Virus record (IMG/VR): IMGVR_UViG_3300033405_000003
Reading direction: 5' to 3' (one strand)
Source of the DNA: a virus
Lineage: Duplodnaviria > Caudoviricetes
DNA length: 64,000 nt
Positions within the stretch are counted from its first letter, which is position 1. The number at the start of each line of letters is the position of its first letter. A program made the position numbers and the translations under genes. This document shows positions 1-64,000 of this stretch, one piece after another. The notes beneath the pieces were generated by a model. That model did no database searches. It was given only the letters and a program-made list of their open reading frames with translations, and was not told the origin of the DNA.

Positions 1-2
1 AG

Positions 3-131
3 TACGCCGTCGGCATCACGCTCGGGATCGATGCGGTGACCCCGGGCATCCTCCTTACGTTGATGGTGCGGAACATCTCGCCGTCGCCGAGCACGTTCGA
101 GGCTTTCCTCAGGGGAAAGGTCATGCGATGA
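3..131 (+). CDS. 3' end of a beta-sandwich (jelly-roll-like) protein, possibly structural; truncated by window edge
   Basis: Frame reads YAVGITLGIDAVTPGILLTLMVRNISPSPSTFEAFLRGKVMR*; its TGA overlaps the next ATG (ATGA). Confidence 0.6.
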   Translation, partial: YAVGITLGIDAVTPGILLTLMVRNISPSPSTFEAFLRGKVMR

Positions 132-769
132 GGCTCGTCACCGCCACGCCGAACGCGCTCTACTGCGACACCGACCAGGTGCTCACGCCGGTAGCTTGCG
201 CGCTGCTCAAGTCGAGCGGCATCCGCGGCGTCTGGCGCTACCTCTCGGGCCTCTCGCCGACCGAGCGCGACGCCATCCTCACGAGCGGGCTCGAGCTGTA
301 TTTCGTGAACTACGCCCACGCCGCGGGCTGGACGCCGTCGGCGGCCGGCGGCCTCGCGGACGCGGAGCGCGACCTCGCGCGGCTCGAGGCGCTCGCGATC
401 CCGGTCGGCGTGCACTGCGTTTTCGACCTCGAAGGCCCGGGCGGCACGGAGAGCGAGGTCGTGGCGCACGTGAGCACGCACGGCCACACGATGTGGGGGG
501 CGAAGTACCTGCCGGCCCTCTACGTCGGGGAGGGCTCGATGCTGACGAGCGCGACGCTCTACGCCCTGCCCTCGATGCTTTACTGGCACTCGTGCTCCCA
601 GCTCCGCGACGGGCCGAGCGGGCTCGAGCCCCTCTGCGGCTACGCGGTCCAGCAGGGCCGGCCGTTCGAGGTCGTGCTCGACGACGGCGCGGGCACCAAG
701 GTCACGATCGACTACGACTACGTGGACGAGGACTTCAAGGGCAGACTGCCCATCGGGGTCGCTGCATGA
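128..769 (+). CDS. DUF1906/Rv2525c-like glycoside hydrolase, putative peptidoglycan hydrolase (endolysin)
   Basis: Motifs CDT, GVWRYL, LSPTE, GLADAERD, VFDLE, ALYVG and terminal IDYD fit the GH25-like TIM-barrel DUF1906 pattern. Confidence 0.75.
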   Translation: MRLVTATPNALYCDTDQVLTPVACALLKSSGIRGVWRYLSGLSPTERDAILTSGLELYFVNYAHAAGWTPSAAGGLADAERDLARLEALAIPVGVHCVFDLEGPGGTESEVVAHVSTHGHTMWGAKYLPALYVGEGSMLTSATLYALPSMLYWHSCSQLRDGPSGLEPLCGYAVQQGRPFEVVLDDGAGTKVTIDYDYVDEDFKGRLPIGVAA

Positions 770-827
770 ATGCCGTCATATTGCCGTTGACGATCCGGCG
801 CCGCGTGGACTACGTTTGCCATTCGCG

Positions 828-1046
828 ATGGCGCCCCCCAAGCACACCGTCGAGGGCCGCACGATGACCTTCGACGAGCGCAACAAGATCCACGGCGCGA
901 TCGAGCGCCACGCGGAGCGCGCGGGGCTCGAGGCCGAGACCGGCGGCGGGTTCCTGAAGACCATCGGCGACGTCGAGGATGAGGACGACCACTGGGCCGT
1001 CCCCGTCATCATCCGGATCCCGAAGCGGTTCGTCCGCGGCGACTAG
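828..1046 (+). CDS. hypothetical protein
   Basis: ORF with GC3-rich codon usage. Confidence 0.5.
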   Translation: MAPPKHTVEGRTMTFDERNKIHGAIERHAERAGLEAETGGGFLKTIGDVEDEDDHWAVPVIIRIPKRFVRGD

Positions 1047-1084
1047 GCGCTGAAAACAACAAGAGAGAGAAAGAGAGAGCACCC

Positions 1085-1360
1085 ATGGCATCGGAGCTGA
1101 TCCACGAAGCGATGACGACGCCGTTCGACGGCAAGCACTGGATGGCGATCACCGACGAGACCGGCGACACCAAGATCATGTGGTCGAAGGACAATGAGGA
1201 GGAGATCGAGAACGCCCGCCGCAACTTCAACGACATGAAGAAGAGGGGCTACACGGCCTTCCGCGTCGTCGGCAAGGCGGGCGAGCCCGGCGAGCAGATG
1301 AAGGAGTTCGACCCCGACGCCGAGCGCATCATCTTCACGAAGCCCCAAGCGGGCGGCTGA
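1085..1360 (+). CDS. small phage-type protein with C-terminal Gly-Gly
   Basis: Purine-rich RBS; GDTKIMW...EFDPDAERIIF...QAGG*. Confidence 0.8.
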   Translation: MASELIHEAMTTPFDGKHWMAITDETGDTKIMWSKDNEEEIENARRNFNDMKKRGYTAFRVVGKAGEPGEQMKEFDPDAERIIFTKPQAGG

Positions 1361-1362
1361 TC

Positions 1363-1692
1363 ATGCCCCTCGTCGGCGGCCAGGTGGCAGAGCCCATTCA
1401 CGGCGCGCAGCCGATCAACGCCGGCGCCGGCGTCGGCTACCAGTGGATTGAGGTTGACGGCGGGACCGGCTACGGGCAGGCGCTCATCATCGCCCAGACG
1501 ATCACGACGAGCGCGGCGAGCACGACGACGAACATCATCACCATGGAGGCCCAAGGCATGAACGCGGACGCCTGGAGAGAATGGAACGCGGTCTACACGC
1601 TCACGGGCGGGACCGGCTGCAACCACTGCGTGACCAAGTACGAGGCCACCGGCTGGCCGTTCAACGTCACGTATATCACCGCTGGGGGCTGA
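1363..1692 (+). CDS. Thr/Gly-rich hypothetical protein, probably an N-terminal part related to the gene at 2133-2878
   Basis: MPLVGGQVAEP start and AWREWN motif; ends TAGG*. Confidence 0.6.
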   Translation: MPLVGGQVAEPIHGAQPINAGAGVGYQWIEVDGGTGYGQALIIAQTITTSAASTTTNIITMEAQGMNADAWREWNAVYTLTGGTGCNHCVTKYEATGWPFNVTYITAGG

Positions 1693-1804
1693 ATCTCAGC
1701 AAGGCGGTCTCGGAGTTCTGTGGAGAAGGCTTGAAGCTTCGTGAGCCGCGCGAGACGAAAGACGAGGGTGCGCCGCAGTGAGAATTGAGCAGAAAGGAGA
1801 TTGG

Positions 1805-2038
1805 ATGGACGTCAAGATCGATCAGGGTGAGATTGAGCAGGCCGTGATGATGTGGCTCGAGAACAAGCACGGCATCTCCATCACGAAGGTGAGCGAGGGT
1901 GCCCACGGTGGTTCGAAGGCTCAATGGATGGCCATGCACAGCGGTGCGACGGTCGGAATCGGTGCGGTCACGGTCACGTTCACGAACGTGCGCGGCGCGC
2001 CGCTAGCCGGCCCCTACAGAACACCCAGTACCACATGA
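1805..2038 (+). CDS. hypothetical protein
   Basis: AAAGGAG RBS before ATG 1805; C-terminal GPYR motif. Confidence 0.65.
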   Translation: MDVKIDQGEIEQAVMMWLENKHGISITKVSEGAHGGSKAQWMAMHSGATVGIGAVTVTFTNVRGAPLAGPYRTPSTT

Positions 2039-2132
2039 CTACGTGCCCGAATTGTACTTTTAGTCACGTGGCCACTTGCGCGTGGTGCCGCCCGCTGAGC
2101 GACCAAGTTACGACCCGGGGCCCTTTCCCGAG

Positions 2133-2878
2133 ATGCCCGTGGGCAGGGGATGGCGGCGCGAGATCGCCGAGCCGTTCGTGAAGAAGATCGGTTGGGCGCC
2201 GAGCGGCATAAAGTTCGGAAGCGGCCCTCTCGTCGATGGCCCGGAGGGGATGGTGCGGATGGCAGGGGAGAGGGCGCGCAAGGATACGGGACGGCTGCCA
2301 CGATCAACCACTTCGCGTGGAACGTGTGGAACGACCGCTACGAGCGCATCCACGAGGCGGGCGCGCGCGCCGCCGAGATCCAGCGCTACTCGCGCCGCAA
2401 GCTCTCCGAGGCCGAGCTTCTCGCGGCCCTCGAGCAGGAGAAGAAGGCGCGCGAGGAGGCGGAGAAGCGCGCGGCAGCGGCCCTTGCCGCGGAGAAGCGT
2501 GCGGAGGACCTCCTCCGGCTCTGCCTCTCGCCGCAGCAGATCGAGGACCTCGAGAAGAAGAAGTGCTTCTACGTCGAGATCGAGGGCAAGGCCGGCAAGA
2601 AGGAGCGCTACCGTATCGACCGCGGGAGCCATGGCAACGTCAAGCAGATCGACGAGCGGGGATCCATCATCCGCTCGTTCTGCATCCAGCCGTCGGGCGT
2701 GCCGGCCGGCGACATCCTCCTCACGCAGAAGCTCTGGCTCGAGGCGAGCGAGGAGACGCGCGAGGAGTTCTGGGCGACGGCGAACATCACGACGCTGATG
2801 CGCGAGAAAGACATCCCGCACACGGTGCCGCGCAAGGAGCGGCGGCGCTACGCCGAGGCCCACGGCCTGCTCCACTGA
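2133..2878 (+). CDS. coiled-coil plus conserved Cys domain protein; apparent frameshift near 2230-2280
   Basis: N-terminus MPVGRGWRREIAEP is in one frame; the body AWNVWN...RYRIDRG...FCIQP...DILLTQKLWL is in the 2150-2878 frame. Confidence 0.6.
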
Positions 2879-2910
2879 CAATACACACGAGCGAAAGAGA
2901 GAACAGCGAA

Positions 2911-3492
2911 ATGGAGACGATCCGGTTCCAGTGCGATTTCTGCGGCATGAAGTCCGAAGAGGAATCAGTCGCATGGCGTAGACCTCGATGCTCCATCGAA
3001 CTTGTGATGCGGGGCAGCCGTTTTGCCACGGTCTCGGGCTCGCATCCACTCTACGGCCTGCCGCCCGGCGCGGGCGCGACGCCCGAGAGCGCCGAGGACG
3101 AGCGCTGGGCCGCGACGCTCTGCGATCGCTGCATGAAGCGCGTCGCGGCGCTCTTCGGCCTGAACCTCGAGACGCCCGAGGAGGCGCGCTGGCGCCAGAA
3201 CGAGTTCATGCGCCACGTGGCGTCGGAGGCCGCGCGCGCGAACGGCGCGTCGCCCGGGTCCGACATGCGCGGCGTGATGACGGACCAGTTCCCGACGCCG
3301 TCCGTGCCGGACGCGGTGGCGGTGGCGGCGCGCACGTCCCCGTCCGCCCCGGTGAGCGTCATCCAATACGAGACCCCACGGCGGGTCACGTCGCCGAAGG
3401 ACGGCGAGAGCGCGGAGAGCGACGCCGCGCCGGGGACGCTCGAGAAGAACAGCAAGGACAAGCCCGACGCCGACGCCGAAGCACCCGAGTAA
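2911..3492 (+). CDS. Zn-finger (CxxC...CxxC) hypothetical protein
   Basis: CDFC and CDRC pairs. Confidence 0.65.
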   Translation: METIRFQCDFCGMKSEEESVAWRRPRCSIELVMRGSRFATVSGSHPLYGLPPGAGATPESAEDERWAATLCDRCMKRVAALFGLNLETPEEARWRQNEFMRHVASEAARANGASPGSDMRGVMTDQFPTPSVPDAVAVAARTSPSAPVSVIQYETPRRVTSPKDGESAESDAAPGTLEKNSKDKPDADAEAPE

Positions 3493-3497
3493 GCCAG

Positions 3498-3983
3498 ATG
3501 AGCGACGAGGCGGACTTCCACGTCGAGATCCCTGCCCCGGCGACGCACTGCGCGGGGTGCGGCGCCGAGTACCGCCACATCCAGGCGCCGCACAAGCCGG
3601 CTGGGGTCTCGATGATGATCGCCTGCGACTGCGTGCCCGTCGTGACGCGGGTGGGAAGCACGTCCATCACGCGTCTCGTGCCCCCCAAGCAGCTCGAGGA
3701 GGAGAAGAGGCGCGAGACCGCCATCGACAAGATGAAGAAGGCGCTGCCCTTCATGAGGCACGCGGTCAAGCTCGCGGCGGCGGACGGGGCGGTGCACTTC
3801 GGCATCCTCTCGGTGAGGCCCGACGGCTCGGGGACCGTGATGGCGAAGTTCGAGGCCGCGGAGTTCTTCGACGACCTCGCGCTCATCGTCGGGGCGCCAG
3901 AACAAACGAAGGACGACGAGATGAAAGCGGAGGCGGCCCGCATCCTCGACAATCTCGTCCCCGGGAGCGAAGGTCTAAAGTGA
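3498..3983 (+). CDS. hypothetical protein
   Basis: ORF with CAGC and CDC motifs. Confidence 0.65.
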   Translation: MSDEADFHVEIPAPATHCAGCGAEYRHIQAPHKPAGVSMMIACDCVPVVTRVGSTSITRLVPPKQLEEEKRRETAIDKMKKALPFMRHAVKLAAADGAVHFGILSVRPDGSGTVMAKFEAAEFFDDLALIVGAPEQTKDDEMKAEAARILDNLVPGSEGLK

Positions 3984-3995
3984 GGACACAGATCG

Positions 3996-4790
3996 ATGGT
4001 TAGCGGCCTGCTGCTCCTCGCGCTGGCGGCGGCCCTCGCGATCCCCGCGGTCGTGCTCTGGCGCCGAGTCTTCGCGGGCGCCGCGATCCCCCACGAGCTG
4101 CGCGTGCCGGGGGCCGCGTCCGTCGACACCGCGGAGTGCCGGCTCGCGGTCCACGAGGCGGGGCACGCCGTCGCGGCGTGGTGCTGCACGCTGGTCTCCG
4201 AGGTCACAATCGCGACGATCGAGGCGAAGGACCGCGGCGCGGGATGGGACGGCGGCTTTGTGAACTACACCTACTACAGGACCTACTGGTCCTCGGGCGA
4301 CTGGTGCAAGATGGTCATCGCTCTCGCGGGCGTGGCAGCCGAGGCGCTCGTCTACTCGCGCTGGCGCTCGACGGGCTCCGAGCGCGACCTCCTCCAGGCG
4401 CTCGAGATCGCCGAGGGCCTGGTCGCCAAGGGCGCGGCCGAGCACATCCCGTGGCAGCGCCTCGGCGAGACGCCGGGCCGCGCGCCCGACCTCGGGAAGG
4501 CGTTCAAGACCAGGCCACCAGCCGCCGTCGCCGAGAACCTGAACGAAGGGTACCGGATGGCGCGGCACGTCCTCGGCTCCCACGGCGGGGCGTTCTTCAA
4601 GGTCGTCTCCATGCTACTTGCGAAGAAGAGCACGACGCGCGCCGACATGGAGCAGGTGCTCGGCAAGCGGCACTTCGAGCAGCTCGTCGCCCTCGGGGCG
4701 CAGCTCGAGAGCGTCGTGAACGAGTCGGGCAAGCCTGAGCACTTCAAGCCGAGGTTCGTGCTGCCGCTCCGCAGGAGGAAGGCCGCGTGA
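3996..4790 (+). CDS. membrane-anchored M41 (FtsH protease domain-like) zinc metallopeptidase without AAA domain
   Basis: N-terminal TM helix; AVHEAGHAV, LAGVAAEAL and GSERDL match the M41 HExxH/E/D signature. Confidence 0.8.
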   Translation: MVSGLLLLALAAALAIPAVVLWRRVFAGAAIPHELRVPGAASVDTAECRLAVHEAGHAVAAWCCTLVSEVTIATIEAKDRGAGWDGGFVNYTYYRTYWSSGDWCKMVIALAGVAAEALVYSRWRSTGSERDLLQALEIAEGLVAKGAAEHIPWQRLGETPGRAPDLGKAFKTRPPAAVAENLNEGYRMARHVLGSHGGAFFKVVSMLLAKKSTTRADMEQVLGKRHFEQLVALGAQLESVVNESGKPEHFKPRFVLPLRRRKAA

Positions 4791-5101
4791 AGAAGCGCTC
4801 GAAGATCTGGCCGCTCACGAAGCGCGAGGCGGAGATGGTGAAGTCGCTGGAGAACGTGTTCTGGCTCGCCGCGGCGGTGCTCCTCGGGCTCGAGAGGCGG
4901 GACGAGCCGAACGCCCTCGAGAACGTGAAGAAGAGCCTGCTCGCGCTCCAGCGCGGCGTGAACAACCACTGCCGGCGCTTCGCCGGCGACGCGAACGCGA
5001 TGCGCGAGCTGAGGGGAGCGTACCAGACGCTGGGCCTCAGTCGCTCCCGGATGCGGAGCGCGGCGAGGGCGCTCGCAGCCAAAAAGAGGGTCGGGCCATG
5101 A
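4787..5101 (+). CDS. hypothetical protein
   Basis: GTGA/ATGA coupled ORF. Confidence 0.6.
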   Translation: MKKRSKIWPLTKREAEMVKSLENVFWLAAAVLLGLERRDEPNALENVKKSLLALQRGVNNHCRRFAGDANAMRELRGAYQTLGLSRSRMRSAARALAAKKRVGP

Positions 5102-5433
5102 ACGACAGGTTCGCGAAGATCGGCGCGTTCGTCTTCGTCGTGGTCTTCGGGTTCGTCACGGCGGTCACGGCCACGACGTGCCACCGTGAGAACGCGCAAG
5201 CCCCTGCAGCCAAAGACCCGGGCCCGCTCCACGGCGAGAGCCCGATGTTCACCGTCGTGCCGATGAAGGTTTGCACGAGCGCCTTCGGGCCGTTCTGCGA
5301 CGAGTGGGAATGGTGCGGTAGCAGCGCGCCGAAGGTCTCGACGCCCCAGAAGCTCTGGAACGCCTACGCCGCCCAGGGGAAGGACGGGCCCGTGCTCGTC
5401 TGCGAATGGCGGGACAAGAAGGACGAGCGGTAG
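5098..5433 (+). CDS. secreted or membrane-anchored Cys-rich protein
   Basis: N-terminal hydrophobic segment. Confidence 0.65.
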   Translation: MNDRFAKIGAFVFVVVFGFVTAVTATTCHRENAQAPAAKDPGPLHGESPMFTVVPMKVCTSAFGPFCDEWEWCGSSAPKVSTPQKLWNAYAAQGKDGPVLVCEWRDKKDER

Positions 5434-5655
5434 ATGGTGGACTACGACGGCGCCCTCCTCGCGGCCAAACACCGCATGACGAAGGTCCTCTGCAGGGAGG
5501 GCGGCCCCGACCGCAGCGAGATCGCAACCGCGATCGACGAGCTGAATGCGGCTTGGGATGAACTCACGGACTGCCTCGTGCGCCAGGTCGAGGCGCGCGA
5601 CGCGGAGATACGGTCGCTGCTCAACAAGATCGCCGAGTTGAACAAGAAGAGGTGA
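5434..5655 (+). CDS. hypothetical coiled-coil protein
   Basis: ORF abuts the previous stop. Confidence 0.6.
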   Translation: MVDYDGALLAAKHRMTKVLCREGGPDRSEIATAIDELNAAWDELTDCLVRQVEARDAEIRSLLNKIAELNKKR

Positions 5656-5658
5656 ACG

Positions 5659-6060
5659 ATGAACGCGCTTTACGGACTGTCGATAACCGCGAACAAGAAA
5701 GAGATCCTGGAGACCCTCAAGAAGAACCGCGAGGAGCACAAGACGATCGTCGCCGAGGCCCGGACGGCCTACGTCGACCAGGCGAAGAAGGTCGTCGAGA
5801 AGAAGCTCGCGGCGCTCCGCGAGGGCAAGGTCGTCGCGCTCACCTTCTCGCTCGCGGCGCCGCTCGACTACACGACGGTGTACGACACGGCCATCAACGC
5901 GCTCGAGCTTCACACGGGCGACACGATCGATCTCAGCGCGGATCAGGTCCGAAATCTCGTCAACGACACTTGGGACTGGACACACCAGTTCACGACGTCG
6001 AACTCGATGTACTCCGAGACGCTGAAGAAGAAGCTCATGAACTTCGACCCGGAGGACTGA
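5659..6060 (+). CDS. hypothetical phage protein
   Basis: GAGGTG RBS and typical codon bias. Confidence 0.75.
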   Translation: MNALYGLSITANKKEILETLKKNREEHKTIVAEARTAYVDQAKKVVEKKLAALREGKVVALTFSLAAPLDYTTVYDTAINALELHTGDTIDLSADQVRNLVNDTWDWTHQFTTSNSMYSETLKKKLMNFDPED

Positions 6061-6063
6061 CCG

Positions 6064-6273
6064 ATGCGCGTGGGGATGGCCGATCTGGAGGACCTCGTCT
6101 ACTTCTTCATGAACGCCCCGCTCGACAAGCCCTTCTCGAAGGCGATCCTCGCGAGCGTGCTCTGCAAGATCAACGACGTCCCGGACGGGGACGCCGTCGT
6201 CGCGCAAGACGTGGACGCGTGGCTCGAGAACACGAAGCAGAAGCTCCACGCCGCCGGCCGCAGGATCCCATGA
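6064..6273 (+). CDS. hypothetical protein
   Basis: GGAGG RBS. Confidence 0.6.
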   Translation: MRVGMADLEDLVYFFMNAPLDKPFSKAILASVLCKINDVPDGDAVVAQDVDAWLENTKQKLHAAGRRIP

Positions 6274-6563
6274 GCGCCGCCCCGTGCGCGGAGTGCGGGA
6301 CCGTCGACGAGCGCGGCCCCCACACGGCCCAGAACTGCCTCGGCGTCGTCAAGCATCGCGAGGCGCAGCTCGCGGACAAGCTCGCGGCGGCGGAGGCTCG
6401 CGCGAGGACCTCGGAGGCGCGCACCCTTGAACTCGAGAGTAGGTTCCCCGTGACGGCTTGCCCAAAATGCGGGTCGCTCGCGAAGCGCGGCGCGCCGCAC
6501 GTGCACGGGTTCGTGACCGGCTCGCACGTCAAATACGAGTCGTGCGACGGGCTCGCCGTCTGA
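6270..6563 (+). CDS. Zn-finger/coiled-coil hypothetical protein
   Basis: CAEC and CPKC; ATGA coupling. Confidence 0.6.
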   Translation: MSAAPCAECGTVDERGPHTAQNCLGVVKHREAQLADKLAAAEARARTSEARTLELESRFPVTACPKCGSLAKRGAPHVHGFVTGSHVKYESCDGLAV

Positions 6564-6576
6564 GCGCCGTCCCCGG

Positions 6577-6607
6577 TTGACGCGTGGCGATCGAACGTAT
6601 ATATCCT
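6577..6607 (+). promoter_or_regulatory. sigma70-like promoter upstream of an RHH gene
   Basis: TTGACG at 6577 and AT-rich TATATCCT; TATCCT lies 6 nt before GTG 6614. Confidence 0.55.
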
Positions 6608-6613
6608 TGACCC

Positions 6614-6799
6614 GTGCCAAAGACCGCGCGCAGCCACCGCTTCAACATGATGATGGCGAAGCCCGAGTTCGCCATGCTCAAGGCGCTCGCCGCCGCCGAC
6701 GGGATCAGCGCGTCCGACTACGTGCGGCAGTTCGTCCATAGGGCGTACCGGGAGCACCTGAGGGGCAAGGCGGCGAACGACGCCGGGAAGCGAGGATGA
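6614..6799 (+). CDS. ribbon-helix-helix (CopG-like) regulator
   Basis: RFNMMM strand, then LKALAAADGISASDYVRQFV. Confidence 0.75.
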   Translation: MPKTARSHRFNMMMAKPEFAMLKALAAADGISASDYVRQFVHRAYREHLRGKAANDAGKRG

Positions 6800-6803
6800 C
6801 GAC

Positions 6804-7295
6804 ATGAGCGAGCAAGAGAAGGCGCAGGGCCGGGACGACCGCCGCGAGAGGCCGGCGTGGACGAACTGCAAGGAATTCAAGGCAAGCGTCGGGCAGCTCG
6901 AGCTGTGCGTCCGCGTGTCGCGCTCGGGCGACTACGTGCCCAAGTACAACATCACGGCCGGCCGCAGGCGCCAGGACGGGACCGTCGGGATGAGCATCCC
7001 GATCTACGCGCGCGGGCGCGGCAAGATCGAGATCGCCCGCGTGGGCGAGGTCCTCGCCAAGCTCGTGAAGGAGGCGGAGGACTGGATCCACAACGAGACG
7101 CAGTACCACGAGGACCAGCTCATCGAGGACAAGGTGAGGCGCGAGCAGAAAGGGATGAAGAGGGACGACAAGCCGAAGGGGCTCGGCGCGCTCGGCAAGA
7201 TGGACGCGGCGAAGCGCCAAGCCGCAGCGCCGCCGCCCGCGCCGCCGGACGCGAAACCCGCGGAGGCGATTCCGACTCCCGCGGAGACCAAGTGA
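6804..7295 (+). CDS. hypothetical protein
   Basis: GAGGA RBS and codon bias. Confidence 0.7.
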   Translation: MSEQEKAQGRDDRRERPAWTNCKEFKASVGQLELCVRVSRSGDYVPKYNITAGRRRQDGTVGMSIPIYARGRGKIEIARVGEVLAKLVKEAEDWIHNETQYHEDQLIEDKVRREQKGMKRDDKPKGLGALGKMDAAKRQAAAPPPAPPDAKPAEAIPTPAETK

Positions 7296-7357
7296 GCGGC
7301 GGGGGCGACGCTACCCTCCGCTCGGGCACCGAGCGCGACCACACCGAGGACTGCGCG

Positions 7358-7846
7358 ATGACGCACGCCGCGCGCGGCGGCGGCAACCCCTACTCGGTCG
7401 CGTGCACCTGCGACGAGCTTCTCATCGCGGATGTCACGCTCGTCGCCCGGGCCAACGACCAGGACGTCCTCCGCGTCCGCATGCGGAGCGGCAGCTCGCT
7501 CCTCATGTCGACGCGCCATTTCGAGCGGCTTGCGCGCGCGACTCACGCGGAGCTGGGCAAGTACGAGCTGATTGGCGGCGGCACGGGCGTGCACTGGCCG
7601 GACCTCGACGAGGACATCTCGATCCGCGGGTTCGTTCGCTACGGCAAGTGGGAGGCGGGGGTCACGGCCGAGGAGGCGATGCCCGACATCAAGTACCTCG
7701 TGACGGAGGAACGCCTCCGCAGCATCGCGAACGGCGGTCCGTTTGCGTTTCACGAGCGCGTCGCCATGGCCCGCGAGCTTCTTCGCTGGAGGGCCTGGCA
7801 CGAGAAAGGCGTCTCCACCGCGCCCGTGGCGGTGGCGAGGAAGTGA
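7358..7846 (+). CDS. DUF2442-family (antitoxin-like) protein
   Basis: RLARAT...YELIGGGTGVHWPDLDEDISI is the DUF2442 signature; the start could be GTG 7292. Confidence 0.75.
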   Translation: MTHAARGGGNPYSVACTCDELLIADVTLVARANDQDVLRVRMRSGSSLLMSTRHFERLARATHAELGKYELIGGGTGVHWPDLDEDISIRGFVRYGKWEAGVTAEEAMPDIKYLVTEERLRSIANGGPFAFHERVAMARELLRWRAWHEKGVSTAPVAVARK

Positions 7847-8175
7847 TGGGCATCCGCATGGCCAAGCAGTCCGCGACCAAGGAGCTGAAGGACTACGTCG
7901 AGGACGTGTGCGAGGCGCTCGGCAGGAAGAGCGCCCTCGTGACGGACGAGTCCACCGTCGGCGACTTCCTCGAGATGGGCGAAGGCCCGCACCGCGTCCG
8001 CAAGGGGAGCACGGGCACGTGGGTCAACATGCCCGGCGACCCGGAGGTCAAGAAGCGGAACGACCAGAAGCTCGCGCTGGCGACGGACCTGCTCGGCGTG
8101 CCGGTCGAGCGCGGCGAGACCATCGTCGCGATCGCGCGCCGGCTCCGCGACTTCACGAGGGGAGGCAAGTCTTGA
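7846..8175 (+). CDS. hypothetical protein
   Basis: TGATG coupling. Confidence 0.65.
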   Translation: MGIRMAKQSATKELKDYVEDVCEALGRKSALVTDESTVGDFLEMGEGPHRVRKGSTGTWVNMPGDPEVKKRNDQKLALATDLLGVPVERGETIVAIARRLRDFTRGGKS

Positions 8176-8447
8176 CGCCGGCGGAGAAGAAGCTCGCCAG
8201 CGCGCTCCTTCGAATGGCGGCCGAAGAGTTCGGCAACTACGGCTGTAACGACTTCGACCTCGTGGAGGATGGGAAGATGACCGCGAAGGAGGCCGACGCG
8301 CTCATGAAAACCTTCCACGAGCGCAGCGGGTCGCCGGACGACTACGAACCGGGAGACACGAACCTGGGGGATTTCGTGGCGATGGATTTCCTCGCCGACC
8401 TCCTCGAGCGCGAAGCCAAGAACGAGACGAAGAAGGAGAGGCGTTGA
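8172..8447 (+). CDS. hypothetical phage protein
   Basis: GGAGG RBS, TTG start; EEFGNYGCNDF. Confidence 0.65.
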   Translation: MTPAEKKLASALLRMAAEEFGNYGCNDFDLVEDGKMTAKEADALMKTFHERSGSPDDYEPGDTNLGDFVAMDFLADLLEREAKNETKKERR

Positions 8448-8677
8448 TGGGTTACCAGATCCGATACACGGACAACCAGGGACGGGCCCGGGTGCACGAC
8501 TATCGCGGCTCGATCGCGGGCGCCGAAGGGTGGGCGCGCCAGCTCTCCAAGGACAACGGCGGCACGCGCGCCGAGGCCGTACATATCGCCGATACCCACC
8601 ACGACGCCGCGCCGCAGGGAACGGTGACCCACGTCATCACGGTGGGCGACGACGCGGTGCTCGGGAGGCCGAAGTGA
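8444..8677 (+). CDS. hypothetical protein
   Basis: Coupled ORF with RBS. Confidence 0.6.
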   Translation: MMGYQIRYTDNQGRARVHDYRGSIAGAEGWARQLSKDNGGTRAEAVHIADTHHDAAPQGTVTHVITVGDDAVLGRPK

Positions 8678-9483
8678 CGGAGCGAAAGGTCCGCCTTTTC
8701 CCGGAAGACCTCGCCAGCAAGCCAGAGTCGAAGAGCGATCCCATCGCGCTCATCGACCTCGACAGCACGGTGGCGGATTACGACAAGGCGCTTCGCGAGG
8801 TCATGCGCTCGCTCGAGGCGCCGAACGAGCCGGCGTACGCCGACCGTTACACGAACGGGGCCGAGCCCGCGTACATCGAGGCGCGCCGCAAGCTCGTCCA
8901 GCGCCAGCCTGGCTTCTGGCGGAATCTCGAGAAGATCCCGCTCGGTTTCGAGGTGGTGGATGAGCTTCGCCGGGCGGGCTTCAAGCTCCACGTGCTCACG
9001 AAGGGCCCGCAGAAGAACGGCGCGGCCTGGGGTGAGAAGCTCGAGTGGTCGCGCGAGCACCTGCCCGACGCGACGGTCACCGTCACCGGCGACAAGAGCA
9101 TCGTCTACGGCCGGGTGCTCGTGGATGATTTCCCGCCGTATTTCCTCGCGTGGCTCGCGAACCGCCCGCGGGGCCTCGTCATCTCGGTGGCCCACCCGTG
9201 GAACGAGGGGTTCAAGAAGGACGGCGCGCAGGCGCACCCGAATGTGCTCCGGTACGACGGCACCGACGTCATCGAGCTGCGCGAGGCGCTCCGCCGCGCG
9301 CGCGACCGCGAGTCCGGCGCGCCGCTCCACATGGCGGGCCCGCCGAAGGCTGGCCGTTGCGAGGCCTGCGACGGCAGCGGGCGGACGGAGCGCACGGACA
9401 TCCTGCCGGCCGGAGTGACGTGCCCGATCTGCAGGGGTACGGGGACCGTGCAGCCGGGCATGCAGTTCAGGGTGATGGGCTGA
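8674..9483 (+). CDS. HAD-family 5'(3')-deoxyribonucleotidase (NT5C-like) with C-terminal DnaJ-type Zn finger
   Basis: IDLDSTVAD, GFWRNL, VLTKGP, EKLEW, VLVDD, PWN; tail CEACDGSG...CPICRGTG. Confidence 0.8.
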   Translation: MTERKVRLFPEDLASKPESKSDPIALIDLDSTVADYDKALREVMRSLEAPNEPAYADRYTNGAEPAYIEARRKLVQRQPGFWRNLEKIPLGFEVVDELRRAGFKLHVLTKGPQKNGAAWGEKLEWSREHLPDATVTVTGDKSIVYGRVLVDDFPPYFLAWLANRPRGLVISVAHPWNEGFKKDGAQAHPNVLRYDGTDVIELREALRRARDRESGAPLHMAGPPKAGRCEACDGSGRTERTDILPAGVTCPICRGTGTVQPGMQFRVMG

Positions 9484-10025
9484 TGGGCGGTGCAGCGAAG
9501 AAACCGACGCTTGACGAGGTCGTCGCGCGCGTCTCCACCGAGGTCTACAAGACGACGCAGTTCTTCGAGGCGCTCGAGACCGCGGGCCTCATCGACGGCA
9601 ACGGGCACCACATGCGGCAGAAGGTGGCCGCGTTCGCCGCGGACCTCGTCCGCGAGCGCTGGAACGAGAAGGCCACCGCGGACGACGTGATCGACGTGGT
9701 CGTGGACGCGCTCAAGGACGACCCCATCTTCGCCAAGGCCGCTGAGATCTACAACAAGGTGATGGGGGACCGCATCGACTTCAAGGTGGGCACGTTCACC
9801 GTTCGGGTGTGGGACGGGATGGATGGGTGCTGGTCGGATTGCCACGAGGCGACCGGCGTGAGCGGCCCCGAGGCGCTCCTCGCGTGGATGGAGCGCACCG
9901 AGAGCGGGACCAAGCGCGTGAGCTTCAACGAGATCGACTACTACAAGATCTTTCCGTCGGACACACGCATGCACTGGAACGGCGCCGAGGGACGCGAGAT
10001 GTTTCGGGGCGGCGAGGAGGATTGA
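9483..10025 (+). CDS. hypothetical protein
   Basis: TGATG coupling and codon bias. Confidence 0.7.
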   Translation: MGGAAKKPTLDEVVARVSTEVYKTTQFFEALETAGLIDGNGHHMRQKVAAFAADLVRERWNEKATADDVIDVVVDALKDDPIFAKAAEIYNKVMGDRIDFKVGTFTVRVWDGMDGCWSDCHEATGVSGPEALLAWMERTESGTKRVSFNEIDYYKIFPSDTRMHWNGAEGREMFRGGEED

Positions 10026-10028
10026 GCA

Positions 10029-10256
10029 ATGGAAACGACCGAGAGGGGCATGATCTTGTGGGCCGAAGGGACGTGCGAGGCGCCCGTGCCGGATTCGGCG
10101 CCGGACCTCGTCGAGCTTTTCCCAGAACTCGAGAATGACGGGTTCACCGACGACGAGATGGAAATGGTGCGAGAGGCGCGGGCCCCGCATGACCCGAGCC
10201 ACCCGAACCATCGCGCGTACTGCCCAGGCTGCCCGGCGTGCGACAGGGAGCCGTGA
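10029..10256 (+). CDS. hypothetical protein
   Basis: GAGGAGG RBS. Confidence 0.55.
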   Translation: METTERGMILWAEGTCEAPVPDSAPDLVELFPELENDGFTDDEMEMVREARAPHDPSHPNHRAYCPGCPACDREP

Positions 10257-10259
10257 CCG

Positions 10260-10415
10260 ATGACGTACACCAAGGAGATGCGCGACCAGATCTCGCAGGA
10301 AGCGAAGGGCAAGAAGGTCGAGTCGCTCATGTGGGAGCCGGAGGAAGGCTACTGGGTCATGACGTTCGAGGACGGGAGCGAGATCAGCTTCCGGTTCATG
10401 GCGGAACTCATCTGA
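10260..10415 (+). CDS. small hypothetical phage protein (51 aa, not in ORF track)
   Basis: MTYTKEMRDQISQEAKGKKVESLMWEPEEGYWVMTFEDGSEISFRFMAELI*. Confidence 0.65.
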   Translation: MTYTKEMRDQISQEAKGKKVESLMWEPEEGYWVMTFEDGSEISFRFMAELI

Positions 10416-10430
10416 CGCGGAGGAAGAAAA

Positions 10431-10958
10431 ATGGAACCCAAGAAAGAGAGTGCGGGGGTGGAACGCTGCGAGGTCGTTGTCGACTCGAACCAGGTCGAGA
10501 ATTACAGCCAACGCGGCTACAGGACGATCGAGATACGCGAGGAGGACGTCTCGACGACGCAGTTCATCAACACGCAGGAGATCCTGCCGAACACGAGCTA
10601 CCCGACGCAGATCACCAAACAGGTCCCCGTCACGTTGAGGGTCCTCCGGTTCCACATGGTGAAAGACGGCGGGAGCCGCATCGCGGAACTCACCGAGCTG
10701 GTCGAGGCTATGAGGTTGAACGAGGAATCCCACGCGAAGAAATCGGCGGAGCACGACAAGACCATCGCTGGGCTCAAGTCCTCGTCGGAGTCGCTCACCC
10801 GCGACATCGAGCGACGGCGCGCGGACCTCGAGAAGGAGCTGAAGCTCACGGCCGAGCTGCGCGAGCGCCTCCGCAAGATGGAGGGCGACATCGCGAAGTT
10901 CAGGAAAGAGATCGGCGAGCAGCGCTGGCGCGAGATCACGAGCGACGCGCAGCCATGA
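10431..10958 (+). CDS. coiled-coil hypothetical protein
   Basis: GGAGG RBS. Confidence 0.7.
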   Translation: MEPKKESAGVERCEVVVDSNQVENYSQRGYRTIEIREEDVSTTQFINTQEILPNTSYPTQITKQVPVTLRVLRFHMVKDGGSRIAELTELVEAMRLNEESHAKKSAEHDKTIAGLKSSSESLTRDIERRRADLEKELKLTAELRERLRKMEGDIAKFRKEIGEQRWREITSDAQP

Positions 10959-11317
10959 GTGAGAGCCTCGACGGCGTCGCGCGCATCGCCCTCGAGAGGG
11001 AGCGCCAGAAGAAGGACGAGGGCTACGACGACGCGCACGACGACGAGCACGACGATGGCAGCCTCGCCATGGCGGCGGTCTGCTACGCGGCGGCTGCGGG
11101 GCAGGCCGTCTACCGCCATGAGGCGGACGCCCTCTCGGAGACCTGGGTGGACCCGTGGCCGTGGGACCGGAGGGGCGACAAGCGACCGACCACGGGGATG
11201 GGGACACTCAAGAAGACCACGGACGCGGAGAAGCTCGACCTGCTCGTCAAGGCTGGCGCGCTCATCGCGGCCGAGATCGACCGGCTGCTCCGCAAGCGCG
11301 ACAGGAGCAAGAGATGA
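10955..11317 (+). CDS. conserved phage protein (ERxRQ...HDD...WPW...LVKAGALIxAEIDRL type)
   Basis: Motif string recognised from phage hypothetical proteins. Confidence 0.75.
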   Translation: MSESLDGVARIALERERQKKDEGYDDAHDDEHDDGSLAMAAVCYAAAAGQAVYRHEADALSETWVDPWPWDRRGDKRPTTGMGTLKKTTDAEKLDLLVKAGALIAAEIDRLLRKRDRSKR

Positions 11318-11886
11318 CGCCGCGTTACTTCATCGATGCCGAGTTCCACGAGTCCGGCTACGGCCGGCCCATCGAGCTGATCTCGCTCGGCGTCGTGTGC
11401 GACGACGGGCGCGAGTTCTACGCGGTCGCGGGCGACGGCTGGGACAAGGAGACGGTCAGCGACTGGCTCAAGGAGAACGTCCTGCCGCACCTTCACTCGT
11501 GCCACGCCTGCATGGACGTGCCGGGCAGCGCGCAGGTCTACGGGCCGAGGAGCGAGATCGCGAAGATGCTCGCCGAGTTCATCCAGGACGAGCCGGGCGG
11601 CGACAAGCCGGAGATCTGGGGCTACTACAGCGACTACGACTGGGTCATCCTCTGCCAGCTCTTCGGCCGGATGATCGATCTCCCGAAACACTTCCCCAAG
11701 ATTTGCCTCGACATCAAGCAGCGCTGCATCTCGCTCGGTAACCCGAGGCTCCCGAGGCAGGAGTCGCACGCGCACAACGCGCTCGCGGACGCGCGGCACA
11801 ACAAGGTCATGTTCGACTTCCTCACCGCGACCGAGGCGGCAACCACCAGCAATGTCCTCCTCGCCGAGGGCAGGAGCAAGCGCTGA
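11314..11886 (+). CDS. DEDD 3'-5' exoribonuclease, Rv2179c-like
   Basis: YFIDAEF, IELISLG, REFYAV, YDWV, HNALADA. Confidence 0.85.
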   Translation: MTPRYFIDAEFHESGYGRPIELISLGVVCDDGREFYAVAGDGWDKETVSDWLKENVLPHLHSCHACMDVPGSAQVYGPRSEIAKMLAEFIQDEPGGDKPEIWGYYSDYDWVILCQLFGRMIDLPKHFPKICLDIKQRCISLGNPRLPRQESHAHNALADARHNKVMFDFLTATEAATTSNVLLAEGRSKR

Positions 11887-12173
11887 TGGACAAGACCAAG
11901 ACCCACGACTGGCTCTTCTCGATCAACACGTGGAACGTCCCGTCGAACGCGGACGGCTCGAGGGGCACGCTCTGGAGGACGGAACCCGGCTCGAACCTCG
12001 ACCTCGACCCGGCGAAAGTCGCCGAGGACATCGCGCGCAACCGCGTGCTCCAGCAGGACTCCGTCATCTGCCTGACGGAGGTCTCGACGGGCCGACGCTA
12101 CGAGGTCGTCGTCAAGGCGACGCACACAATCACGCACAGCACGACCCAGTGCCGCGAGGTCGGGCAGCGATGA
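11886..12173 (+). CDS. hypothetical protein
   Basis: Coupled ORF. Confidence 0.6.
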   Translation: MDKTKTHDWLFSINTWNVPSNADGSRGTLWRTEPGSNLDLDPAKVAEDIARNRVLQQDSVICLTEVSTGRRYEVVVKATHTITHSTTQCREVGQR

Positions 12174-12850
12174 CGGCGGCGACAGCAGAGATCGTTGTGG
12201 AGTTCGTCAAGGGAAGACCGGATCTCGAGGCCACCGTCCGCAAGAAGATGACGGACGCGTTCCGCGCGCCCGAGGAGTACGCGCCCGTGTGCGCCGACCT
12301 CGTGAAGGAGGCGCTCTCGGACGTGACCGACGGCGAGAAGGCGCTCCTCGACAGGATGCGCGGCAACGGCAATGTCGTCTGGGAGGACGTGGCACGGGCG
12401 TTCGGCGCCCCCATCGACCGCGCGCCGCCCGCACAGAACGAGGAGGCGAAAACGCCGCGCTTCGACTGGGAGAAGGCCCGCGTATTAGGCGCCGCCCTCT
12501 CGAGGGAAAGCTCGGCGCTCTCGACGTCGCTCGCCGAATTCGAGCGACGCGTCGTGGGACTCGACCTCGGCGTTGAAGCTACGGTGGAGATCGACAAGGA
12601 TAACCAGCTTCGGTTCGGCAAGCAGAACGGCAAATGGGGCCTCTACGTGGTGATGACAGGGCCGAACGGCGGGCAGTACGCCCTCCACAACGCGCCGAGG
12701 GCCCTGTGCATCGGCGCCGCGCACCAGCTCGTCGCCCTCCTCGCGCGCCTCGTCGAAAATGGCGAGCGGACGCTCGAGGAAGTGCGCGCGGCGAACGAAG
12801 GCGCAATCGACGCGATCGAGATCGCAGGCGAGGTCGAGGATGAGCGTTGA
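12170..12850 (+). CDS. hypothetical protein
   Basis: ATGA coupling and codon bias. Confidence 0.65.
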   Translation: MTAATAEIVVEFVKGRPDLEATVRKKMTDAFRAPEEYAPVCADLVKEALSDVTDGEKALLDRMRGNGNVVWEDVARAFGAPIDRAPPAQNEEAKTPRFDWEKARVLGAALSRESSALSTSLAEFERRVVGLDLGVEATVEIDKDNQLRFGKQNGKWGLYVVMTGPNGGQYALHNAPRALCIGAAHQLVALLARLVENGERTLEEVRAANEGAIDAIEIAGEVEDER

Positions 12851-13061
12851 CGACGCGGACGAGCGCGAGCCGTGGTGGACCTGGCGCTGGGACACTCTCG
12901 AGGTGAGGGGCGCGACCATCCCGTACGCGCGGATCAAGCGCTGGCGCCGCGGGTCCCTCCTTACGGTCTATCGCAAGGAGTCGGCAGGCGACGTGGCGTG
13001 GTGGGTCTACTTGCCGTTCAATATCGGGTTCGGGTTCTCGCACCCGACCAAGGAGAGGTGA
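12840..13061 (+). CDS. hypothetical protein
   Basis: Overlapping ORF with RBS. Confidence 0.5.
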   Translation: MSVDDADEREPWWTWRWDTLEVRGATIPYARIKRWRRGSLLTVYRKESAGDVAWWVYLPFNIGFGFSHPTKER

Positions 13062-13062
13062 G

Positions 13063-13278
13063 ATGCCGGTGACGCTCGACGACGACGAGGTGCGCGAGCT
13101 GCGCGCGCTCCTCCACGACCTCCACAGGAACCCTTTCTCGGGCGGCGAGATCAACGCGATGGGAGGCCTGCGCTCGGTGCTGCCGAGGACGCTCCTCGAC
13201 AAACTCTGCGTCCAGATCCCGGAGAACAAGACCGCGGAGGCGCTTCGCGCCGTGGACACGAAGGGCGCCGCCCGATGA
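13063..13278 (+). CDS. hypothetical protein
   Basis: GGAGAGG RBS. Confidence 0.6.
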   Translation: MPVTLDDDEVRELRALLHDLHRNPFSGGEINAMGGLRSVLPRTLLDKLCVQIPENKTAEALRAVDTKGAAR

Positions 13279-13499
13279 TCTGCGAGAAGTGCAGGGGCGA
13301 GGGGCAGAGGAGCACCGTGGAAATCGGCCCGAGCTTCACGACCGCGGCGATGGGGCGCACGTTTTACGACGAGGAAGGCGCCCACCACCGCCATGACCCG
13401 AACACGACCACGACGGAGTACTCGTGCTCGCGCGGGCACAAGTGGCAGGAGCGCACGCGGAGCGCGTGCCCCTCGTGCGCGTGGCCGGAGCACGAATGA
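13275..13499 (+). CDS. Cys/His-rich Zn-binding small protein
   Basis: CEKC, HRHDPN, CSRGH, CPSC. Confidence 0.65.
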   Translation: MICEKCRGEGQRSTVEIGPSFTTAAMGRTFYDEEGAHHRHDPNTTTTEYSCSRGHKWQERTRSACPSCAWPEHE

Positions 13500-13720
13500 G
13501 CCGACCGACGATCTTCTGCAACGCGTGCGGCGTCGAGGTCGACATCGACCGGTCGATGGGCGGGAGCTTCCTCGGCTACCGCGTGTGCTCGCCCGGCTGC
13601 GCCCGGGAGGCGCGCTGGCGCGACACGCTCCACATCATGAAGAAGGACTACCGGCCGGACCCGGAGCCGCTCGCGGGCGGCGCCTGGGACACGGAGCCCG
13701 GGACGAAGAACGCCGGTTAG
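13496..13720 (+). CDS. Zn-finger small protein
   Basis: CNAC and CSPGC. Confidence 0.6.
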   Translation: MSRPTIFCNACGVEVDIDRSMGGSFLGYRVCSPGCAREARWRDTLHIMKKDYRPDPEPLAGGAWDTEPGTKNAG

Positions 13721-13883
13721 GCCATAGCCAGACGACCGAACGAGCGATTTTTCGACTCGCTTGTTGGAAGGGATTCGCCCGTATATCCTTGTAGCCGAGC
13801 TAGAGCGAGAATCGGCTGAATAGGTGCAGCCAGTTCTCTGGATCATCGACCGAGCAAGGTCCCAGAGACACGAGGAGCGCACC

Positions 13884-14513
13884 ATGTCAGTCCAATCGAA
13901 CACCGGGACCGTCAACCCGACGGCGAACGCCCAGCAGATCGTGGCCATGCTCGGGAGCGGGCCCTTCGACAACCTCTCGGCGTACGTGCAGGGAGGCTCG
14001 ACCGGGTCGTACCTCTTCCGGCTTTTCGCCATCGTTGACGGCGTTCAGGTGCTCGTCGCGCGGGCGAACATCCTCGCCTCCCAGGCCGCGTCGCTCATCG
14101 CGTGGCAGCAGGACGGCGGCGACAGCACGATCATCTCGGCCGCGGGCGAGGCGTACATCCTGACGGTGCAGTCGAACTCCGCGGGCGCCTCGGACCCGGT
14201 CACGGTCACCCTCGCGGGCGTCGACGAGTTCGACACGGCCCCGGGCGAGCAGGCGGCCGAGAGCTTCACGCTCGCGGCCGGCGCGACGGGGACTATCGGA
14301 CCGTTCCAGGGCTTCTCGCAGGCGATCGACGTCGGCGTCGACCAGACGCTCATCACGTCGCCCATCACGGTCTCGGTCCTCGCGGACTGCGGGCCGGGCT
14401 CGGTGCAGGCCGTCGTCAAGAGCGTGACGCTCCGCGCCGGGATGAGTCGGCGTGATATCTCTACGCCACAACCGGGACAGACGCCGGACGAAGGAAAGGC
14501 GGAACCATCATGA
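13884..14513 (+). pseudogene. N-terminal part of a beta-rich structural-type protein, apparently truncated at about 14445
   Basis: GAGGAG RBS; Ser/Thr/Gly/Val-rich sequence that changes character abruptly after VTLRAG. Confidence 0.55.
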
Positions 14514-15106
14514 CCGTGCTTGATGTCCTCTGCATGATTGGCCTCATCGCATCGACTGCGGCACTAGTCCAGTACCACTGGTCGATTCGGAGAATTACCA
14601 CGCGTGCGCGACTCGAGACGTCTCGCTTCCCGCTTTTCGCTGCGCGGGATCATCTCGTCTACCTCGTTGCAAGCGAACAGGTTCGAGAAGACGAGCCGGC
14701 ATGGGGCAACATCTACGCGAGCATAAACTCGCTCCTGGGTTTGCATCAGAGCCTGCACCTATTCGACATCGTCAAGCAATACACGAGCTACCTCGCACGC
14801 CTCCGAAACGATCAGGAGTTCGCGCGCGAGGCGCTTCTACTTGAACGCGAAGAGAAAGAACTCTCGACGCGCGCTCCCTCCTTCGCTGAGGTCAGAAGGG
14901 AGATTGACGGCGCACTCCACCACCTCATCAAGTGCCGCACCAGCACCTGGCACATGCTCTTGATTGCTGGCTTCCTCGTCGTGCTGGCGATGGTCGTCGT
15001 GGCGTTCCAAGCGAACGCGGCAACCGCGAAGTTTGTGGGCAGCACGATGTTCGGCAAACCAAGCTCGAAGTACATGCGTGCTTTCGCCCTCCAATTCGCA
15101 GAGTGA
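14510..15106 (+). CDS. two-TM membrane protein with atypical (lower GC3) codon usage
   Basis: Hydrophobic N-terminus and HMLLIAGFLVVLAMVVVAF; many A/T-ending codons. Confidence 0.7.
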   Translation: MTVLDVLCMIGLIASTAALVQYHWSIRRITTRARLETSRFPLFAARDHLVYLVASEQVREDEPAWGNIYASINSLLGLHQSLHLFDIVKQYTSYLARLRNDQEFAREALLLEREEKELSTRAPSFAEVRREIDGALHHLIKCRTSTWHMLLIAGFLVVLAMVVVAFQANAATAKFVGSTMFGKPSSKYMRAFALQFAE

Positions 15107-15227
15107 CCGTCACGGTGGCAGGGCGCGTCGAATTCCAGATGCACGCGATAGTTCGACCCCAAACTGCTTCGCGGACTACATGTCGTCAATCGATGTGCGC
15201 ATTATGGAAATGCGCTGAAGCGCCGCG

Positions 15228-15713
15228 CTAAGCGTCGCAACTAGTTAAATCTTGCTGCCACGCTTCTTGTGCGGAGCGGTCCTTGAGCTTTGCACCGCTC
15301 ACGAAGTACGTAGTCGCGCGCTTCTGACCGCGCTTCGAAACGAGTTTCCTTTGGACCGCTTCGGCGAGTGGGCGGGGAAGTTCCCGTCTCTGAATACCAA
15401 GCTTCGTGCGGATGTCCTCCGCCCGGAGCCCTTTGGGGTTCGAGCGGACGAGGCTGACGATACGCTCAAGCATCCTCTGGATGTCCCCCTCCGAGCGGCG
15501 GTGCAGGCGACCGCGGGCCGCGCGCGCCGGTGTGTGCCGGGCAGCGTGCCCGTCATGACCGCGAGCGTGGACGCTGCGCCCATCGTGCGACTCGCGAAGG
15601 AGTAGTGGCGTGTTGGTTGTGTCCTGGGCGCAGAACGGGCACTGGCTGTCCTCCTTCACATAACCCAAGCCCTGACGCGGACCGCACCCAGTGGTCCGCA
15701 CATCCTGGCTCAC
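15228..15713 (-). CDS. basic winged-HTH DNA-binding protein (start uncertain, possibly truncated)
   Basis: GRLHRRS...IVSLVRSNPKGLRAEDIRTKLG...LPRPL...KRGQKRATTYF resembles a family I recall from Polyangia myxobacteria. Confidence 0.6.
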   Translation of the reverse strand: MSQDVRTTGCGPRQGLGYVKEDSQCPFCAQDTTNTPLLLRESHDGRSVHARGHDGHAARHTPARAARGRLHRRSEGDIQRMLERIVSLVRSNPKGLRAEDIRTKLGIQRRELPRPLAEAVQRKLVSKRGQKRATTYFVSGAKLKDRSAQEAWQQDLTSCDA

Positions 15714-15718
15714 CGCCG

Positions 15719-16174
15719 AGCCTCCAGGGCGGCGCGACGGTGCTCACCGGTACGCGCTGGCTCTTCGGGACGTGCGGTATCTTCGATTCCACGCCGGGCG
15801 GCCCGGGCGGCCAGAACCCGAACGGCGACGGCCTGCGCGTCACGCCGGGGGCAGACGGCGCGGTGACGTTCACGGACACGGACAGCACGAACCAAATTTG
15901 GGGCATGGGCAACGCGGGCACCGGTGTGTTCGTCGGCACGAACGGGAGCTTCCAGTTCGACCCGTCGGTGAACCCGACCCCGCTCTCCGTGACGGGCGCG
16001 GCAGGGAACTTCAACCTCGCGTCGAACGCGGCCGGCGGCTCGTTCTCGCCGACGACGGGCGGCGTGCCTGTAGGCCCGTTCGCGAACACGTGGCCGAACC
16101 TCTTTGGAGGCACGTTCCCGAACGAGGTGGCGTTCAACCCGATCTACAACGCCTGGCTCGCGCCGTTCCACTGA
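15719..16174 (+). pseudogene. C-terminal fragment of a Gly/Asn/Thr-rich beta-solenoid or fibre-like protein
   Basis: Strong coding bias resumes at about 15720 with no clear RBS or start. Confidence 0.55.
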
Positions 16175-16215
16175 CGACCGACTGAGGAGCCGCGGGTGGT
16201 TATGCTACGCGGCAC

Positions 16216-16584
16216 ATGCCGCGCAGACGCAGAGCCGCGCCCGAGGTCTGGGACGCGTCGTACTTCGCGCTCGCCTCGGCGTGGCGGGTCGCGGGCCACC
16301 TCTTCCCGCGCGCGCTTCGCGTGCGCTCTCGGCCCGTGACGCTCTCCCCCGAGGTCATCGACGCTGCGGCGGCGAGCGGCATCGAGCCGATGGCGCTCTC
16401 CTCGGCGCTCCTCTCGTGCGGGCACTTGGTGCTCGTGCCGCGCGAGCTGGAGCGAAGGCCGCTCGTGCCCTGCTACAAATGCTGGGCGCAGGCGGGCGGC
16501 CGAATCGCCGGGATCACTTGCTCGTTCTGCGGCGTCGCGCACGAACCCGACGTGCCTTGCATGAGACCTCATCTGGAACGATAA
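16216..16584 (+). CDS. Cys-rich hypothetical protein
   Basis: TATGCT upstream; CYKC and CSFC. Confidence 0.55.
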   Translation: MPRRRRAAPEVWDASYFALASAWRVAGHLFPRALRVRSRPVTLSPEVIDAAAASGIEPMALSSALLSCGHLVLVPRELERRPLVPCYKCWAQAGGRIAGITCSFCGVAHEPDVPCMRPHLER

Positions 16585-16689
16585 TCTCCCCGAATCCCGA
16601 ACCCAGGTTCGCCGTCACCGGACTCCCCCCCCCCCCGGGCCATGGCGGCCGGGCCCGGGATTCACTAACCAAGACGGGGCACGAGGAAC

Positions 16690-16926
16690 ATGGGCTTCTT
16701 GAGCAAGATCAAGGCGAGCGAGATCCTGCCGGCCGCCATCGGCGCCGTCGGCGTCGTCTACTACGCCCTGCAGGCTCACGCGCCCGAGCCCTCCCCGGGC
16801 TCGCCGTCCTACGAGCGGCGGATGAACGAATGGACGAAGCACGTGCAGACGGGCCAGCTCCTCGCGACCGCGGCCCTCGCGACGGGAGTCCTGATCGCCA
16901 GGTTCCGCAAACCGACGAGGGCCTAG
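16690..16926 (+). CDS. small two-TM membrane protein
   Basis: GAGGA RBS; two hydrophobic helices; similar to 42032-42286. Confidence 0.7.
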   Translation: MGFLSKIKASEILPAAIGAVGVVYYALQAHAPEPSPGSPSYERRMNEWTKHVQTGQLLATAALATGVLIARFRKPTRA

Positions 16927-16929
16927 GCC

Positions 16930-17184
16930 ATGACCAGCGTCCCGTGGTCGACGACGGTCCTGCTCTCGGTGCTCGCGGCGTGCGCCTCGGTGCTCGCGTG
17001 GAAGGGCGTCATCTCGAGCCACATGATCAGCGGGATGATGGGCGCCATCGTGGGCTACATCGTCCGGCAAGGGTTCGAGCAGGTGAGCGTGATGCGCGCG
17101 GCGGCGCGGGCGCGCGACTCGGGCGAGAAGGCGGCCAAGTTCGGGGCTGAGGCCCCCACCAACCCCGGCAAGAAGAACGAATGA
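16930..17184 (+). CDS. small two-TM, holin-like membrane protein
   Basis: Two TM helices and a charged C-tail. Confidence 0.6.
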   Translation: MTSVPWSTTVLLSVLAACASVLAWKGVISSHMISGMMGAIVGYIVRQGFEQVSVMRAAARARDSGEKAAKFGAEAPTNPGKKNE

Positions 17185-17459
17185 GCGGGGTGAAGGACGA
17201 CAAGGACCTCGCGCAGGAGAAGCTCGGGGCGCTCGAGTTCCCGCTCGGGCGGTACCAACACTACAAGGGTCCCTTCTACCGCGTCTTCGCCGTGTCGATC
17301 GACGAGGAGACGCTCGAGCCCCTCGTCCACTACGAGTCGCTCGCGCACCGGACGTCCTGGACGCGGAAGATGTCGAACTTCACCGAGACGGTGGCGCTCC
17401 CGTCCGGCGAGAAGAAGGCGAGGTTCCAGTTCGTGGGCTGGGCGGCCGGATTGAAATGA
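17181..17459 (+). CDS. DUF1653-family protein
   Basis: GRYQHYKG..YRV...ETLE.LV.Y..L....WTR....F......RF. Confidence 0.85.
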   Translation: MSGVKDDKDLAQEKLGALEFPLGRYQHYKGPFYRVFAVSIDEETLEPLVHYESLAHRTSWTRKMSNFTETVALPSGEKKARFQFVGWAAGLK

Positions 17460-17662
17460 GCAGCGGCGATTTCTTCTGCGAGGAGCACTCCGCCTGGAAC
17501 TGCGCGTGCGCCCATCTGCCCGGATCCATCACGACGAGCGGCGGCGGGGCGGCGCGCAAGAAGGGCGAGCCCGCGAGGTACTTCACGTTCCAGGACGTCG
17601 ACGGCAGCCTCGCGGACGAGAGCGTGACGTTCCCCGGACCGAGCGCGTCCGAAGAAAGGTGA
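17456..17662 (+). CDS. hypothetical protein
   Basis: Coupled ORF. Confidence 0.45.
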   Translation: MSSGDFFCEEHSAWNCACAHLPGSITTSGGGAARKKGEPARYFTFQDVDGSLADESVTFPGPSASEER

Positions 17663-17673
17663 TAGAGAGGATC

Positions 17674-18174
17674 ATGCTCAAGAAGATCACGAAGGTCCTC
17701 GCCGTCGTCCTCGGCCTCTCGATCGTCCCCGCCGCCGGCGCGTGCTCGGCGTGGACGAGTTTCCTCCAGAACCCAGCGGGCGCGATCTCGACGCTGCTCC
17801 AGTACGTTCAGATCTTCCTCCAGACGGCAGCGGCGATCTGGGCGATCATCTTCCCGCTCATCCCCGCCGCGTCCCAGGCGCAGGCCCAGGCCGAATACGA
17901 GAACGCCGTCTACACGATCTCGCAGGGCGAGGCCGCGCTCGAGGACGCCATGAAGGCCGCAGCCGCGGCCGGGCAATCGAGCCCGAACTTCTCGCAGCTC
18001 ATCGCGAACATCCAGGGCGCGGTCGACGCGCTCGCCGGCATCATCAGCAAGTGGGGCGGAGGCAGCGCCCTCGGAGACGCGGGCACGCTCGCGACCGTCT
18101 CGCCCCGCGGGGCCACGGCCGCGCAGATGGCCGAGCTTGCGCGCGAGCAGGGCGTCATCCACGCGTGGAAATAA
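17674..18174 (+). CDS. putative lipoprotein, alpha-helical
   Basis: MLKKITKVLAVVLGLSIVPAAGA-C signal peptide with lipobox-like AGAC. Confidence 0.7.
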   Translation: MLKKITKVLAVVLGLSIVPAAGACSAWTSFLQNPAGAISTLLQYVQIFLQTAAAIWAIIFPLIPAASQAQAQAEYENAVYTISQGEAALEDAMKAAAAAGQSSPNFSQLIANIQGAVDALAGIISKWGGGSALGDAGTLATVSPRGATAAQMAELAREQGVIHAWK

Positions 18175-18212
18175 TCTCGCGCATAGACCGTGATTCAGAC
18201 CGAGGAGAGACC

Positions 18213-19598
18213 ATGCACAGGTGCCACAACTACCACCGCATCCACCCGCGCCTGCGCGGCGTCCGCCTCGGGGCCCGGGTCGCGAGGACGAGCTTCCCGA
18301 GCGGCACGCTCTCGCCCGCCGAGATCCTGACCGCGTACGGCTTCAAGCAGAACCAATTCGCCGGGATGGCGAAGACGCCGATCAAGCTCGGCGTGGGCAG
18401 CCTGGGCGGCGCGGTGGTGCAGGCCGACATCGACAACAGCGTCGCGGCGTGGGGGATGCTCGCCCCGAAGATCACCGTGCGCACCGTTGGCGGCGCGACG
18501 CAGGACCCGACTGATGCGGACTCCTGCACGGAGAACATGCTCGATCTTCTACCCACGATGGCCTTCACGTGGTGGTGGCTCACCGGCACCGCGGCGGATC
18601 TCACGATCTGCTTCGGGCCGAACGCGTCGAACGGCATGACGCTCGTGACGAACGATCTCGTCGCGGCAGGGTGCAAGGTCGCGAGCTGGTCGTGGGGCTC
18701 GGCCGCGGACCAGTGGGATCCGACGGAGCGCGCGGCGCTCGCCGCGGCGTTCCAAGCCGCAGCGCAAGCGGGCGTCACGTTCTGCGCGGCGGCCGGCGAC
18801 AACTCGATCGATGACGGCACGTCGTCCCCGTCGGCCGACTACCCGTGCTCGGACCCGTGCGTCTGGGCGGTGGGCGGCACGAACCTCCAGATCAACCCGG
18901 ACGGGAGCCGCGCCGGCGAGTCGGCGTGGGGCGACGGCCAGCCCGGCGACGAGGGCGGTGGCGGAGGATACGACCCGACCGTGCCTGTGCCGCCATACCA
19001 GCAGGGCGTGATCCCGGCGAGCGCCCCAGGTCGCGGCGTCCCCGACACCGCGGCCAACGCGGACCCGAATTCGGGGTGGCAGATGTCGGCCAACGGGAGC
19101 TGGACGGTCGTCGGGGGAACGAGCGCGTCCTCGCCGTTCACGGCCGCGCTCATCGCCGTCGCGAAGGCCGTCGGCGGAAACGCCGCGGGCCTCCTCACGC
19201 CCGCCATCTACGCGTCGCGCGCGACCGCGTTGAGCGACATCACGACAGGCTCGAACGGCGACCCGGCGGTTCCGGGGTGGGACCCGGCGACAGGACTCGG
19301 CTCGCCGAACGATGGTGGATTCATCGCGGCGCTCGGGAGCAGCGCCCCGGCGCCACCCACGCCGAACCCGCCGCCACCGAACCCGCCGCCGGCGCCGAAT
19401 CCACCGCCAGCCCCGAACCCGCCGCCAGCCCCGAACCCGCCGCCAGCGGCAAGCGTCCACAAGTACCAGGCGGTCGCATGGGCAGCGGAGGGCATCGCCC
19501 AGAACTGGCGTCCCGGCGCATCGCTCGCGAACGCGCAGAACTGGGCCGGCCAAGGACTCGCGCAGCGCTGGCCGCAAGGAGGCAAGAAGAAACCGTGA
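18213..19598 (+). CDS. S53 sedolisin/kumamolisin-family serine peptidase with Pro-rich linker and small C-terminal repeat domain
   Basis: ENMLD (Glu/Asp), SWSWG, AAAGD, AVGGT, RGVPD, GGTSASSP (catalytic Ser), DITTGSNG...GWDPATGLGSP (Ca site). Confidence 0.9.
   Translation: MHRCHNYHRIHPRLRGVRLGARVARTSFPSGTLSPAEILTAYGFKQNQFAGMAKTPIKLGVGSLGGAVVQADIDNSVAAWGMLAPKITVRTVGGATQDPTDADSCTENMLDLLPTMAFTWWWLTGTAADLTICFGPNASNGMTLVTNDLVAAGCKVASWSWGSAADQWDPTERAALAAAFQAAAQAGVTFCAAAGDNSIDDGTSSPSADYPCSDPCVWAVGGTNLQINPDGSRAGESAWGDGQPGDEGGGGGYDPTVPVPPYQQGVIPASAPGRGVPDTAANADPNSGWQMSANGSWTVVGGTSASSPFTAALIAVAKAVGGNAAGLLTPAIYASRATALSDITTGSNGDPAVPGWDPATGLGSPNDGGFIAALGSSAPAPPTPNPPPPNPPPAPNPPPAPNPPPAPNPPPAASVHKYQAVAWAAEGIAQNWRPGASLANAQNWAGQGLAQRWPQGGKKKP
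19361..19447 (+). repeat. imperfect 18-bp tandem repeat encoding (PNPPPA/P)x4-5
   Basis: ccgaacccgccgccagcc-type units. Confidence 0.8.
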
Positions 19599-19990
19599 CG
19601 CCCTGGCAGAAGTTCAAGGCGTGGCTCACGGCCCACTCCGACTTCATGAACAGCGTCGTCTTCCTCGCGGCGATGGCGCACGTCGGATGGGCGACCATCA
19701 TCGTGCTCGCGCCGCAGTTCGTCCTCGGAACGGATCTCAAGCTCGCGACTTGGACGAGCATCATCCTCACGGCGTTCGCGGCTGCGAAAGAGTTTATCTA
19801 CGACGCCAACATCGAGAGGCCCGTGCAGTCGACGAAGGACAACGTCCAAGATTTCGTCGGGTATCTCGGCGGAATCGCGCTCGCGTGGATCCTGATCGGC
19901 TTCTCGATCCACTTCCACGCGCACGGAGCCGTGACGGTGCCCGGCGTGGCGCGCGACAGCAGCGCGGCGGTGGTGCTCCTCGGGAGGTGA
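19595..19990 (+). CDS. multi-TM membrane protein
   Basis: Three hydrophobic segments; H...KE..YD...D pattern. Confidence 0.7.
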   Translation: MTPWQKFKAWLTAHSDFMNSVVFLAAMAHVGWATIIVLAPQFVLGTDLKLATWTSIILTAFAAAKEFIYDANIERPVQSTKDNVQDFVGYLGGIALAWILIGFSIHFHAHGAVTVPGVARDSSAAVVLLGR

Positions 19991-19992
19991 CG

Positions 19993-20238
19993 ATGCTGAG
20001 AGTGACGATCGAGTACGTCCCGAACGGCGACGAGATGCGCCGGCGCGTCATCCGCGTGATGACCATCACCAACATGACGAACCTCGCCGACAAGTCCGAC
20101 TACGAGGTGCACGTCCTCGGCGAGCGACACTCGCAGAAGAAGGACGGAGTCGTGCGCGGGCACGAGCGGAAGAAGTTCGGCCCCTGGGCGCTCGCCATGC
20201 GCGCGATCAAAGCGCTCAAGCTCGACCTCGAAGGATGA
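19993..20238 (+). CDS. hypothetical phage protein
   Basis: GGAGGT RBS. Confidence 0.7.
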   Translation: MLRVTIEYVPNGDEMRRRVIRVMTITNMTNLADKSDYEVHVLGERHSQKKDGVVRGHERKKFGPWALAMRAIKALKLDLEG

Positions 20239-20837
20239 TGGACGAACAAGACGACACCACCCGCGCGGAGCCGAAGATCGTCGTGATCGACGAGGCGAAC
20301 GGTTACGAGCTTTGCGTGCCCGAGAACGGCAAGCGCCCGCGCGACAGCTTTTGGCGCAGGAAGGCGGACGCGGGGAACGTCGCGGCGCTCGTCACGGCGA
20401 TCAAGGCCGCGCGCCCGGCGCCGGAGCCGCAACCGGATCGCATCGACGTTGCACGCCTCGAGCCCGAGCTGCGCGCGGCGGCCGAGCCCGGGCCGGAGGA
20501 GCCGGAGCCGGAGGAGCCTAAGAAGACCTGCATCGACTGCGGGGACGAGCTTGCGCTCTCCTCCTTCTACCCGAACGCCCTCGCGAAGGACGGACGCCAG
20601 TCGCGGTGCAAGCCGTGCGACAAGAAACGCCGCGCCGAGTACAACCAGGGCCTCCACGTCAAGATGAGTGAGCGGCGCGCCTACGATCTCGAGGTCGCGC
20701 GCAAGCGCGCGCTCGAAGCCCAAGCAGCGGCGCAGGCGAAGCTCGCGGGGGACGAAGAGGCGCCGCCCCACTCGGCGGTCGTCTACACGTACAAAGGCGT
20801 CCGCGGTGGCCCTTTGATTTTCGGTTACGTGAAGTAG
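20235..20837 (+). CDS. Zn-finger protein (finger of the type preceding HNH/EndoVII domains; no nuclease domain seen)
   Basis: KTCIDCG...F......DGRQSRCKPC. Confidence 0.65.
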   Translation: MMDEQDDTTRAEPKIVVIDEANGYELCVPENGKRPRDSFWRRKADAGNVAALVTAIKAARPAPEPQPDRIDVARLEPELRAAAEPGPEEPEPEEPKKTCIDCGDELALSSFYPNALAKDGRQSRCKPCDKKRRAEYNQGLHVKMSERRAYDLEVARKRALEAQAAAQAKLAGDEEAPPHSAVVYTYKGVRGGPLIFGYVK

Positions 20838-20856
20838 ACTGGAGCTGGAGCAGACG

Positions 20857-21141
20857 ATGGGCTTCGAGGAGACGCGCGAGGATTTCTGGGGTGGCCGCGG
20901 AGACTCCTCCCACTCGCGGGAGAACTTCCTGAAGACGGCCGTCAAATGCGGCGCCGTGCAGACCGGGTACTGGAACGGGCACGAGTCCCCCTACTACGGC
21001 GCCCACTCGCACGCCGAGTCGCTCGCGGCGGACGGCCTGCTCAAGCGCTGGGAGGGGCCGTACCGCGTCCGCCAGATCCTCGAAGAGGAATCGATCTGGA
21101 TCCCGACCGAGGCCGGCAAAAAGATGGCGGAGGGCTCGTGA
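20857..21141 (+). CDS. hypothetical protein
   Basis: GGAG RBS. Confidence 0.6.
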   Translation: MGFEETREDFWGGRGDSSHSRENFLKTAVKCGAVQTGYWNGHESPYYGAHSHAESLAADGLLKRWEGPYRVRQILEEESIWIPTEAGKKMAEGS

Positions 21142-21428
21142 CGACCACGTCGCCCGCGATGGCCCCCGTGCAGGCGTACGCAAAAGCGCTCAGCCTCCGC
21201 GGCAAATGCGAGCACGCCTTCGACGAAGACCCGAACACCGAGGTGGGCAAGGTCATCGGGACGCCGGACGAGAGCTTCTTCTTCGTCTACGTGATGACCG
21301 GCGACGCGGGGTTCAGGAGCCGCAAGATCGCGCGCACAAACATAGTCATCGCCTCGGCGCGGGGCGTTGAGATCCACGGGCCCGACGAGGAGGCCATCGC
21401 GATGATCCTCGGAGGCGGCGCGCGATGA
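21138..21428 (+). CDS. hypothetical protein
   Basis: GTGA coupling. Confidence 0.6.
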   Translation: MTTTSPAMAPVQAYAKALSLRGKCEHAFDEDPNTEVGKVIGTPDESFFFVYVMTGDAGFRSRKIARTNIVIASARGVEIHGPDEEAIAMILGGGAR

Positions 21429-21727
21429 CCACCATGATCAAGTACCCCCACATCGAGCTTCGCGTCTCGGTGCACGGCATGGGCGAGGAATTCTTCGTCG
21501 CCGGCACGAACGTCCCGGTGCGCCGCATCTACGACTGGTTCCGGCGCGGCGTGCCCGCCGAGACGCTCATGAAGCGCTACCCGCAGCTCGGTCCTGCGAA
21601 GGTGCTCTCGGCGCTCGCGTTCGCGCACGACCACAAGGACGTTGTCGAGAAGGACATCGAGCGGGCAGAGCAGGCCGCGAGGGCGGAGACGATCCCGCCG
21701 CCATCGTCCAGCGCGGCGCGCCCATGA
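21425..21727 (+). CDS. DUF433-family (VapB45-like antitoxin) protein
   Basis: VAGTNVPVRRI...G...ETL..RYPQL....V..ALAFA. Confidence 0.8.
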   Translation: MTTMIKYPHIELRVSVHGMGEEFFVAGTNVPVRRIYDWFRRGVPAETLMKRYPQLGPAKVLSALAFAHDHKDVVEKDIERAEQAARAETIPPPSSSAARP

Positions 21728-21978
21728 AGAAGGCGAGAGTGCTCATCCTCGGCCCGCTCGCCGGCACCTACCGCGGCGGCCAAGAGGGTCGCATGATGCG
21801 GACGCACGCGATCTACGAGGACGCCCCCAAAGCGTTCTGCGGCTACAAGGGCGAGGGGCTCGTCGACGAGTTCGGGGCGAACCCCGAGGACGTCGTGCCG
21901 ACGTGCCCGCGCTGCCGCGAGGTGTTCGGCAAGAGGCTCGCGCGCGGCATCATCGAACCCGTGGAGGCAAAGTCATGA
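21724..21978 (+). CDS. Zn-binding hypothetical protein
   Basis: THA...FCG...TCPRC. Confidence 0.6.
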   Translation: MKKARVLILGPLAGTYRGGQEGRMMRTHAIYEDAPKAFCGYKGEGLVDEFGANPEDVVPTCPRCREVFGKRLARGIIEPVEAKS

Positions 21979-22274
21979 GCACACTCGACGCGCGGCTCAC
22001 CGCGGCGATGCACGACGCGATGGAGGAGCTTTCGAAGAAATCGCTCCTGCAGATACAGACCGAGACCGCGATCACGTGGACCGGTCGCGCGATCGCCGCC
22101 TACAACATCTACATGCACACGCAGAGCCTCGCGGACCTCACGGCGGCCGAGGAGTTCGCCCACGAGGGGCTCGAACACGCAGCCCTCGCCGGGCCGCACG
22201 TCTACATGAAGATGCTCGAATGCCTCCACCAGGCGAAAGTCGCGGTCTCAGCGGTGCCGCCGACGAGCGTTTGA
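21975..22274 (+). CDS. hypothetical protein
   Basis: GGAGG RBS; HEGLEHA. Confidence 0.65.
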   Translation: MSTLDARLTAAMHDAMEELSKKSLLQIQTETAITWTGRAIAAYNIYMHTQSLADLTAAEEFAHEGLEHAALAGPHVYMKMLECLHQAKVAVSAVPPTSV

Positions 22275-22364
22275 CATGGGGACCTACACTGCGATCGTCG
22301 ACACGTGCATCTTCGTCCTGCTCCTCTGCTGGGCGTGGATGGACAGGAACAACAAGTACTTCAA

Positions 22365-22565
22365 GTGAGCCCTCCCGAGGTCCTTCCGCCGCCGCCCGGC
22401 ACGTTCACGATCGAGCTTCGCTTCACGCCGGACGACGATCCCGAGATCACGTGCATCGTGTGCGGCCGGGACAAGTGCGACCTCTCGGCGACCGTGCGCG
22501 ACCGGAGGGGCTGCCGCGTGACGATGGGCAAGCACACGGGGTGCACGTGGGTGATGGTGAAGTGA
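22365..22565 (+). CDS. Cys-rich small protein
   Basis: GTG start; CIVC...HTGC. Confidence 0.5.
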   Translation: MSPPEVLPPPPGTFTIELRFTPDDDPEITCIVCGRDKCDLSATVRDRRGCRVTMGKHTGCTWVMVK

Positions 22566-23029
22566 AAGCGCGCACGGACTTCGAGAAGATGATGCTGCCG
22601 ATCCTCGAAGCCTCGGAGGACGAGGAGGCCTCGCACCTCGTGCTCGACTCCTGGGACCACCGCCAGCTCGAGGACGCGGTCCTCGACGCCATCGAGTCGC
22701 TCCCGGCGCGAAAGACCGTGCGACTGCGCCTATGGGTGGGCAGGTTCGACGACTACTTGAGGTGGCTCCAGCTCGAGAAGCGGGGCTTTCGGGTCGAGAA
22801 GCTCTGGTCGAGCGAGCTGCCCACCAAGCACGACCAGTTCATCCTCTGGATCCCGTCGAGGGGGATGGAGACATACCTTGAATTCGGCGAGAGCGACGGC
22901 GTCGGCCCGCTCGTGGGTGCCGCCGTGGGAGCCCTCGCCGTTCACTGGCATTGGAGGGGGGAAGACGTCGAGAACTCGCCGCGAGGGGAACGCGGCGTGA
23001 GGTTCTTAGTCGACCGCGGCGCGTTCTGA
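22562..23029 (+). CDS. hypothetical protein, paralog family B (DAVLDAIESLP domain)
   Basis: Shares a domain with 46089-46505 and 62262-62996. Confidence 0.65.
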   Translation: MKARTDFEKMMLPILEASEDEEASHLVLDSWDHRQLEDAVLDAIESLPARKTVRLRLWVGRFDDYLRWLQLEKRGFRVEKLWSSELPTKHDQFILWIPSRGMETYLEFGESDGVGPLVGAAVGALAVHWHWRGEDVENSPRGERGVRFLVDRGAF

Positions 23030-23081
23030 CAGTTCTTTTCGCGTTTTGGGTCGACTTCCGGGTGCGTGGTAATCTCAGGGC

Positions 23082-23294
23082 ATGGGAATCTTCGGCGCAC
23101 TCTCAATCGTCGTGTTCGTGCTCGGCCTCGCAATCTACCTCTTCTGCAGCGGGGGAATCACGAAGGCGACCATGGCGCAAGTCGGGCGCACCATGTTCTT
23201 CTGCGGCCTGCTCTCGTGGCTCATGAGCGCGGGCGCGCAGAGCTGCACGATGGGCGTCGCGAACGGCGGCGGCGGTTCAGCCCAGCACCACTGA
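23082..23294 (+). CDS. small two-TM membrane protein
   Basis: Two hydrophobic helices; TGG-TAATCT 6 nt upstream. Confidence 0.65.
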   Translation: MGIFGALSIVVFVLGLAIYLFCSGGITKATMAQVGRTMFFCGLLSWLMSAGAQSCTMGVANGGGGSAQHH

Positions 23295-23313
23295 GCGGAG
23301 GACCGAGCCCGAG

Positions 23314-24336
23314 ATGGCGAACCCGCACTTCTTCGGCACGCCGCTATCGGACGGCGCTTTCGACGACATCATCGACGACCTCCGTCGCGCGGGCCTCACG
23401 TGCACCGCGGAGAGGCCGAGCTTCGTCCACTGCTCGGGGCGCGGCGCCAAGTTCACGATCGTGCACGACGTCGAGGGCGGGATCCGCGCGTACCTCGTGG
23501 ACGCCGGCGGGCTCGGGGAGGGCGCCTGGGCCCTCGTCGATCCCGTCCTGATGCGGACATTCCGGACCGGGTTCGCGGACGAAGACTGGGACCTCGGCCT
23601 CGACATCTGCAGCATGCAGCCGTGCCCCTACACGGACGTCGACGGCAAACCGACGATGTACGCGTCGGGAAGGCCCGCAGGTCACGTCGGCGGCGACGAG
23701 TCGATCGACACGACCGGCAAGTTTTTGAACGCCGACGGATCAAGCTCGTGGCCCGGTGCTTCGGGTCTGCTCGATGACGGATGGACTGGTCCCTCGCTGC
23801 CGGGTGGTTACCCGCAGCGCGACGCGATGGAGAGGTTGCACGGCAAGCCGCACGCGGAGGTCATGGCCGACCATGCCCGGAAGACGGAGGCGCTGCGCGC
23901 GCAGCGCGGGGCGAAGGTCGGCGCCGAGTGCGTCGGCGCGTTCTTCTACGACGCGGACCTCGCGAAGTTCGGGAACGCCTTCAGCCCGTTCGTGCAGACC
24001 AACTCCCCCGCGTGGGCGAACCTCGCGCTCCAGCGGCCGTTCCAGGACCGGTACAGCCCCCGCTACGACAACCAGACGTGGGCGGACTGGATGGGCATGA
24101 GCGACGAGTGGGTCGGCGCCTCAGGCCCGCAGATCATGGGCGACGCGCGCGAGGTCGGAGGGGCGGTGGACACGCGGGCGCTCCTCGCGTCCGCCGCGAT
24201 CGTCGGCGTGGCCGCGCTCTTCGCCACGCGCAACAAGGAGCACTGGCTCGAGATCTCGGCGGCCGGCGCCGCAGGCGTGGCGCTCGTGTGGGGACTGTCG
24301 GCGTCGCGATCGGGGCGCCTCGGCCCGCCGCGATGA
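23314..24336 (+). CDS. hypothetical protein with C-terminal TM hairpin (possible virion membrane protein)
   Basis: Two Ala/Gly-rich TM helices at the C-terminus; recurring VG motifs. Confidence 0.65.
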   Translation: MANPHFFGTPLSDGAFDDIIDDLRRAGLTCTAERPSFVHCSGRGAKFTIVHDVEGGIRAYLVDAGGLGEGAWALVDPVLMRTFRTGFADEDWDLGLDICSMQPCPYTDVDGKPTMYASGRPAGHVGGDESIDTTGKFLNADGSSSWPGASGLLDDGWTGPSLPGGYPQRDAMERLHGKPHAEVMADHARKTEALRAQRGAKVGAECVGAFFYDADLAKFGNAFSPFVQTNSPAWANLALQRPFQDRYSPRYDNQTWADWMGMSDEWVGASGPQIMGDAREVGGAVDTRALLASAAIVGVAALFATRNKEHWLEISAAGAAGVALVWGLSASRSGRLGPPR

Positions 24337-24351
24337 GGTAAGCTCCACACC

Positions 24352-24579
24352 ATGGCGAGAAGCAGGAAGACCCACCACGAGCCCGCCGCGGAGCTTCGGT
24401 GGCGGAGCAGGCAGCGGCCCGGCGCGATCATGAGGCCGGCCACGTTCGAGCGCATCGTCCGCAAGACGATGGCGCGGTACGGCATCGGCCGCGCGCGGGC
24501 GGAGAAGATCGCCGGTCGGGCGTACTGGACGACGGTCAAGGCCCGCTATCGGCACGCGACGCACGCCCGCACGCGGTGA
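24352..24579 (+). CDS. small Arg-rich basic protein ending HARTR
   Basis: TAAGCT 7 nt upstream; composition. Confidence 0.65.
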   Translation: MARSRKTHHEPAAELRWRSRQRPGAIMRPATFERIVRKTMARYGIGRARAEKIAGRAYWTTVKARYRHATHARTR

Positions 24580-24586
24580 CCGCGAC

Positions 24587-24937
24587 ATGCCGATCGGACT
24601 GTCCAAGGCCGAGCGCCTGGCCATGAAGCTCCGCAGCCGGTGCCTGCGCGAGCTGAACACGAGGAAGGGCTCGGGCGCGGGCGCCACCTACTTCAAGGTC
24701 GACGCGGTGGACAGGAGCAACCTGATCCAGGACGCCTGGGAATTCGTCGTCGAGGAGAGGCAGATCTCGAGGACCGGTTACAGCTCGAAGGCGATCTGGA
24801 GGGGGCACATCATCGTGAACCAGGACCTCGACGTCCTCTTCGACACGTACGGCTGGTCGGAGGCGAAAGAGGGCAGGAACGCGGTGCCGCCCGACCTCCG
24901 CGAGGTCCTCTCGTGCGCGCTCCGGGGGCCGGGTTGA
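24587..24937 (+). CDS. hypothetical protein, paralog family A (two-Cys domain)
   Basis: LAMKLRSRC...IIVNQDLDVLFD...EVLSC. Confidence 0.7.
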   Translation: MPIGLSKAERLAMKLRSRCLRELNTRKGSGAGATYFKVDAVDRSNLIQDAWEFVVEERQISRTGYSSKAIWRGHIIVNQDLDVLFDTYGWSEAKEGRNAVPPDLREVLSCALRGPG

Positions 24938-24945
24938 ACCGCGCC

Positions 24946-25272
24946 ATGCTCGTGCCCGACCGGAGCGGCGAGCCGCACGACCCGCTCGAGGTCGCGGACG
25001 AACTCGACCACCTGGGCGACCGGTCGCAGGCGGACAAGGGCGAGGCGCTCCACGACGCGGCCGACGTCATGCGCGGGCTCTACGTGCGGGCGCTCCTCGC
25101 GTCGGCGGACTCGCCGTGGCCGCTCCCCGACGTGCTCAAGAAGCTCGCCGACGCCGCAGACCACTTGCTTAACGACCACGCGTGCGACGCGCACGGCCAC
25201 GAGGGGCTCATGCAGGCGCGCGACGCGGCGCGATCGATCCTCGAGAAGATCGCGAAGGCGAACGCCCGATGA
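24946..25272 (+). CDS. hypothetical phage protein
   Basis: PWPLPDVL..LADAADHLL.DH.CD.HG.E. Confidence 0.65.
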   Translation: MLVPDRSGEPHDPLEVADELDHLGDRSQADKGEALHDAADVMRGLYVRALLASADSPWPLPDVLKKLADAADHLLNDHACDAHGHEGLMQARDAARSILEKIAKANAR

Positions 25273-25499
25273 AGATCGAATGCCGCGACCACGAGCGGGT
25301 CGAGTGGGAGGGCCACGTGGTCTGCTCGGAGTGCGAGCGCGTCTACCAGACGAAGGACGACGCGCTTCCGCACTTCGCGCCGATGGTGTGCGCGTGCGGC
25401 GCGAAGCTGATGCCCGACAAGGACAACGGGAGGAAGAAATTCTCGGCGCGCTCGTGCTGCCCCGAGTGCTTCGAGGAGCGGATCCAGAAGCTCCATTGA
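25269..25499 (+). CDS. Cys-rich Zn-finger protein
   Basis: CSEC, CACG, CCPEC. Confidence 0.6.
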   Translation: MKIECRDHERVEWEGHVVCSECERVYQTKDDALPHFAPMVCACGAKLMPDKDNGRKKFSARSCCPECFEERIQKLH

Positions 25500-25557
25500 G
25501 CTTGATGACGGCGACTTGACGGCAGCACGCGGGAGCGTTAGTTGTATAGCCAAGGCT

Positions 25558-25755
25558 ATGCAGAACGGCAACCGCGCCATGACGAGGCAGTTCAACTTCC
25601 GGTTCTCGGACGAGGCGTTCGAGCAGCTCGAGACGCTGTCGGCGGTCATGGGGATCAAGATGGCCGACGTCGTCCGCACGCTCGTCGCGCGCGCGTACAG
25701 GCAGCTCGACCAGGACGCGATCCGCGCGGTCAGGAGACGACGGGAGAAGACATGA
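25558..25755 (+). CDS. ribbon-helix-helix regulator
   Basis: QFNFRFS...LETLSAVMGIKMADVVRTLV; TTGACG at 25516; the start may be 25579. Confidence 0.7.
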   Translation: MQNGNRAMTRQFNFRFSDEAFEQLETLSAVMGIKMADVVRTLVARAYRQLDQDAIRAVRRRREKT

Positions 25756-25994
25756 AGATCGGAGACCTGAAGAAGCTCATCGCCGCCGTCCCCGACGACG
25801 TTGAGGTCGTCCTGACGGGCCGCGACCACCACTACAGCCGCGTCGGGCGCGGCTCGAAGGTGGTGAAGGCTGAGGACCACGGGGGTGGCGCGCGCGAGCG
25901 CCAGGACCTCGCGATGTACTACGGCGAGGAGCACCGCGGCTCGAGGACGTCGAGGATCGTCGTCGTCTTCTGGATCGACGACGGGAGGTACTGA
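25752..25994 (+). CDS. hypothetical phage protein
   Basis: MKIGDLKKLIAAVPDDVEV. Confidence 0.65.
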   Translation: MKIGDLKKLIAAVPDDVEVVLTGRDHHYSRVGRGSKVVKAEDHGGGARERQDLAMYYGEEHRGSRTSRIVVVFWIDDGRY

Positions 25995-25995
25995 G

Positions 25996-26211
25996 ATGGA
26001 GCCGCGCGACATGGACTTCCTGGACGGCGTGTGCGACCTCGGCGAGCGCCTCCTCGGCGACGAGCCCGACCGCCTCCGGGTCGCGGCGCTCCTCGTGCTC
26101 GCCGCGCGCAAGGTCCTCACGGACGGCGCCGAGGTGGACGAGGAAGCCTTCGACGACGCGGTGGACGCGGCGATCGCGCTCGACTCCGCCAGGCGAGAGG
26201 ACCTCAACTGA
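25996..26211 (+). CDS. acidic hypothetical protein
   Basis: GGAGG RBS. Confidence 0.6.
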   Translation: MEPRDMDFLDGVCDLGERLLGDEPDRLRVAALLVLAARKVLTDGAEVDEEAFDDAVDAAIALDSARREDLN

Positions 26212-26780
26212 TGAAGGACGTCTATTTCAAGCTCGGCGACGCCATCCAGGAGGTGCAGAAGACGTGGTCCACCGCGGAGACCATCGCGGGGCTGCTCCAC
26301 GACGCGCAGCGGATCGTCCTCGACTCCGAAGACGCCATCAAGAGGGCGCAGGCCGGCAGCCCCGTTCCGAAGGTCCTCCGGCTCGCCGAGATCATCGAGA
26401 AGCTGAACGTCTCCCCGAAGGGGCTCGAGCTGCCCGTCCTACTCGACTTCCCCGCGATGGAGGACAGTGGCGGCGAGATCCCCTGGGTGCACCCGACGTC
26501 GAGCATGGACTCATACCGCGGCTACTACGAGGACCTCGCCATCGGCTGGGCGGTCTCGAAGGACTACAAGGACGCCGCGCCGAAGGCTGGGGCGCTCCGC
26601 GAGGCGCTCCGCTCCGCCGTCGGCTCGACCTACGGCGGATGGAAGGGCGGCGAGTTCACGATGCGCGAGGACTCGCGCGTCTGGATCGCGAACTCGGGCT
26701 ACTCGACCGGCCTCCAGATCATCGAGGTCCTCGAGCGGTCGTACGCGATCTTCCTCCGGACCTGGAGAGAGAACCTATGA
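26211..26780 (+). CDS. conserved phage protein
   Basis: SYRGYYEDLA...GWKGGEFTM...VWIAN. Confidence 0.7.
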   Translation: MKDVYFKLGDAIQEVQKTWSTAETIAGLLHDAQRIVLDSEDAIKRAQAGSPVPKVLRLAEIIEKLNVSPKGLELPVLLDFPAMEDSGGEIPWVHPTSSMDSYRGYYEDLAIGWAVSKDYKDAAPKAGALREALRSAVGSTYGGWKGGEFTMREDSRVWIANSGYSTGLQIIEVLERSYAIFLRTWRENL

Positions 26781-27001
26781 CGGCCGAAAGAAGGGCGATG
26801 ACCGTCGCCGAGCTGATCGAGAAGCTCAAGGTGCTGCCACCCGACCTGCCGGTTTACTCCCTCGCGGATTCATGCGGCTGCATCGGCTACGACGTCATCG
26901 AGGTCGCCCAAGAAGAGGACATGCCTACCGGCTACGGCCCGGACGGCAACACCAAGCTGTACAAGCGCATCGTCGCGCTCCAATCGGGGGACCGTGAGTA
27001 A
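26777..27001 (+). CDS. hypothetical phage protein
   Basis: MTVAELIEKLKVLPPDLPV. Confidence 0.65.
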   Translation: MTAERRAMTVAELIEKLKVLPPDLPVYSLADSCGCIGYDVIEVAQEEDMPTGYGPDGNTKLYKRIVALQSGDRE

Positions 27002-27206
27002 GATCAAAACGACGACGAACGTCTACGTGACGGAGACGGAGCTATGGCCGGACTACTTCGTCCGGGAAGCCACGGACGCCGACGACCACAACGTCATCAA
27101 GATGGACACGGAACTCTTCGAGCGTTACCGCGCCGCGCACTCAGCCTTCCACGAGCTGCGCGACGAAGTCCGGACGGCGATCTTCAAATCGGGAGTCAGG
27201 CTCTGA
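26994..27206 (+). CDS. hypothetical protein
   Basis: Overlapping ORF. Confidence 0.6.
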   Translation: MSKIKTTTNVYVTETELWPDYFVREATDADDHNVIKMDTELFERYRAAHSAFHELRDEVRTAIFKSGVRL

Positions 27207-27412
27207 TGCCCAGGAACAAGCAGCCGTTCTACCACCGCATGGAGGTGCTCTTCACCGCGACCGAGGATCTCTCGGAGGAGATGAACACCAAGAAGTTCAA
27301 GCGGGCGCTCGCGCAGTTCTTCAGGAGTACGCTCGGCAAGTCGCTGAGGGGCAGCGTGGAGTACGACGCGCCGGTCTCCGCAGAGCCCGGGGACCCGCAC
27401 GACCTCATGTAG
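27206..27412 (+). CDS. hypothetical protein
   Basis: TGATG coupling. Confidence 0.6.
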   Translation: MPRNKQPFYHRMEVLFTATEDLSEEMNTKKFKRALAQFFRSTLGKSLRGSVEYDAPVSAEPGDPHDLM

Positions 27413-27419
27413 GAGACGG

Positions 27420-27947
27420 ATGATGGCCAGGAAGAAGAAAAACGCGACGCTCTCGGGCCAGACGGCGAAAGTCGACTCCATCGCGAGCCGGCTCCGCGCG
27501 AAGGCGGAACCCGACCCGTGGGAGACGGGGGAGGTCGTCGTGGCCGAAGCCGCGGAGGCCGCGAAGACGAACGCGTCGATCCTCGAGAGGTACCACTGGA
27601 AGGAGGTCCACGCCCCGAGGGGCTGGTACCCGACCGTCCCGGGCTCCGAGCTTGTCGGCTTCTACGGCGGCCGGACCACGCGCAGGAGCACGTACGGGCA
27701 GTACGACGTCATCCTCGTCCACGTCCCCGCGCGCGGCTCGTTCATGGTCTCCGGCACGAAGCTCATGCAGCTCGTCGACGCGGCGATGATCGACGTCGGC
27801 CACCCCATCCGCGTCGTGTGGGAGGGGCACCAGCCCCTCGGCATCAACGCCGCGACCGGCGAGGAGAAGAAGATGAAGCTCTTCAAAGTGCTCGTCGCCG
27901 AGGGTGAGCCCATCGACGCGGCGGACCTGCCGAGGGTGTCGCAATGA
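27420..27947 (+). CDS. putative OB-fold single-stranded nucleic-acid-binding protein
   Basis: W.P..PG.ELVGFY...VSGTKL...VGHPIRVVWEG...MKLFKV strand pattern. Confidence 0.5.
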   Translation: MMARKKKNATLSGQTAKVDSIASRLRAKAEPDPWETGEVVVAEAAEAAKTNASILERYHWKEVHAPRGWYPTVPGSELVGFYGGRTTRRSTYGQYDVILVHVPARGSFMVSGTKLMQLVDAAMIDVGHPIRVVWEGHQPLGINAATGEEKKMKLFKVLVAEGEPIDAADLPRVSQ

Positions 27948-28369
27948 CATCCAAGTCCCAGACAGTCGTGGACTGGATCGAGCGCGAGGTCGGCAAGCGT
28001 TTCCCGGACGGCGAGACGCTCCCGGCCGGTCAGCTCCGGGTGCGGGTCGCGATCCTCTGCTTCGATCTCCTCGAAGCCGCGGCGGGCGCGACCAACGTCG
28101 TGGGAGAGGGGACGAGGTTGCCGACGAGCCGCGACCAGGAAAGACTCACCGCGGCGAAGAAGGCGCTCGCGCTGGGCGAGCCGGCGACCGAGGCGGAGGC
28201 GTTCGAGCAGCTCGAGGAGCTTCACGACGCGATCCGCGCGCTCCAGTCGACCGACGACCTCGGCAGCGAGGAGCTGAACGCGAGGGCCATCCGCGACATG
28301 GACGACCTCATCGCGAAGCACGAACAGCTCAAGAAGCGTCTCGACAAGGGCGCGCGAACGAGGCCTTGA
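27944..28369 (+). CDS. helical hypothetical protein
   Basis: Coupled ORF. Confidence 0.65.
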   Translation: MTSKSQTVVDWIEREVGKRFPDGETLPAGQLRVRVAILCFDLLEAAAGATNVVGEGTRLPTSRDQERLTAAKKALALGEPATEAEAFEQLEELHDAIRALQSTDDLGSEELNARAIRDMDDLIAKHEQLKKRLDKGARTRP

Positions 28370-28370
28370 C

Positions 28371-28592
28371 ATGATTAGACATGAGACGATCGAAGTATCG
28401 GGAACGGTGCTTTACTGCGACGGCTGCAAGAAGCGCGGACCCGAGTCGGCCTACGACAACGTGCAGGACACGTGGGACCAGGCCGAGATGATGGGCTGGA
28501 CCCAGACGGACGACGACCGCGACCTCTGCGTGGAGTGCACGAAGAAAAAGGAGGGCGAAGAAAAGCCGTCCAAGAAGAAAGGTCAGCGCTGA
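28371..28592 (+). CDS. Zn-finger small protein
   Basis: CDGC...GW...DLCVEC. Confidence 0.7.
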   Translation: MIRHETIEVSGTVLYCDGCKKRGPESAYDNVQDTWDQAEMMGWTQTDDDRDLCVECTKKKEGEEKPSKKKGQR

Positions 28593-28972
28593 TGGGCGAA
28601 ACTGACAAGCCCCAGATACTGCGCGTGAAGAGCATCGCGAGCGGCCGGAGCCTCGATCCCCGCATCCACGGCGAGTGCATCTCGCTCGTCGCGGACGTGG
28701 ACGACGAGGACGCGCACTTCATGATCCCGCAGGAGTCATGGGAGAAGATCGTGCGCAACGCCGACTGGTTCAGGGAGCCGCGCGCCCCAGAAGAGAAGAC
28801 ATATGCCCAGGACCTCGAGAAGACGCTCAAGGCCCACCGCGTGCTTGCGCGCAAATGCGCGCAGTGCGGCGGCGAGCTGGCGTACCCTGGCGCGATTTAC
28901 TGCGGCGCCGGCTGCACGGCGCGAAGCGAAGCGCATGAGCCGCTCGGGTTCAAGGACACGGAGCCGCGATGA
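28592..28972 (+). CDS. Zn-finger hypothetical protein
   Basis: CAQC...YCGAGC. Confidence 0.6.
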   Translation: MGETDKPQILRVKSIASGRSLDPRIHGECISLVADVDDEDAHFMIPQESWEKIVRNADWFREPRAPEEKTYAQDLEKTLKAHRVLARKCAQCGGELAYPGAIYCGAGCTARSEAHEPLGFKDTEPR

Positions 28973-29721
28973 GTTACCCCTTTCCCCACGAGCCGCCCAC
29001 CATCGAGCGACGCGGGCGCGAGGCGAGGTCCCGCTGCAAGTGCGACGAGTGCGAGCGGGAGGACGCCCGGGCGGTCGTCGTGTTCAACGTCGTCGCCGCG
29101 GGCTCGGAGGAGAACTACGACGGCACGCACTCGGTGTGCAGGCGCTGCCTCGAGAACGCGCTCGCCATGCTCAGCGACCCGGACCTCGTCAAGACGAGGA
29201 CGCCGCTCACGAACAGCGAGCACGCGGCGCGCAAGCTGGCGACGGAGGCCCACGGCTTCCAGAAGTACGACTCGGGCACGGAGCCCTACGTGGTCCACCT
29301 CGCCGAGGTGCGCGACGTGCTCGTCGAGTTCGGGTGGGGCGGCGACACGGAGCTGCTCGTCGCGGCGTGGCTTCACGACATCGTCGAGGACACGCGTGTC
29401 ACGAGGGCTTCGATCGAGGAGCAGTTCGGCGGGCGCGTCGGCAAGCTCGTGTGGTCCGTGACCGGCGAGGGCAAGACGCGCAGGGAGCGGAACGAGGACG
29501 CCTACGCGAAGATGGTCGAGCACCCGGACTCGATCATCCTGAAGCTCGCCGACCGCATCGCGAACGCGCGGGCCTCGAAGCAGACGAGCCCGGACGACCT
29601 CTTCCTGATGTACAAGTCCGAGCACGAAGCCTTCAAGGGGAGGCTCCACCCGGACAGCAGCCTCGTGCCGCGAAAGGACGCCATGTGGGTAACCCTGGAC
29701 CGCATCTACGGTGAGCCATGA
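28969..29721 (+). CDS. Mesh1/SpoT-like HD-domain small alarmone hydrolase with N-terminal Zn finger
   Basis: AHGFQ, EPYVVHL, AAWLHDIVEDT, FG..V..LV..VT, LKLADRIAN. Confidence 0.85.
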   Translation: MSYPFPHEPPTIERRGREARSRCKCDECEREDARAVVVFNVVAAGSEENYDGTHSVCRRCLENALAMLSDPDLVKTRTPLTNSEHAARKLATEAHGFQKYDSGTEPYVVHLAEVRDVLVEFGWGGDTELLVAAWLHDIVEDTRVTRASIEEQFGGRVGKLVWSVTGEGKTRRERNEDAYAKMVEHPDSIILKLADRIANARASKQTSPDDLFLMYKSEHEAFKGRLHPDSSLVPRKDAMWVTLDRIYGEP

Positions 29722-29948
29722 CGAAAGTGCGCGAGCGGCAGTACCGCGTCAGGTGGACGCTGGTTGAGAAGCACGAGGGCTTCATCACGGACGGCGACCA
29801 GGACGGCGACGCGTGGGAGGGCTCGAGGAAGTCGGCCGACAGCCTCGCAAAGGAGCTGGCCAAGATCGAGCGGCGCGAGCGGGCCGGGTTCACGTACAAG
29901 GTCGTGCCGGTGAACCCCGTGAAGCCTGCCAAGAAGGCGTCACCGTGA
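29718..29948 (+). CDS. hypothetical protein
   Basis: Coupled ORF. Confidence 0.6.
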   Translation: MTKVRERQYRVRWTLVEKHEGFITDGDQDGDAWEGSRKSADSLAKELAKIERRERAGFTYKVVPVNPVKPAKKASP

Positions 29949-30142
29949 CCCTCGGCGAGCTTTCCGAGTTCGTCGGGCCGCGGGGCGCGATCAAGCTCGC
30001 GTGGAACCGGCGCGAGGGCTGGTCGCTCTTCGTGGTCACGACGGACGGCACCACATAGGCCGGCAAGACGCAGGACGGCGACCTCGACGTGTTCGTGGGG
30101 CGCGCGCACGCGGCGCTCCGAGCCGGAGCGGCGAAGTCATGA
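29945..30142 (+). pseudogene. small gene with an internal in-frame TAG (30056-30058)
   Basis: Coupled at both ends (GTGA, ATGA) only if TAG is read through. Confidence 0.55.
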
Positions 30143-30399
30143 CCAAGGCCGGCGAGAACATGCGCGCCGACCCGCTGCGCGTCAAGCACGCGGACCTCGA
30201 GCGCTACAGGGACACGGAGAGCCCGTACAGGAAGCTCTGCCCGGCGTGTCGGAAGGGCGCGATGATGGTGCACCGAGACCCCGGGTCCATGGTGCTCTCG
30301 AGCGTGGACCGCTGCACGTGGTGCGGCCAGACGGTCGTCTACTCCGACGCGTTCATCAACGGCGAGCCCGTGGCGCACGCGGAGAACGACCCGAGCTGA
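30139..30399 (+). CDS. Zn-ribbon phage protein
   Basis: CPAC...DRCTWCGQ. Confidence 0.7.
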   Translation: MTKAGENMRADPLRVKHADLERYRDTESPYRKLCPACRKGAMMVHRDPGSMVLSSVDRCTWCGQTVVYSDAFINGEPVAHAENDPS

Positions 30400-30408
30400 G
30401 GGGGGGGC

Positions 30409-30436
30409 TTGCACATGCACCACAATGCGTTACAGT
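30409..30436 (+). promoter_or_regulatory. sigma70-like promoter
   Basis: TTGCAC-N16-TACAGT in an AT-richer gap, preceded by a G8 run. Confidence 0.5.
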
Positions 30437-30527
30437 GGGAGTTAGGTAACGTTATGAGCGCGATCATCTACACCGCGGTCCTCGTCGTCTCCGTGCTCGT
30501 GGCGGCGGCCGGGAGAGGCCCGGTCTC

Positions 30528-31130
30528 ATGAAGACGAACCAAGAGCACCCCGGCATCCTCGCCCTGCGCGAGATCCTCCGCAGGATGCGCTCGGACGACC
30601 AGGACGGCTACTCGGACGTGGGCGAGGATGGCAAGTTCACGGGCACGGCGTACTTCAGCGGCCGTGGCCTCGGGATGGCGACGCCCGAGCAGCTCGACGC
30701 GCTCTTCGACCTCGCGGGCATCGTGCCCGACCCGATCGCTGTGAACGGCTCGTGCTCAGAGTGCGTCCACGGAGACGCCCGCGGCGGCGACCTCGGGTGG
30801 GGCCGGCCGTGCTGCGGCTGCTCGCGCCCGAAAATGACGCACTTCGTCCCCCTCGCGTCCGTCAAGGACAGCGCGCTCCGCCTCACGGACGACCAGGCCC
30901 AGATGCTCGGCAATCTCCTCGGGCGCGTCCCCGGGGAGAAGAGGACCTGGTGGGCGACCGGCATCGTCACGGCCAAGCAGTTCTCCGGCGCCTGGAACAA
31001 GCAGATCGACCACTGCTACCGGATCCGCGAGGCGATGAAGGAGCGCGGGCTCATCTCGGGCATCGACGACCGGGTCACGAACAAGGGCGAGCGCGCGCTC
31101 GCGCTCCACAAGCGGAAGCGGGCCGCATGA
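30528..31130 (+). CDS. hypothetical protein
   Basis: CSEC and CCGC; codon bias. Confidence 0.65.
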   Translation: MKTNQEHPGILALREILRRMRSDDQDGYSDVGEDGKFTGTAYFSGRGLGMATPEQLDALFDLAGIVPDPIAVNGSCSECVHGDARGGDLGWGRPCCGCSRPKMTHFVPLASVKDSALRLTDDQAQMLGNLLGRVPGEKRTWWATGIVTAKQFSGAWNKQIDHCYRIREAMKERGLISGIDDRVTNKGERALALHKRKRAA

Positions 31131-31613
31131 CGTCCTTGATCTGTAGCGGTTGCGGCTGCTCGCTTCCGGCGGGCTACCGCGCATGCGACGGTGATAACCG
31201 CCACCAACCGGTCGGCGAGAAGGGCAAGGCGCGCCCGAAGACGACCTTCGAGATCCTCGACGCATGCCGCGTGACTCCTCCCAGCGCCGAGGTCGTGGAC
31301 GGGCAGAGAAGCTCGCGCCTTTGAGAGCCTTGATCGGCGGGCTCCCGCAGACGGGGCAGGCGTTCTCCCCCGCGAAGATCTCGACGGCCCGGAGCAGCGT
31401 GAGCATGCGGGCGTTGCGCCTCGTGCGCCATTCGGCCTGCTGGGCCTCGGTCTCCTGGATCGCGAGGACGGCCTGGGCGACGTCTTTCGACGACGCAGCG
31501 AGGACGCGCAGCGCTTCCGTGTGGGACCCATCTATGCTCACGTCCGATGCCTCGAGCGGGGAGGGATCGGCGGCGGCGTCTCGAGGAGGGCGTCGATCCA
31601 GGCCTTGCCCGCC

Positions 31614-31844
31614 ATGAAGAAGAACCACGCGGGCGCGCGCAGCAAGGCGCAGCTCAAGAAGATCTCGGGCGACCTCGACAGGCTGGCGGACAGCGTCGCG
31701 TCCTGCCAGCCGCTCTTCGAGAGCGGCGAGGTGGTCCTCGTGCCGATGGGCGACCGCTGGGGCATCCAGGTCAGCTCGGAGCTGATCGAGGCGCTCGGCA
31801 CGGACGCCGTCCTCAAGTTCGTCACGAGGGACAAGACCCGATGA
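31614..31844 (+). CDS. hypothetical protein
   Basis: Codon bias. Confidence 0.55.
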   Translation: MKKNHAGARSKAQLKKISGDLDRLADSVASCQPLFESGEVVLVPMGDRWGIQVSSELIEALGTDAVLKFVTRDKTR

Positions 31845-31998
31845 AGCTCGCCGAGGACGTCGAGCGGCTCGAAGCGGAGAACCGCAAGCTCAAAGAGGAG
31901 CTTGAGGAGCGCGATGCGGCGCCGAAGTCCGACTCGTTCTACGACACCAGCGTCCGCGCGGTAGAACGGCCTCGATCGCTCCCTCGCCGGCGGCCGTC

Positions 31999-32178
31999 AT
32001 GACGCGATCGCTCGGCCACGTTCACGTGAAGTGCCACCACTGCGAGGATCACTTCATCGCAACGGACGACCACATCATCGCCCACCGCGTCGTCCTCTGC
32101 CGCGGGGGCGGCGGCCACAGCGTCCCGATCGTGAAGTGCCCGCGCTGCGGCGCGACGACCACGCTGGAGAACCGATGA
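31999..32178 (+). CDS. Zn-ribbon small protein (59 aa, not in ORF track)
   Basis: CHHC...CPRC; coupled at both ends. Confidence 0.55.
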   Translation: MTRSLGHVHVKCHHCEDHFIATDDHIIAHRVVLCRGGGGHSVPIVKCPRCGATTTLENR

Positions 32179-32525
32179 GCGACGCGATCGACCCGCTCGG
32201 CGACTCGCCCGCGAGCAAGCTCACCAAGGCTCTCCTCTCCATCGAGTGGCACCGGAACGGCGGCGGCACGCTCACCTGCCAAGGGTGCGGGTCGTGGACG
32301 TTCAGGCCGACCCACGTGAGGCCCGAGCAGACGCTCGACGGGGCCGGGTGCTGGGTCGACGAGGCGCTCACGGCGGCGGGGTACCCCGACCACGACTCGA
32401 GGGAGGCCGGGCGGCGCCGCATCGACGACGTCGAGCGCGAGCGGGTCGACGCCCTCCACGAGCAGCGGCGCGCGGCCCGGGACGCCGCCCAAAAGGACCA
32501 GCACGAGTTCGACGAGTCGGGGTGA
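32175..32525 (+). CDS. hypothetical protein
   Basis: IEW...CQGC...H...CW. Confidence 0.6.
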   Translation: MSDAIDPLGDSPASKLTKALLSIEWHRNGGGTLTCQGCGSWTFRPTHVRPEQTLDGAGCWVDEALTAAGYPDHDSREAGRRRIDDVERERVDALHEQRRAARDAAQKDQHEFDESG

Positions 32526-32579
32526 GTATTCTCGAAATCGGGTATTGCGATCCTCGAAGATTAGGATTACCGTCACACG

Positions 32580-32894
32580 ATGCTCTCCTCGCCGCTCACC
32601 AGCCGGGCCGCAGTCCTCGAGATCCTCGCCCGCGGCGAGACCTACGGCCTCAGCATCCTCGACCAGTTCAAGCGCCGGACCTCCGGCAAGGTCCGCATCT
32701 ACCAGGGCTCGCTCTACCCGCTCCTCCGGGACCTCGAGAAGGAGAAGCTCGTCGCCTCCCGCGTGGGTGAGGCGGCCGACAGGGGTGGCAGGCCGCGCGT
32801 CTACTACAAGCTCACCGCGGCCGGCAGGCGCGCGGCCGTGAGCTGCCGGAAGCTCACGCTCGGGTTCTACAAGAAGAAGGGCGGGCGCAGGTGA
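32580..32894 (+). CDS. PadR-family transcriptional regulator
   Basis: VLEIL..GETYGL.I...GSLYPLLRDLE...GRPRVYYKLTAAG. Confidence 0.9.
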   Translation: MLSSPLTSRAAVLEILARGETYGLSILDQFKRRTSGKVRIYQGSLYPLLRDLEKEKLVASRVGEAADRGGRPRVYYKLTAAGRRAAVSCRKLTLGFYKKKGGRR

Positions 32895-33154
32895 TAGCCG
32901 ACCGCGTGCTCGGGCCGGCGGATGAGAAGGAGCGCAAGCGCTTCCTCAAGCGCGCCCTGCGCTTCACGGTCAAGGACAAGGCCGAGGGCGAGCGCGTCGT
33001 CTCCGACCTCTGCAAGCAGTTCTCCGGCATCAAGACGTTCGTCGTCGACGACACGTGTGTCGCTTTCCAGCACGCCGAGGGCGAGCGCGCGCTCACGGTT
33101 TTCTACCTCATCGGGTGGTTCGCGGGCCAAGGCCGGGTGTTCGTATGCGAGTGA
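32891..33154 (+). CDS. hypothetical protein
   Basis: Coupled ORF. Confidence 0.6.
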   Translation: MIADRVLGPADEKERKRFLKRALRFTVKDKAEGERVVSDLCKQFSGIKTFVVDDTCVAFQHAEGERALTVFYLIGWFAGQGRVFVCE

Positions 33155-33179
33155 AGCTGGCGGTCGAGAGGGCGACGTC

Positions 33180-33497
33180 ATGGAGACGATGACGGGCAAC
33201 GTTGATGGACCGGATGAAGAGCAGCAGCGCGTGCTCTGTGCGTTCTGCGGCGCAAGCATCCCGGTGCGCGTGACCGCGATCGTTGCCCACGCGCTCGACG
33301 AGTGCCGCTCGAACCTGCGCGCCGAGCGCGACGGGCTGAAGAAGGAGCGCGGGATCGCCATGGAGGCCATGCTGAAGGCGTGGGCCGCGCTCGACATGCT
33401 GGACTCCTCGGCCTTGCAGCCCGTGAAGGAGTCCAAGGAGAAGCTCCGGGCTGGGCTCGTGGCGCTCGGGACAGAACCTATGCGGGGCACGCGATGA
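33180..33497 (+). CDS. Zn-finger/coiled-coil protein
   Basis: CAFC...H...C. Confidence 0.6.
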   Translation: METMTGNVDGPDEEQQRVLCAFCGASIPVRVTAIVAHALDECRSNLRAERDGLKKERGIAMEAMLKAWAALDMLDSSALQPVKESKEKLRAGLVALGTEPMRGTR

Positions 33498-33661
33498 CGG
33501 ACAAAGTGAAGCAAGCGATCGAGCTGCTCTGCTCGATGACGGAAGACGAGCGGGAGAAAGCGCTCGAGAACTTCTGCTGCGCCTGCCACACCCCGATCGA
33601 CGGGCCCGACTGGTCGGGTCGCAATTACTGCCTGAGCTGCTCGCCGGACCCGAGGGACTGA
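33494..33661 (+). CDS. 55-aa Zn-finger mini-protein, copy 1
   Basis: FCCACH...NYCLSCSPDPRD; duplicated at 35028. Confidence 0.75.
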   Translation: MTDKVKQAIELLCSMTEDEREKALENFCCACHTPIDGPDWSGRNYCLSCSPDPRD

Positions 33662-33663
33662 GC

Positions 33664-33888
33664 ATGAAGGCGCAGTGTGAACGCAAGTCCCCCAAAGGCC
33701 GCGCGTGCCTCTTCGACGCCGAGCCCGTGCACGACCTCCACATGAACATGGGCGAAACCTGGTCGGATCCTGCCACGTTGCGCGTCGATCGCATCAGCGT
33801 GGCAACAACCGGCATGTTGAGCGATTTGGATCAGAGGATGGCGGCGGAGCCGCTCGACGTTCTCGGCCGCCCGAGGGGGAATCGGTGA
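33664..33888 (+). CDS. hypothetical protein
   Basis: C...C...H..H...W pattern. Confidence 0.55.
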   Translation: MKAQCERKSPKGRACLFDAEPVHDLHMNMGETWSDPATLRVDRISVATTGMLSDLDQRMAAEPLDVLGRPRGNR

Positions 33889-34451
33889 GCGCCGGCGGTC
33901 CGACATGGGAAGAACGCGTGGCCGCTGCCAAGGCTGAGGGTATGCCTGTTTTCCAGAAGAACGGTATGCCCATCGTGTGTCAGCGCCACGACGGCGCCCT
34001 TCTCGAGCACGAGCACGCAGATCATCCCCACTACAAGTTCCCGGTGGAGGTCGAGTTCGTGGGTTCCAAACCCGACGCCTTCCACGACCGATGCGTCCGG
34101 AAGGACAAGCGCCCGGCGCACTTCGACGGGTGCGACCTCGACTGGGACCACGAGAGCGCCACCGCGTTCTGCAAGACGTGCAAGGTGAAGCTCACCCAGG
34201 CTGAGCAGGTCCATATCCTCTCGTTCAGCGTGGCCGAAGTGGAGGAGACGACCTACGAGCCGCACACCGAGGCCCTCATCTACAACGACGACAGCATCGC
34301 CATCACGCTGCACGAGTGCTGCTACACGATGTGGTCGCGATGGCGCGGGGGAGGCTTCCTCCACGGGCCCGACTGGTCGAGGACGCGGAGGCTCACGAAT
34401 GAGGCACGCGAGAAGATCTGGGGCAAGGAGGAAGAACCCGATGCCGGTTGA
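33885..34451 (+). CDS. hypothetical phage protein
   Basis: LEHEHADHPHYKFPVEV...ALIY.D..IAITL.ECCY. Confidence 0.65.
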   Translation: MSAGGPTWEERVAAAKAEGMPVFQKNGMPIVCQRHDGALLEHEHADHPHYKFPVEVEFVGSKPDAFHDRCVRKDKRPAHFDGCDLDWDHESATAFCKTCKVKLTQAEQVHILSFSVAEVEETTYEPHTEALIYNDDSIAITLHECCYTMWSRWRGGGFLHGPDWSRTRRLTNEAREKIWGKEEEPDAG

Positions 34452-35031
34452 CGACCACGGGATGCTGCCCAAGTCGCCTTCGCTCCACGGGGCCCAGCCC
34501 GACCCCTTCGGGGTCGTGCCCAAGTCGCCTTCGCTCCACGGGGCCCAGCCCGACCCCTTCGGGGTCGTGCCCAAGTCGCCTTCGCTCCACGGGGCCCAGC
34601 CCGACCCCTTCGGGGTCGTGCCCAAGTCGCCTTCGCTCCACGGGGCCCAGCCCGACCCCTTCGGGGTCGTGCACGTCTACGCGCAAGAGCAGTGGCACGA
34701 CGAGGCGTTCATCGTCGGCGACGCCCGCGCGCTCGCGCAGCTCCGGGACGCGATCGAGACGGCGCTCGCGTCGGGCCGCGGCAGCGCCCTCGTCATGGCC
34801 GCTGACGGCGAGGGTTACCGCCTCCACGTCGTGCGCCACGAGACGGCGCGCATGGATCGGATGGTCCTGCCGTACGCGGACTCGAGCAGGATCCTCGGCC
34901 CCGAGCCCAAGGGACGCTACCCGTCGAGCCTCGTGTCCCACCACCGCGAGGGGGAAGGCGAGGACGAGATCCTCGGCGACGACGAGTGGTTCGAGATGCA
35001 GCGTAAGTTCGGCATGGAGTACGAGAAATGA
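34441..35031 (+). CDS. phage protein carrying four in-frame 17-aa repeats
   Basis: (PKSPSLHGAQPDPFGVV)x4, then HVYAQ..WHDEAFIVG...DGEGY. Confidence 0.7.
   Translation: MPVDDHGMLPKSPSLHGAQPDPFGVVPKSPSLHGAQPDPFGVVPKSPSLHGAQPDPFGVVPKSPSLHGAQPDPFGVVHVYAQEQWHDEAFIVGDARALAQLRDAIETALASGRGSALVMAADGEGYRLHVVRHETARMDRMVLPYADSSRILGPEPKGRYPSSLVSHHREGEGEDEILGDDEWFEMQRKFGMEYEK
34466..34669 (+). repeat. 4 x 51-bp perfect tandem repeat with internal palindrome (REP-like)
   Basis: Unit tgcccaagtcgccttcgctccacggggcccagcccgaccccttcggggtcg contains CGACCCC-TTC-GGGGTCG. Confidence 0.95.
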
Positions 35032-35204
35032 TGATGTCGACGGACAGAGCGAAAAAAGCGGTCGAGCTGCTCCGCTCATTGACGGAAGACGAGCGCGAGG
35101 AAGTGCTCGAGAGCTTCTGCCGCGCTTGCCATGTCCCGATCGACGAGCCCGACTGGTCGGGTCGCAACTACTGCTTGAGCTGCTCGCCGGACCCGAGGGA
35201 CTGA
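35028..35204 (+). CDS. Zn-finger mini-protein, copy 2 (not in ORF track)
   Basis: MMMSTDRAKKAVELLRSLTEDEREEVLESFCRACHVPIDEPDWSGRNYCLSCSPDPRD*. Confidence 0.75.
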   Translation: MMMSTDRAKKAVELLRSLTEDEREEVLESFCRACHVPIDEPDWSGRNYCLSCSPDPRD

Positions 35205-35206
35205 GC

Positions 35207-35404
35207 ATGTTGAGCGACGAGGACGCCATCATCGCGTGCGGGAACATCGGCTACGACCTCACGTGCGGCGCGTGCGCCGAGAGGTTCTTCACGGGCGGCT
35301 CGTGGGGGACCGAGCACGACGAGGGGTGCAAGACGATCCCCGAGCTGAAGGTGCGCAACACCGTGACCATCACGAGCGTGCCGCCAAAGGAACCGAGGAC
35401 TTGA
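35207..35404 (+). CDS. Cys-rich small protein
   Basis: GYDLTCGACA..FFTG. Confidence 0.6.
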   Translation: MLSDEDAIIACGNIGYDLTCGACAERFFTGGSWGTEHDEGCKTIPELKVRNTVTITSVPPKEPRT

Positions 35405-35543
35405 TGCTCGTCTACACGATCGGCGACGTCGTCGCGGGCGTAGCCCTCGTCCTGCTCGTCCTCGGCGGCGGCGCGGCGTGGGCCTGGGTCGGGCACCTCG
35501 ACAGGCAGACGAAGAAGCGCGAGCGCGCGAGGACGGAGAAGCC

Positions 35544-35768
35544 ATGAAGCGCCGCAGGGAGAAGCACGCGTTCAGGCGCGAGATGCGCGAGGTCAGGCGG
35601 GACGCGATCCGCGAGCGCGGAGACCACCGGCGCTGGTGGTGGATGGCGGTGCCCGAGTCGATGGCCGGCGACTGGGAGCCCGTCTACGAGGGCGGCGTCT
35701 GGGAGTTCGACCCGGAGCACGGCCGGACGGTCGCGTACCCGAACGGTATTCCCGAGGAGATCACATGA
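35544..35768 (+). CDS. hypothetical protein
   Basis: GGAG RBS, coupled. Confidence 0.5.
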   Translation: MKRRREKHAFRREMREVRRDAIRERGDHRRWWWMAVPESMAGDWEPVYEGGVWEFDPEHGRTVAYPNGIPEEIT

Positions 35769-36439
35769 AGAAGATACAGTGCGTGTTCCAGCGGGATTTC
35801 GTCCCGCGTAAAAAGGGCCGCGGCAACGAGGCCATACTCAAACCGGACTTCACCCCCGGCGTTGAGCGCGTGATGGCCGAGGGCATCGCGACCGTGAAGT
35901 TCGACGGGACCGCGTGCGCCGTCATCGCGGGCCCGGGCAACGGCATCCACATGGCCTGGGTCCCGCTGCTCCTCCGCTCGAACAATTTCCTCTACAAGCG
36001 CTACGACGCGAAGGGGGGCAAGCCCCCGCCGGCCGGCGGCATCCCGTGCGACGAGCCGGACAAGACGACCGGGCATTGGCCGCACTGGGTCCTCGTCATG
36101 GACGGGCCCGAGGACAAATGGGCGCGCGAGGCGTACCTGCGCCTCAAGCAGCCGCTCGAACCCGGGACGTACGAACTCTGCGGCCCGCACCTCCAGGGAA
36201 ACCCCCAGGCCCTCGCGGAGGACGAGTTCATCAAGCACGGCTCCGTCGTGATCGAGCCGGGCAAGTTCGAGCGGACGTTCGAGGGCATGCGCGCGTACCT
36301 CTCGGCCGCGCCGATCGAGGGGATCGTGTTCTGGCTGGATGGCGCGCCGCGCGCGAAGATACGCCGGAAGGATTTCGGGCTCGACTGGCCGCCGGCCAAA
36401 GAGGGCTGCACGCACCACAGCTCGCCCGAGACGCGATGA
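35765..36439 (+). CDS. RNA-ligase-like nucleotidyltransferase (DUF5565-like)
   Basis: ATVKFDGT (KxDG motif I), YKRYDAK, GHWPHW, TYELCGP..QGNP, EGIVF, AKIRRKDFG. Confidence 0.75.
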   Translation: MKKIQCVFQRDFVPRKKGRGNEAILKPDFTPGVERVMAEGIATVKFDGTACAVIAGPGNGIHMAWVPLLLRSNNFLYKRYDAKGGKPPPAGGIPCDEPDKTTGHWPHWVLVMDGPEDKWAREAYLRLKQPLEPGTYELCGPHLQGNPQALAEDEFIKHGSVVIEPGKFERTFEGMRAYLSAAPIEGIVFWLDGAPRAKIRRKDFGLDWPPAKEGCTHHSSPETR

Positions 36440-36654
36440 AGCTCGACGCCGAGTTCCGGAGGAAGGTCTGGCTCACGCTCTCGGTGATGGGCGGGATCGG
36501 GGCGATGGTGCTCTGGTATTGGATGCACTGGGTGATGGCCGAGGCGCGCGACGAGCACCAGAGAACGTGGCCATGCGCGAGCTTCGCCTCGTACCCGATG
36601 CGCGACGTGCCGCTCCGGTGCCTGCCCGGAGCGGCGAAGGACGGCAGCCCATGA
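36436..36654 (+). CDS. single-TM small protein
   Basis: Hydrophobic helix; VPLRCL. Confidence 0.6.
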   Translation: MKLDAEFRRKVWLTLSVMGGIGAMVLWYWMHWVMAEARDEHQRTWPCASFASYPMRDVPLRCLPGAAKDGSP

Positions 36655-36851
36655 CGACCACCAAAGCCCCGACCGAAGACTCCACGCTCCCCGAGTGGAA
36701 GGACTGGATCCGAGACCACACGGACATGCACTTCGGGACCGTGCAGCTCGACGCGCGGGTCGTTCTCGCGCTCGTCGCCGCGCGCGACTCCTTCAGGGAC
36801 CAGGTCGAGCGCGTCATGAAGTCCTGGGACGAGGAGAGGCAGAGGCTCTGA
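36651..36851 (+). CDS. hypothetical protein
   Basis: Coupled ORF. Confidence 0.55.
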   Translation: MTTTKAPTEDSTLPEWKDWIRDHTDMHFGTVQLDARVVLALVAARDSFRDQVERVMKSWDEERQRL

Positions 36852-37414
36852 TGGCGCTCTGGGAGTGGGCGGACCGCGGGCCGCGGTGGGCGTTCGTTGT
36901 CGATATGGACTCCTACGCCGGCAACTTCGAGCGCGAGCTTTCGAGCTTCGTCGTCGGGCGCTGCGACGAGCACGGCGACCACCGCGGGGGGCCGTACAGG
37001 GAGATGTTCGAGAAGGAGGTCCGCGGCCGTGGCGTCCGCGGGCACTTCGAGAGGGAGGACCCGTTCGAGGACCTCGTCACGACGCGCGTCGACGACCACG
37101 GCGACGACGCGGTCTGCCGCGCGCCGATGGGGCTGGCCCCGACGCCGGGCTACTCGAACGACGGGATGGGCAACGTGAGCAAGCTCAAGCCCGGCAAGGA
37201 GCCGAAGCACGCCGCGTACAACTCGGTCGCCATCTTCCTCTCGCGCAAACCCACGGACGCGGAGCTGCGCACGCTTGTCGAGCGCAGCAAGAGGTTCACG
37301 GCCCTGCCGCCGATCAAACCGTGGGACCATAGGCCGAAGCTCCTCGGGTGCAGGCTCGTCGAGGAGCGCACGGAGATCGTCTCGCACGACCTCATCTTCT
37401 CGGCGGACCGATGA
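36851..37414 (+). CDS. conserved phage protein
   Basis: FVVD.DSYAGNFERE...PTPG.SNDGMG...AYNSVAIF. Confidence 0.7.
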   Translation: MALWEWADRGPRWAFVVDMDSYAGNFERELSSFVVGRCDEHGDHRGGPYREMFEKEVRGRGVRGHFEREDPFEDLVTTRVDDHGDDAVCRAPMGLAPTPGYSNDGMGNVSKLKPGKEPKHAAYNSVAIFLSRKPTDAELRTLVERSKRFTALPPIKPWDHRPKLLGCRLVEERTEIVSHDLIFSADR

Positions 37415-37614
37415 GCGTGAACGCCGATCGCGCGCGCAAGATCCTCGGAGCGATGCAAGCTTTCGCCACGCTCGCGGAGATCCACGAGGTCAAGCTCGTG
37501 GTGCTCGTCAGGGGCGAACCCATGGACGCAGGGTGCACGCCCGCGGAACTCGCAGTGCTCCTCGGGCGGGCGGTCGGAGATCAGGCGGAGGAACCAAGGC
37601 GGCCAAAGCCATGA
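37411..37614 (+). CDS. hypothetical protein
   Basis: Coupled ORF. Confidence 0.5.
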   Translation: MSVNADRARKILGAMQAFATLAEIHEVKLVVLVRGEPMDAGCTPAELAVLLGRAVGDQAEEPRRPKP

Positions 37615-38444
37615 GCACCGCGATCGTGCTCGACGCGTTCGCGTCGCCGCCCAAGGTCGCCGTCGGGCCCGCGAGCACGCCGCTCCCGGCAGCGGAGTTC
37701 CACAAGGCGCTCCGCGAGTGCAACCAGCTCGAGATGCGCCTGTCGCGCGTCCGCGAGCTTCAGCTCTCGTCCTACATGCTCATCTTCGACAAGGCCGCGT
37801 GGCGCTGGCTCTACAGCCTCGCGCGCGGCCGGTTCCAGCGGCAGCTCTGCATGGGGCAGCGCTCGTGGTCCGCGTGGGAGTACACGGGCCGGAAATTCCG
37901 CGTCCGCGGGAAGAAATCCGGCAAGGAGCGCCAGCTCAGCGAGCAGGCTATGAAGATCGACTCGATCGAGACGCTCCTCCGCCGCGCGGGCTACATGGAT
38001 CCCGACAAGCCCGTCGTCCCAGCCAGCGCCCCGGTCCACCACATCACGTCGGACGTCCACGCCTCGTCGAAGAAGCGGATCGTCTCGACGCTCCTCGTCG
38101 GGATCACGGCGAGAGAATGGAAGGAGGCCGAGAGCCTCCCGTGGATCATTGTCGCGAGGGCCAAGGACGCCGTCCGGAGGGACCCCACGGAGGCCGGGCT
38201 CGCGCTCATGCGGGCGCTGCTCAAAGCGGCGCGGCACGCGGCCCTCCTCGACCGGAAATGCTGGCTCGCGCCCCCGCTCGAATGGGTCGTCGAGGTCGAG
38301 AGCAAGCGCTACGTGCGCAGACCGCGACCGAAGCCGCGGAAGTCCGAGAAGAAGGTCGTCGTGCACGCGGAGATGGTGCTGGACGCCGAGGACGATCCCT
38401 TCGCAGACGACGGCGATCCCGATCCCGGGAAGTTCCCGCCATGA
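37611..38444 (+). CDS. basic hypothetical protein
   Basis: Long coupled ORF with codon bias. Confidence 0.65.
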   Translation: MSTAIVLDAFASPPKVAVGPASTPLPAAEFHKALRECNQLEMRLSRVRELQLSSYMLIFDKAAWRWLYSLARGRFQRQLCMGQRSWSAWEYTGRKFRVRGKKSGKERQLSEQAMKIDSIETLLRRAGYMDPDKPVVPASAPVHHITSDVHASSKKRIVSTLLVGITAREWKEAESLPWIIVARAKDAVRRDPTEAGLALMRALLKAARHAALLDRKCWLAPPLEWVVEVESKRYVRRPRPKPRKSEKKVVVHAEMVLDAEDDPFADDGDPDPGKFPP

Positions 38445-38680
38445 CGATGCGGCTCCCCGACCGCGGAGAGAGGGCCGTGTGCCGCCGCTGCGGCATGGTG
38501 ATGGACGACTGCGAGCCGATGGGCGCCGCGGAGTTCTGGCACAAGAGGAAACACGCGGACGGCACGCCGAGCCAGTGCAGGAACGCCGGCAAGCAGTTCT
38601 TCCCCGGCGACGCGGAGATCGAGCCGTTCATGCGCAAGCGCGAGAGGCGCCGGACGAGGCGCCGGAGAGTCGTAGACTAG
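38441..38680 (+). CDS. Cys-rich small protein
   Basis: CRRC...EFWH...C. Confidence 0.6.
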   Translation: MTMRLPDRGERAVCRRCGMVMDDCEPMGAAEFWHKRKHADGTPSQCRNAGKQFFPGDAEIEPFMRKRERRRTRRRRVVD

Positions 38681-38688
38681 GAGGACCC

Positions 38689-39000
38689 ATGGGACAGATC
38701 ACGATGACGACGTGCGACCACTGCGGGAGGAAAGTCGAGAACCCCAACGAGCACCGGGGCTGGATCAGCCTCGGCGGCACCGAGCACATCCTCGAGCGCG
38801 TCCACATCTCGCGCGCGACGGGCGTGTTCGCGCAGGGGCCCGGGGAGTGCTCGGGCTTTGTGTCCGACTACATCGACCGCGCCTCGGACTTCTGCGGCAT
38901 TGCGTGCCTCGTCGCCGCGCTCGACAAGAAAGCGCGCGAGCGCGAGGACAAGAAGTGCGAGGCCGCCAAGAAGAACGAGGAGCAGCGGAGCCGATCATGA
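38689..39000 (+). CDS. Zn-finger protein
   Basis: GGAGG RBS; CDHC...DFCGIAC. Confidence 0.7.
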   Translation: MGQITMTTCDHCGRKVENPNEHRGWISLGGTEHILERVHISRATGVFAQGPGECSGFVSDYIDRASDFCGIACLVAALDKKAREREDKKCEAAKKNEEQRSRS

Positions 39001-39179
39001 CGACGCTGCTCGACGACATCGAAGACGAGTGCAGGGCGCTCGACAAGCTCGCGAAGGCCGCGAAGAAGCACAAGAGCGTGACCCTCAGCCCGGGCGAGGC
39101 CAAGCTGATCCAGAAACACATCGACTGGCTGGCGAGGGAGCGCGAGTCCCTCATCAGCTCGCTGCCCGACGACGACTGA
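38997..39179 (+). CDS. hypothetical protein
   Basis: Coupled ORF. Confidence 0.55.
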   Translation: MTTLLDDIEDECRALDKLAKAAKKHKSVTLSPGEAKLIQKHIDWLARERESLISSLPDDD

Positions 39180-39190
39180 GGGGACCCGCG

Positions 39191-39484
39191 ATGCCGACGT
39201 TCAAGATCGAGATGCGCCTGCACAAGACGGTCACGCTCACGGTGGAGGCCGAGAGCGAGGACGAGGTGAACGACGTGCTCGAGGAGTTGGGCGACGACCT
39301 CGACCCCGAGATGTACTGGAAGGGCGAGACGCTCGAGGACTGGAACCAGGGAAACCCGGTGAGCGTCACGCCCGCCCCCGGAAACCCTGAGGCCGACTAC
39401 GTGATCGGCAAGACGCGCTTCGGGCGCGACTTCGTCGCCAGGCACAAGAGCGAAGTGCTCCCTGGCATGGGCGGGAAGAAATGA
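39191..39484 (+). CDS. hypothetical phage protein
   Basis: TLTVEAESEDE pattern. Confidence 0.65.
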   Translation: MPTFKIEMRLHKTVTLTVEAESEDEVNDVLEELGDDLDPEMYWKGETLEDWNQGNPVSVTPAPGNPEADYVIGKTRFGRDFVARHKSEVLPGMGGKK

Positions 39485-39645
39485 AGCGCTACCCGCGGCG
39501 GTCGCGCGCGAAGCGGCTCCTCCAGCTCGCGCGGCGCATCTCCCAGATCGAGGACGAGATCCGGGCGAAGCGCCTGGAGTTCGAGCGCCTGCTCCGCGAG
39601 CCGGACCCGCAGCTCGCGCTCCCTTTCCCCAGGGGAGCGCGATGA
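39481..39645 (+). CDS. 54-aa coiled-coil peptide with QLALPF near the C-terminus (not in ORF track)
   Basis: ATGA-coupled at both ends. Confidence 0.55.
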   Translation: MKRYPRRSRAKRLLQLARRISQIEDEIRAKRLEFERLLREPDPQLALPFPRGAR

Positions 39646-40163
39646 ACTTCCGCCTCGTCTGCCACGAGTGCGCGTCCAGGCTCCGGACGGAGATCAAGAG
39701 CATCGGGTTCCTCGAGCACCCGGACACGAGGTGCGCGCGGTGCGGGGTCTACATCCGGTCTGGGACGAAGGACCTCGGCCCGGTCGTCCGGTGGTTCCCG
39801 GTCACGGACGAGCAGCTCGCGGAGCTGCGCGCCCAGGAGACGGGGGAGCCCGACGACCGGCTCCACATCGGCTTCGGCCTCGACGAGGGCGAGGAGGACC
39901 TCGGGGCCGCGCAGGACGAGATCTGCAAGGCCAGGATCGTGCGGTGCAAGATCTACGAGTGCGAGCCCGAGCAGACGGGCGGGGCGCACGTCGTCCAGGT
40001 CTACATGAACGACCACACGCCCCGCCCGGTCTTCGCCGGCACCGCGTGGCGCCACGACCGGTTCCCGTCGAACCTAGACGTCGCGATCGCCCTCATGCGG
40101 TGGCGAGGCCCGAGCGCGCCCGAGTTCATCATCGAGCGCCACGAGGGAAAGGGCGATGAATGA
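39642..40163 (+). CDS. Zn-finger hypothetical protein
   Basis: CHEC and CARC. Confidence 0.6.
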   Translation: MNFRLVCHECASRLRTEIKSIGFLEHPDTRCARCGVYIRSGTKDLGPVVRWFPVTDEQLAELRAQETGEPDDRLHIGFGLDEGEEDLGAAQDEICKARIVRCKIYECEPEQTGGAHVVQVYMNDHTPRPVFAGTAWRHDRFPSNLDVAIALMRWRGPSAPEFIIERHEGKGDE

Positions 40164-40443
40164 GCTGCTCTGGAACGCGTGCTTGGGGGCGCTGCTCGAC
40201 AAGGCGAGGAGGATGGGACCGATGAAGCGATTCTGGGCGATCATGGCGACGGCCGCGTTCATCGGGTGCGCGGCGGGCTGGTTCGGGCACGCCTTCTACG
40301 CGAGCGCCGAGGCCGGGAGGCCCTGCCGCGAGGAGGTGATTAGCGTCGACGGCGCTCACGGCGCCGTGTCATGCTCGCACGGAGAGCAGACGGGAGAGCT
40401 GAAGGACGGGTACCTCGTCTGCCGGTGCACCAAGAAGAAGTGA
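40156..40443 (+). CDS. single-TM Cys-rich protein
   Basis: Hydrophobic helix; terminal CRC. Confidence 0.6.
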   Translation: MNELLWNACLGALLDKARRMGPMKRFWAIMATAAFIGCAAGWFGHAFYASAEAGRPCREEVISVDGAHGAVSCSHGEQTGELKDGYLVCRCTKKK

Positions 40444-40450
40444 GGACGGC

Positions 40451-40672
40451 ATGCCGGAATTCGATCTCCACGAGTACCTCGACGCGAACTTCGCGCGTGT
40501 GATCGAGAACGCCAAGAAGCTCACGCCGGGGATGGACGAGGTCCTGCGCGCCGGGACCATCGCGGGCTTCCTCATGAAGACGGGCATCAAGCTCGCGGCG
40601 AAGCACGGCGCGCCGCGCGAGACCGTCGAGCAGTCCCTCCTCGAGACCGTGGCTGAGTTCTACGAGTCTTGA
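40451..40672 (+). CDS. hypothetical protein
   Basis: GAGG RBS. Confidence 0.6.
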   Translation: MPEFDLHEYLDANFARVIENAKKLTPGMDEVLRAGTIAGFLMKTGIKLAAKHGAPRETVEQSLLETVAEFYES

Positions 40673-40681
40673 GGCCTAAGA

Positions 40682-40885
40682 ATGTCGAACAGCTTGACGA
40701 AATTCGAGGACGACGCGCCGCCGGGCGACCACGTCTACCTCTACTGGGACCGCGAGCGCAAAGAGTGGCGCATCTGGTTCGCAGATCCCAATGGGACGGG
40801 CGAGCCCGAGTTCCCCATGTTCAAGAGCGGCGACTACGACCGGTTCGACTACAAGCTCCACCGGTACAGGCTCGTGAGGGAGTGA
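40682..40885 (+). CDS. hypothetical protein
   Basis: Codon bias. Confidence 0.6.
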   Translation: MSNSLTKFEDDAPPGDHVYLYWDRERKEWRIWFADPNGTGEPEFPMFKSGDYDRFDYKLHRYRLVRE

Positions 40886-40892
40886 GCTACGC

Positions 40893-41477
40893 ATGAAGCG
40901 CGAGAAGCGCAAAACGAAGCGTGAGCGCAAGGCGGGAAACACGAAGCCGGGAGGGCTCGCCCCGGCGGATGCGAGCGCACGGACGCTGGACCTCGTCGCC
41001 AGCTCGATGCGGAAAGAGGCCGAGCTGACCCGCAAGAAGGGCGGCGGCCCGCCAGCTTTCCGGGTGGCGAGCGGCTGGAAGTTCGGCCTGTCGCACGGGC
41101 CGGTCCCGACGCCCACCCGCGAGGTGTGGGAGCGCCTCGGCGACTCCGTCATGGACAAGTTCGGGTTCAAGAACAAACCCTCGTCGTACGACGAGTTCCT
41201 CCGGATGCTCGAGGAGGCGAAGGCCCACGGCGCCGACCAGCTCCTCAGCCGCGAGTGGATCTTCTCCGCGTCGCTCCACCCGCGCGGGCGAAGCTCGACG
41301 GAGGCGGACTGGCGCTTCCTCGGGCAGATGGCGTACGCCGTCGGCGCGCCGCCGGACTCCCTCAAGACGCCCTTCGAGACGACGCCCCCGAACGACGTGC
41401 ACTACTGGATCTGGTTCGAGGACCCGCCCATGCCGCTCGGGATGCCGCCGGCCGAGGACCGCCGCGGGCCGAATTGA
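40893..41477 (+). CDS. hypothetical protein
   Basis: GGGAG RBS and codon bias. Confidence 0.65.
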   Translation: MKREKRKTKRERKAGNTKPGGLAPADASARTLDLVASSMRKEAELTRKKGGGPPAFRVASGWKFGLSHGPVPTPTREVWERLGDSVMDKFGFKNKPSSYDEFLRMLEEAKAHGADQLLSREWIFSASLHPRGRSSTEADWRFLGQMAYAVGAPPDSLKTPFETTPPNDVHYWIWFEDPPMPLGMPPAEDRRGPN

Positions 41478-41492
41478 GGTAAGCTCGGCGCG

Positions 41493-41984
41493 ATGGAACA
41501 GCACGAGGGCCCCATGACGCCGGAGCAGCTCGAGGCGTACAGGAAGACGACCGAGGCGATCCGCGAGCGCGGGGCCGCCTTCGAGGACGAGGCCGAAAGG
41601 CTCAAGGCGGAGACCGCGGCGCTCGAAAAGCACAACCGCGAGATGGAGCAGCAGCGCCGCGAGATGGAGGCCCACACGGAGCGCCTGCTCGCGCACGGCG
41701 CCCGTATCAAATATCAACAAGAGATAAATTCGGTCGCCATCAACGTGCTCGTCTCGATACTGACGAAGGACGCGCTCAAATCCATCAAGGAGAGCGAGTT
41801 CTCCGCGGCGCCCAAGCTCGACATCGCGCAGACGGTGGACTTTTCGCTCATGGTGGCCAAGCGCTACATCGACGAGCTGCACAAGATCAACGTGTCGACG
41901 AGGCAGATCGAGGAGTACAAGGATCTCTGCGCGATGCAGCCCGGCGGCCAGCCCATCGTCACGCCGCCGCCCGACGGCGGGTAG
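41493..41984 (+). CDS. coiled-coil hypothetical protein
   Basis: TAAGCT 7 nt upstream. Confidence 0.7.
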   Translation: MEQHEGPMTPEQLEAYRKTTEAIRERGAAFEDEAERLKAETAALEKHNREMEQQRREMEAHTERLLAHGARIKYQQEINSVAINVLVSILTKDALKSIKESEFSAAPKLDIAQTVDFSLMVAKRYIDELHKINVSTRQIEEYKDLCAMQPGGQPIVTPPPDGG

Positions 41985-42031
41985 GTTCTGCGGAAGTTGC
42001 GGGCGCCCCGCGGCCGGGCGATGATGGGCCC

Positions 42032-42286
42032 ATGACGCTACCGAAGGACGCGATGCTCCCGCTGCTCTTCGCGGGCGTGGGGACCGGCTACTTCGCGGTC
42101 ACGGTCCTCAGGAAGCCCGACGTCCCGCGGGACCACCTCCTCGAGCGCGACCTCCAGGCGCTTGCGGCGTGGGAGCGGCACAAGCGGGACGCGACGATCG
42201 GCCTCGTGGCGGGGCTCGCTGCGGCCGGCCTCTTGTGGGCGACGCGCGAGCGTGAGCGGGAAGTGCGGCGCGACAGCTTCGCGTGA
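42032..42286 (+). CDS. small two-TM membrane protein
   Basis: Similar to 16690-16926. Confidence 0.65.
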   Translation: MTLPKDAMLPLLFAGVGTGYFAVTVLRKPDVPRDHLLERDLQALAAWERHKRDATIGLVAGLAAAGLLWATREREREVRRDSFA

Positions 42287-42296
42287 GGAGATCACG

Positions 42297-42569
42297 ATGA
42301 GAGTGGTACAGGACGACCTCTGGCTCTGCGACGACTGCACGATCTACGCGGTCAACGGCGACACGTCGGGCATCCCCGACGAGGACGAGAAGAGGGTCGT
42401 CAAGGGCGTGAACGCGCTCGGACCGCACCTCGTGCCCGACTTTGACTCGGAGACGGGCGAGGGCATGGAGGAGTTCTCGCGTACGACGTGCGACGGTTGC
42501 GGCACGCGCCTCGCCGGCGGCAGGCACCGCTTCGCGATCCTCGGGCCGGAGAAAAAGAGACGCCGTTGA
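42297..42569 (+). CDS. conserved phage Zn-binding protein
   Basis: GAGGAG RBS; CDDC...NGD...FS...CDGCGT.LAG.RH. Confidence 0.75.
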   Translation: MRVVQDDLWLCDDCTIYAVNGDTSGIPDEDEKRVVKGVNALGPHLVPDFDSETGEGMEEFSRTTCDGCGTRLAGGRHRFAILGPEKKRRR

Positions 42570-42608
42570 GGCTGGACTCCCGGCGCGCGAGCAGCTAGTC
42601 GAAGAACG

Positions 42609-42950
42609 ATGGCGGCGCGCGCCGAGGCCCTCGACTTCGTCCACCGCGTGCTCCGGTGCACCGTGCTCAAGGACCTCGAAGTCGCGGCTTTCTGGGCGTC
42701 GCCGGGCGTGGTGCACATCCACGCGAGGCACGCCTACGGCAAGTGGCAAACGGTGACCGTCACGGGGATCGATCGCGGCCTCGCGAGGAGTGAGAACGGC
42801 ACGCCCGTCACGGCCTCGGACGTCGCGATCCGGTTGAGGAACGCGCTCAAGGACAGGCCGCCCGACAGGCGCATCGGGCACGCCTGGAAAGCCGATCGGT
42901 TGAGACGGGCCGAGGCTGCCGCTGTTGATGACAAGGGCGAGCCGAGCTAG
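42609..42950 (+). CDS. hypothetical protein
   Basis: ORF with codon bias. Confidence 0.55.
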   Translation: MAARAEALDFVHRVLRCTVLKDLEVAAFWASPGVVHIHARHAYGKWQTVTVTGIDRGLARSENGTPVTASDVAIRLRNALKDRPPDRRIGHAWKADRLRRAEAAAVDDKGEPS

Positions 42951-42953
42951 GCT
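42925..42953 (+). promoter_or_regulatory. sigma70-like promoter for the tRNA-tmRNA unit
   Basis: TTGATG-N17-TAGGCT, ending 12 nt before the tRNA. Confidence 0.6.
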
Positions 42954-42965
42954 TCCCCTCGTTGA

Positions 42966-43039
42966 TGCGGACGAGTGGCGCGGTTCCATACAAGCCTCAT
43001 AAGCTTGTGAAGGCTCGGTTCGACTCCGGGTGTCCGCAA
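42966..43039 (+). tRNA. tRNA with CAT anticodon (Met or Ile2), atypical D-arm
   Basis: Acceptor (T)GCGGACG/TGTCCGC(A); anticodon arm CAAGC-CTCATAA-GCTTG; T-arm CTCGG-TTCGACT-CCGGG; short D-arm GTGG/CCAT. Confidence 0.8.
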
Positions 43040-43041
43040 CC

Positions 43042-43064
43042 GACGAGGGGATTCTCCCCTCGTC
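43042..43064 (+). other. perfect 10-bp hairpin between tRNA and tmRNA
   Basis: GACGAGGGGA-TTC-TCCCCTCGTC. Confidence 0.75.
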
Positions 43065-43068
43065 CCAC

Positions 43069-43446
43069 GGGCCTGAAATAGATTCGACGGCGAGAGGAGA
43101 TCCTGGTCAGCGTGCAGTGGCGCCCGCCCCACCCAAGCGGGCAACCGTAATTGCGAACGACAACGCAATCGCCCCGGCCGCGCAAGCAGCCTGAGCCGCC
43201 GTGCCGAGTAGGTGTTCCAGTACCTCGGCCGGTGTGAACCCGACGGGAGCTTGGCCACGGGGAGCGCTCGCGACCCATGGCGAGATCAAGCGGGCAGGAG
43301 CGCGCTCTCCCTAAACTGCGCTGGTGGAGGTAGCCGAGGCAACCCGGCATCCCCCTGTGTCGGTGCAGCCGATCATCCGACTACGCACGTAGAAGACTGG
43401 GAACAAGGCTCGGCGGACCCCGGGGCAGTACCGGGCAGGTCCACCA
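43069..43446 (+). ncRNA. ssrA: tmRNA (one-piece), tag (A)ANDNAIAPAAQAA*
   Basis: 5' GGGCCTG-AAATAGATTCGAC and 3' CAGGTCC-A-CCA with a G3-U70 pair; T-arm CCCGG-GGCAGTA-CCGGG; tag ORF at 43153-43194. Confidence 0.93.
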
Positions 43447-43474
43447 TGAAGAAGAGCGGCGGAAAGAGCAGAGC

Positions 43475-43669
43475 ATGAGCGCCGGCCACTGCTACAACCA
43501 GGCCAAGCACCATGAGAGCATGTCGCTCTGGCGCGGCCTGCACGCCGGGATGATCCCCTGCTACCGGGACAAGGCGCGGCACGCGATGTGGCGGTGGGGC
43601 CGGAAGAAGGGGTTACGGCGCGCGCGGCGGAGACTCGACCGCGACTTGTGCAAGTTCCCGGGCGAGTGA
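43475..43669 (+). CDS. small basic protein
   Basis: ORF coupled to the next gene. Confidence 0.5.
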   Translation: MSAGHCYNQAKHHESMSLWRGLHAGMIPCYRDKARHAMWRWGRKKGLRRARRRLDRDLCKFPGE

Positions 43670-44025
43670 TGGGCCCGTACCGGAGAAACACGCGCCGCGA
43701 GCCCGAGCCCGAGCACGAGCACAACGACATGTTCTCGGACCCCATCTCGTGTCCGAACTGCGCGGGGATGCGGCTCCTCGTCGGCATCCCGATCTTGTGC
43801 TTCGCGCTCGTGCAGCTCGGTTGGTGCAAACTCCCGCCCCCGCGCGAGTGTGAGCCGGGCGAGTGCGTGCGGCGCGAGGAAGATCACCTCTTCGCCCACG
43901 GCAACCGCGAGTGCCTCGAGTGGTGCCCGAAGCCGATCGAGGTCCGCCTCTCGCCCGAAGACCGCAAGCTCCTCGCGAATGTGATCGCGGAAGCCATCAA
44001 GGTGCCGCCGGACGCGGGGAGATGA
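43669..44025 (+). CDS. single-TM Cys-rich protein
   Basis: MGPYR start; hydrophobic helix; several Cys. Confidence 0.6.
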   Translation: MGPYRRNTRREPEPEHEHNDMFSDPISCPNCAGMRLLVGIPILCFALVQLGWCKLPPPRECEPGECVRREEDHLFAHGNRECLEWCPKPIEVRLSPEDRKLLANVIAEAIKVPPDAGR

Positions 44026-44085
44026 TCGGGCGCGCGGATTTTCGGCGATGAGGGGTGCCCGGCCGAGATGCGATAGACTGGCCCC

Positions 44086-45534
44086 ATGGCGCGGGGCGCG
44101 GTCCTGAACAGCGCAGCGAGGGGGAGCATCGTGGGCGCGGCCATCGCGCTCGCGCTCGCGCACTCGCGGCGCGAGAAATACGGCATACCCGTCGCGGCGG
44201 GCGCGCTCCTCGGGGCGCTCGGCGGCGCGTGGCTCCACTCGCGCGGCGGCGCAGGCCGGATGCTCGCGGGCTGGGTCCCGCCGCCGCACCCCATCGAGGT
44301 CATGGCGTCGTTCAACCCGAACGCGAGCCCCGCCGCCCAGGCGCGCGCCGTGCTGACGGACTACTACCACGACGACGCCACGCGCTCGTGGGTCGACGAC
44401 GGTGCGGTCAAGAGCGCGTTCGGGGTCAAACAGAAAGAGGACTACGACCCGACGCAGCTCATCGCGGCCTACGAGAACAAGAACGCGCCCGTCTGGAGGA
44501 AGGGCGGCGGTCGCATGACGTGGGCCGAGATGGACAAGGCCGTGCAGGGGGCGATCGGCAGGCGCATGAAGCTCGGGGCCTTGCCGAAGCCGAGCTACGA
44601 CAAGAACCCGATCCGGATCTACTACTACGACCACGACCGGATGAAGATGGTCGAGTACGATCGCGCGAACCTGCAGAACCTGCTCAACCCGAACAACCAC
44701 TACTATTTCCGCGACCCGTCCGTGCACACGTGGGAGACGCAGGACCCGGCGGCGATCGAGCGGGAGAGGAAGGGCCCCGTCAAGGCGGGGGAGCACCCGG
44801 GGTGGGGCGGCGAAGGTTTTAGCTGGGACAAGGACGTCGCGGGCCAGTTCGGGTCGATCCTCCAGTCGACGCTGCAGCTCGTCGGCTTCGCGATGCAGCT
44901 CACCGGCTACGCGGCGGCCGTGGGCTCCGCGCTCTCGCAGGCCTCCCCGTACCTCGGCACGCTCGCCGGGATGGCGGACGACGCGTTCCAGGGCAACGAC
45001 AACAGCAAGGCCGTGGCCGCGATCGCGAAGATGATCCTCACGGTCGCGAACAAGGGGCTCGGCGAGGCCATCGGGACGGAGCTTCCGCCGGTGGCGATGC
45101 AGGCGCTCGGCCAGGGCGTCGACACGCTCGGCCAGCAGATCGCGGCCGGCCAGAAGGAGCACCTCGACTACACGGGGATCTGGACGAACATCCTGAAGAA
45201 GGCGCAGAAGTTCCACAAGATCGGGGACCAGGAAGCCCACGTGATCGAGAAGGTCCTCGGCGAGAACTCCGCGGGCGGGATGTTCATCAAGGGATACCAG
45301 GCGGGCAAGCTCACGGACCTGCCGACGATCGACGCCATCTCGAAGATGTTCAACAACCAGGGCAACGCGAACGTGTGGATGCTCGGCGCCGGGCTCGGGC
45401 AGCTCGCGGTCCGCCAGGGCGCCGCGGCGCCGACGTCGCGCAAGGCAGCGGCTCCGATCCATCGGTCTGCTTCTGCGCACGCGTCGAGCGGCTATTGGGC
45501 CGCGGAAGAATCGTATTTGCCCTGGTGGGGCTGA
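44086..45534 (+). CDS. large membrane-associated protein (possible virion component)
   Basis: N-terminal GxxxG TM hairpin; Ala/Gly-rich helical C-half; TAGACT 6 nt upstream. Confidence 0.75.
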   Translation: MARGAVLNSAARGSIVGAAIALALAHSRREKYGIPVAAGALLGALGGAWLHSRGGAGRMLAGWVPPPHPIEVMASFNPNASPAAQARAVLTDYYHDDATRSWVDDGAVKSAFGVKQKEDYDPTQLIAAYENKNAPVWRKGGGRMTWAEMDKAVQGAIGRRMKLGALPKPSYDKNPIRIYYYDHDRMKMVEYDRANLQNLLNPNNHYYFRDPSVHTWETQDPAAIERERKGPVKAGEHPGWGGEGFSWDKDVAGQFGSILQSTLQLVGFAMQLTGYAAAVGSALSQASPYLGTLAGMADDAFQGNDNSKAVAAIAKMILTVANKGLGEAIGTELPPVAMQALGQGVDTLGQQIAAGQKEHLDYTGIWTNILKKAQKFHKIGDQEAHVIEKVLGENSAGGMFIKGYQAGKLTDLPTIDAISKMFNNQGNANVWMLGAGLGQLAVRQGAAAPTSRKAAAPIHRSASAHASSGYWAAEESYLPWWG

Positions 45535-45595
45535 GGAAGAATTCTGCGGATTCGAGGCCGCGGCCCGAGCTGCGCTAGACTGTTCCAAACGAGAG

Positions 45596-46075
45596 GTGGA
45601 CGAGATGGAGAGGATGAACCCAACACCCGTGGTCCTGGCAGCCGCCGTCGGCGGGCTCATCACGCACGCGAAGAAGAAGAGCGTCTGGGAGGGCGTGCTC
45701 TGGGGCGGCGGGAGCGCCTTGGCCGTCGCCCTGCTCCTCGGTCACAAGTACGTCCCGGGCCACTGGACCGGCCAGCTCCCGTCGCAACTCGAGCCCGCGC
45801 TCCCGGGCCAGATGACCTACAACCTCGACCCGCGAACCGACCCGCGTCTCGATCCCGTCTCGCGCCGGAGCCTCTACCCGGCGTGGCTCCTCGCGCACTG
45901 GCAGAACGGCGACCGCCGGATCATCGCCCAGATCCAGAGGCAGCTCGGGGTCGCCGGCGACGGCATCCCCGGAGGCTCTACCTCGGTCGCGATCCACGCT
46001 TTCCAGGCCCAGAACGGCCTCCAGACGACCGGTGAGATGGACATCCGGACGATGCAGGCGCTCACCTCCGGTTGA
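45596..46075 (+). CDS. membrane-anchored peptidoglycan-binding (PG_binding_1) protein
   Basis: TM hairpin, then IQRQLGVAGDGIPG..T..AI.AFQ.QNGL.TTG.MD..T..AL. Confidence 0.8.
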   Translation: MDEMERMNPTPVVLAAAVGGLITHAKKKSVWEGVLWGGGSALAVALLLGHKYVPGHWTGQLPSQLEPALPGQMTYNLDPRTDPRLDPVSRRSLYPAWLLAHWQNGDRRIIAQIQRQLGVAGDGIPGGSTSVAIHAFQAQNGLQTTGEMDIRTMQALTSG

Positions 46076-46088
46076 CGCGGGGTTTTTC

Positions 46089-46505
46089 GTGGCATGCACG
46101 TTCGAGGAGGCGATGGAGACGCGCCTGCGCACCTCGAAGACTGAGGCCGCGAGGGAGGCGCTCAAGCTCGCGAAGGACATGTACGTGGGCGACGCCATCG
46201 CACTCGTGATCGAGTCGCTGCCCGCGAACAAAACCCAGCAGCTCCGGCGCTGGAACGAGAGCTGGGAAGGCTGGTGCGAATGGATCGACTGGGTCGACCA
46301 GGGCTGGGACGTGAGGGACATCAGCCGCGGCATCGCGAGCGTCGTGCCGCCCGAAGGGTGGAAGCCCACGCAGCCGAACTACCAGCCGAGCCCGAGCGCG
46401 GAAGCTGTCGCGGCGGCGGTCGACGCTTCCGGTGCTAGGTTCCTGAACGTCGGGCACTACGCGGCCCGCGCGCCGTGGGTTCAGTTTCTCTACAGGATTC
46501 GCTGA
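46089..46505 (+). CDS. hypothetical protein, paralog family B
   Basis: DAIALVIESLPANKTQQLRRW. Confidence 0.6.
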   Translation: MACTFEEAMETRLRTSKTEAAREALKLAKDMYVGDAIALVIESLPANKTQQLRRWNESWEGWCEWIDWVDQGWDVRDISRGIASVVPPEGWKPTQPNYQPSPSAEAVAAAVDASGARFLNVGHYAARAPWVQFLYRIR

Positions 46506-46520
46506 GGAAGGACGGAGGAC

Positions 46521-46685
46521 ATGACGAAGAAGGACTACATCAAGGCCGCGGAGATCATCCGCAGCCACGGCTCGCCGGACAAGATGGTCGAGGCGTTCGT
46601 CGAGTTCTTCGTGGCCGACAACCCGCGGTTCGACGTGGACCGCTTCATCGAGGCTGCCATCGGCAAGCCGCGCGCGCGCCGCTAG
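46521..46685 (+). CDS. conserved small phage protein (54 aa, not in ORF track)
   Basis: GGAGG RBS; MTKKDYIKAA...DNPRFD.DRF..A. Confidence 0.75.
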   Translation: MTKKDYIKAAEIIRSHGSPDKMVEAFVEFFVADNPRFDVDRFIEAAIGKPRARR

Positions 46686-46689
46686 CGCC

Positions 46690-46980
46690 ATGAGCGACAA
46701 GCCCGAGAAGCTCCAGAAGCTCTGCAAAGGCGTGCGCGCGATCGGGCCGAGCTTCGAGATCCACCTCAAGCCCTCCGACCAGAACCCCGACGAGTGGGCC
46801 GTGATGGTCATCGCGGGCGGGGCGGCGATCCTCGTGAACACCGACTTCGCCCCCATCGAGGAGAGCGTCGACCAGGCGCTCCGGAGGCTCACCGCCATCT
46901 CCCAGAAGACGCTCGTCGCGGTCCGGCAGTCGAACCCGCCGCCAGCCCCGGACACCGAGAAGGAGAGCGACAAGAAATGA
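46690..46980 (+). CDS. hypothetical protein
   Basis: Codon bias. Confidence 0.65.
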   Translation: MSDKPEKLQKLCKGVRAIGPSFEIHLKPSDQNPDEWAVMVIAGGAAILVNTDFAPIEESVDQALRRLTAISQKTLVAVRQSNPPPAPDTEKESDKK

Positions 46981-47159
46981 AGATCACGACCACGGACGAG
47001 GGCGTGCTCGTCGAGACGGAGACGTCCGAGAGCTTCACGCCGCGCGTGACGCAGGCCGAGCGCGACGAGGCCGCTCGCGTGTTCGCCGAGACCGGCTGCG
47101 TCCCGGAGGACTACCACCGCAGGGCCGCGTCGGGTTATCTCATCATCCGAGGATCGTGA
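46977..47159 (+). CDS. hypothetical protein
   Basis: Coupled ORF. Confidence 0.55.
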   Translation: MKITTTDEGVLVETETSESFTPRVTQAERDEAARVFAETGCVPEDYHRRAASGYLIIRGS

Positions 47160-47776
47160 CCCCCGTCTTCCAGACCAAGTTCGGCGTGAACCGCTGGCCG
47201 TTCGAGCCTGGCGACTGCCTTTCGGCGTGCATCGCAAGCATCCTCGAGATCCCCATCCAGGAGGTGCCGGGCTTCGTCGACATGCGCGACGACCGGGACG
47301 GGCTCTGGGCCGAGAGGCTCGACGCGTGGCTCGGACCGATGGGCCTGCGGGCCATCTGCCTGCCCGCGCACGCTGTGGCCGCCTTACCGCCGGATCACCA
47401 CTGCATCTTTCACGGTCTGTCGGTGAAAGGGCATGAGCATGCGGTCGTCGCCATGGACGGCGAGATCGTCCACGACCCGCACCCGAGCCGCACGGGCCTC
47501 GCGCGGGTGGACGGCGTCATCCTCCTCGCCCTCCGAGCGCCGGAGTTCGTGGGCTCGGACTTCGAGTCCTTCCGCGCGAACGCCGAGCGGGTGCTCGACG
47601 ACATCGCGCGGTTCCGCAGCTCGCTCAGTCCGCACGACCTCGCGTTCGTGCAGATCGGCCTCCACGCCTCGCACATGGAGGAGGCCATCGTCGCGGGCGA
47701 CGAGCTTCGCGCCAAGGCGCACCTCCGCGCGCTCGTCGACCTCGTCCGCCGAGTGAGGGAGGGCGCCGGGACATGA
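47156..47776 (+). CDS. papain-like (C39-related) Cys-His-Asp peptidase-fold protein
   Basis: Q...GDCLSACIASIL, HAVV, HDPHP. Confidence 0.65.
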   Translation: MTPVFQTKFGVNRWPFEPGDCLSACIASILEIPIQEVPGFVDMRDDRDGLWAERLDAWLGPMGLRAICLPAHAVAALPPDHHCIFHGLSVKGHEHAVVAMDGEIVHDPHPSRTGLARVDGVILLALRAPEFVGSDFESFRANAERVLDDIARFRSSLSPHDLAFVQIGLHASHMEEAIVAGDELRAKAHLRALVDLVRRVREGAGT

Positions 47777-48138
47777 TGGTCCGCATCCGCGACCTCGCCA
47801 TGGACAGGTCGGGCGTCTTCGGGGCCTACGCGGACGTGCTACGCGGGACGAGGCCCGCGCCCGGCCACGAGCGTGACCCGGTCGAGCTGATCGAGTCGGG
47901 CGGCGCGCTCCACGTCGCGGACGGTTACCACCGGATCATGAAGGCGCTCTTCGAGGGCCGCGACCGCGTGATAGCCACCATCGTGAAGAGGAGCCGCATC
48001 CCCGAGCATCCCTCGTACTTCGATTGGCGCCGCGAGCCGGACTGGACTGATCCGGTGGACGTGTACAACCACCCGGACTTGCCGGGGTCCGCGGAAGGGC
48101 TCCTCTACCGCGCACTCGAGCGGCGCGGGCTCGTGTAG
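47773..48138 (+). CDS. ParB/Srx-like domain protein
   Basis: PVELI...LHVADGYHR...V.A. Confidence 0.6.
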   Translation: MMVRIRDLAMDRSGVFGAYADVLRGTRPAPGHERDPVELIESGGALHVADGYHRIMKALFEGRDRVIATIVKRSRIPEHPSYFDWRREPDWTDPVDVYNHPDLPGSAEGLLYRALERRGLV

Positions 48139-48141
48139 CCC

Positions 48142-48417
48142 GTGTTCTGGCTCGCCTCCTACTTCCTCTGCGGCGTCTTCTGGTGGCTCGGCATGATCGA
48201 TTTCGCGGAGCATCGGGAAACCTGGGGGAGCTTGCGCGGCCCAGCGAGGAAGTCGGCCTACGTGGGCATCCAGTTCGTCTTCGGGATGCTGCTCTGGCCC
48301 GTTGGGATCGCCGGCTGGGCGATCACGAAGGGATTCTTCGGCAAGCGCGCCAAGGCGAACCTCGAGAGGAGCACGAATGATCTCACGAGGGAGCTGGACG
48401 AGCGCGACCGTCGGTGA
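48142..48417 (+). CDS. two-TM membrane protein
   Basis: Hydrophobic helices; LLWP. Confidence 0.6.
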   Translation: MFWLASYFLCGVFWWLGMIDFAEHRETWGSLRGPARKSAYVGIQFVFGMLLWPVGIAGWAITKGFFGKRAKANLERSTNDLTRELDERDRR

Positions 48418-48436
48418 CAGAGTCGCTGACGGCGAC

Positions 48437-49150
48437 ATGACGGCGAGCATCGAGGTCATCCGCGGCGACTGCTTCCACGTCGACCTCCGGGAGCACATCG
48501 GCAAGGTCGACCTCCTCATTTGCGACCCGCCGTACGGCGAGATCCTCGACGAGGAATGGGACCACGAGTGCTACGCCGGGCTCGGCCACCTCGCGGAGGG
48601 CCTACTCGCCGCCGGCGGCACGGCGTACGTGTGGGGCGGCGTCGGCACGCACAAGAACCGTCCGTTCTTCAAGTGGCTCGCGGCCGTCGAAGACCAGACG
48701 GACCTCCGCCTCCACAACCTCATCACGTGGGGCAAGAAGCGCGCGTACGGCGTGCAGACGAACTACCTCTTCACGCGCGAGGAGGTCGCGATGCTCGTGA
48801 AAGGGGACAAGCCCAAGACGTTCAACGTGCCGCTCCTAGACGAGCTTCGCGGCTACGCCGGCTACAACAAGAAGTACCCGGCCAAGAGCGCGTACAAGCG
48901 CCGCACGAACGTCTGGACCGACGTGACCGAGCTTCTGCGGGGCAAGATCCACAAGGCCGAGAAGCCGGCCAAGCTCGCCGAGATCATGATCAGGACCTCG
49001 AGCAGACCCGGCGACCTCGTCGTCGACCTCTTCGCGGGCTCCGGCTCGACGGGGGTCGCGGCCCTCGCGGTCGGGCAGCGGAGGTGCCTGCTCGTCGAGA
49101 AGAGCGGCTGCGCGATGCACGCGCTCGATGTATCTTCGGAGACCGGATGA
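48437..49150 (+). CDS. orphan beta-class N6A/N4C DNA methyltransferase
   Basis: GDC, DLLICDPPY, H..EKP..L, VVDLFAGSGSTG. Confidence 0.9.
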   Translation: MTASIEVIRGDCFHVDLREHIGKVDLLICDPPYGEILDEEWDHECYAGLGHLAEGLLAAGGTAYVWGGVGTHKNRPFFKWLAAVEDQTDLRLHNLITWGKKRAYGVQTNYLFTREEVAMLVKGDKPKTFNVPLLDELRGYAGYNKKYPAKSAYKRRTNVWTDVTELLRGKIHKAEKPAKLAEIMIRTSSRPGDLVVDLFAGSGSTGVAALAVGQRRCLLVEKSGCAMHALDVSSETG

Positions 49151-49728
49151 AGAACTACCTCCTCTCCCCCGACGGCTTGACGCGCATCGACGACAAAGAT
49201 CTCGCGAGATGGCAGCTCCAGGGCAGCTTCATGCGGTCCGAGGGGCCCGTGCTCTTCCCCGTGGCGCTCGGCAGGCCGGAGGCCGACGCCGTCGAAGCGC
49301 TGCTCGCGCGCGGCGAGAATTTTGTCTTCTGGTTCACGCCCGACTTCCGCGTCGTCGTCTCGGGCAAACCGAACCGGTGGAAGGTCCGCTTCGAGCTGCG
49401 GGGCATGACGAGGAGCGGCAAGGCCGGCGTCCAGACGATGATCGTGGGAGGGAAGTTCGAGTCGTCGAAGGTCGTGGCCGTGATTGCCGAGGTCTTCGAG
49501 AGGAACCGCCAGAACCTGCCCGGCGCGGCGCCGGGCCCGGAGCTTTCGAAGCTCGTCGAGGACGCCAAGGACATGAGCGCGGAGAGGCGCGCACTCGCGG
49601 CGCAGGCCGCGGCGTCGAGCGCGGAGCGCGAGGTCCTGCTCGCCGCCATGGCGCCGGAGGATCGCGAGCGCGCCATCGCGGACTGGGCGCACAAGCTCGC
49701 GGGCGACGTCGCCCACCTCACGGACTGA
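49147..49728 (+). CDS. hypothetical protein
   Basis: Coupled ORF. Confidence 0.6.
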   Translation: MKNYLLSPDGLTRIDDKDLARWQLQGSFMRSEGPVLFPVALGRPEADAVEALLARGENFVFWFTPDFRVVVSGKPNRWKVRFELRGMTRSGKAGVQTMIVGGKFESSKVVAVIAEVFERNRQNLPGAAPGPELSKLVEDAKDMSAERRALAAQAAASSAEREVLLAAMAPEDRERAIADWAHKLAGDVAHLTD

Positions 49729-49730
49729 GC

Positions 49731-49988
49731 GTGAGCAAGCTCTCGAGCCGCGCGCTCAAGCGGGTCGTCGCGAAGCCGGCCGGGATGCGCGGCGCCGTGC
49801 TCGCGTACCTGATGCTCGGCGGCGCATTCAACATCCGCGACGACGGCGACGACGAGGACGCGTGGGATCGCGTCTCGAGGGCGCTCGACCGCGTTTGGCA
49901 CGAGCAGCTCACGGAGTACGAGCGCCTCGTGCTCAATTACGAGACGCGCATCGCGATGGCAGAGGCCCTGGGCGAACCGACCTGCTAA
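49731..49988 (+). CDS. hypothetical protein
   Basis: GTG start and codon bias. Confidence 0.55.
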   Translation: MSKLSSRALKRVVAKPAGMRGAVLAYLMLGGAFNIRDDGDDEDAWDRVSRALDRVWHEQLTEYERLVLNYETRIAMAEALGEPTC

Positions 49989-50248
49989 AGCTCGTCCACC
50001 GCGTAGAGGCCGTCATCGATCGCCACCCACGCGCTGAAGCCGTGGTCGTCCTGGATTTTGACCTCGGCCCCCCTCACGCCCACCACCGCCGCGAGGTCGA
50101 GGGGAACCCTCTTGCCGGGGAACCGGACGTTCTCGGGCAGCTTCGGCATACGATCGAGGGCAGACTTCTTCGCACGGAAGAAGACGATGACGCCGCGCCG
50201 CCGGAGCGCCTTCTCGAGGTCGCAGAGGGTCATGGGCCCGAACTTCAT
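49985..50248 (-). CDS. hypothetical protein
   Basis: ATGA-coupled to the upstream minus-strand lipoprotein. Confidence 0.55.
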   Translation of the reverse strand: MKFGPMTLCDLEKALRRRGVIVFFRAKKSALDRMPKLPENVRFPGKRVPLDLAAVVGVRGAEVKIQDDHGFSAWVAIDDGLYAVDEL

Positions 50249-50691
50249 TGGCACGAGCACCCGCACGCGAGCGACGAGCCCGCGGGGATGGTCCATTTGC
50301 ACGTGCAGCTCGATCCCGCGACGCCGCCCGCGGTCTTGCACTCGGAGTTCCTGTCCCACGTGCACGAGCTGGGCACGATGGTGAGCCCCGAGCTGAGCAC
50401 GGTGCCGCCGCATTTGTTCTGGCAGGCGCTATTGCCCGCGGGGCAGGAGCCGCCGGACTTGTCGTTGCAGAGTAAAGTGTCGATCGGCACCGCGACCGAG
50501 TCCTCGCGGCAGTCCGAGGGCAGCGTGCAGACGACCTGCGAGCCCGACGCGGGGCCGTTGACGGCTGGGATCGAGATGCTCGCGCACGCGTCCTTCGGCG
50601 GCGGGGGCGGCGGAGGCGGCGGGCAGCCTACCCACATGCTGAGCACGACGATGGTGGCGAGGGTCGTGGACGACCGCTCGAAGAGGGTCAC
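50245..50691 (-). CDS. Cys-rich lipoprotein
   Basis: MTLFERSSTTLATIVVLSMWVG-C, poly-Pro, then about 14 Cys; GTGA coupled. Confidence 0.7.
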   Translation of the reverse strand: MTLFERSSTTLATIVVLSMWVGCPPPPPPPPPKDACASISIPAVNGPASGSQVVCTLPSDCREDSVAVPIDTLLCNDKSGGSCPAGNSACQNKCGGTVLSSGLTIVPSSCTWDRNSECKTAGGVAGSSCTCKWTIPAGSSLACGCSCQ

Positions 50692-51146
50692 GCCCAGTCC
50701 TTTCCGAGCACGAGCCGCCTCACGTCGCGCGAGTCGTAGATCGTGGACGTCTCGAGCGTGCCGTCGACGTAGTTCTGCGCCTCGCCTTTGGCGTACTTGA
50801 TCTTCGCCTCGTCGGCGTCGGACTCGTACTCCTCCTCGTCGCCGATCCCTTCGTCGATCGCCTCCTGGAGGGCCTCGTTGTAGCGCTCGTCGGAGATCTG
50901 GTTCAGGTACCGGTCGAAGTCGTGCTTGGTCGAGACGTTGCCGCCGTCGTCGACGACGAGGTCGTCGCCCATGTTCTCGGACCACCAATCCTCGACGATC
51001 TCGGACGCCTTGCCGTAGCCCATCCCGCCGCCGGACCCGGGCCCGTGGTACAGGCTGAACTTCGCGTCGGCGAGCGCCTTCTTCACCCTCTTGGGCATGA
51101 GGTCGTGGACGTACTTCTCGATGTCCTTGTCGGTCGATCTTGACAT
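50688..51146 (-). CDS. acidic hypothetical protein
   Basis: GGAG RBS on the minus strand; D/E-rich. Confidence 0.7.
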   Translation of the reverse strand: MSRSTDKDIEKYVHDLMPKRVKKALADAKFSLYHGPGSGGGMGYGKASEIVEDWWSENMGDDLVVDDGGNVSTKHDFDRYLNQISDERYNEALQEAIDEGIGDEEEYESDADEAKIKYAKGEAQNYVDGTLETSTIYDSRDVRRLVLGKDWA

Positions 51147-51254
51147 GGTCGCTCCGCTAGCCTCGGTCTGCTAAAGCTACCACGTGCTCCCCGTGGCCAG
51201 AAAATCCCGGAACTCCACCCTCGCGCGCCTGATGGGCGCGAGCTGGAGGTCCAC

Positions 51255-51596
51255 ATGGAGAAGGAAAAGAAACGCGGCGAGCGACGCGAGCGCACCATCC
51301 GCTACGGGGGCCGCGCCCGCGCCGAGCACCTGCGCGTAGTCCACCCAGACGGCGCGATCGATTGCGTCTGTGAGCGCTCAACGTGGTGGTTCGCGAAGAA
51401 GAAATCCCTCGGCTGCTCGTGTAGGAAGCATGTGCGTGGTGGTTCCCCGAAGCTCGCGGGCTCGCTCTGCCACCTGTCGGGGAGCGAGCGCGGCTATCAC
51501 CCGACGGTCGTGGCTCGCATCGAGGGCAAGCAGCTCGCGGCGGCGTGGGTGAAAATGATCCGGTCAGGCGTCGAGCGCGACGACGTCGAGCTTTGA
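51255..51596 (+). CDS. basic Cys-containing protein
   Basis: GGAGG RBS. Confidence 0.6.
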   Translation: MEKEKKRGERRERTIRYGGRARAEHLRVVHPDGAIDCVCERSTWWFAKKKSLGCSCRKHVRGGSPKLAGSLCHLSGSERGYHPTVVARIEGKQLAAAWVKMIRSGVERDDVEL

Positions 51597-51618
51597 TGTG
51601 ATAAGAGGACCGCTTCCC

Positions 51619-51822
51619 ATGACCCCGATCGTCGAGCCCGAGCTGAGTTTCCTCCCGTTCTCCTGCGAATGCGGCGCGCGCACCGCGACCGCCGGCGACC
51701 TCGCGCTGCACAAGAGAGAGATCTGCCACCGGAGGTTCGACCGGAACCATAGGCAGCCGTCCATCTTCAGCTTCGAGCTTCCGGGTGGTCTCGGGATTTC
51801 CGACGGTGGCAGGAAAACCTGA
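51619..51822 (+). CDS. C2H/C Zn-finger small protein
   Basis: PFSCECG...LALHK..IC. Confidence 0.45.
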   Translation: MTPIVEPELSFLPFSCECGARTATAGDLALHKREICHRRFDRNHRQPSIFSFELPGGLGISDGGRKT

Positions 51823-51846
51823 ACGCGATGATACGATGATCGCCGC

Positions 51847-52095
51847 ATGGCGAACGGCGACGACGATCCGCCGAGCAGCGGGAGCGGCAACCAAAGCTCG
51901 CAGTTCCCGCCGCGCGTCTGCCCCAAGTGCAGGGGACGAGACATCCCGTGCGACCTCTGCAATGGGACGACGCCCGAGACGCGCGTCGTCAGCCGGTTCA
52001 AGGCCGCCGCGTTCCTCAGCTCGCACCCCGAGTACCACGACACGCCCGAGGAGTTCCCCGCTACCAAACCGCCGCGGGACGACGGCGAAGCGTGA
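51847..52095 (+). CDS. DnaJ-type Zn-finger small protein
   Basis: CPKCRG...CDLCNG. Confidence 0.6.
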   Translation: MANGDDDPPSSGSGNQSSQFPPRVCPKCRGRDIPCDLCNGTTPETRVVSRFKAAAFLSSHPEYHDTPEEFPATKPPRDDGEA

Positions 52096-52113
52096 CGAGA
52101 GAATAACGGTGAA

Positions 52114-52142
52114 TTGACGGCACCCCGGGCAGTGTCTACTCT
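52114..52142 (+). promoter_or_regulatory. sigma70-like promoter, leaderless start
   Basis: TTGACG-N17-TACTCT-N7-ATG. Confidence 0.65.
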
Positions 52143-52149
52143 CAGCGCG

Positions 52150-52947
52150 ATGAACCGTCCGCCCTACAGGCAACCGCCGCCGTACCCGCCGCAGCCATAC
52201 CCCCAGCAGCCGCAGCCGTACGGCCCGCCCGGCCAGTACCCGCCGCCCCCGCCGCAGCTCCCGCCGTCCGGGACCGTGGCCGCGGTCGCGTCGGTCACGC
52301 ACGCGCTCGTCGGGCAGAGCGAGCGGCGTTCCCTCGCGCACTTCGAGCAGATCGAGAAGTTCGGGCACGGCCTGCAGGACCTCCGCGCGGAGTGCCACGC
52401 GACGCTCACCGCGATGCGCGTCGACCCGCAGCGCGCGCAGCTCTTCGGCGAGTACCTGAACGCCATCCACGGCGAGGCGGAGGCGATCCGGAAGAACCTG
52501 CTCGAGGAGGCGGCGCAGCTCGAGAAGAACCTCCAGGCGTCGTACAGGCGCCTGCTCGACTACGGCCTGCCGATGATCATCTCTCAGGAGCCGATCGCCC
52601 CACCGCCGGCGATGGTCGACCCGCGAGACCCGCGCTTCGGCCGCGAGATGTTCGGGCCGCCGCCCGAGGCGCGCCCGCAAGCCGCCCCACGCCGCGCCCC
52701 AGCCCAGCCGCGGGTCATCCAGGGATCGCCGCCCCCGATGCCGGCGCGCGCCCCGGCGCCGAGACCCGAGCCGAAGCCCGAGGGCGTCACGCTGCCGCCC
52801 GCGGCGGCCTTCTCCGCGTTCGCGCGGCCAGCCGCGAAGCGCCCGGCTGCCCCCGCCGAGAAGGCGAAGGCGAACGGACCGGCCGCGCCCACCGCGCCGC
52901 CGGAGAGCGCGGAGAGCGAGAAGAACGACGGCCCGTCGCCGTCGTGA
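52150..52947 (+). CDS. Pro-rich protein with central coiled coil
   Basis: PPY/PQPY N-terminus, helical core, P/A-rich tail. Confidence 0.7.
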   Translation: MNRPPYRQPPPYPPQPYPQQPQPYGPPGQYPPPPPQLPPSGTVAAVASVTHALVGQSERRSLAHFEQIEKFGHGLQDLRAECHATLTAMRVDPQRAQLFGEYLNAIHGEAEAIRKNLLEEAAQLEKNLQASYRRLLDYGLPMIISQEPIAPPPAMVDPRDPRFGREMFGPPPEARPQAAPRRAPAQPRVIQGSPPPMPARAPAPRPEPKPEGVTLPPAAAFSAFARPAAKRPAAPAEKAKANGPAAPTAPPESAESEKNDGPSPS

Positions 52948-53021
52948 TTTCTCACGAATTGGACTAGGACGCCGGTTGAGTGAGATCCTCGGCGGAGCCG
53001 AGATGCGCAGGAGCAAGATCC

Positions 53022-53459
53022 ATGGACGACACCAAAAAAGAAGCGGCCTCGGCCAATACAGCGTCCCCGCCGGAAGCGGTCCCCGCCGCTGCCCGAGACG
53101 CCTCCGACAAAGCCGTCTTCTTCCGGCTCCTGCCGGGGCTCGCGGGGAGCTTCACGACCCAGTACAACGACGCCAAGACCATCAAGGACCTCGCGGTGCA
53201 GCTCGCGCGCGAGGAGACCGGTAGGCTCGCGGGCTTCGGCATCTGCAGGCTCGAGACGGTGTGCGCGGACGGCCAGGCCCTCGGGCTGCCGTCGCAGCCG
53301 TCGCCGCACGTGGCGGTGGCGCGCCCGCAGCCGGCGCCGCCGAGCGCCCAGCTCGAGGACGGGTCGCCCCCGCTCGCGAACACGAACGGCCGCGGGCTCC
53401 AGGGCCAGATGGTCGCCCACTTCCCGACGAACAACGTCACGAAGATCCAGGGCCTCTAA
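53022..53459 (+). CDS. hypothetical protein
   Basis: AGGAG RBS. Confidence 0.6.
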   Translation: MDDTKKEAASANTASPPEAVPAAARDASDKAVFFRLLPGLAGSFTTQYNDAKTIKDLAVQLAREETGRLAGFGICRLETVCADGQALGLPSQPSPHVAVARPQPAPPSAQLEDGSPPLANTNGRGLQGQMVAHFPTNNVTKIQGL

Positions 53460-53472
53460 GGCGCAATTCTCA

Positions 53473-53826
53473 TTGATTGAGAATTCGCCAGCCGAGGATC
53501 CGCTCCACTTGGTCTTCCAGGAGATGGCGGGCCTGCTCATCGAGCTGCACGCCAAGATCGCGGAGCGCGTGAAGGACCTCCCGGACGAGGAAGTCCTCCG
53601 CCTCGCGGAGGCGTGCGACAAGGAGAGCGAGCCCGGCGAGAGTCCGTTCGATGCCGGGTCCAGCAAGAACTTCCCGATGCCCGAGTGGGCCGAGGTCGCC
53701 AAGGTGCTCCGGAAGGAAGTGTGGCTCCGGCGCGCGCGCCGCGCGGCCGACAAGCACATGGCCGAGACCGGCGAGAGTTACTACTGCGTCTCGGATCACC
53801 TGGACGAGCTTGCCACCCACAAATAA
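53473..53826 (+). CDS. hypothetical protein
   Basis: Codon bias; start uncertain. Confidence 0.55.
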   Translation: MIENSPAEDPLHLVFQEMAGLLIELHAKIAERVKDLPDEEVLRLAEACDKESEPGESPFDAGSSKNFPMPEWAEVAKVLRKEVWLRRARRAADKHMAETGESYYCVSDHLDELATHK

Positions 53827-53883
53827 GGAGACGAGGACTGGCCGCCGTTACCGCGCCAAAACCCGCCGTGGTACGCTAGGCCC

Positions 53884-54309
53884 ATGACCCGTCGCGCCGG
53901 GAAAGAGGGCGAGGTGCCGTTCGTCATCAAGGAGGCGGGCAAGGCAGTCGAGCGCGACGTGAAGCCGACCATCAACTTGCTCGGCAAGCTCCTCTTCGAG
54001 AACTGGCCGAGGCCGGAACCGCCCCCGCCACCGCCCGCGCCGCGCGCCCAGAACGGGCCCGCGATCCCGAGCAAGCCCAAGGCCGTGCGCCTGCCCGCAT
54101 CGCAGGGACTCGTCATCCGGCAAGTGCGGGAACCCGGCCACGGCCCGCCGCCGTCGGCTGACCCCCCGGTCATCCTCGACGCCGAGATCATCGAGGAGCG
54201 CCCCGGCGCGCCGAACAATTCGCCAATTTGTGAGACGTGCGGGGGCGCTGGTAGGCTTGGGAGGCCTGGGCACGAAGTGCCCTGTCCCGTTTGCAATCCG
54301 GCGCGTTGA
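53884..54309 (+). CDS. Pro-rich protein with C-terminal DnaJ-type Zn finger
   Basis: CETCGGAG...CPVC; TGG-TACGCT 6 nt upstream. Confidence 0.65.
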   Translation: MTRRAGKEGEVPFVIKEAGKAVERDVKPTINLLGKLLFENWPRPEPPPPPPAPRAQNGPAIPSKPKAVRLPASQGLVIRQVREPGHGPPPSADPPVILDAEIIEERPGAPNNSPICETCGGAGRLGRPGHEVPCPVCNPAR

Positions 54310-54339
54310 GCCGTCGCCGGTCCCCGATAGGAGACGACG

Positions 54340-54807
54340 ATGTCAACAGTCCGCCAGATGCTCCCCAAGTTCGCAGAGCCCTTCACTGAGATCGTCGTCG
54401 GCGCGGGCCTCGGCGCACTCGCCGCGAAGTTCATGTTGAAGGGCGACGCGACGACTGGCGCGCTGGTCGGCGCCGTCGCCGGCTACGGTGTCATGCTCTC
54501 GAAGGCGAAGGGCGCGTTCCCCTTCACCGCCGTCTCGGGCGAATACGTGGGCGATTCCGTGACGCAGTTCCCCACCTACCAGCAGGGATATGCCCAGCCG
54601 TACGGCGGGTACCAGCTTCAACAGCAACCCGTGCAGCCCGCGGGGCAAGAGATCATCGAAGAGGTCATCCCAGAGTACATCCCCGAAGGCGGCGGTGATT
54701 GGGATCGCTGGCGCCGCCGCGAGCGCGGTTGGGGTCGCGGCTACGGCCGCGGTTATGGGCACGGCGGCTGGGGTCATGGCGGCTGGGGTCACGGCTGGCG
54801 CCGCTGA
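54340..54807 (+). CDS. TM-hairpin protein with GRGY/HGGWG low-complexity tail
   Basis: AGGAG RBS; GxxxG helices; GWGRGYGRGYGHGGWGHGGWGHGWRR. Confidence 0.75.
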   Translation: MSTVRQMLPKFAEPFTEIVVGAGLGALAAKFMLKGDATTGALVGAVAGYGVMLSKAKGAFPFTAVSGEYVGDSVTQFPTYQQGYAQPYGGYQLQQQPVQPAGQEIIEEVIPEYIPEGGGDWDRWRRRERGWGRGYGRGYGHGGWGHGGWGHGWRR

Positions 54808-54818
54808 TCGGAGTCAGC

Positions 54819-55082
54819 GTGGGCTTCGTCGGCAAAGGCCGCATCGTCTCCGAGCACCGCACCGAGCCGTGCGGGACACGCTCGCTCTGGCACGTGGTCC
54901 TCTTCATGGACGACGAGATCGGGCGCGAGCGCGCGGTCGGCGCCTCGAAGGACGATCTGGATCACGCGCGAGCGATCAAGGCGCGCTGGGAGAAGCTCAC
55001 GCTCGCTGATTTTGCACCCGCGCCGATCAAGACTTGGGGGATCGGCCAGCGCTCGAAGGACCGTAGGCGCTTCTGCCAGTAA
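54819..55082 (+). CDS. hypothetical protein
   Basis: GGAG RBS, GTG start. Confidence 0.5.
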   Translation: MGFVGKGRIVSEHRTEPCGTRSLWHVVLFMDDEIGRERAVGASKDDLDHARAIKARWEKLTLADFAPAPIKTWGIGQRSKDRRRFCQ

Positions 55083-55132
55083 GAACAGCTCCGTCAACCA
55101 CATCGAACCGAAAGAAAGGAAAAGGTACCATC

Positions 55133-55252
55133 ATGGCACGATACGTATTTACCCGGGCTCGTCGCGCGGCACTCAAGAGGGCGCAGAGGGCGTCGGCAGC
55201 CGCTCGTCGCGGTCACCACCGCCGCCGTGCGCATCACCGCAGTCACCGCTGA
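55133..55252 (+). CDS. 39-aa protamine-like Arg/His-rich peptide (not in ORF track)
   Basis: AAAGAAAGGAAAAGG RBS; MARYVFTRARRAALKRAQRASAAARRGHHRRRAHHRSHR*. Confidence 0.75.
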   Translation: MARYVFTRARRAALKRAQRASAAARRGHHRRRAHHRSHR

Positions 55253-55257
55253 CGCGA

Positions 55258-55297
55258 CGAGCGACCTCCCGTTCTTCACTGACCGGGAGGTCGCTCG
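55258..55297 (+). terminator. 14-bp perfect hairpin after the protamine-like gene (terminator or 3' stabiliser)
   Basis: CGAGCGACCTCCCG / CGGGAGGTCGCTCG; no immediate U-tract. Confidence 0.6.
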
Positions 55298-55342
55298 CCC
55301 TCAGGGTTTCTCGCGGTTTTGCATGCGTCTCGGAGGTGTGCC

Positions 55343-55558
55343 GTGCCGCTTTTCAAGGGCTACAGTCGGAAATCGATCTCGAAGAACATCCGCCTGCTCC
55401 GGCACGAGGGCCGGCCGCGCAAGCAGGCGATCGCCATCGCCCTGAACACCGCGCGCGTCTCGGCGCGCGAGGCAGGCAAGCGGCCCTTGTGGCTCGCGTA
55501 CAGGAAGAAGAAGCGCAAGCACGCGCACCGGCGCGCGCGGCACGCGCGGACGCGCTGA
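55343..55558 (+). CDS. small basic protein ending HARTR
   Basis: GGAGG RBS; MPLFKGYSRKSISKNI...GRP.KQAIAIAL..AR is a phage-type motif. Confidence 0.75.
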   Translation: MPLFKGYSRKSISKNIRLLRHEGRPRKQAIAIALNTARVSAREAGKRPLWLAYRKKKRKHAHRRARHARTR

Positions 55559-55562
55559 GGCG

Positions 55563-55784
55563 TCAGTCCTCCTCGTCGGAGGCCCCGATGGTGCGGAGGA
55601 TGATCTCGGCCGCCCTCTTGGCGTCGAGCGCCGCCTGCGCGAGGTTGTCGAGCTGGGGCTCGTACTTGCGCGGGTTCGACTCGTACAGGCTGAGCGAGTG
55701 CCGCATCTCCCTCGCCTGGCGCTCGATCTGCCCGATGTTCCGTTCGATCCGCACGAGTGACATGTCTCCGCTCGCCATAGGCAC
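55563..55784 (-). CDS. helical hypothetical protein
   Basis: Isolated minus-strand ORF with codon bias. Confidence 0.55.
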   Translation of the reverse strand: MPMASGDMSLVRIERNIGQIERQAREMRHSLSLYESNPRKYEPQLDNLAQAALDAKRAAEIILRTIGASDEED

Positions 55785-55981
55785 ATCCTAACCAAGGCAG
55801 GAAAATCTTGCGACAGATTTACGAGCGAAGACGAAGGTATCGCTTCAAGAGGAACGCGGAAGGGGCGAACATCTCTCAGAAAGCGAGACACGACCGCGCC
55901 GGGCAAGATCCTTGCTTGTGGTCGCGGGCGCCGCGGCGATCGTCCTTGTGATCCGCGCAACCATGAAGTACGGCCGTTCGG

Positions 55982-56677
55982 ATGCAACAACTCGTCACCT
56001 ACATCCTGACCGCGATGCTCACCTGGATCCCGGTGCGCAACCTCACGCCGTACGGCGAGACCGAAGCCGAGGCGACGGCGCGCCTCCGCTCCGTGGCCGA
56101 GGACATCTGCATGGTGGCCCTCGACGCGAATGAACCGCCGGTCTTCGGGCGCGCCGACGGGCGCGTGAAGACAGCGCTCCTCGACGCTGCGGTCGCGAGC
56201 ATGGAGACGGGCTTCCAGAAGTTCGTGGACGACGGATCGTGCAACCGGCGCGGTTACCGGGCGGACCGGCGCGGCGACTGCGACGGCGGCCACGCCTTCA
56301 CGTTCTGGCAGCTCCACGTCGCCGGCAACGGCTACATCCTGCTCGAGGACGGCACGCTCGGCTCGGTCTTCTACTCGCCCGCCGCGATCGTGAAGTCGGC
56401 CCAGGACAAGGGCACTGTCATCCGCGGCCCCGAGCTTCTCGCGGACAGGAAGACGGCCATCCGCGTCGCCCAGCGCATCATGCGCGACTCGCTCAAGCAG
56501 CATAATTCCCTCTGCGCATACTCCGGCGAGAGCTGCGACGAGGGCGCGCACCCGAAGGCGAGCGTGAGGTTCGAGCGCGCGAGGACTTACCTCGCGCAGC
56601 ACCCGTTCACGGACGCGATCCCCGACCCCGTCGTGCTCAGCGCGAACACCGTGACGATGACGGCCGTTCACGACTGA
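55982..56677 (+). CDS. secreted lysozyme/lytic-transglycosylase-like protein
   Basis: Signal-like N-terminus; A..SMETGF (catalytic Glu), GDCDGG.AF..WQLH, L.AYSG. Confidence 0.55.
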   Translation: MQQLVTYILTAMLTWIPVRNLTPYGETEAEATARLRSVAEDICMVALDANEPPVFGRADGRVKTALLDAAVASMETGFQKFVDDGSCNRRGYRADRRGDCDGGHAFTFWQLHVAGNGYILLEDGTLGSVFYSPAAIVKSAQDKGTVIRGPELLADRKTAIRVAQRIMRDSLKQHNSLCAYSGESCDEGAHPKASVRFERARTYLAQHPFTDAIPDPVVLSANTVTMTAVHD

Positions 56678-56737
56678 CGGGAAAATTCGTGCAGTTTGGC
56701 CGGCCGGCCCCGCGGCGGTAGACTCGGAGGAACCGTC

Positions 56738-56995
56738 ATGGCCTATCAGGGTTGGAAGAACTGGGAGACCTGGAACATCGCCTTATGGTTCGGCAACGAC
56801 GAGGGCCTCTACCGCACCGTGCTTGACTACCGGGGCAAGTTCAACTCCGCGAAGGCGAAGGACTTCGTCCTCGAGACGCTCCCGGAGGGCACGCCCGACA
56901 TGAAGGACCTCTCGCCCGGCAAGCTCCACACGGCCTACAGCATCGTGAGCTGGCGCGAGATCGCGGACGCGTTCAACGAGATGAAGGGCGATTGA
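56738..56995 (+). CDS. conserved phage protein (Y.GW.N.ETWN..LW..NDE family)
   Basis: GGAGG RBS; motif. Confidence 0.75.
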   Translation: MAYQGWKNWETWNIALWFGNDEGLYRTVLDYRGKFNSAKAKDFVLETLPEGTPDMKDLSPGKLHTAYSIVSWREIADAFNEMKGD

Positions 56996-57234
56996 TGTCC
57001 GTCCCGCGCTTCCGAGCCTCGCTGCACAAGCCCCAGGTCGCTGACGACGCGCTCGCGGAGGGCTACCTCGCGCTCATCGCGTTCAAGGAGAGCCTCGACC
57101 TCATGGAGGAGCTGCCGGACGCCGAGTTGCACAAACTCTACAAGCAAACGATGAAGACGATCGATGCGGTCACGGAGGCATCGCAGGAGACCCATCAGTT
57201 CCGGTCGATGCTCCGACGCTACGTCGCGAGGTGA
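56995..57234 (+). CDS. hypothetical protein
   Basis: TGATG coupling. Confidence 0.55.
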   Translation: MSVPRFRASLHKPQVADDALAEGYLALIAFKESLDLMEELPDAELHKLYKQTMKTIDAVTEASQETHQFRSMLRRYVAR

Positions 57235-57244
57235 AAGGACTCAC

Positions 57245-57427
57245 ATGGATCCCGATGAGAATCTCCGCCAACAACTTCGGCTCGCGAAGAAGCTACTCGA
57301 TGCTTGGGACAACGAGACGCGCATTGATCGTGATGTCGCAATCAGGCTCGCCGAACGCGTCGAGGCGCTCGACGAATGGCTCTCGAAGGGCGGGTTTCTA
57401 CCGAAGCGCTGGGATCATGATCGCTGA
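57245..57427 (+). CDS. conserved small phage protein
   Basis: MDP...ALDEWLSKGGFLP..W. Confidence 0.75.
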   Translation: MDPDENLRQQLRLAKKLLDAWDNETRIDRDVAIRLAERVEALDEWLSKGGFLPKRWDHDR

Positions 57428-57439
57428 ACGAGGAACATT

Positions 57440-57670
57440 ATGAGGAGAACCCATCACCGCACTCACTCCCCGAACGTCAAGCGCGGGAGCGTCACGGTCA
57501 TCTGCCCGAGCCACGAGCGGGCGCACGCGCTCCGCCACGAGCTGGACAAGATGGGCGCGCTCTCGAAGCGCAAGGGCCGCCGCGTCTCGACGACGGCGAC
57601 CGCGCACCAGATCGCGGCGGCGCGGCGGCGCGCGATGAAGCGGACCGCGCACCACGGACGCACGCGATGA
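57440..57670 (+). CDS. Arg/His-rich basic protein ending HGRTR
   Basis: GAGGA RBS; composition. Confidence 0.65.
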   Translation: MRRTHHRTHSPNVKRGSVTVICPSHERAHALRHELDKMGALSKRKGRRVSTTATAHQIAAARRRAMKRTAHHGRTR

Positions 57671-57879
57671 ACCTCGCGAAAGCGGGCACGTACGCCGGGC
57701 TCGGGATGATGACGCTCGGCGCGGTCGGGCGAATCACCGGCCGGCTACCCGGGGCCGCCCCGAAGGAGGACCCGATGGGTAAGTACATCGACGAGGCGTC
57801 TGGGTCGCTCATCGTCTTTGGGTTCGCGATCGGGATGATCTCGATAGCGCTCTCGAAGACCGGGGAGAAGACTCGGTGA
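57667..57879 (+). CDS. small two-TM membrane protein
   Basis: Two hydrophobic helices. Confidence 0.65.
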   Translation: MNLAKAGTYAGLGMMTLGAVGRITGRLPGAAPKEDPMGKYIDEASGSLIVFGFAIGMISIALSKTGEKTR

Positions 57880-58190
57880 TCCGCTCCAAGACGCTCGCCA
57901 CGCGGCTCGCGAAGGAGTGCCGCAGGTCGCTCAAGGCTTACCCGGCCTTCAGGAGCATCGGCGACGTGACTGAGCCGCTCCCCGGCTCCGGGGTCTTCCA
58001 GTTCATGATCTGGGGCGACAGCCTCCGACCGAGGGAACCCGGCAGCGGCTCGATCCAGAGCCGCGCCTACGTCATGGTCCAACCGATGCTCGACGTGCTC
58101 GTGGAGCACGACCAATACTTCCCCGACGAACTCCTCGAGTGCATCTTCCGGAACACCGAAGGGATCACGATTTCACGGGTCCAATCATGA
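57876..58190 (+). CDS. hypothetical protein, paralog family A
   Basis: LATRLAKEC...VMVQPMLDVLVE...FPDELLEC. Confidence 0.7.
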   Translation: MIRSKTLATRLAKECRRSLKAYPAFRSIGDVTEPLPGSGVFQFMIWGDSLRPREPGSGSIQSRAYVMVQPMLDVLVEHDQYFPDELLECIFRNTEGITISRVQS

Positions 58191-58480
58191 TGCTCCACAC
58201 CTGCCCTCCTCACTCCGTTCAGCGGGGCCCGGCCCGAATGCTTTCGCATTCGTGCATCAACACCGCCACGACCTCTGCGGCCGAACCCCCGCCGCTATGC
58301 CAAGCATGCCAGGAGATCTTCGCGGGGAAGCGCTGCGCCCACGAGGGCGGCCCGTGCCCGACGAAGGACGGCACGCCGCTCGGCGACGCCGGCGGCTGCC
58401 CGTGCGACCATTGTTACCCGAGGACGCGCGCGACCGGGCAGATGACGGTGAGCGATGAGTTCTTCAGGGCGAGCCCGTGA
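58187..58480 (+). CDS. Cys/His-rich small protein
   Basis: Multiple Cys clusters; coupled. Confidence 0.55.
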   Translation: MMLHTCPPHSVQRGPARMLSHSCINTATTSAAEPPPLCQACQEIFAGKRCAHEGGPCPTKDGTPLGDAGGCPCDHCYPRTRATGQMTVSDEFFRASP

Positions 58481-58959
58481 GCGGCACCCGCGACCCGCGC
58501 GAAGAACCGAGGGAGGGTGCCTTCAACGGCGATTTCCCCGAGGGGCTCGACGCGCGGGAGTACGCCAGGATCGCGGCGAAGGCCGTGGTCACCATGGAGT
58601 ACTCGATGGGCAAGCTCCTTCGCGAGGTATCGACCACGGGCGGCAAGGTCGATGCGCTCGACGCGCGCTTCACTGAGTTCCAGAAGGAGACGCACGCGAA
58701 TTTCGAACAGCTCGGCGTGATCCGCAAGCGCATCCGGACGGTGGAGAAAAAGGCCGTCCAGATCGAGAAGAAGGCCGGCGAGATCGAGAAAAAGGCTGTC
58801 GAGATCGAGGAGGAACTCGAGGACACGGCCGCGCGAGACCTACGGGCGTACAAACGCAAGTACAACTGGTGGAAGAACGGCGCGATCTCGGTGTTCGGGG
58901 TCATCGTCACCGGCGTCATCGTGCTGCTCATCGGGCACTACATCTTCCACATCGGGTGA
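58477..58959 (+). CDS. coiled-coil protein with C-terminal TM
   Basis: (I/V)EKKA heptad repeats; terminal hydrophobic helix. Confidence 0.7.
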   Translation: MSGTRDPREEPREGAFNGDFPEGLDAREYARIAAKAVVTMEYSMGKLLREVSTTGGKVDALDARFTEFQKETHANFEQLGVIRKRIRTVEKKAVQIEKKAGEIEKKAVEIEEELEDTAARDLRAYKRKYNWWKNGAISVFGVIVTGVIVLLIGHYIFHIG

Positions 58960-58964
58960 CCGCC

Positions 58965-59369
58965 ATGGCTAAGTACTCGAACCGAGACCTGGAGGACTTC
59001 TTCGACGCGTACGTCGAGGCCGCGCTCGCCTTCACGAACGACGAAAGCACCGAGCAGGGCGGCGAGCCGCTCGACCGGAACTACGGTCCCGACGACCTCG
59101 CCCAGAGCGCCGAGGACGAGCTGGTCGTCCTCGCCAAGAAGTTCCTCGACAAGGCGTGGCCGCTGCTCGAGCAAGCCCCCAGCCGGATCAACGGCTACCC
59201 GTACCTCGAGATGGCGGGCCACGATTTCTGGCTCACGCACAACGAGTACGGCGCGGGTTTCGGCGACGGCGACTGGCCGGACGAGATCGACGACAGGCTC
59301 CACGACCTCGCGCAGAAATTCCCGACGGTGAACCTTTACGTCGGCGACGACGGGAAGATCTACACTTGA
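58965..59369 (+). CDS. conserved acidic phage protein (AGHDFWLT family)
   Basis: AGHDFWLTHN..GAGF.DGDW...LYVGDDGKIY. Confidence 0.75.
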   Translation: MAKYSNRDLEDFFDAYVEAALAFTNDESTEQGGEPLDRNYGPDDLAQSAEDELVVLAKKFLDKAWPLLEQAPSRINGYPYLEMAGHDFWLTHNEYGAGFGDGDWPDEIDDRLHDLAQKFPTVNLYVGDDGKIYT

Positions 59370-59376
59370 GGGTCCC

Positions 59377-59715
59377 ATGTCCGTCTCGGCGCTGAGCCAC
59401 AAGAACCACGCGATCGCGCTCCGCGACCGGTGCGCGCGGCAGTTCGGGAGCGGCGGCGGCATCGCCGTGGGCGACGTCAGCAAACGCTACTCGCGCGGCA
59501 GCGACTACACGTTCGACATCGATGGGTACTCGAAGTTCGAGTTCCGCGGGCGGGAGCGCCACAAGATTATCTGGACGGCGCGGGTGCACGTGACGCCGCA
59601 GCACAATGTCGTGATCGAGGAGCTGGAGGGGAGCACCGAGCCCGTCCCCGCCGAGGCGCTCGCGTGCGCACTGGACGCGCTCCGCGCCGAGGATTACCAC
59701 GTGAGGAGCCGATGA
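59377..59715 (+). CDS. hypothetical protein, paralog family A
   Basis: HAIALRDRC...VHVTPQHNVVIE...VPAEALAC. Confidence 0.7.
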   Translation: MSVSALSHKNHAIALRDRCARQFGSGGGIAVGDVSKRYSRGSDYTFDIDGYSKFEFRGRERHKIIWTARVHVTPQHNVVIEELEGSTEPVPAEALACALDALRAEDYHVRSR

Positions 59716-59909
59716 ACCCGAACACGCCGCACGCGCCCCTCAGCCCCGACCCCGCGCTCATCTGGTTCTTCGACTCGAGCAAGCAGCTCCTCGTCTTCCG
59801 CGACGCGGCCAGCAACGTCGTCGCCGCGTGGCCCGAGAACGCGATCATCAAGAGCGGCTGGAAGATGCTCGGCATCCGCGGCCTGCCGCGGGTGACCGTG
59901 AACGGATGA
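59712..59909 (+). CDS. hypothetical protein
   Basis: GAGGAG RBS. Confidence 0.6.
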   Translation: MNPNTPHAPLSPDPALIWFFDSSKQLLVFRDAASNVVAAWPENAIIKSGWKMLGIRGLPRVTVNG

Positions 59910-59913
59910 CGGC

Positions 59914-60168
59914 GTGGCCCATGACCTCGTCGAGGCGCTGCTCTTTGCGGTCGAGAAAGCCGTCGACCAGCACGCCGGCCTCGTGCGCGAGAGCCACGCG
60001 AGCCTCGTCTTCACCCGGCACGCGCCGCGGTACTCGGTGACCGTGGACGCCCGCGCCCGGGGCTCGAGGAAGAAGCCGAGGGCGATCAGCGGCGCCGGTG
60101 ACACGCCCGAGGAGGCCGCCGAGGAGCTGGTCTCGCAGCTCGACACGTGGGAAGAAGAACTGCGATGA
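59914..60168 (+). CDS. hypothetical protein
   Basis: GAGDTPEEAA motif. Confidence 0.6.
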   Translation: MAHDLVEALLFAVEKAVDQHAGLVRESHASLVFTRHAPRYSVTVDARARGSRKKPRAISGAGDTPEEAAEELVSQLDTWEEELR

Positions 60169-60521
60169 CCCGCCGTCGCGTGGGCCCCGCCTACTACGGG
60201 CCAAAGAGCTACAAGGCCCTCGCCGAGAGGCTCCTCGACCAGTGCGTGATGCATCTGCGCGGGTCGTTCCGCGCGCGCCCCAAGCAAGAGGAGGAGTTCT
60301 TCTTCGAGGGGCCGTACTTCCAGGGCGACCCGAAGTACGGCACCGAGCGCGCGTCGTACGCCATCACGCATAGCGAGAGCGGCGCCCGCGTGTCCGTCGA
60401 TGTGAACCCCGACCTCACGCTCGTCGTCGACGCCGACCCGCGTTTCCCGAAGGAGGCGCTCCGGTGCCTCGACCCGGCGTTCAACGCGATGCTCGAGGGT
60501 TCGTCGTGGAGGAAGAAATGA
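60165..60521 (+). CDS. hypothetical protein, paralog family A
   Basis: LAERLLDQC...VDVNPDLTLVVD...FPKEALRC. Confidence 0.7.
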   Translation: MTRRRVGPAYYGPKSYKALAERLLDQCVMHLRGSFRARPKQEEEFFFEGPYFQGDPKYGTERASYAITHSESGARVSVDVNPDLTLVVDADPRFPKEALRCLDPAFNAMLEGSSWRKK

Positions 60522-60703
60522 AGCTGACGGAGACGGTGACGGTGACGCGTGAGGTGCCGATGCACATCAAGGACCTCGTGATGTTCGCGAAGTGGGTCGC
60601 GAAGACGCCCGCCGCCGCGCGCGGTCCCGCCATGCCCATGACGGACGAGGAGCTGATCGCCGCCGCGCGCGACTACTGGGAGAGCGCGCATGGGGAGGAG
60701 TGA
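60518..60703 (+). CDS. hypothetical protein
   Basis: GGAGG RBS. Confidence 0.55.
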   Translation: MKLTETVTVTREVPMHIKDLVMFAKWVAKTPAAARGPAMPMTDEELIAAARDYWESAHGEE

Positions 60704-61118
60704 CCTCGTCCTCGGGGGCATGCTCCTCGGCGTCGCCGGGTGGGCGGCCGAGAACGTCACCTCGGACGAGCCGCGCTATTCGGCGCTCTTCAAGGGGGCG
60801 CACGTGCCGTTCCTGCCTGTCTACGCGTTCGGCGGCGGCGCGTTCCTCGCGCTCTCGCCGCGCTTGCGCGATCTCCCGTGGTACGCGCGCGCCGCCGCGT
60901 ACGCCGCTGTGGGCTCCGCCGTCGAGTACGCCGGATGCGTCATCGACCGACGCGCGCTCGGGGCGTGCTCCTGGGACTACTCGGGCAACGCGTGCTCTCG
61001 ACCGGGCGCGGGGTGCGTGGATTTCGAGCACGCGGCGCTCTGGGGTATGCTCGGCCTGCTCGTCGAGAGGCTCCAGAGCGAGGAGACGACATGGCGCGGA
61101 CCAAGAAGTACGACGTGA
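60690..61118 (+). CDS. CmpB/TMEM229-like membrane protein
   Basis: GW..E, PFLPVY, EY..G, WDYS, LWG motifs. Confidence 0.7.
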   Translation: MGRSDLVLGGMLLGVAGWAAENVTSDEPRYSALFKGAHVPFLPVYAFGGGAFLALSPRLRDLPWYARAAAYAAVGSAVEYAGCVIDRRALGACSWDYSGNACSRPGAGCVDFEHAALWGMLGLLVERLQSEETTWRGPRSTT

Positions 61119-61339
61119 TCATCACCGGCGAGCTTGGCCTCTACGAGATCGAGCCGCTCACGCGCGCCGCCAAGGCGTGGATGGACGAGAATCTCTCCGG
61201 CGGCGAGCGCACGAGGAAGGGCGAGTCGGTCATCTGCGAGGGCGGCGACAACTGCCGCGACATCGTGCGGGCGATGGATCGCGAGGGGCTCAAGGTCGAG
61301 ATGAACGGCGTCGACATGAGGGGCTTCGGCAAGCGATGA
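61091..61339 (+). CDS. hypothetical phage protein
   Basis: GAGGAG RBS; PLT.AAK.W.DENL. Confidence 0.65.
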   Translation: MARTKKYDVIITGELGLYEIEPLTRAAKAWMDENLSGGERTRKGESVICEGGDNCRDIVRAMDREGLKVEMNGVDMRGFGKR

Positions 61340-61526
61340 CGAACGGGAACGGGAACGGGAAACGCGCGAAGCTCAAACTGATCGAGCGGCCATCAAGGAT
61401 TGGGCGGCTGACGGCATTCACGCCGCACGGGAAGAACCGGACACCATCAAGATCCACACGGCTGCGATCCACCATTTGATCAGCAAGCTCAAGACAGCAG
61501 TGGAGCGGGAGGCGCTAGAAGAATGA
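61336..61526 (+). pseudogene. small gene with apparent 1-nt frameshift near 61386
   Basis: MTNGNGNGKRAKLKLIE continues in another frame as AAIKDWAADGIH...EALEE*, coupled to ATG 61523. Confidence 0.5.
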
Positions 61527-61813
61527 CCAAGAAAAAAGTCCTGGTTGCCGCGAACGCCAAACCGGTCCATGCGTGGTTCGGCCTGAGCTACGCGAACTAT
61601 CTTGTTATGCCGCGCGCGGTGCTGCAGTCGATGCCGCCCGCGTGGCAGGAGAAATTCGTGAAGCTCCTCGCGGAGGCCGAGGCAGCGTGCGTGGACGCCG
61701 GCATCCCAGGACCCCCGTCTTACCGGGTGAGGGCGGTGGACGAGGAAGGCCGGTTCACGCGGGACGAGATCCCGCATTATCGGCACGCGCCGAACCTCTT
61801 CACGGAGCACTGA
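61523..61813 (+). CDS. conserved phage protein
   Basis: HAWFGLSYANYLVMPR.VLQSMP..WQ.KFV. Confidence 0.75.
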   Translation: MTKKKVLVAANAKPVHAWFGLSYANYLVMPRAVLQSMPPAWQEKFVKLLAEAEAACVDAGIPGPPSYRVRAVDEEGRFTRDEIPHYRHAPNLFTEH

Positions 61814-61814
61814 G

Positions 61815-62024
61815 ATGAGCGAGAATCAACTGAGGGAGATCTTCGACCCGGCGATCTTCGACCAGGCCATCGCCCACCTCGAGAGGCTCCCCGTCGGTCA
61901 CACGTTGACGGAGGAGGACGTGGCCGCTTACCGCACCACGATGCGCGGGCTCGAGTGGCGCTTGCTCGAGTCGGCCAAGCACAAGAAAGAGTCATGGGAC
62001 GTCGCCGCGAAGGCGGCGCCATGA
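61815..62024 (+). CDS. hypothetical protein
   Basis: GGAG RBS. Confidence 0.55.
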   Translation: MSENQLREIFDPAIFDQAIAHLERLPVGHTLTEEDVAAYRTTMRGLEWRLLESAKHKKESWDVAAKAAP

Positions 62025-62248
62025 AAATCGAGGCCGCAGAGGTGATCGAAACGGCAGCGCTCATCCCCTGCGGGACGAGCACGCTCATGAAACCTGGTGT
62101 TATCGCACGCCTCAATGGCGAGATGCGCGCCGCGCTCTCCGCGATCAAGTCGGACGACGCGTGCATCCGGAGCCCGTCGCCGAAGACGCTCGCCTGGGCA
62201 CTCGGCCCGGAGCACCAGCGCGGGCACCGCTCCGGCCGTTGGCGGTGA
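62021..62248 (+). CDS. hypothetical protein
   Basis: Coupled ORF. Confidence 0.45.
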   Translation: MKIEAAEVIETAALIPCGTSTLMKPGVIARLNGEMRAALSAIKSDDACIRSPSPKTLAWALGPEHQRGHRSGRWR

Positions 62249-62261
62249 CCCGGGGTCCCCG

Positions 62262-62996
62262 ATGTCGATCCTCGAGCGCAAGGATATGGCGGATGAGTTC
62301 GTGGACACGGCCGAGGTCGAGGACCCCGCCTGCATGAGCCTCGAGAATGGCGACCCGCACGACGTCTTCCGTGACTACGTGCTCCCGAGGATCGAGGCGT
62401 CCCCGCGGGACGAGGCCTCGGCCGAGGTGCTTGCCGCGATGCGCGCGGGCAGGAGCTACCCCGACGCGGTGCTCGACGCGATCGAAGCGCTGCCCGGGTC
62501 CGCAACGAGGAGGATCCGTGCGTGGGTCGACGAGGCGCGCGGCACGCACGTCTATAGGTACGTGCGGTTCCACGGGGACTACGTGACGTACGGGCTCGTG
62601 CTCACGGCGGGCGGCCCGGAGGACAAAGCGATCGCGCGCGAGCGCATCGGCGAGCACTATCTCCCGGACGACTTCATCCGATATTGGAAATCATCGGACG
62701 CGATCAGGGACATCGCGAACCACTACCCGAAGCACGCGTGGCTGTTCGAGGAGAGCCCCTTCGTGAACATCGAGAGCAAGGGGGACTACGACGCGGCGAT
62801 CTTCGAGTTGAACATCGAGGGTGGCGGCTGGAGGAAACCGGGTCTCTACGACTTCCGCGACGAGCCGCCGTCGTACCACGGGACCGTCGACGAGTACGTT
62901 CGCGACGCCGTGAGGGCCGAAGCCGAGGACGTGCTGAGCAGCATGGACGAGGACGACATCAAGGACGTCTGCGGGCTGCTGCAGGACAGGAGGTAA
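62262..62996 (+). CDS. acidic protein with paralog family B domain
   Basis: DAVLDAIEALPGSATRRIRAWV. Confidence 0.7.
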   Translation: MSILERKDMADEFVDTAEVEDPACMSLENGDPHDVFRDYVLPRIEASPRDEASAEVLAAMRAGRSYPDAVLDAIEALPGSATRRIRAWVDEARGTHVYRYVRFHGDYVTYGLVLTAGGPEDKAIARERIGEHYLPDDFIRYWKSSDAIRDIANHYPKHAWLFEESPFVNIESKGDYDAAIFELNIEGGGWRKPGLYDFRDEPPSYHGTVDEYVRDAVRAEAEDVLSSMDEDDIKDVCGLLQDRR

Positions 62997-63033
62997 GGGG
63001 ATCTACAACGACTACTACGCGACGCCGTGAAGT

Positions 63034-63639
63034 TCACCCGCGGAGCGGGTCCCACGGCCGCCAGAGCCCGCCGGGCTCGGGCTTCGATCCGGAGGCGGGC
63101 GCCGAGAGGGCGAGTCTCCGCGCGTCTTGTTCTTCCTGCCAGCGCCGGCACCGCGTCTCCATGTTACCCGAGCGCTCGCACTCCTCGTGGCGGCACTGCG
63201 TCCGCCACAGGCAGTCCGCGCACCCGCCGCCCTGCTTGCGCGGGCAGTCGACCGCCCAGTGGACGACCCGGGCCGCGTCGCCGTCGACCGCGACGCTCGC
63301 GTTCTGGACGTTCGACGAGTGGTTCGCCACGATCGCGGTGATCAGCTCGCCGGGCCGGATGGCGCCGAGATCCGCGCCCTCCCAGGGGAGGTTCGGGCGG
63401 GAGGCCCCGACCCAGACGTCGACGATCTCGCACGCCGCGGGCACGCCGGACGTCTGGACCTCGAGCCGAGGCCGACGGAGGATCAGCAGCGCCTCCGACC
63501 TCATCGCGATCCTCACCATGGAGTGAAGGGGGACCGTGACCGGCCCGATCCGGAGGATGCCCATCGCGCCCGCGACGACCTCGTAGCCGATGGGCGGCAT
63601 CGGGAGCTGCGCGGCGAGATCGAGGACGACGCTACCCAC
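63034..63639 (-). CDS. beta-sandwich protein with Cys-rich tail
   Basis: RPRLEV...IVDVWVG...PGELITAIVANHS resembles the ORF at 3-131; start uncertain. Confidence 0.55.
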   Translation of the reverse strand: MGSVVLDLAAQLPMPPIGYEVVAGAMGILRIGPVTVPLHSMVRIAMRSEALLILRRPRLEVQTSGVPAACEIVDVWVGASRPNLPWEGADLGAIRPGELITAIVANHSSNVQNASVAVDGDAARVVHWAVDCPRKQGGGCADCLWRTQCRHEECERSGNMETRCRRWQEEQDARRLALSAPASGSKPEPGGLWRPWDPLRG

Positions 63640-63694
63640 GCCATGATTTTGCCCCGCGCGGGCGCCGCCATCAACGTTCACGAATCCATTCAAT

Positions 63695-63723
63695 TTGGCG
63701 CCAACGGCAGTCTGCCGTATGCT
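63695..63723 (+). promoter_or_regulatory. sigma70-like promoter with palindrome over the -35
   Basis: TTGGCG-N17-TATGCT; TTGGCGCCAA palindrome. Confidence 0.55.
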
Positions 63724-63732
63724 GCCGGAAAG

Positions 63733-63969
63733 ATGGCCACCAAGAAGAACGGCGCCCGCGCCGGGAAGAAGTCGAAACGCGGCAGCAAGTTCACGATGCT
63801 CCTGTCGCGCGACGAGCAGGCGCAGCTCCACGAGCTTGCCGCCCACAGCGGCGTGCCCGCCTCGGTCTACCTCCGCATGCTCATCCGGAACGTGCACAAG
63901 GACTCGCTCACCGAGCTTCAGGACGGGCGGGTCGCCCGCATGGACGCGAGGCGGGCGAACGGGGCGTAG
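63733..63969 (+). CDS. ribbon-helix-helix regulator
   Basis: KFTMLLS..E...L.ELAAHSGVPASVYLRMLI. Confidence 0.75.
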   Translation: MATKKNGARAGKKSKRGSKFTMLLSRDEQAQLHELAAHSGVPASVYLRMLIRNVHKDSLTELQDGRVARMDARRANGA

Positions 63970-64000
63970 ATGGCGAGCGACCGCCCCCCGAACGTCAAGC

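What the first reader, a model, noticed from the sequence alone, without database searches (positions are those of the whole stretch)
42925..43446. Element-encoded one-piece tmRNA with an alphaproteobacterial-type T-loop, downstream of a tRNA(CAT)
Seen: a promoter (TTGATG-N17-TAGGCT), a tRNA, a 10-bp hairpin, then a complete 378-nt tmRNA. It has a G3-U70 alanine acceptor, encoded CCA and tag ANDNAIAPAAQAA, sits among phage-type genes on both sides, and no smpB is in the window. Established: the GGCRGUA T-loop replacing TTCRANY is the hallmark of permuted two-piece alphaproteobacterial tmRNAs, yet this gene is unpermuted. Inference: the element supplies its own ribosome-rescue and degradation-tag RNA, possibly resistant to host nucleases or retuning proteolysis.
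Basis: partly seen in the sequence, partly recalled or inferred. Interest (0 to 1): 0.82.

Follow-up and report, generated by a model that had tools for sequence, protein, structure and literature searches.

The report
Giant-phage tmRNA with variant T-loop
A roughly 219-kb uncultured virus from peat carries its own complete ribosome-rescue RNA (tmRNA). Its odd T-loop is an alternative design also used by Alphaproteobacteria, Saccharibacteria and many phages, so the gene is real and only mildly unusual.

Summary
Rfam's tmRNA model matches window 43069-43446 end to end (66.6 bits, cut-off 47). By eye it has a G3-U70 acceptor stem, an encoded CCA, a well-formed first pseudoknot and the tag ANDNAIAPAAQAA. 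ARAGORN misses it and reports only the upstream tRNA-like gene (CAT). The window shows no SmpB, no integrase and no change in composition, so this is the element's own gene, not a host attachment site.

The interpretation needs correcting. GGCRGUA is the alphaproteobacterial consensus T-loop (25 of 29 sampled genomes), but it is not exclusive to permuted genes. I found it in one-piece tmRNAs of 13 Saccharibacteria assemblies, one Myxococcales assembly and at least eight groups of viral and metagenome contigs. It always comes with a matching D-loop change (GG to AG).

Outside its tRNA-like end, this tmRNA is a standard one-piece molecule that looks most like Myxococcota tmRNAs. It is not a re-joined alphaproteobacterial gene.

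Phage tmRNAs are already known. I rate this a new member of a known kind, of modest interest. An overlapping window of this scan noted the same stretch, and the scan has found other phage tmRNA variants on other DNA. Expression and function are untested.

The parts
42925..42953 (+). promoter-like pair of hexamers TTGATG-N17-TAGGCT upstream of the RNA genes
   Evidence: Read from the sequence. The standard sigma-70 scan does not call it. The motif TTGAY-N16-20-TANNCT occurs 5 times in the window against 0.24 expected. Its function is inferred.
42953..42963 (+). leader strand UCCCCUCGUUG, which can pair with the trailer at 43042-43052 and clamp the tRNA-like gene on an 11-bp stem
   Evidence: Minimum-energy fold of 42940-43075: -59.1 kcal/mol, z -2.77, 0 of 200 shuffles as good.
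42966..43041 (+). tRNA-like gene with anticodon CAT. It is non-canonical (G8, an extra base between the T and acceptor stems, no encoded CCA).
   Evidence: ARAGORN calls it tRNA-Met. The Rfam tRNA model gives only 21.6 bits against a cut-off of 29.
43043..43065 (+). 10-bp hairpin GACGAGGGGA-UUC-UCCCCUCGUC, ending 3 nt before the tmRNA 5' end. It cannot form at the same time as the leader/trailer stem. No U-run follows it.
   Evidence: No terminator-like site was found in 42500-43800.
43069..43446 (+). one-piece tmRNA (ssrA), 378 nt
   Evidence: Rfam RF00023: 66.6 bits, full length, E 9e-24.
43069..43088 (+). 5' acceptor strand GGGCCUG plus the D-loop region AAAUAGAUUCGAC, of the 'AG-NN-UCGAC' type
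   Evidence: the AG D-loop goes with the GGCRG T-loop in 161 of 170 unique tmRNAs. (acceptors starting GGGC: 18 of 93 viral against 1 of 94 bacterial).
43117..43142 (+). pseudoknot 1: stem GUGG/CCAC (4 bp) interleaved with stem GCCCGC/GCGGGC (6 bp), ending 10 nt before the resume codon
   Evidence: Read from the numbered sequence. It matches the PK1 design described in PMC1168896. Its closest relative is G101 of the Myxococcota.
43153..43194 (+). tag reading frame ANDNAIAPAAQAA plus the UGA stop
   Evidence: The 22-mer covering the resume region and tag start is identical in 6 of 401 Myxococcota genomes.
43419..43446 (+). T arm CCCGG-GGCAGUA-CCGGG, 3' acceptor strand CAGGUCC and ACCA
   Evidence: The same 32 nt occur in viral locus L043, a permuted gene.

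Best explanation
This is a genuine standard (one-piece) tmRNA gene belonging to a large virus-like element from peat.

Proposed mechanism, all steps inferred:
- It is transcribed with the upstream tRNA-like gene from a phage promoter.
- Host RNase P and 3' processing enzymes cut it out.
- Host AlaRS charges it with alanine through G3-U70.
- Host SmpB and EF-Tu deliver it to stalled ribosomes.
- The ribosome switches to the tag frame and adds ANDNAIAPAAQAA, marking the unfinished protein for host proteases and freeing the ribosome.

The likely benefit is to keep translation running during infection. The same genome also carries a large tRNA set and other translation-repair genes (earlier scan notes, not tested here).

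Its tRNA-like elbow uses the alternative paired design: D-loop AG instead of GG, and T-loop GGCAGUA instead of UUCRANY. That design is the rule in Alphaproteobacteria. It has also arisen or spread in Saccharibacteria, in one Myxococcales assembly and in many phage tmRNAs.

Outside the tRNA-like ends, the resume region and tag start, PK1 (close in one genome, G101) and a helix-2 motif resemble Myxococcota tmRNAs, the likely source and host group. The pseudoknot region after the tag has no recognisable relative.
For: - Model match: full-length covariance-model match above the curated cut-off.
- Functional elements in register: G3-U70, ACCA, the UCGAC and GGAC elbow motifs, a 4+6-bp PK1 ending 10 nt before a GCG resume codon, a 13-codon tag ending in AA, and a stop.
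- Position: internal to a uniform block of about 150 + strand genes at 67% GC, with no integrase or recombinase family among 150 proteins. The same contig was assembled identically in four peat runs.
- Elbow design is coupled: a GGCRG T-loop goes with AG-NN-UCGAC in 161 of 170 unique tmRNAs, and UUCRA goes with GG-NN-UCGAC in 48 of 49.
- One-piece tmRNAs with this loop exist elsewhere. Rfam calls L237, L139, L164, L137, L188 and L087, and scripts classify more.
- Five viral records that carry such genes have no SmpB, two of them at least 97% complete. This fits reliance on the host protein.
- Body is Myxococcota-like: the best hit outside the tRNA-like domain is G101, 78% over 74 nt. G101's tag is ANDNAIALAA. 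The 22-mer is exact in 6 of 401 Myxococcota genomes, while the best of 108 alpha tmRNAs has 3 mismatches. The helix-2 motif CUACGCACGUAG occurs in 21 of 41 Myxococcota tmRNAs and 0 of 108 alpha ones.
- Phage tmRNAs are documented: 402 phages, 2.3% of genomes (PMC9004378), and 79 unique sequences (PMC11915505).
Against: - No transcript, processing, charging or tagging data exist.
- I could not fetch DNA of this element's relatives, so there is no conservation or covariation test for this particular gene.
- The Rfam score (66.6 bits) is low for a tmRNA. Alignment confidence is poor across the PK2-PK4 region, so those pseudoknots are unverified.
- The source lineage is not resolved by a tree. The AU test does not reject grouping the window with alpha tmRNAs (p 0.47).
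- The nearest Myxococcota tmRNAs have canonical elbows, so how the variant elbow and this body came together is unexplained.
- Only 64 kb of about 219 kb could be searched for smpB.
Confidence: 0.75

Rival explanations
1. Decoy or competitor. The RNA binds host SmpB, or otherwise occupies the rescue pathway, mainly to block or divert the host's own trans-translation. Useful tagging would be secondary. The tag-less tRNA-like RNA of mycobacteriophage DS6A is reported to act this way.
For: PMC11915505 reports that the CDS-less tmRNA form of phage DS6A inhibits endogenous tmRNA when expressed in E. coli. The elbow and the GGGC acceptor differ from every sampled bacterial relative of the body. Tag-less mini forms with the same T-loop exist in viral contigs L035 and L045.
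Against: This gene keeps a well-formed PK1, correct spacing to the resume codon, an intact tag frame with a proteobacterial-type ANDN start and AA end, and a stop codon. A pure decoy would not need any of these.
Confidence: 0.1
2. Re-joined alphaproteobacterial tmRNA. The gene descends from a permuted two-piece alpha gene that was re-permuted into one piece, as reported for the mitochondrial tmRNA of Jakoba libera. The host would then be an alphaproteobacterium.
For: The T-loop GGCAGUA and the AG D-loop are the alpha consensus. The tag ending APAAQAA resembles the APVAQAA of Rhodoplanes roseus locus L340. The AU test does not reject a window-plus-alpha clade (p 0.47). A re-permuted mitochondrial gene is mentioned in PMC11915505.
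Against: - With the T arm and 3' acceptor left out, no alpha locus among 108 gives a BLAST hit at E below 0.05.
- The alpha-type acceptor-piece sequence is absent. The standard helix-2 motif CUACGCACGUAG is present instead; it occurs in 0 of 108 alpha tmRNAs.
- The permuted-tmRNA model gives only a sub-threshold hit of 32.8 bits. It is built from the upstream tRNA's T arm plus the tmRNA 5' half, whose acceptor strands are not complementary.
- The same elbow occurs in non-alpha one-piece tmRNAs.
Confidence: 0.06
3. Decaying or non-functional copy. A captured host ssrA is drifting in the phage genome and is no longer used.
For: The Rfam score is low compared with 110-220 bits for bacterial tmRNAs. 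The PK2-PK4 region aligns poorly. No relatives could be compared.
Against: Every element whose loss would inactivate a tmRNA is intact (acceptor, G3-U70, CCA, T arm, the coupled D/T loops, PK1, frame, stop). The D-loop and T-loop changes are the coordinated pair seen in working lineages, not random decay. Other phage tmRNAs also score 60-100 bits.
Confidence: 0.06
4. Host ssrA at a prophage or assembly junction. The tmRNA would belong to the bacterial chromosome and serve as the attachment site.
For: tmRNA genes are frequent integration sites (PMC11915505).
Against: - The gene lies about 75 kb inside a contig of about 219 kb, with the same gene style, strand and GC on both sides.
- No integrase family is found in 64 kb.
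- Neighbouring genes have homologues only on other very large contigs.
- The contig is identical in four runs, with no alternative junctions.
Confidence: 0.03

Closest known systems
Standard one-piece bacterial tmRNA (SsrA; Rfam RF00023)
   Same: Gene order, acceptor stem with G3-U70 and ACCA, T arm, UCGAC/GGAC elbow motifs, PK1 before the resume codon, an ANDN...AA tag, and a standard helix 2.
   Different: The T-loop is GGCAGUA instead of UUCRANY, the D-loop is AG instead of GG, and the acceptor starts GGGC instead of GGGG. The score is low and ARAGORN does not detect it. It is encoded by a virus-like element.
Alphaproteobacterial two-piece (permuted) tmRNA (Rfam RF01849 / RF04321; Caulobacter, Keiler et al. 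2000 as cited in PMC1168896)
   Same: T-loop GGCRGUA and D-loop AG-NN-UCGAC. The tag starts ANDN.
   Different: The gene is not permuted. It has no alpha-type acceptor piece, its helix 2 and PK1 are of the standard type, and no alpha locus resembles the body.
Phage-encoded tmRNAs (one-piece in mycobacteriophages and others; two-piece in marine phages such as Melnitz, PMC9004378)
   Same: A virus-borne ssrA without smpB, often next to tRNA genes.
   Different: It combines the one-piece layout with the variant elbow. There is no match in 50,697 deposited phage records, either for this gene or for two other members of the class.
One-piece tmRNAs of Candidatus Saccharibacteria, and of one Myxococcales assembly (CAZBFJ010000086.1), with a GGCAGUA T-loop, found here
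   Same: One-piece layout with the AG/GGCAGUA elbow. Rfam RF00023 calls them (L164 95.5 bits, L188 65.8, L237 138.6).
   Different: They are cellular genes with GGGG acceptors. The Saccharibacteria ones are low in GC and form their own clade. The Myxococcales tmRNA has the tag ANDNSFALAA and is only about 53% identical overall.
Tag-less tRNA-like tmRNA form of mycobacteriophage DS6A (PMC11915505)
   Same: A phage RNA built on the tmRNA tRNA-like domain.
   Different: The window gene keeps the whole mRNA-like and pseudoknot body.

Membership tests
tmRNA, standard form (RF00023) | Covariance-model score at or above the curated gathering score over the full model | tested here: met
   66.6 bits against 47, model positions 1-374 of 374.
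tmRNA, standard form (RF00023) | 7-bp acceptor stem with G3-U70, discriminator A and 3' CCA | tested here: met
   GGGCCUG / CAGGUCC-A-CCA, read.
tmRNA, standard form (RF00023) | T arm of 5 bp with a 7-nt loop of canonical sequence UUCRANY | tested here: not met
   The arm geometry is met (CCCGG/CCGGG, 7-nt loop) but the loop is GGCAGUA. This is the alternative loop of alpha tmRNAs and co-varies with the D-loop. Variant loops occur within accepted tmRNAs, so this does not exclude membership.
tmRNA, standard form (RF00023) | Pseudoknot 1 just upstream of the resume codon | tested here: met
   Interleaved stems of 4 and 6 bp at 43117-43142, ending 10 nt before GCG at 43153. The design is as described in PMC1168896.
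tmRNA, standard form (RF00023) | Short tag frame that starts at an alanine codon, ends in a hydrophobic Ala-rich C-terminus and is followed by a stop | tested here: met
   ANDNAIAPAAQAA followed by UGA.
tmRNA, standard form (RF00023) | Pseudoknots 2-4 downstream of the tag | tested here: inconclusive
   Model alignment confidence is low across 43250-43374. My single-sequence stem enumeration is ambiguous in this GC-rich RNA. No relatives were available for covariation.
tmRNA, standard form (RF00023) | Works with SmpB, is charged with alanine and tags stalled proteins | not testable with these tools
   No smpB in the window. No RNA run holds the stretch.
Alphaproteobacterial two-piece tmRNA (RF01849 / RF04321) | Circularly permuted gene: the acceptor piece ending in CCA lies upstream of the 5' acceptor strand and coding piece | tested here: not met
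   The 5' strand lies 355 nt upstream of the T-loop. The RF04321 hit of 32.8 bits is below its cut-off of 47, and it pairs the tRNA's T arm with a non-complementary tmRNA 5' strand.
Alphaproteobacterial two-piece tmRNA (RF01849 / RF04321) | T-loop GGCRGUA with D-loop AG-NN-UCGAC | tested here: met
   GGCAGUA and AGAU-UCGAC.
Alphaproteobacterial two-piece tmRNA (RF01849 / RF04321) | Sequence kinship of the body with alpha tmRNAs | tested here: not met
   With the T arm and 3' acceptor left out (query positions 1-340), no alpha locus gives a hit at E below 0.05. The helix-2 motif occurs in 0 of 108. The best 22-mer match has 3 mismatches. The tree and AU test are uninformative.
Host ssrA used as an integration site | Integrase next to the gene and a switch from element genes to host genes at the tmRNA | tested here: not met
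   No integrase or recombinase family among 150 window proteins. Composition and gene style are uniform on both sides.

The most novel reading that the evidence does not exclude
The tRNA-like end of this RNA may belong to a phage-specific tmRNA module. Its features are an acceptor starting GGGC (here GGGCCUG), the D-loop A-A/C-A-U/C-AGAUUCGAC and the T arm CCGGG-GCAGUA-CCGG.

This module would move between phages of very different GC content and between one-piece and permuted gene layouts, while the mRNA-like body is taken from, or adapted to, the current host. The elbow lacks U54 and U55, the positions that are modified in the E. coli tmRNA T-loop (my own knowledge). It could therefore let the phage RNA work without host T-loop modification, or escape host factors that control or attack the host's own tmRNA. 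That would give phages a privately controlled rescue-and-tagging channel.
Probability: 0.15. Interest if true: 0.6.

Novelty: new member of a known kind. Interest (0 to 1): 0.35.

Why it matters
- Annotation. One-piece tmRNAs with the alternative elbow went undetected by ARAGORN in all ten loci I tested (eight phage, viral or metagenome-assembly loci and two Saccharibacteria) and in this window. Surveys that rely on ARAGORN, including counts of phage tmRNAs, probably undercount them.
- RNA design. The strict pairing of the D-loop change (GG to AG) with the T-loop change (UUCRANY to GGCRGUA), seen in several unrelated lineages, gives a clean natural test of an alternative tRNA-elbow design that SmpB and the ribosome accept.
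- Host. The Myxococcota-like tag and PK1 give a testable host lead for a very unusual giant virus-like element.

None of this changes what tmRNA is understood to do.

Tried and rejected
**Relatives of this element**
Homologues of the neighbouring 482-aa protein sit on contigs of 279, 172, 160 and 132 kb, but I could not inspect them for a syntenic tmRNA.
- Protein-based searches of IMG/VR found no relatives.
- No deposited phage matched, by DNA or protein.
- The metagenome pattern scan returned 11 loci, none a close relative.

**Expression and variation**
- No RNA holder is listed among public runs; there are six peat DNA runs only.
- Laying contigs of four runs showed no variants, so no covariation could be read.

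**Ideas tested and dropped**
- The sub-threshold permuted-tmRNA model hit at 42979-43194 (32.8 bits) is rejected. It joins the tRNA's T arm to the tmRNA 5' half, and their acceptor strands cannot pair.
- Origin by phylogeny failed. The trees leave the window unresolved and the AU test does not reject an alpha grouping (p 0.47).
- Single-sequence search for PK2-PK4 was ambiguous.
- The consensus promoter and terminator scan found nothing in 42500-43800.

**SmpB**
- None in the window and none in five other viral records. The rest of this genome could not be searched.

**Caveat on data**
- One unpublished genome (G144, locus L356) sits in the alpha sample. It was excluded from the T-loop count, the AU-test tree and the acceptor-stem count. 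No claim depends on it.
Full report
**1. Is it there?**

Yes. Rfam's standard tmRNA model (RF00023) matches window 43069-43446 on the + strand over all 374 model positions. The score is 66.6 bits against a curated cut-off of 47, with E 9e-24.

Read from the sequence and my numbering of it, the RNA has:
- a 7-bp acceptor stem GGGCCUG/CAGGUCC with G3-U70, discriminator A and an encoded CCA;
- the conserved UCGAC and GGAC elbow motifs;
- a 5-bp T stem with the 7-nt loop GGCAGUA (43424-43430);
- an H-type pseudoknot at 43117-43142, with stems GUGG/CCAC and GCCCGC/GCGGGC and 1-nt, 1-nt and 4-nt connectors. It ends 10 nt before the resume codon, the design described for PK1 in PMC1168896;
- a tag frame at 43153-43194 that reads ANDNAIAPAAQAA and then a stop.

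ARAGORN does not report the tmRNA. It reports only tRNA-Met(CAT) at 42966-43041. A standard sigma-70 scan does not call that promoter. A looser motif, TTGAY-N16-20-TANNCT, occurs five times in the window against 0.24 expected, so it may be this element's promoter type. That is inference.

**2. Whose gene is it?**

The window holds about 150 short, tightly packed genes, nearly all on the + strand, at an even 67% GC. Only 17 Pfam families are recognisable among 150 predicted proteins. None is SmpB, an integrase or a recombinase. tblastn and a small SmpB profile also find nothing.

The neighbouring 482-aa protein has homologues only on other very large contigs of up to 279 kb. The window's own contig is 218,816 bp. 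Four peat metagenome runs hold the stretch on identical contigs with no alternative junction.

Earlier notes of this scan describe the genome as a linear, phage-like element of about 219 kb, with about 42 tRNA genes, Ro60 with Y RNAs and a Pth2-like gene. I did not test those notes.

The tmRNA lies about 75 kb inside this element. It is the element's own gene, not a host ssrA at an attachment site.

**3. Is GGCRGUA really the alphaproteobacterial hallmark, and is it exclusive?**

I drew 40 alphaproteobacterial genomes evenly with the permuted-tmRNA model and read 29 T-loops:

| T-loop | Genomes |
|---|---|
| GGCAGUA | 13 |
| GGCGGUA | 12 |
| GGCGGAA | 2 |
| GGCAGAG | 1 |
| GGCAGUG | 1 |

It is not exclusive.

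Sorted by script, they fell into:
- 76 permuted genes; every one whose record names a group below phylum is alphaproteobacterial, and a few records say only Proteobacteria/Pseudomonadota;
- 14 true one-piece genes: 13 from Candidatus Saccharibacteria assemblies and one from an assembly labelled Myxococcales (L237).

That Myxococcales assembly has no other tmRNA. The gene's contig carries ordinary chromosomal genes: RHS, RCC1, GH88 and SDR families. None of the 40 relatives has a tmRNA-type GGCRGUA end. In the even sample of 100 genomes of its phylum, every T-loop I could read (about 50) is canonical.

In IMG/VR, 122 of 162 pattern-matched loci are permuted. One-piece genes with this loop fall into seven sequence groups: L001 and six near-copies, L008, L087, L137, L138, L139 with L143, and L152. 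Many sit on contigs of 80-235 kb. There are also two tag-less mini forms, L035 and L045.

Rfam confirms L237 (138.6 bits), L139 (96.1), L164 (95.5), L137 (86.4), L188 (65.8) and L087 (63.5) as standard tmRNAs. L001, L008, L138 and L152 stay below the cut-off. ARAGORN missed every one-piece example I gave it, yet it called a permuted one, L043.

**4. The elbow is a coupled design.**

Across all unique tmRNAs collected:
- a GGCRG-type T-loop goes with a D-loop of the form AG-NN-UCGAC in 161 of 170;
- the canonical UUCRA loop goes with GG-NN-UCGAC in 48 of 49.

The window has AGAU-UCGAC with GGCAGUA, so it is a coherent member of the alternative class. By analogy with tRNA elbows, where the D-loop GG contacts positions 55 and 56 of the T-loop, this looks like a compensated change of the D-loop/T-loop contact. 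That is inference.

Five viral records that carry such one-piece genes have no smpB. They include a complete 181-kb genome and a 97%-complete 235-kb one. The alternative elbow is therefore presumably read by host SmpB.

**5. Where does this particular tmRNA come from?**

When the T arm and 3' acceptor strand are left out (query positions 1-340), the only significant BLAST hits among about 370 loci are to the phylum of L237, Myxococcota. The best is G101, at 78% over 74 nt covering helix 2, PK1 and the start of the tag. Further points:
- G101's tag is ANDNAIALAA, against ANDNAIAPAAQAA here.
- The 22-mer UUGCGAACGACAACGCAAUCGC is identical in 6 of 401 sampled Myxococcota genomes and within one mismatch in about nine more. 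Among 108 alpha tmRNAs the best match has three mismatches.
- The helix-2 motif CUACGCACGUAG is present here, in 21 of 41 Myxococcota tmRNAs and in 2 of 13 tmRNAs from other phyla. It is in none of 108 alpha or 100 viral permuted genes.
- Mean local-alignment scores of the body are 49 for Myxococcota, 37 for alpha and 38 for the 13-phylum panel.

High GC may inflate some of this, and the trees do not resolve the question. The window falls in an unsupported position between the alpha and standard groups. An AU test does not reject joining it to the alphas (p 0.47).

My reading is as follows. The molecule is a standard-type tmRNA. Its helix-2 motif, PK1 and tag start most resemble a Myxococcota subgroup, and it carries the alternative elbow. 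It is not a re-joined alpha gene. The permuted-model hit at 42979-43194 (32.8 bits, below the cut-off) merely joins the upstream tRNA's T arm to the tmRNA 5' half, and those strands cannot pair.

**6. A phage flavour of the tRNA-like domain.**

The acceptor stem starts GGGC (C4-G69), whereas nearly all bacterial tmRNAs start GGGG. Among tmRNAs with GGC-type T-loops, after removing near-duplicates, GGGC occurs in 18 of 93 viral loci and 1 of 94 bacterial loci (Fisher p 1.6e-5).

Two metagenome one-piece tmRNAs, with 44% and 63% GC and unrelated bodies, have almost the same tRNA-like ends as the window (L332, L336). A permuted viral gene (L043) shares its last 32 nt exactly.

This hints that a phage-associated tRNA-like module persists or moves while the body changes. 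It is the most novel reading the data allow, but it rests on short conserved sequences.

**7. The upstream RNA.**

The tRNA-like gene (CAT) scores only 21.6 bits with the Rfam tRNA model, below the cut-off of 29. It has G8, an extra base between the T and acceptor stems, U1-A72, and none of the three G-C pairs that mark an initiator's anticodon stem.

Its flanks can form two structures that exclude each other:
- UCCCCUCGUUG (42953-42963) pairs with CGACGAGGGGA (43042-43052) in an 11-bp stem stacked under the acceptor stem;
- alternatively, the same trailer pairs with UCCCCUCGUC (43056-43065) to give the local hairpin, which ends 3 nt before the tmRNA.

No terminator follows either RNA. I infer that tRNA-like gene, tmRNA and downstream genes are co-transcribed and separated by processing. 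In other viral contigs a tRNA sits 4-17 nt upstream of the one-piece tmRNA (L138, L008), which fits that picture.

**8. Comparison with what is known, and verdict.**

Phage-encoded tmRNAs are established. PMC9004378 counts them in 402 of 18,146 phage genomes, with 133 distinct forms, 53 of them two-piece. PMC11915505 lists 79 unique phage sequences. PMC1168896 notes U-to-G changes in the T-loops of Caulobacter and a mitochondrion.

What is added here:
- this gene is real and intact;
- the alternative elbow is not tied to the permuted layout or to Alphaproteobacteria;
- it co-varies with the D-loop;
- ARAGORN overlooks this one-piece variant, and it has no match among deposited phage genomes;
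- the tag and PK1 point to a myxobacterial host.

Function, expression, the later pseudoknots and conservation in relatives remain untested. I file it as a new member of a known kind, with modest interest.

Noticed in passing
window 42953-43065: The tRNA-like gene (CAT) is bracketed by a direct repeat, UCCCCUCGU (42953-42961 and 43056-43064). ACGAGGGGA lies between the copies. This allows two mutually exclusive helices: an 11-bp leader/trailer clamp under the acceptor stem, or a 10-bp hairpin ending 3 nt before the tmRNA. It may be a processing switch.
   Followed up: partly
window 43134-43173: In two of four peat runs, a second contig of 13.6 kb (depth about one ninth of the element's) matches the resume and tag-start region at 36 of 40 bases and then diverges. 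It may be another tmRNA in the same samples, from the host or from a related element. Its sequence was not retrievable.
   Followed up: no
window 3996-4790: A 264-aa protein matches only the protease domain of FtsH (Peptidase_M41, E 7e-12) and has no ATPase domain. From my own knowledge, FtsH is one of the proteases that degrade ssrA-tagged proteins in E. coli, so a link to the tmRNA is conceivable. It is untested.
   Followed up: no
window 28969-29721, 8674-9483, 18165-19598, 48377-49150, 128-769: Recognisable enzymes in an otherwise orphan gene block: an HD_4 (RelA/SpoT-type hydrolase-like) protein, NT5C nucleotidase with a zinc-ribbon tail, a subtilase, an N6/N4 DNA methylase and an Rv2525c-like glycoside-hydrolase-like protein. 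One search also reports RNA ligase 1 (RLIG1), an Rv2179c-like 3'-5' exoribonuclease and PadR somewhere in the window. I did not locate those three.
   Followed up: no
L237 / L315 (CAZBFJ010000086.1, tmRNA at L315 17469-17826, - strand): An assembly labelled Myxococcales has, as its only tmRNA, a one-piece gene with the GGCAGUA T-loop and the tag ANDNSFALAA. It lies on a chromosomal-looking contig. None of its 40 relatives has a tmRNA-type GGCRGUA end, and the roughly 50 T-loops I could read in an even sample of 100 genomes of its phylum are all canonical. Either this one lineage switched its elbow, or it acquired the gene.
   Followed up: partly
L035 3612-3682 (+) and L045 21-101 (-): Two viral contigs carry 71-81-nt tRNA-like mini tmRNAs with the GGCAGUA T-loop and no tag region. 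In L035 it lies near a tRNA cluster. They recall the tag-less form reported for mycobacteriophage DS6A.
   Followed up: no
L001 8822-8929 (+): Directly after the CCA end of the L001 tmRNA-like gene, Rfam calls the Rhizobiales sRNA Atu_At1 (64.1 bits, cut-off 60). The L001 group's tmRNA-like genes themselves stay below the Rfam tmRNA cut-off and would encode unusually long tags (19-28 residues).
   Followed up: no
L138 1-486 (-): The complete 181-kb viral genome that carries a one-piece variant tmRNA-like gene inside a 21-tRNA array also encodes a ROOL RNA (RF03087, 215 bits).
   Followed up: no
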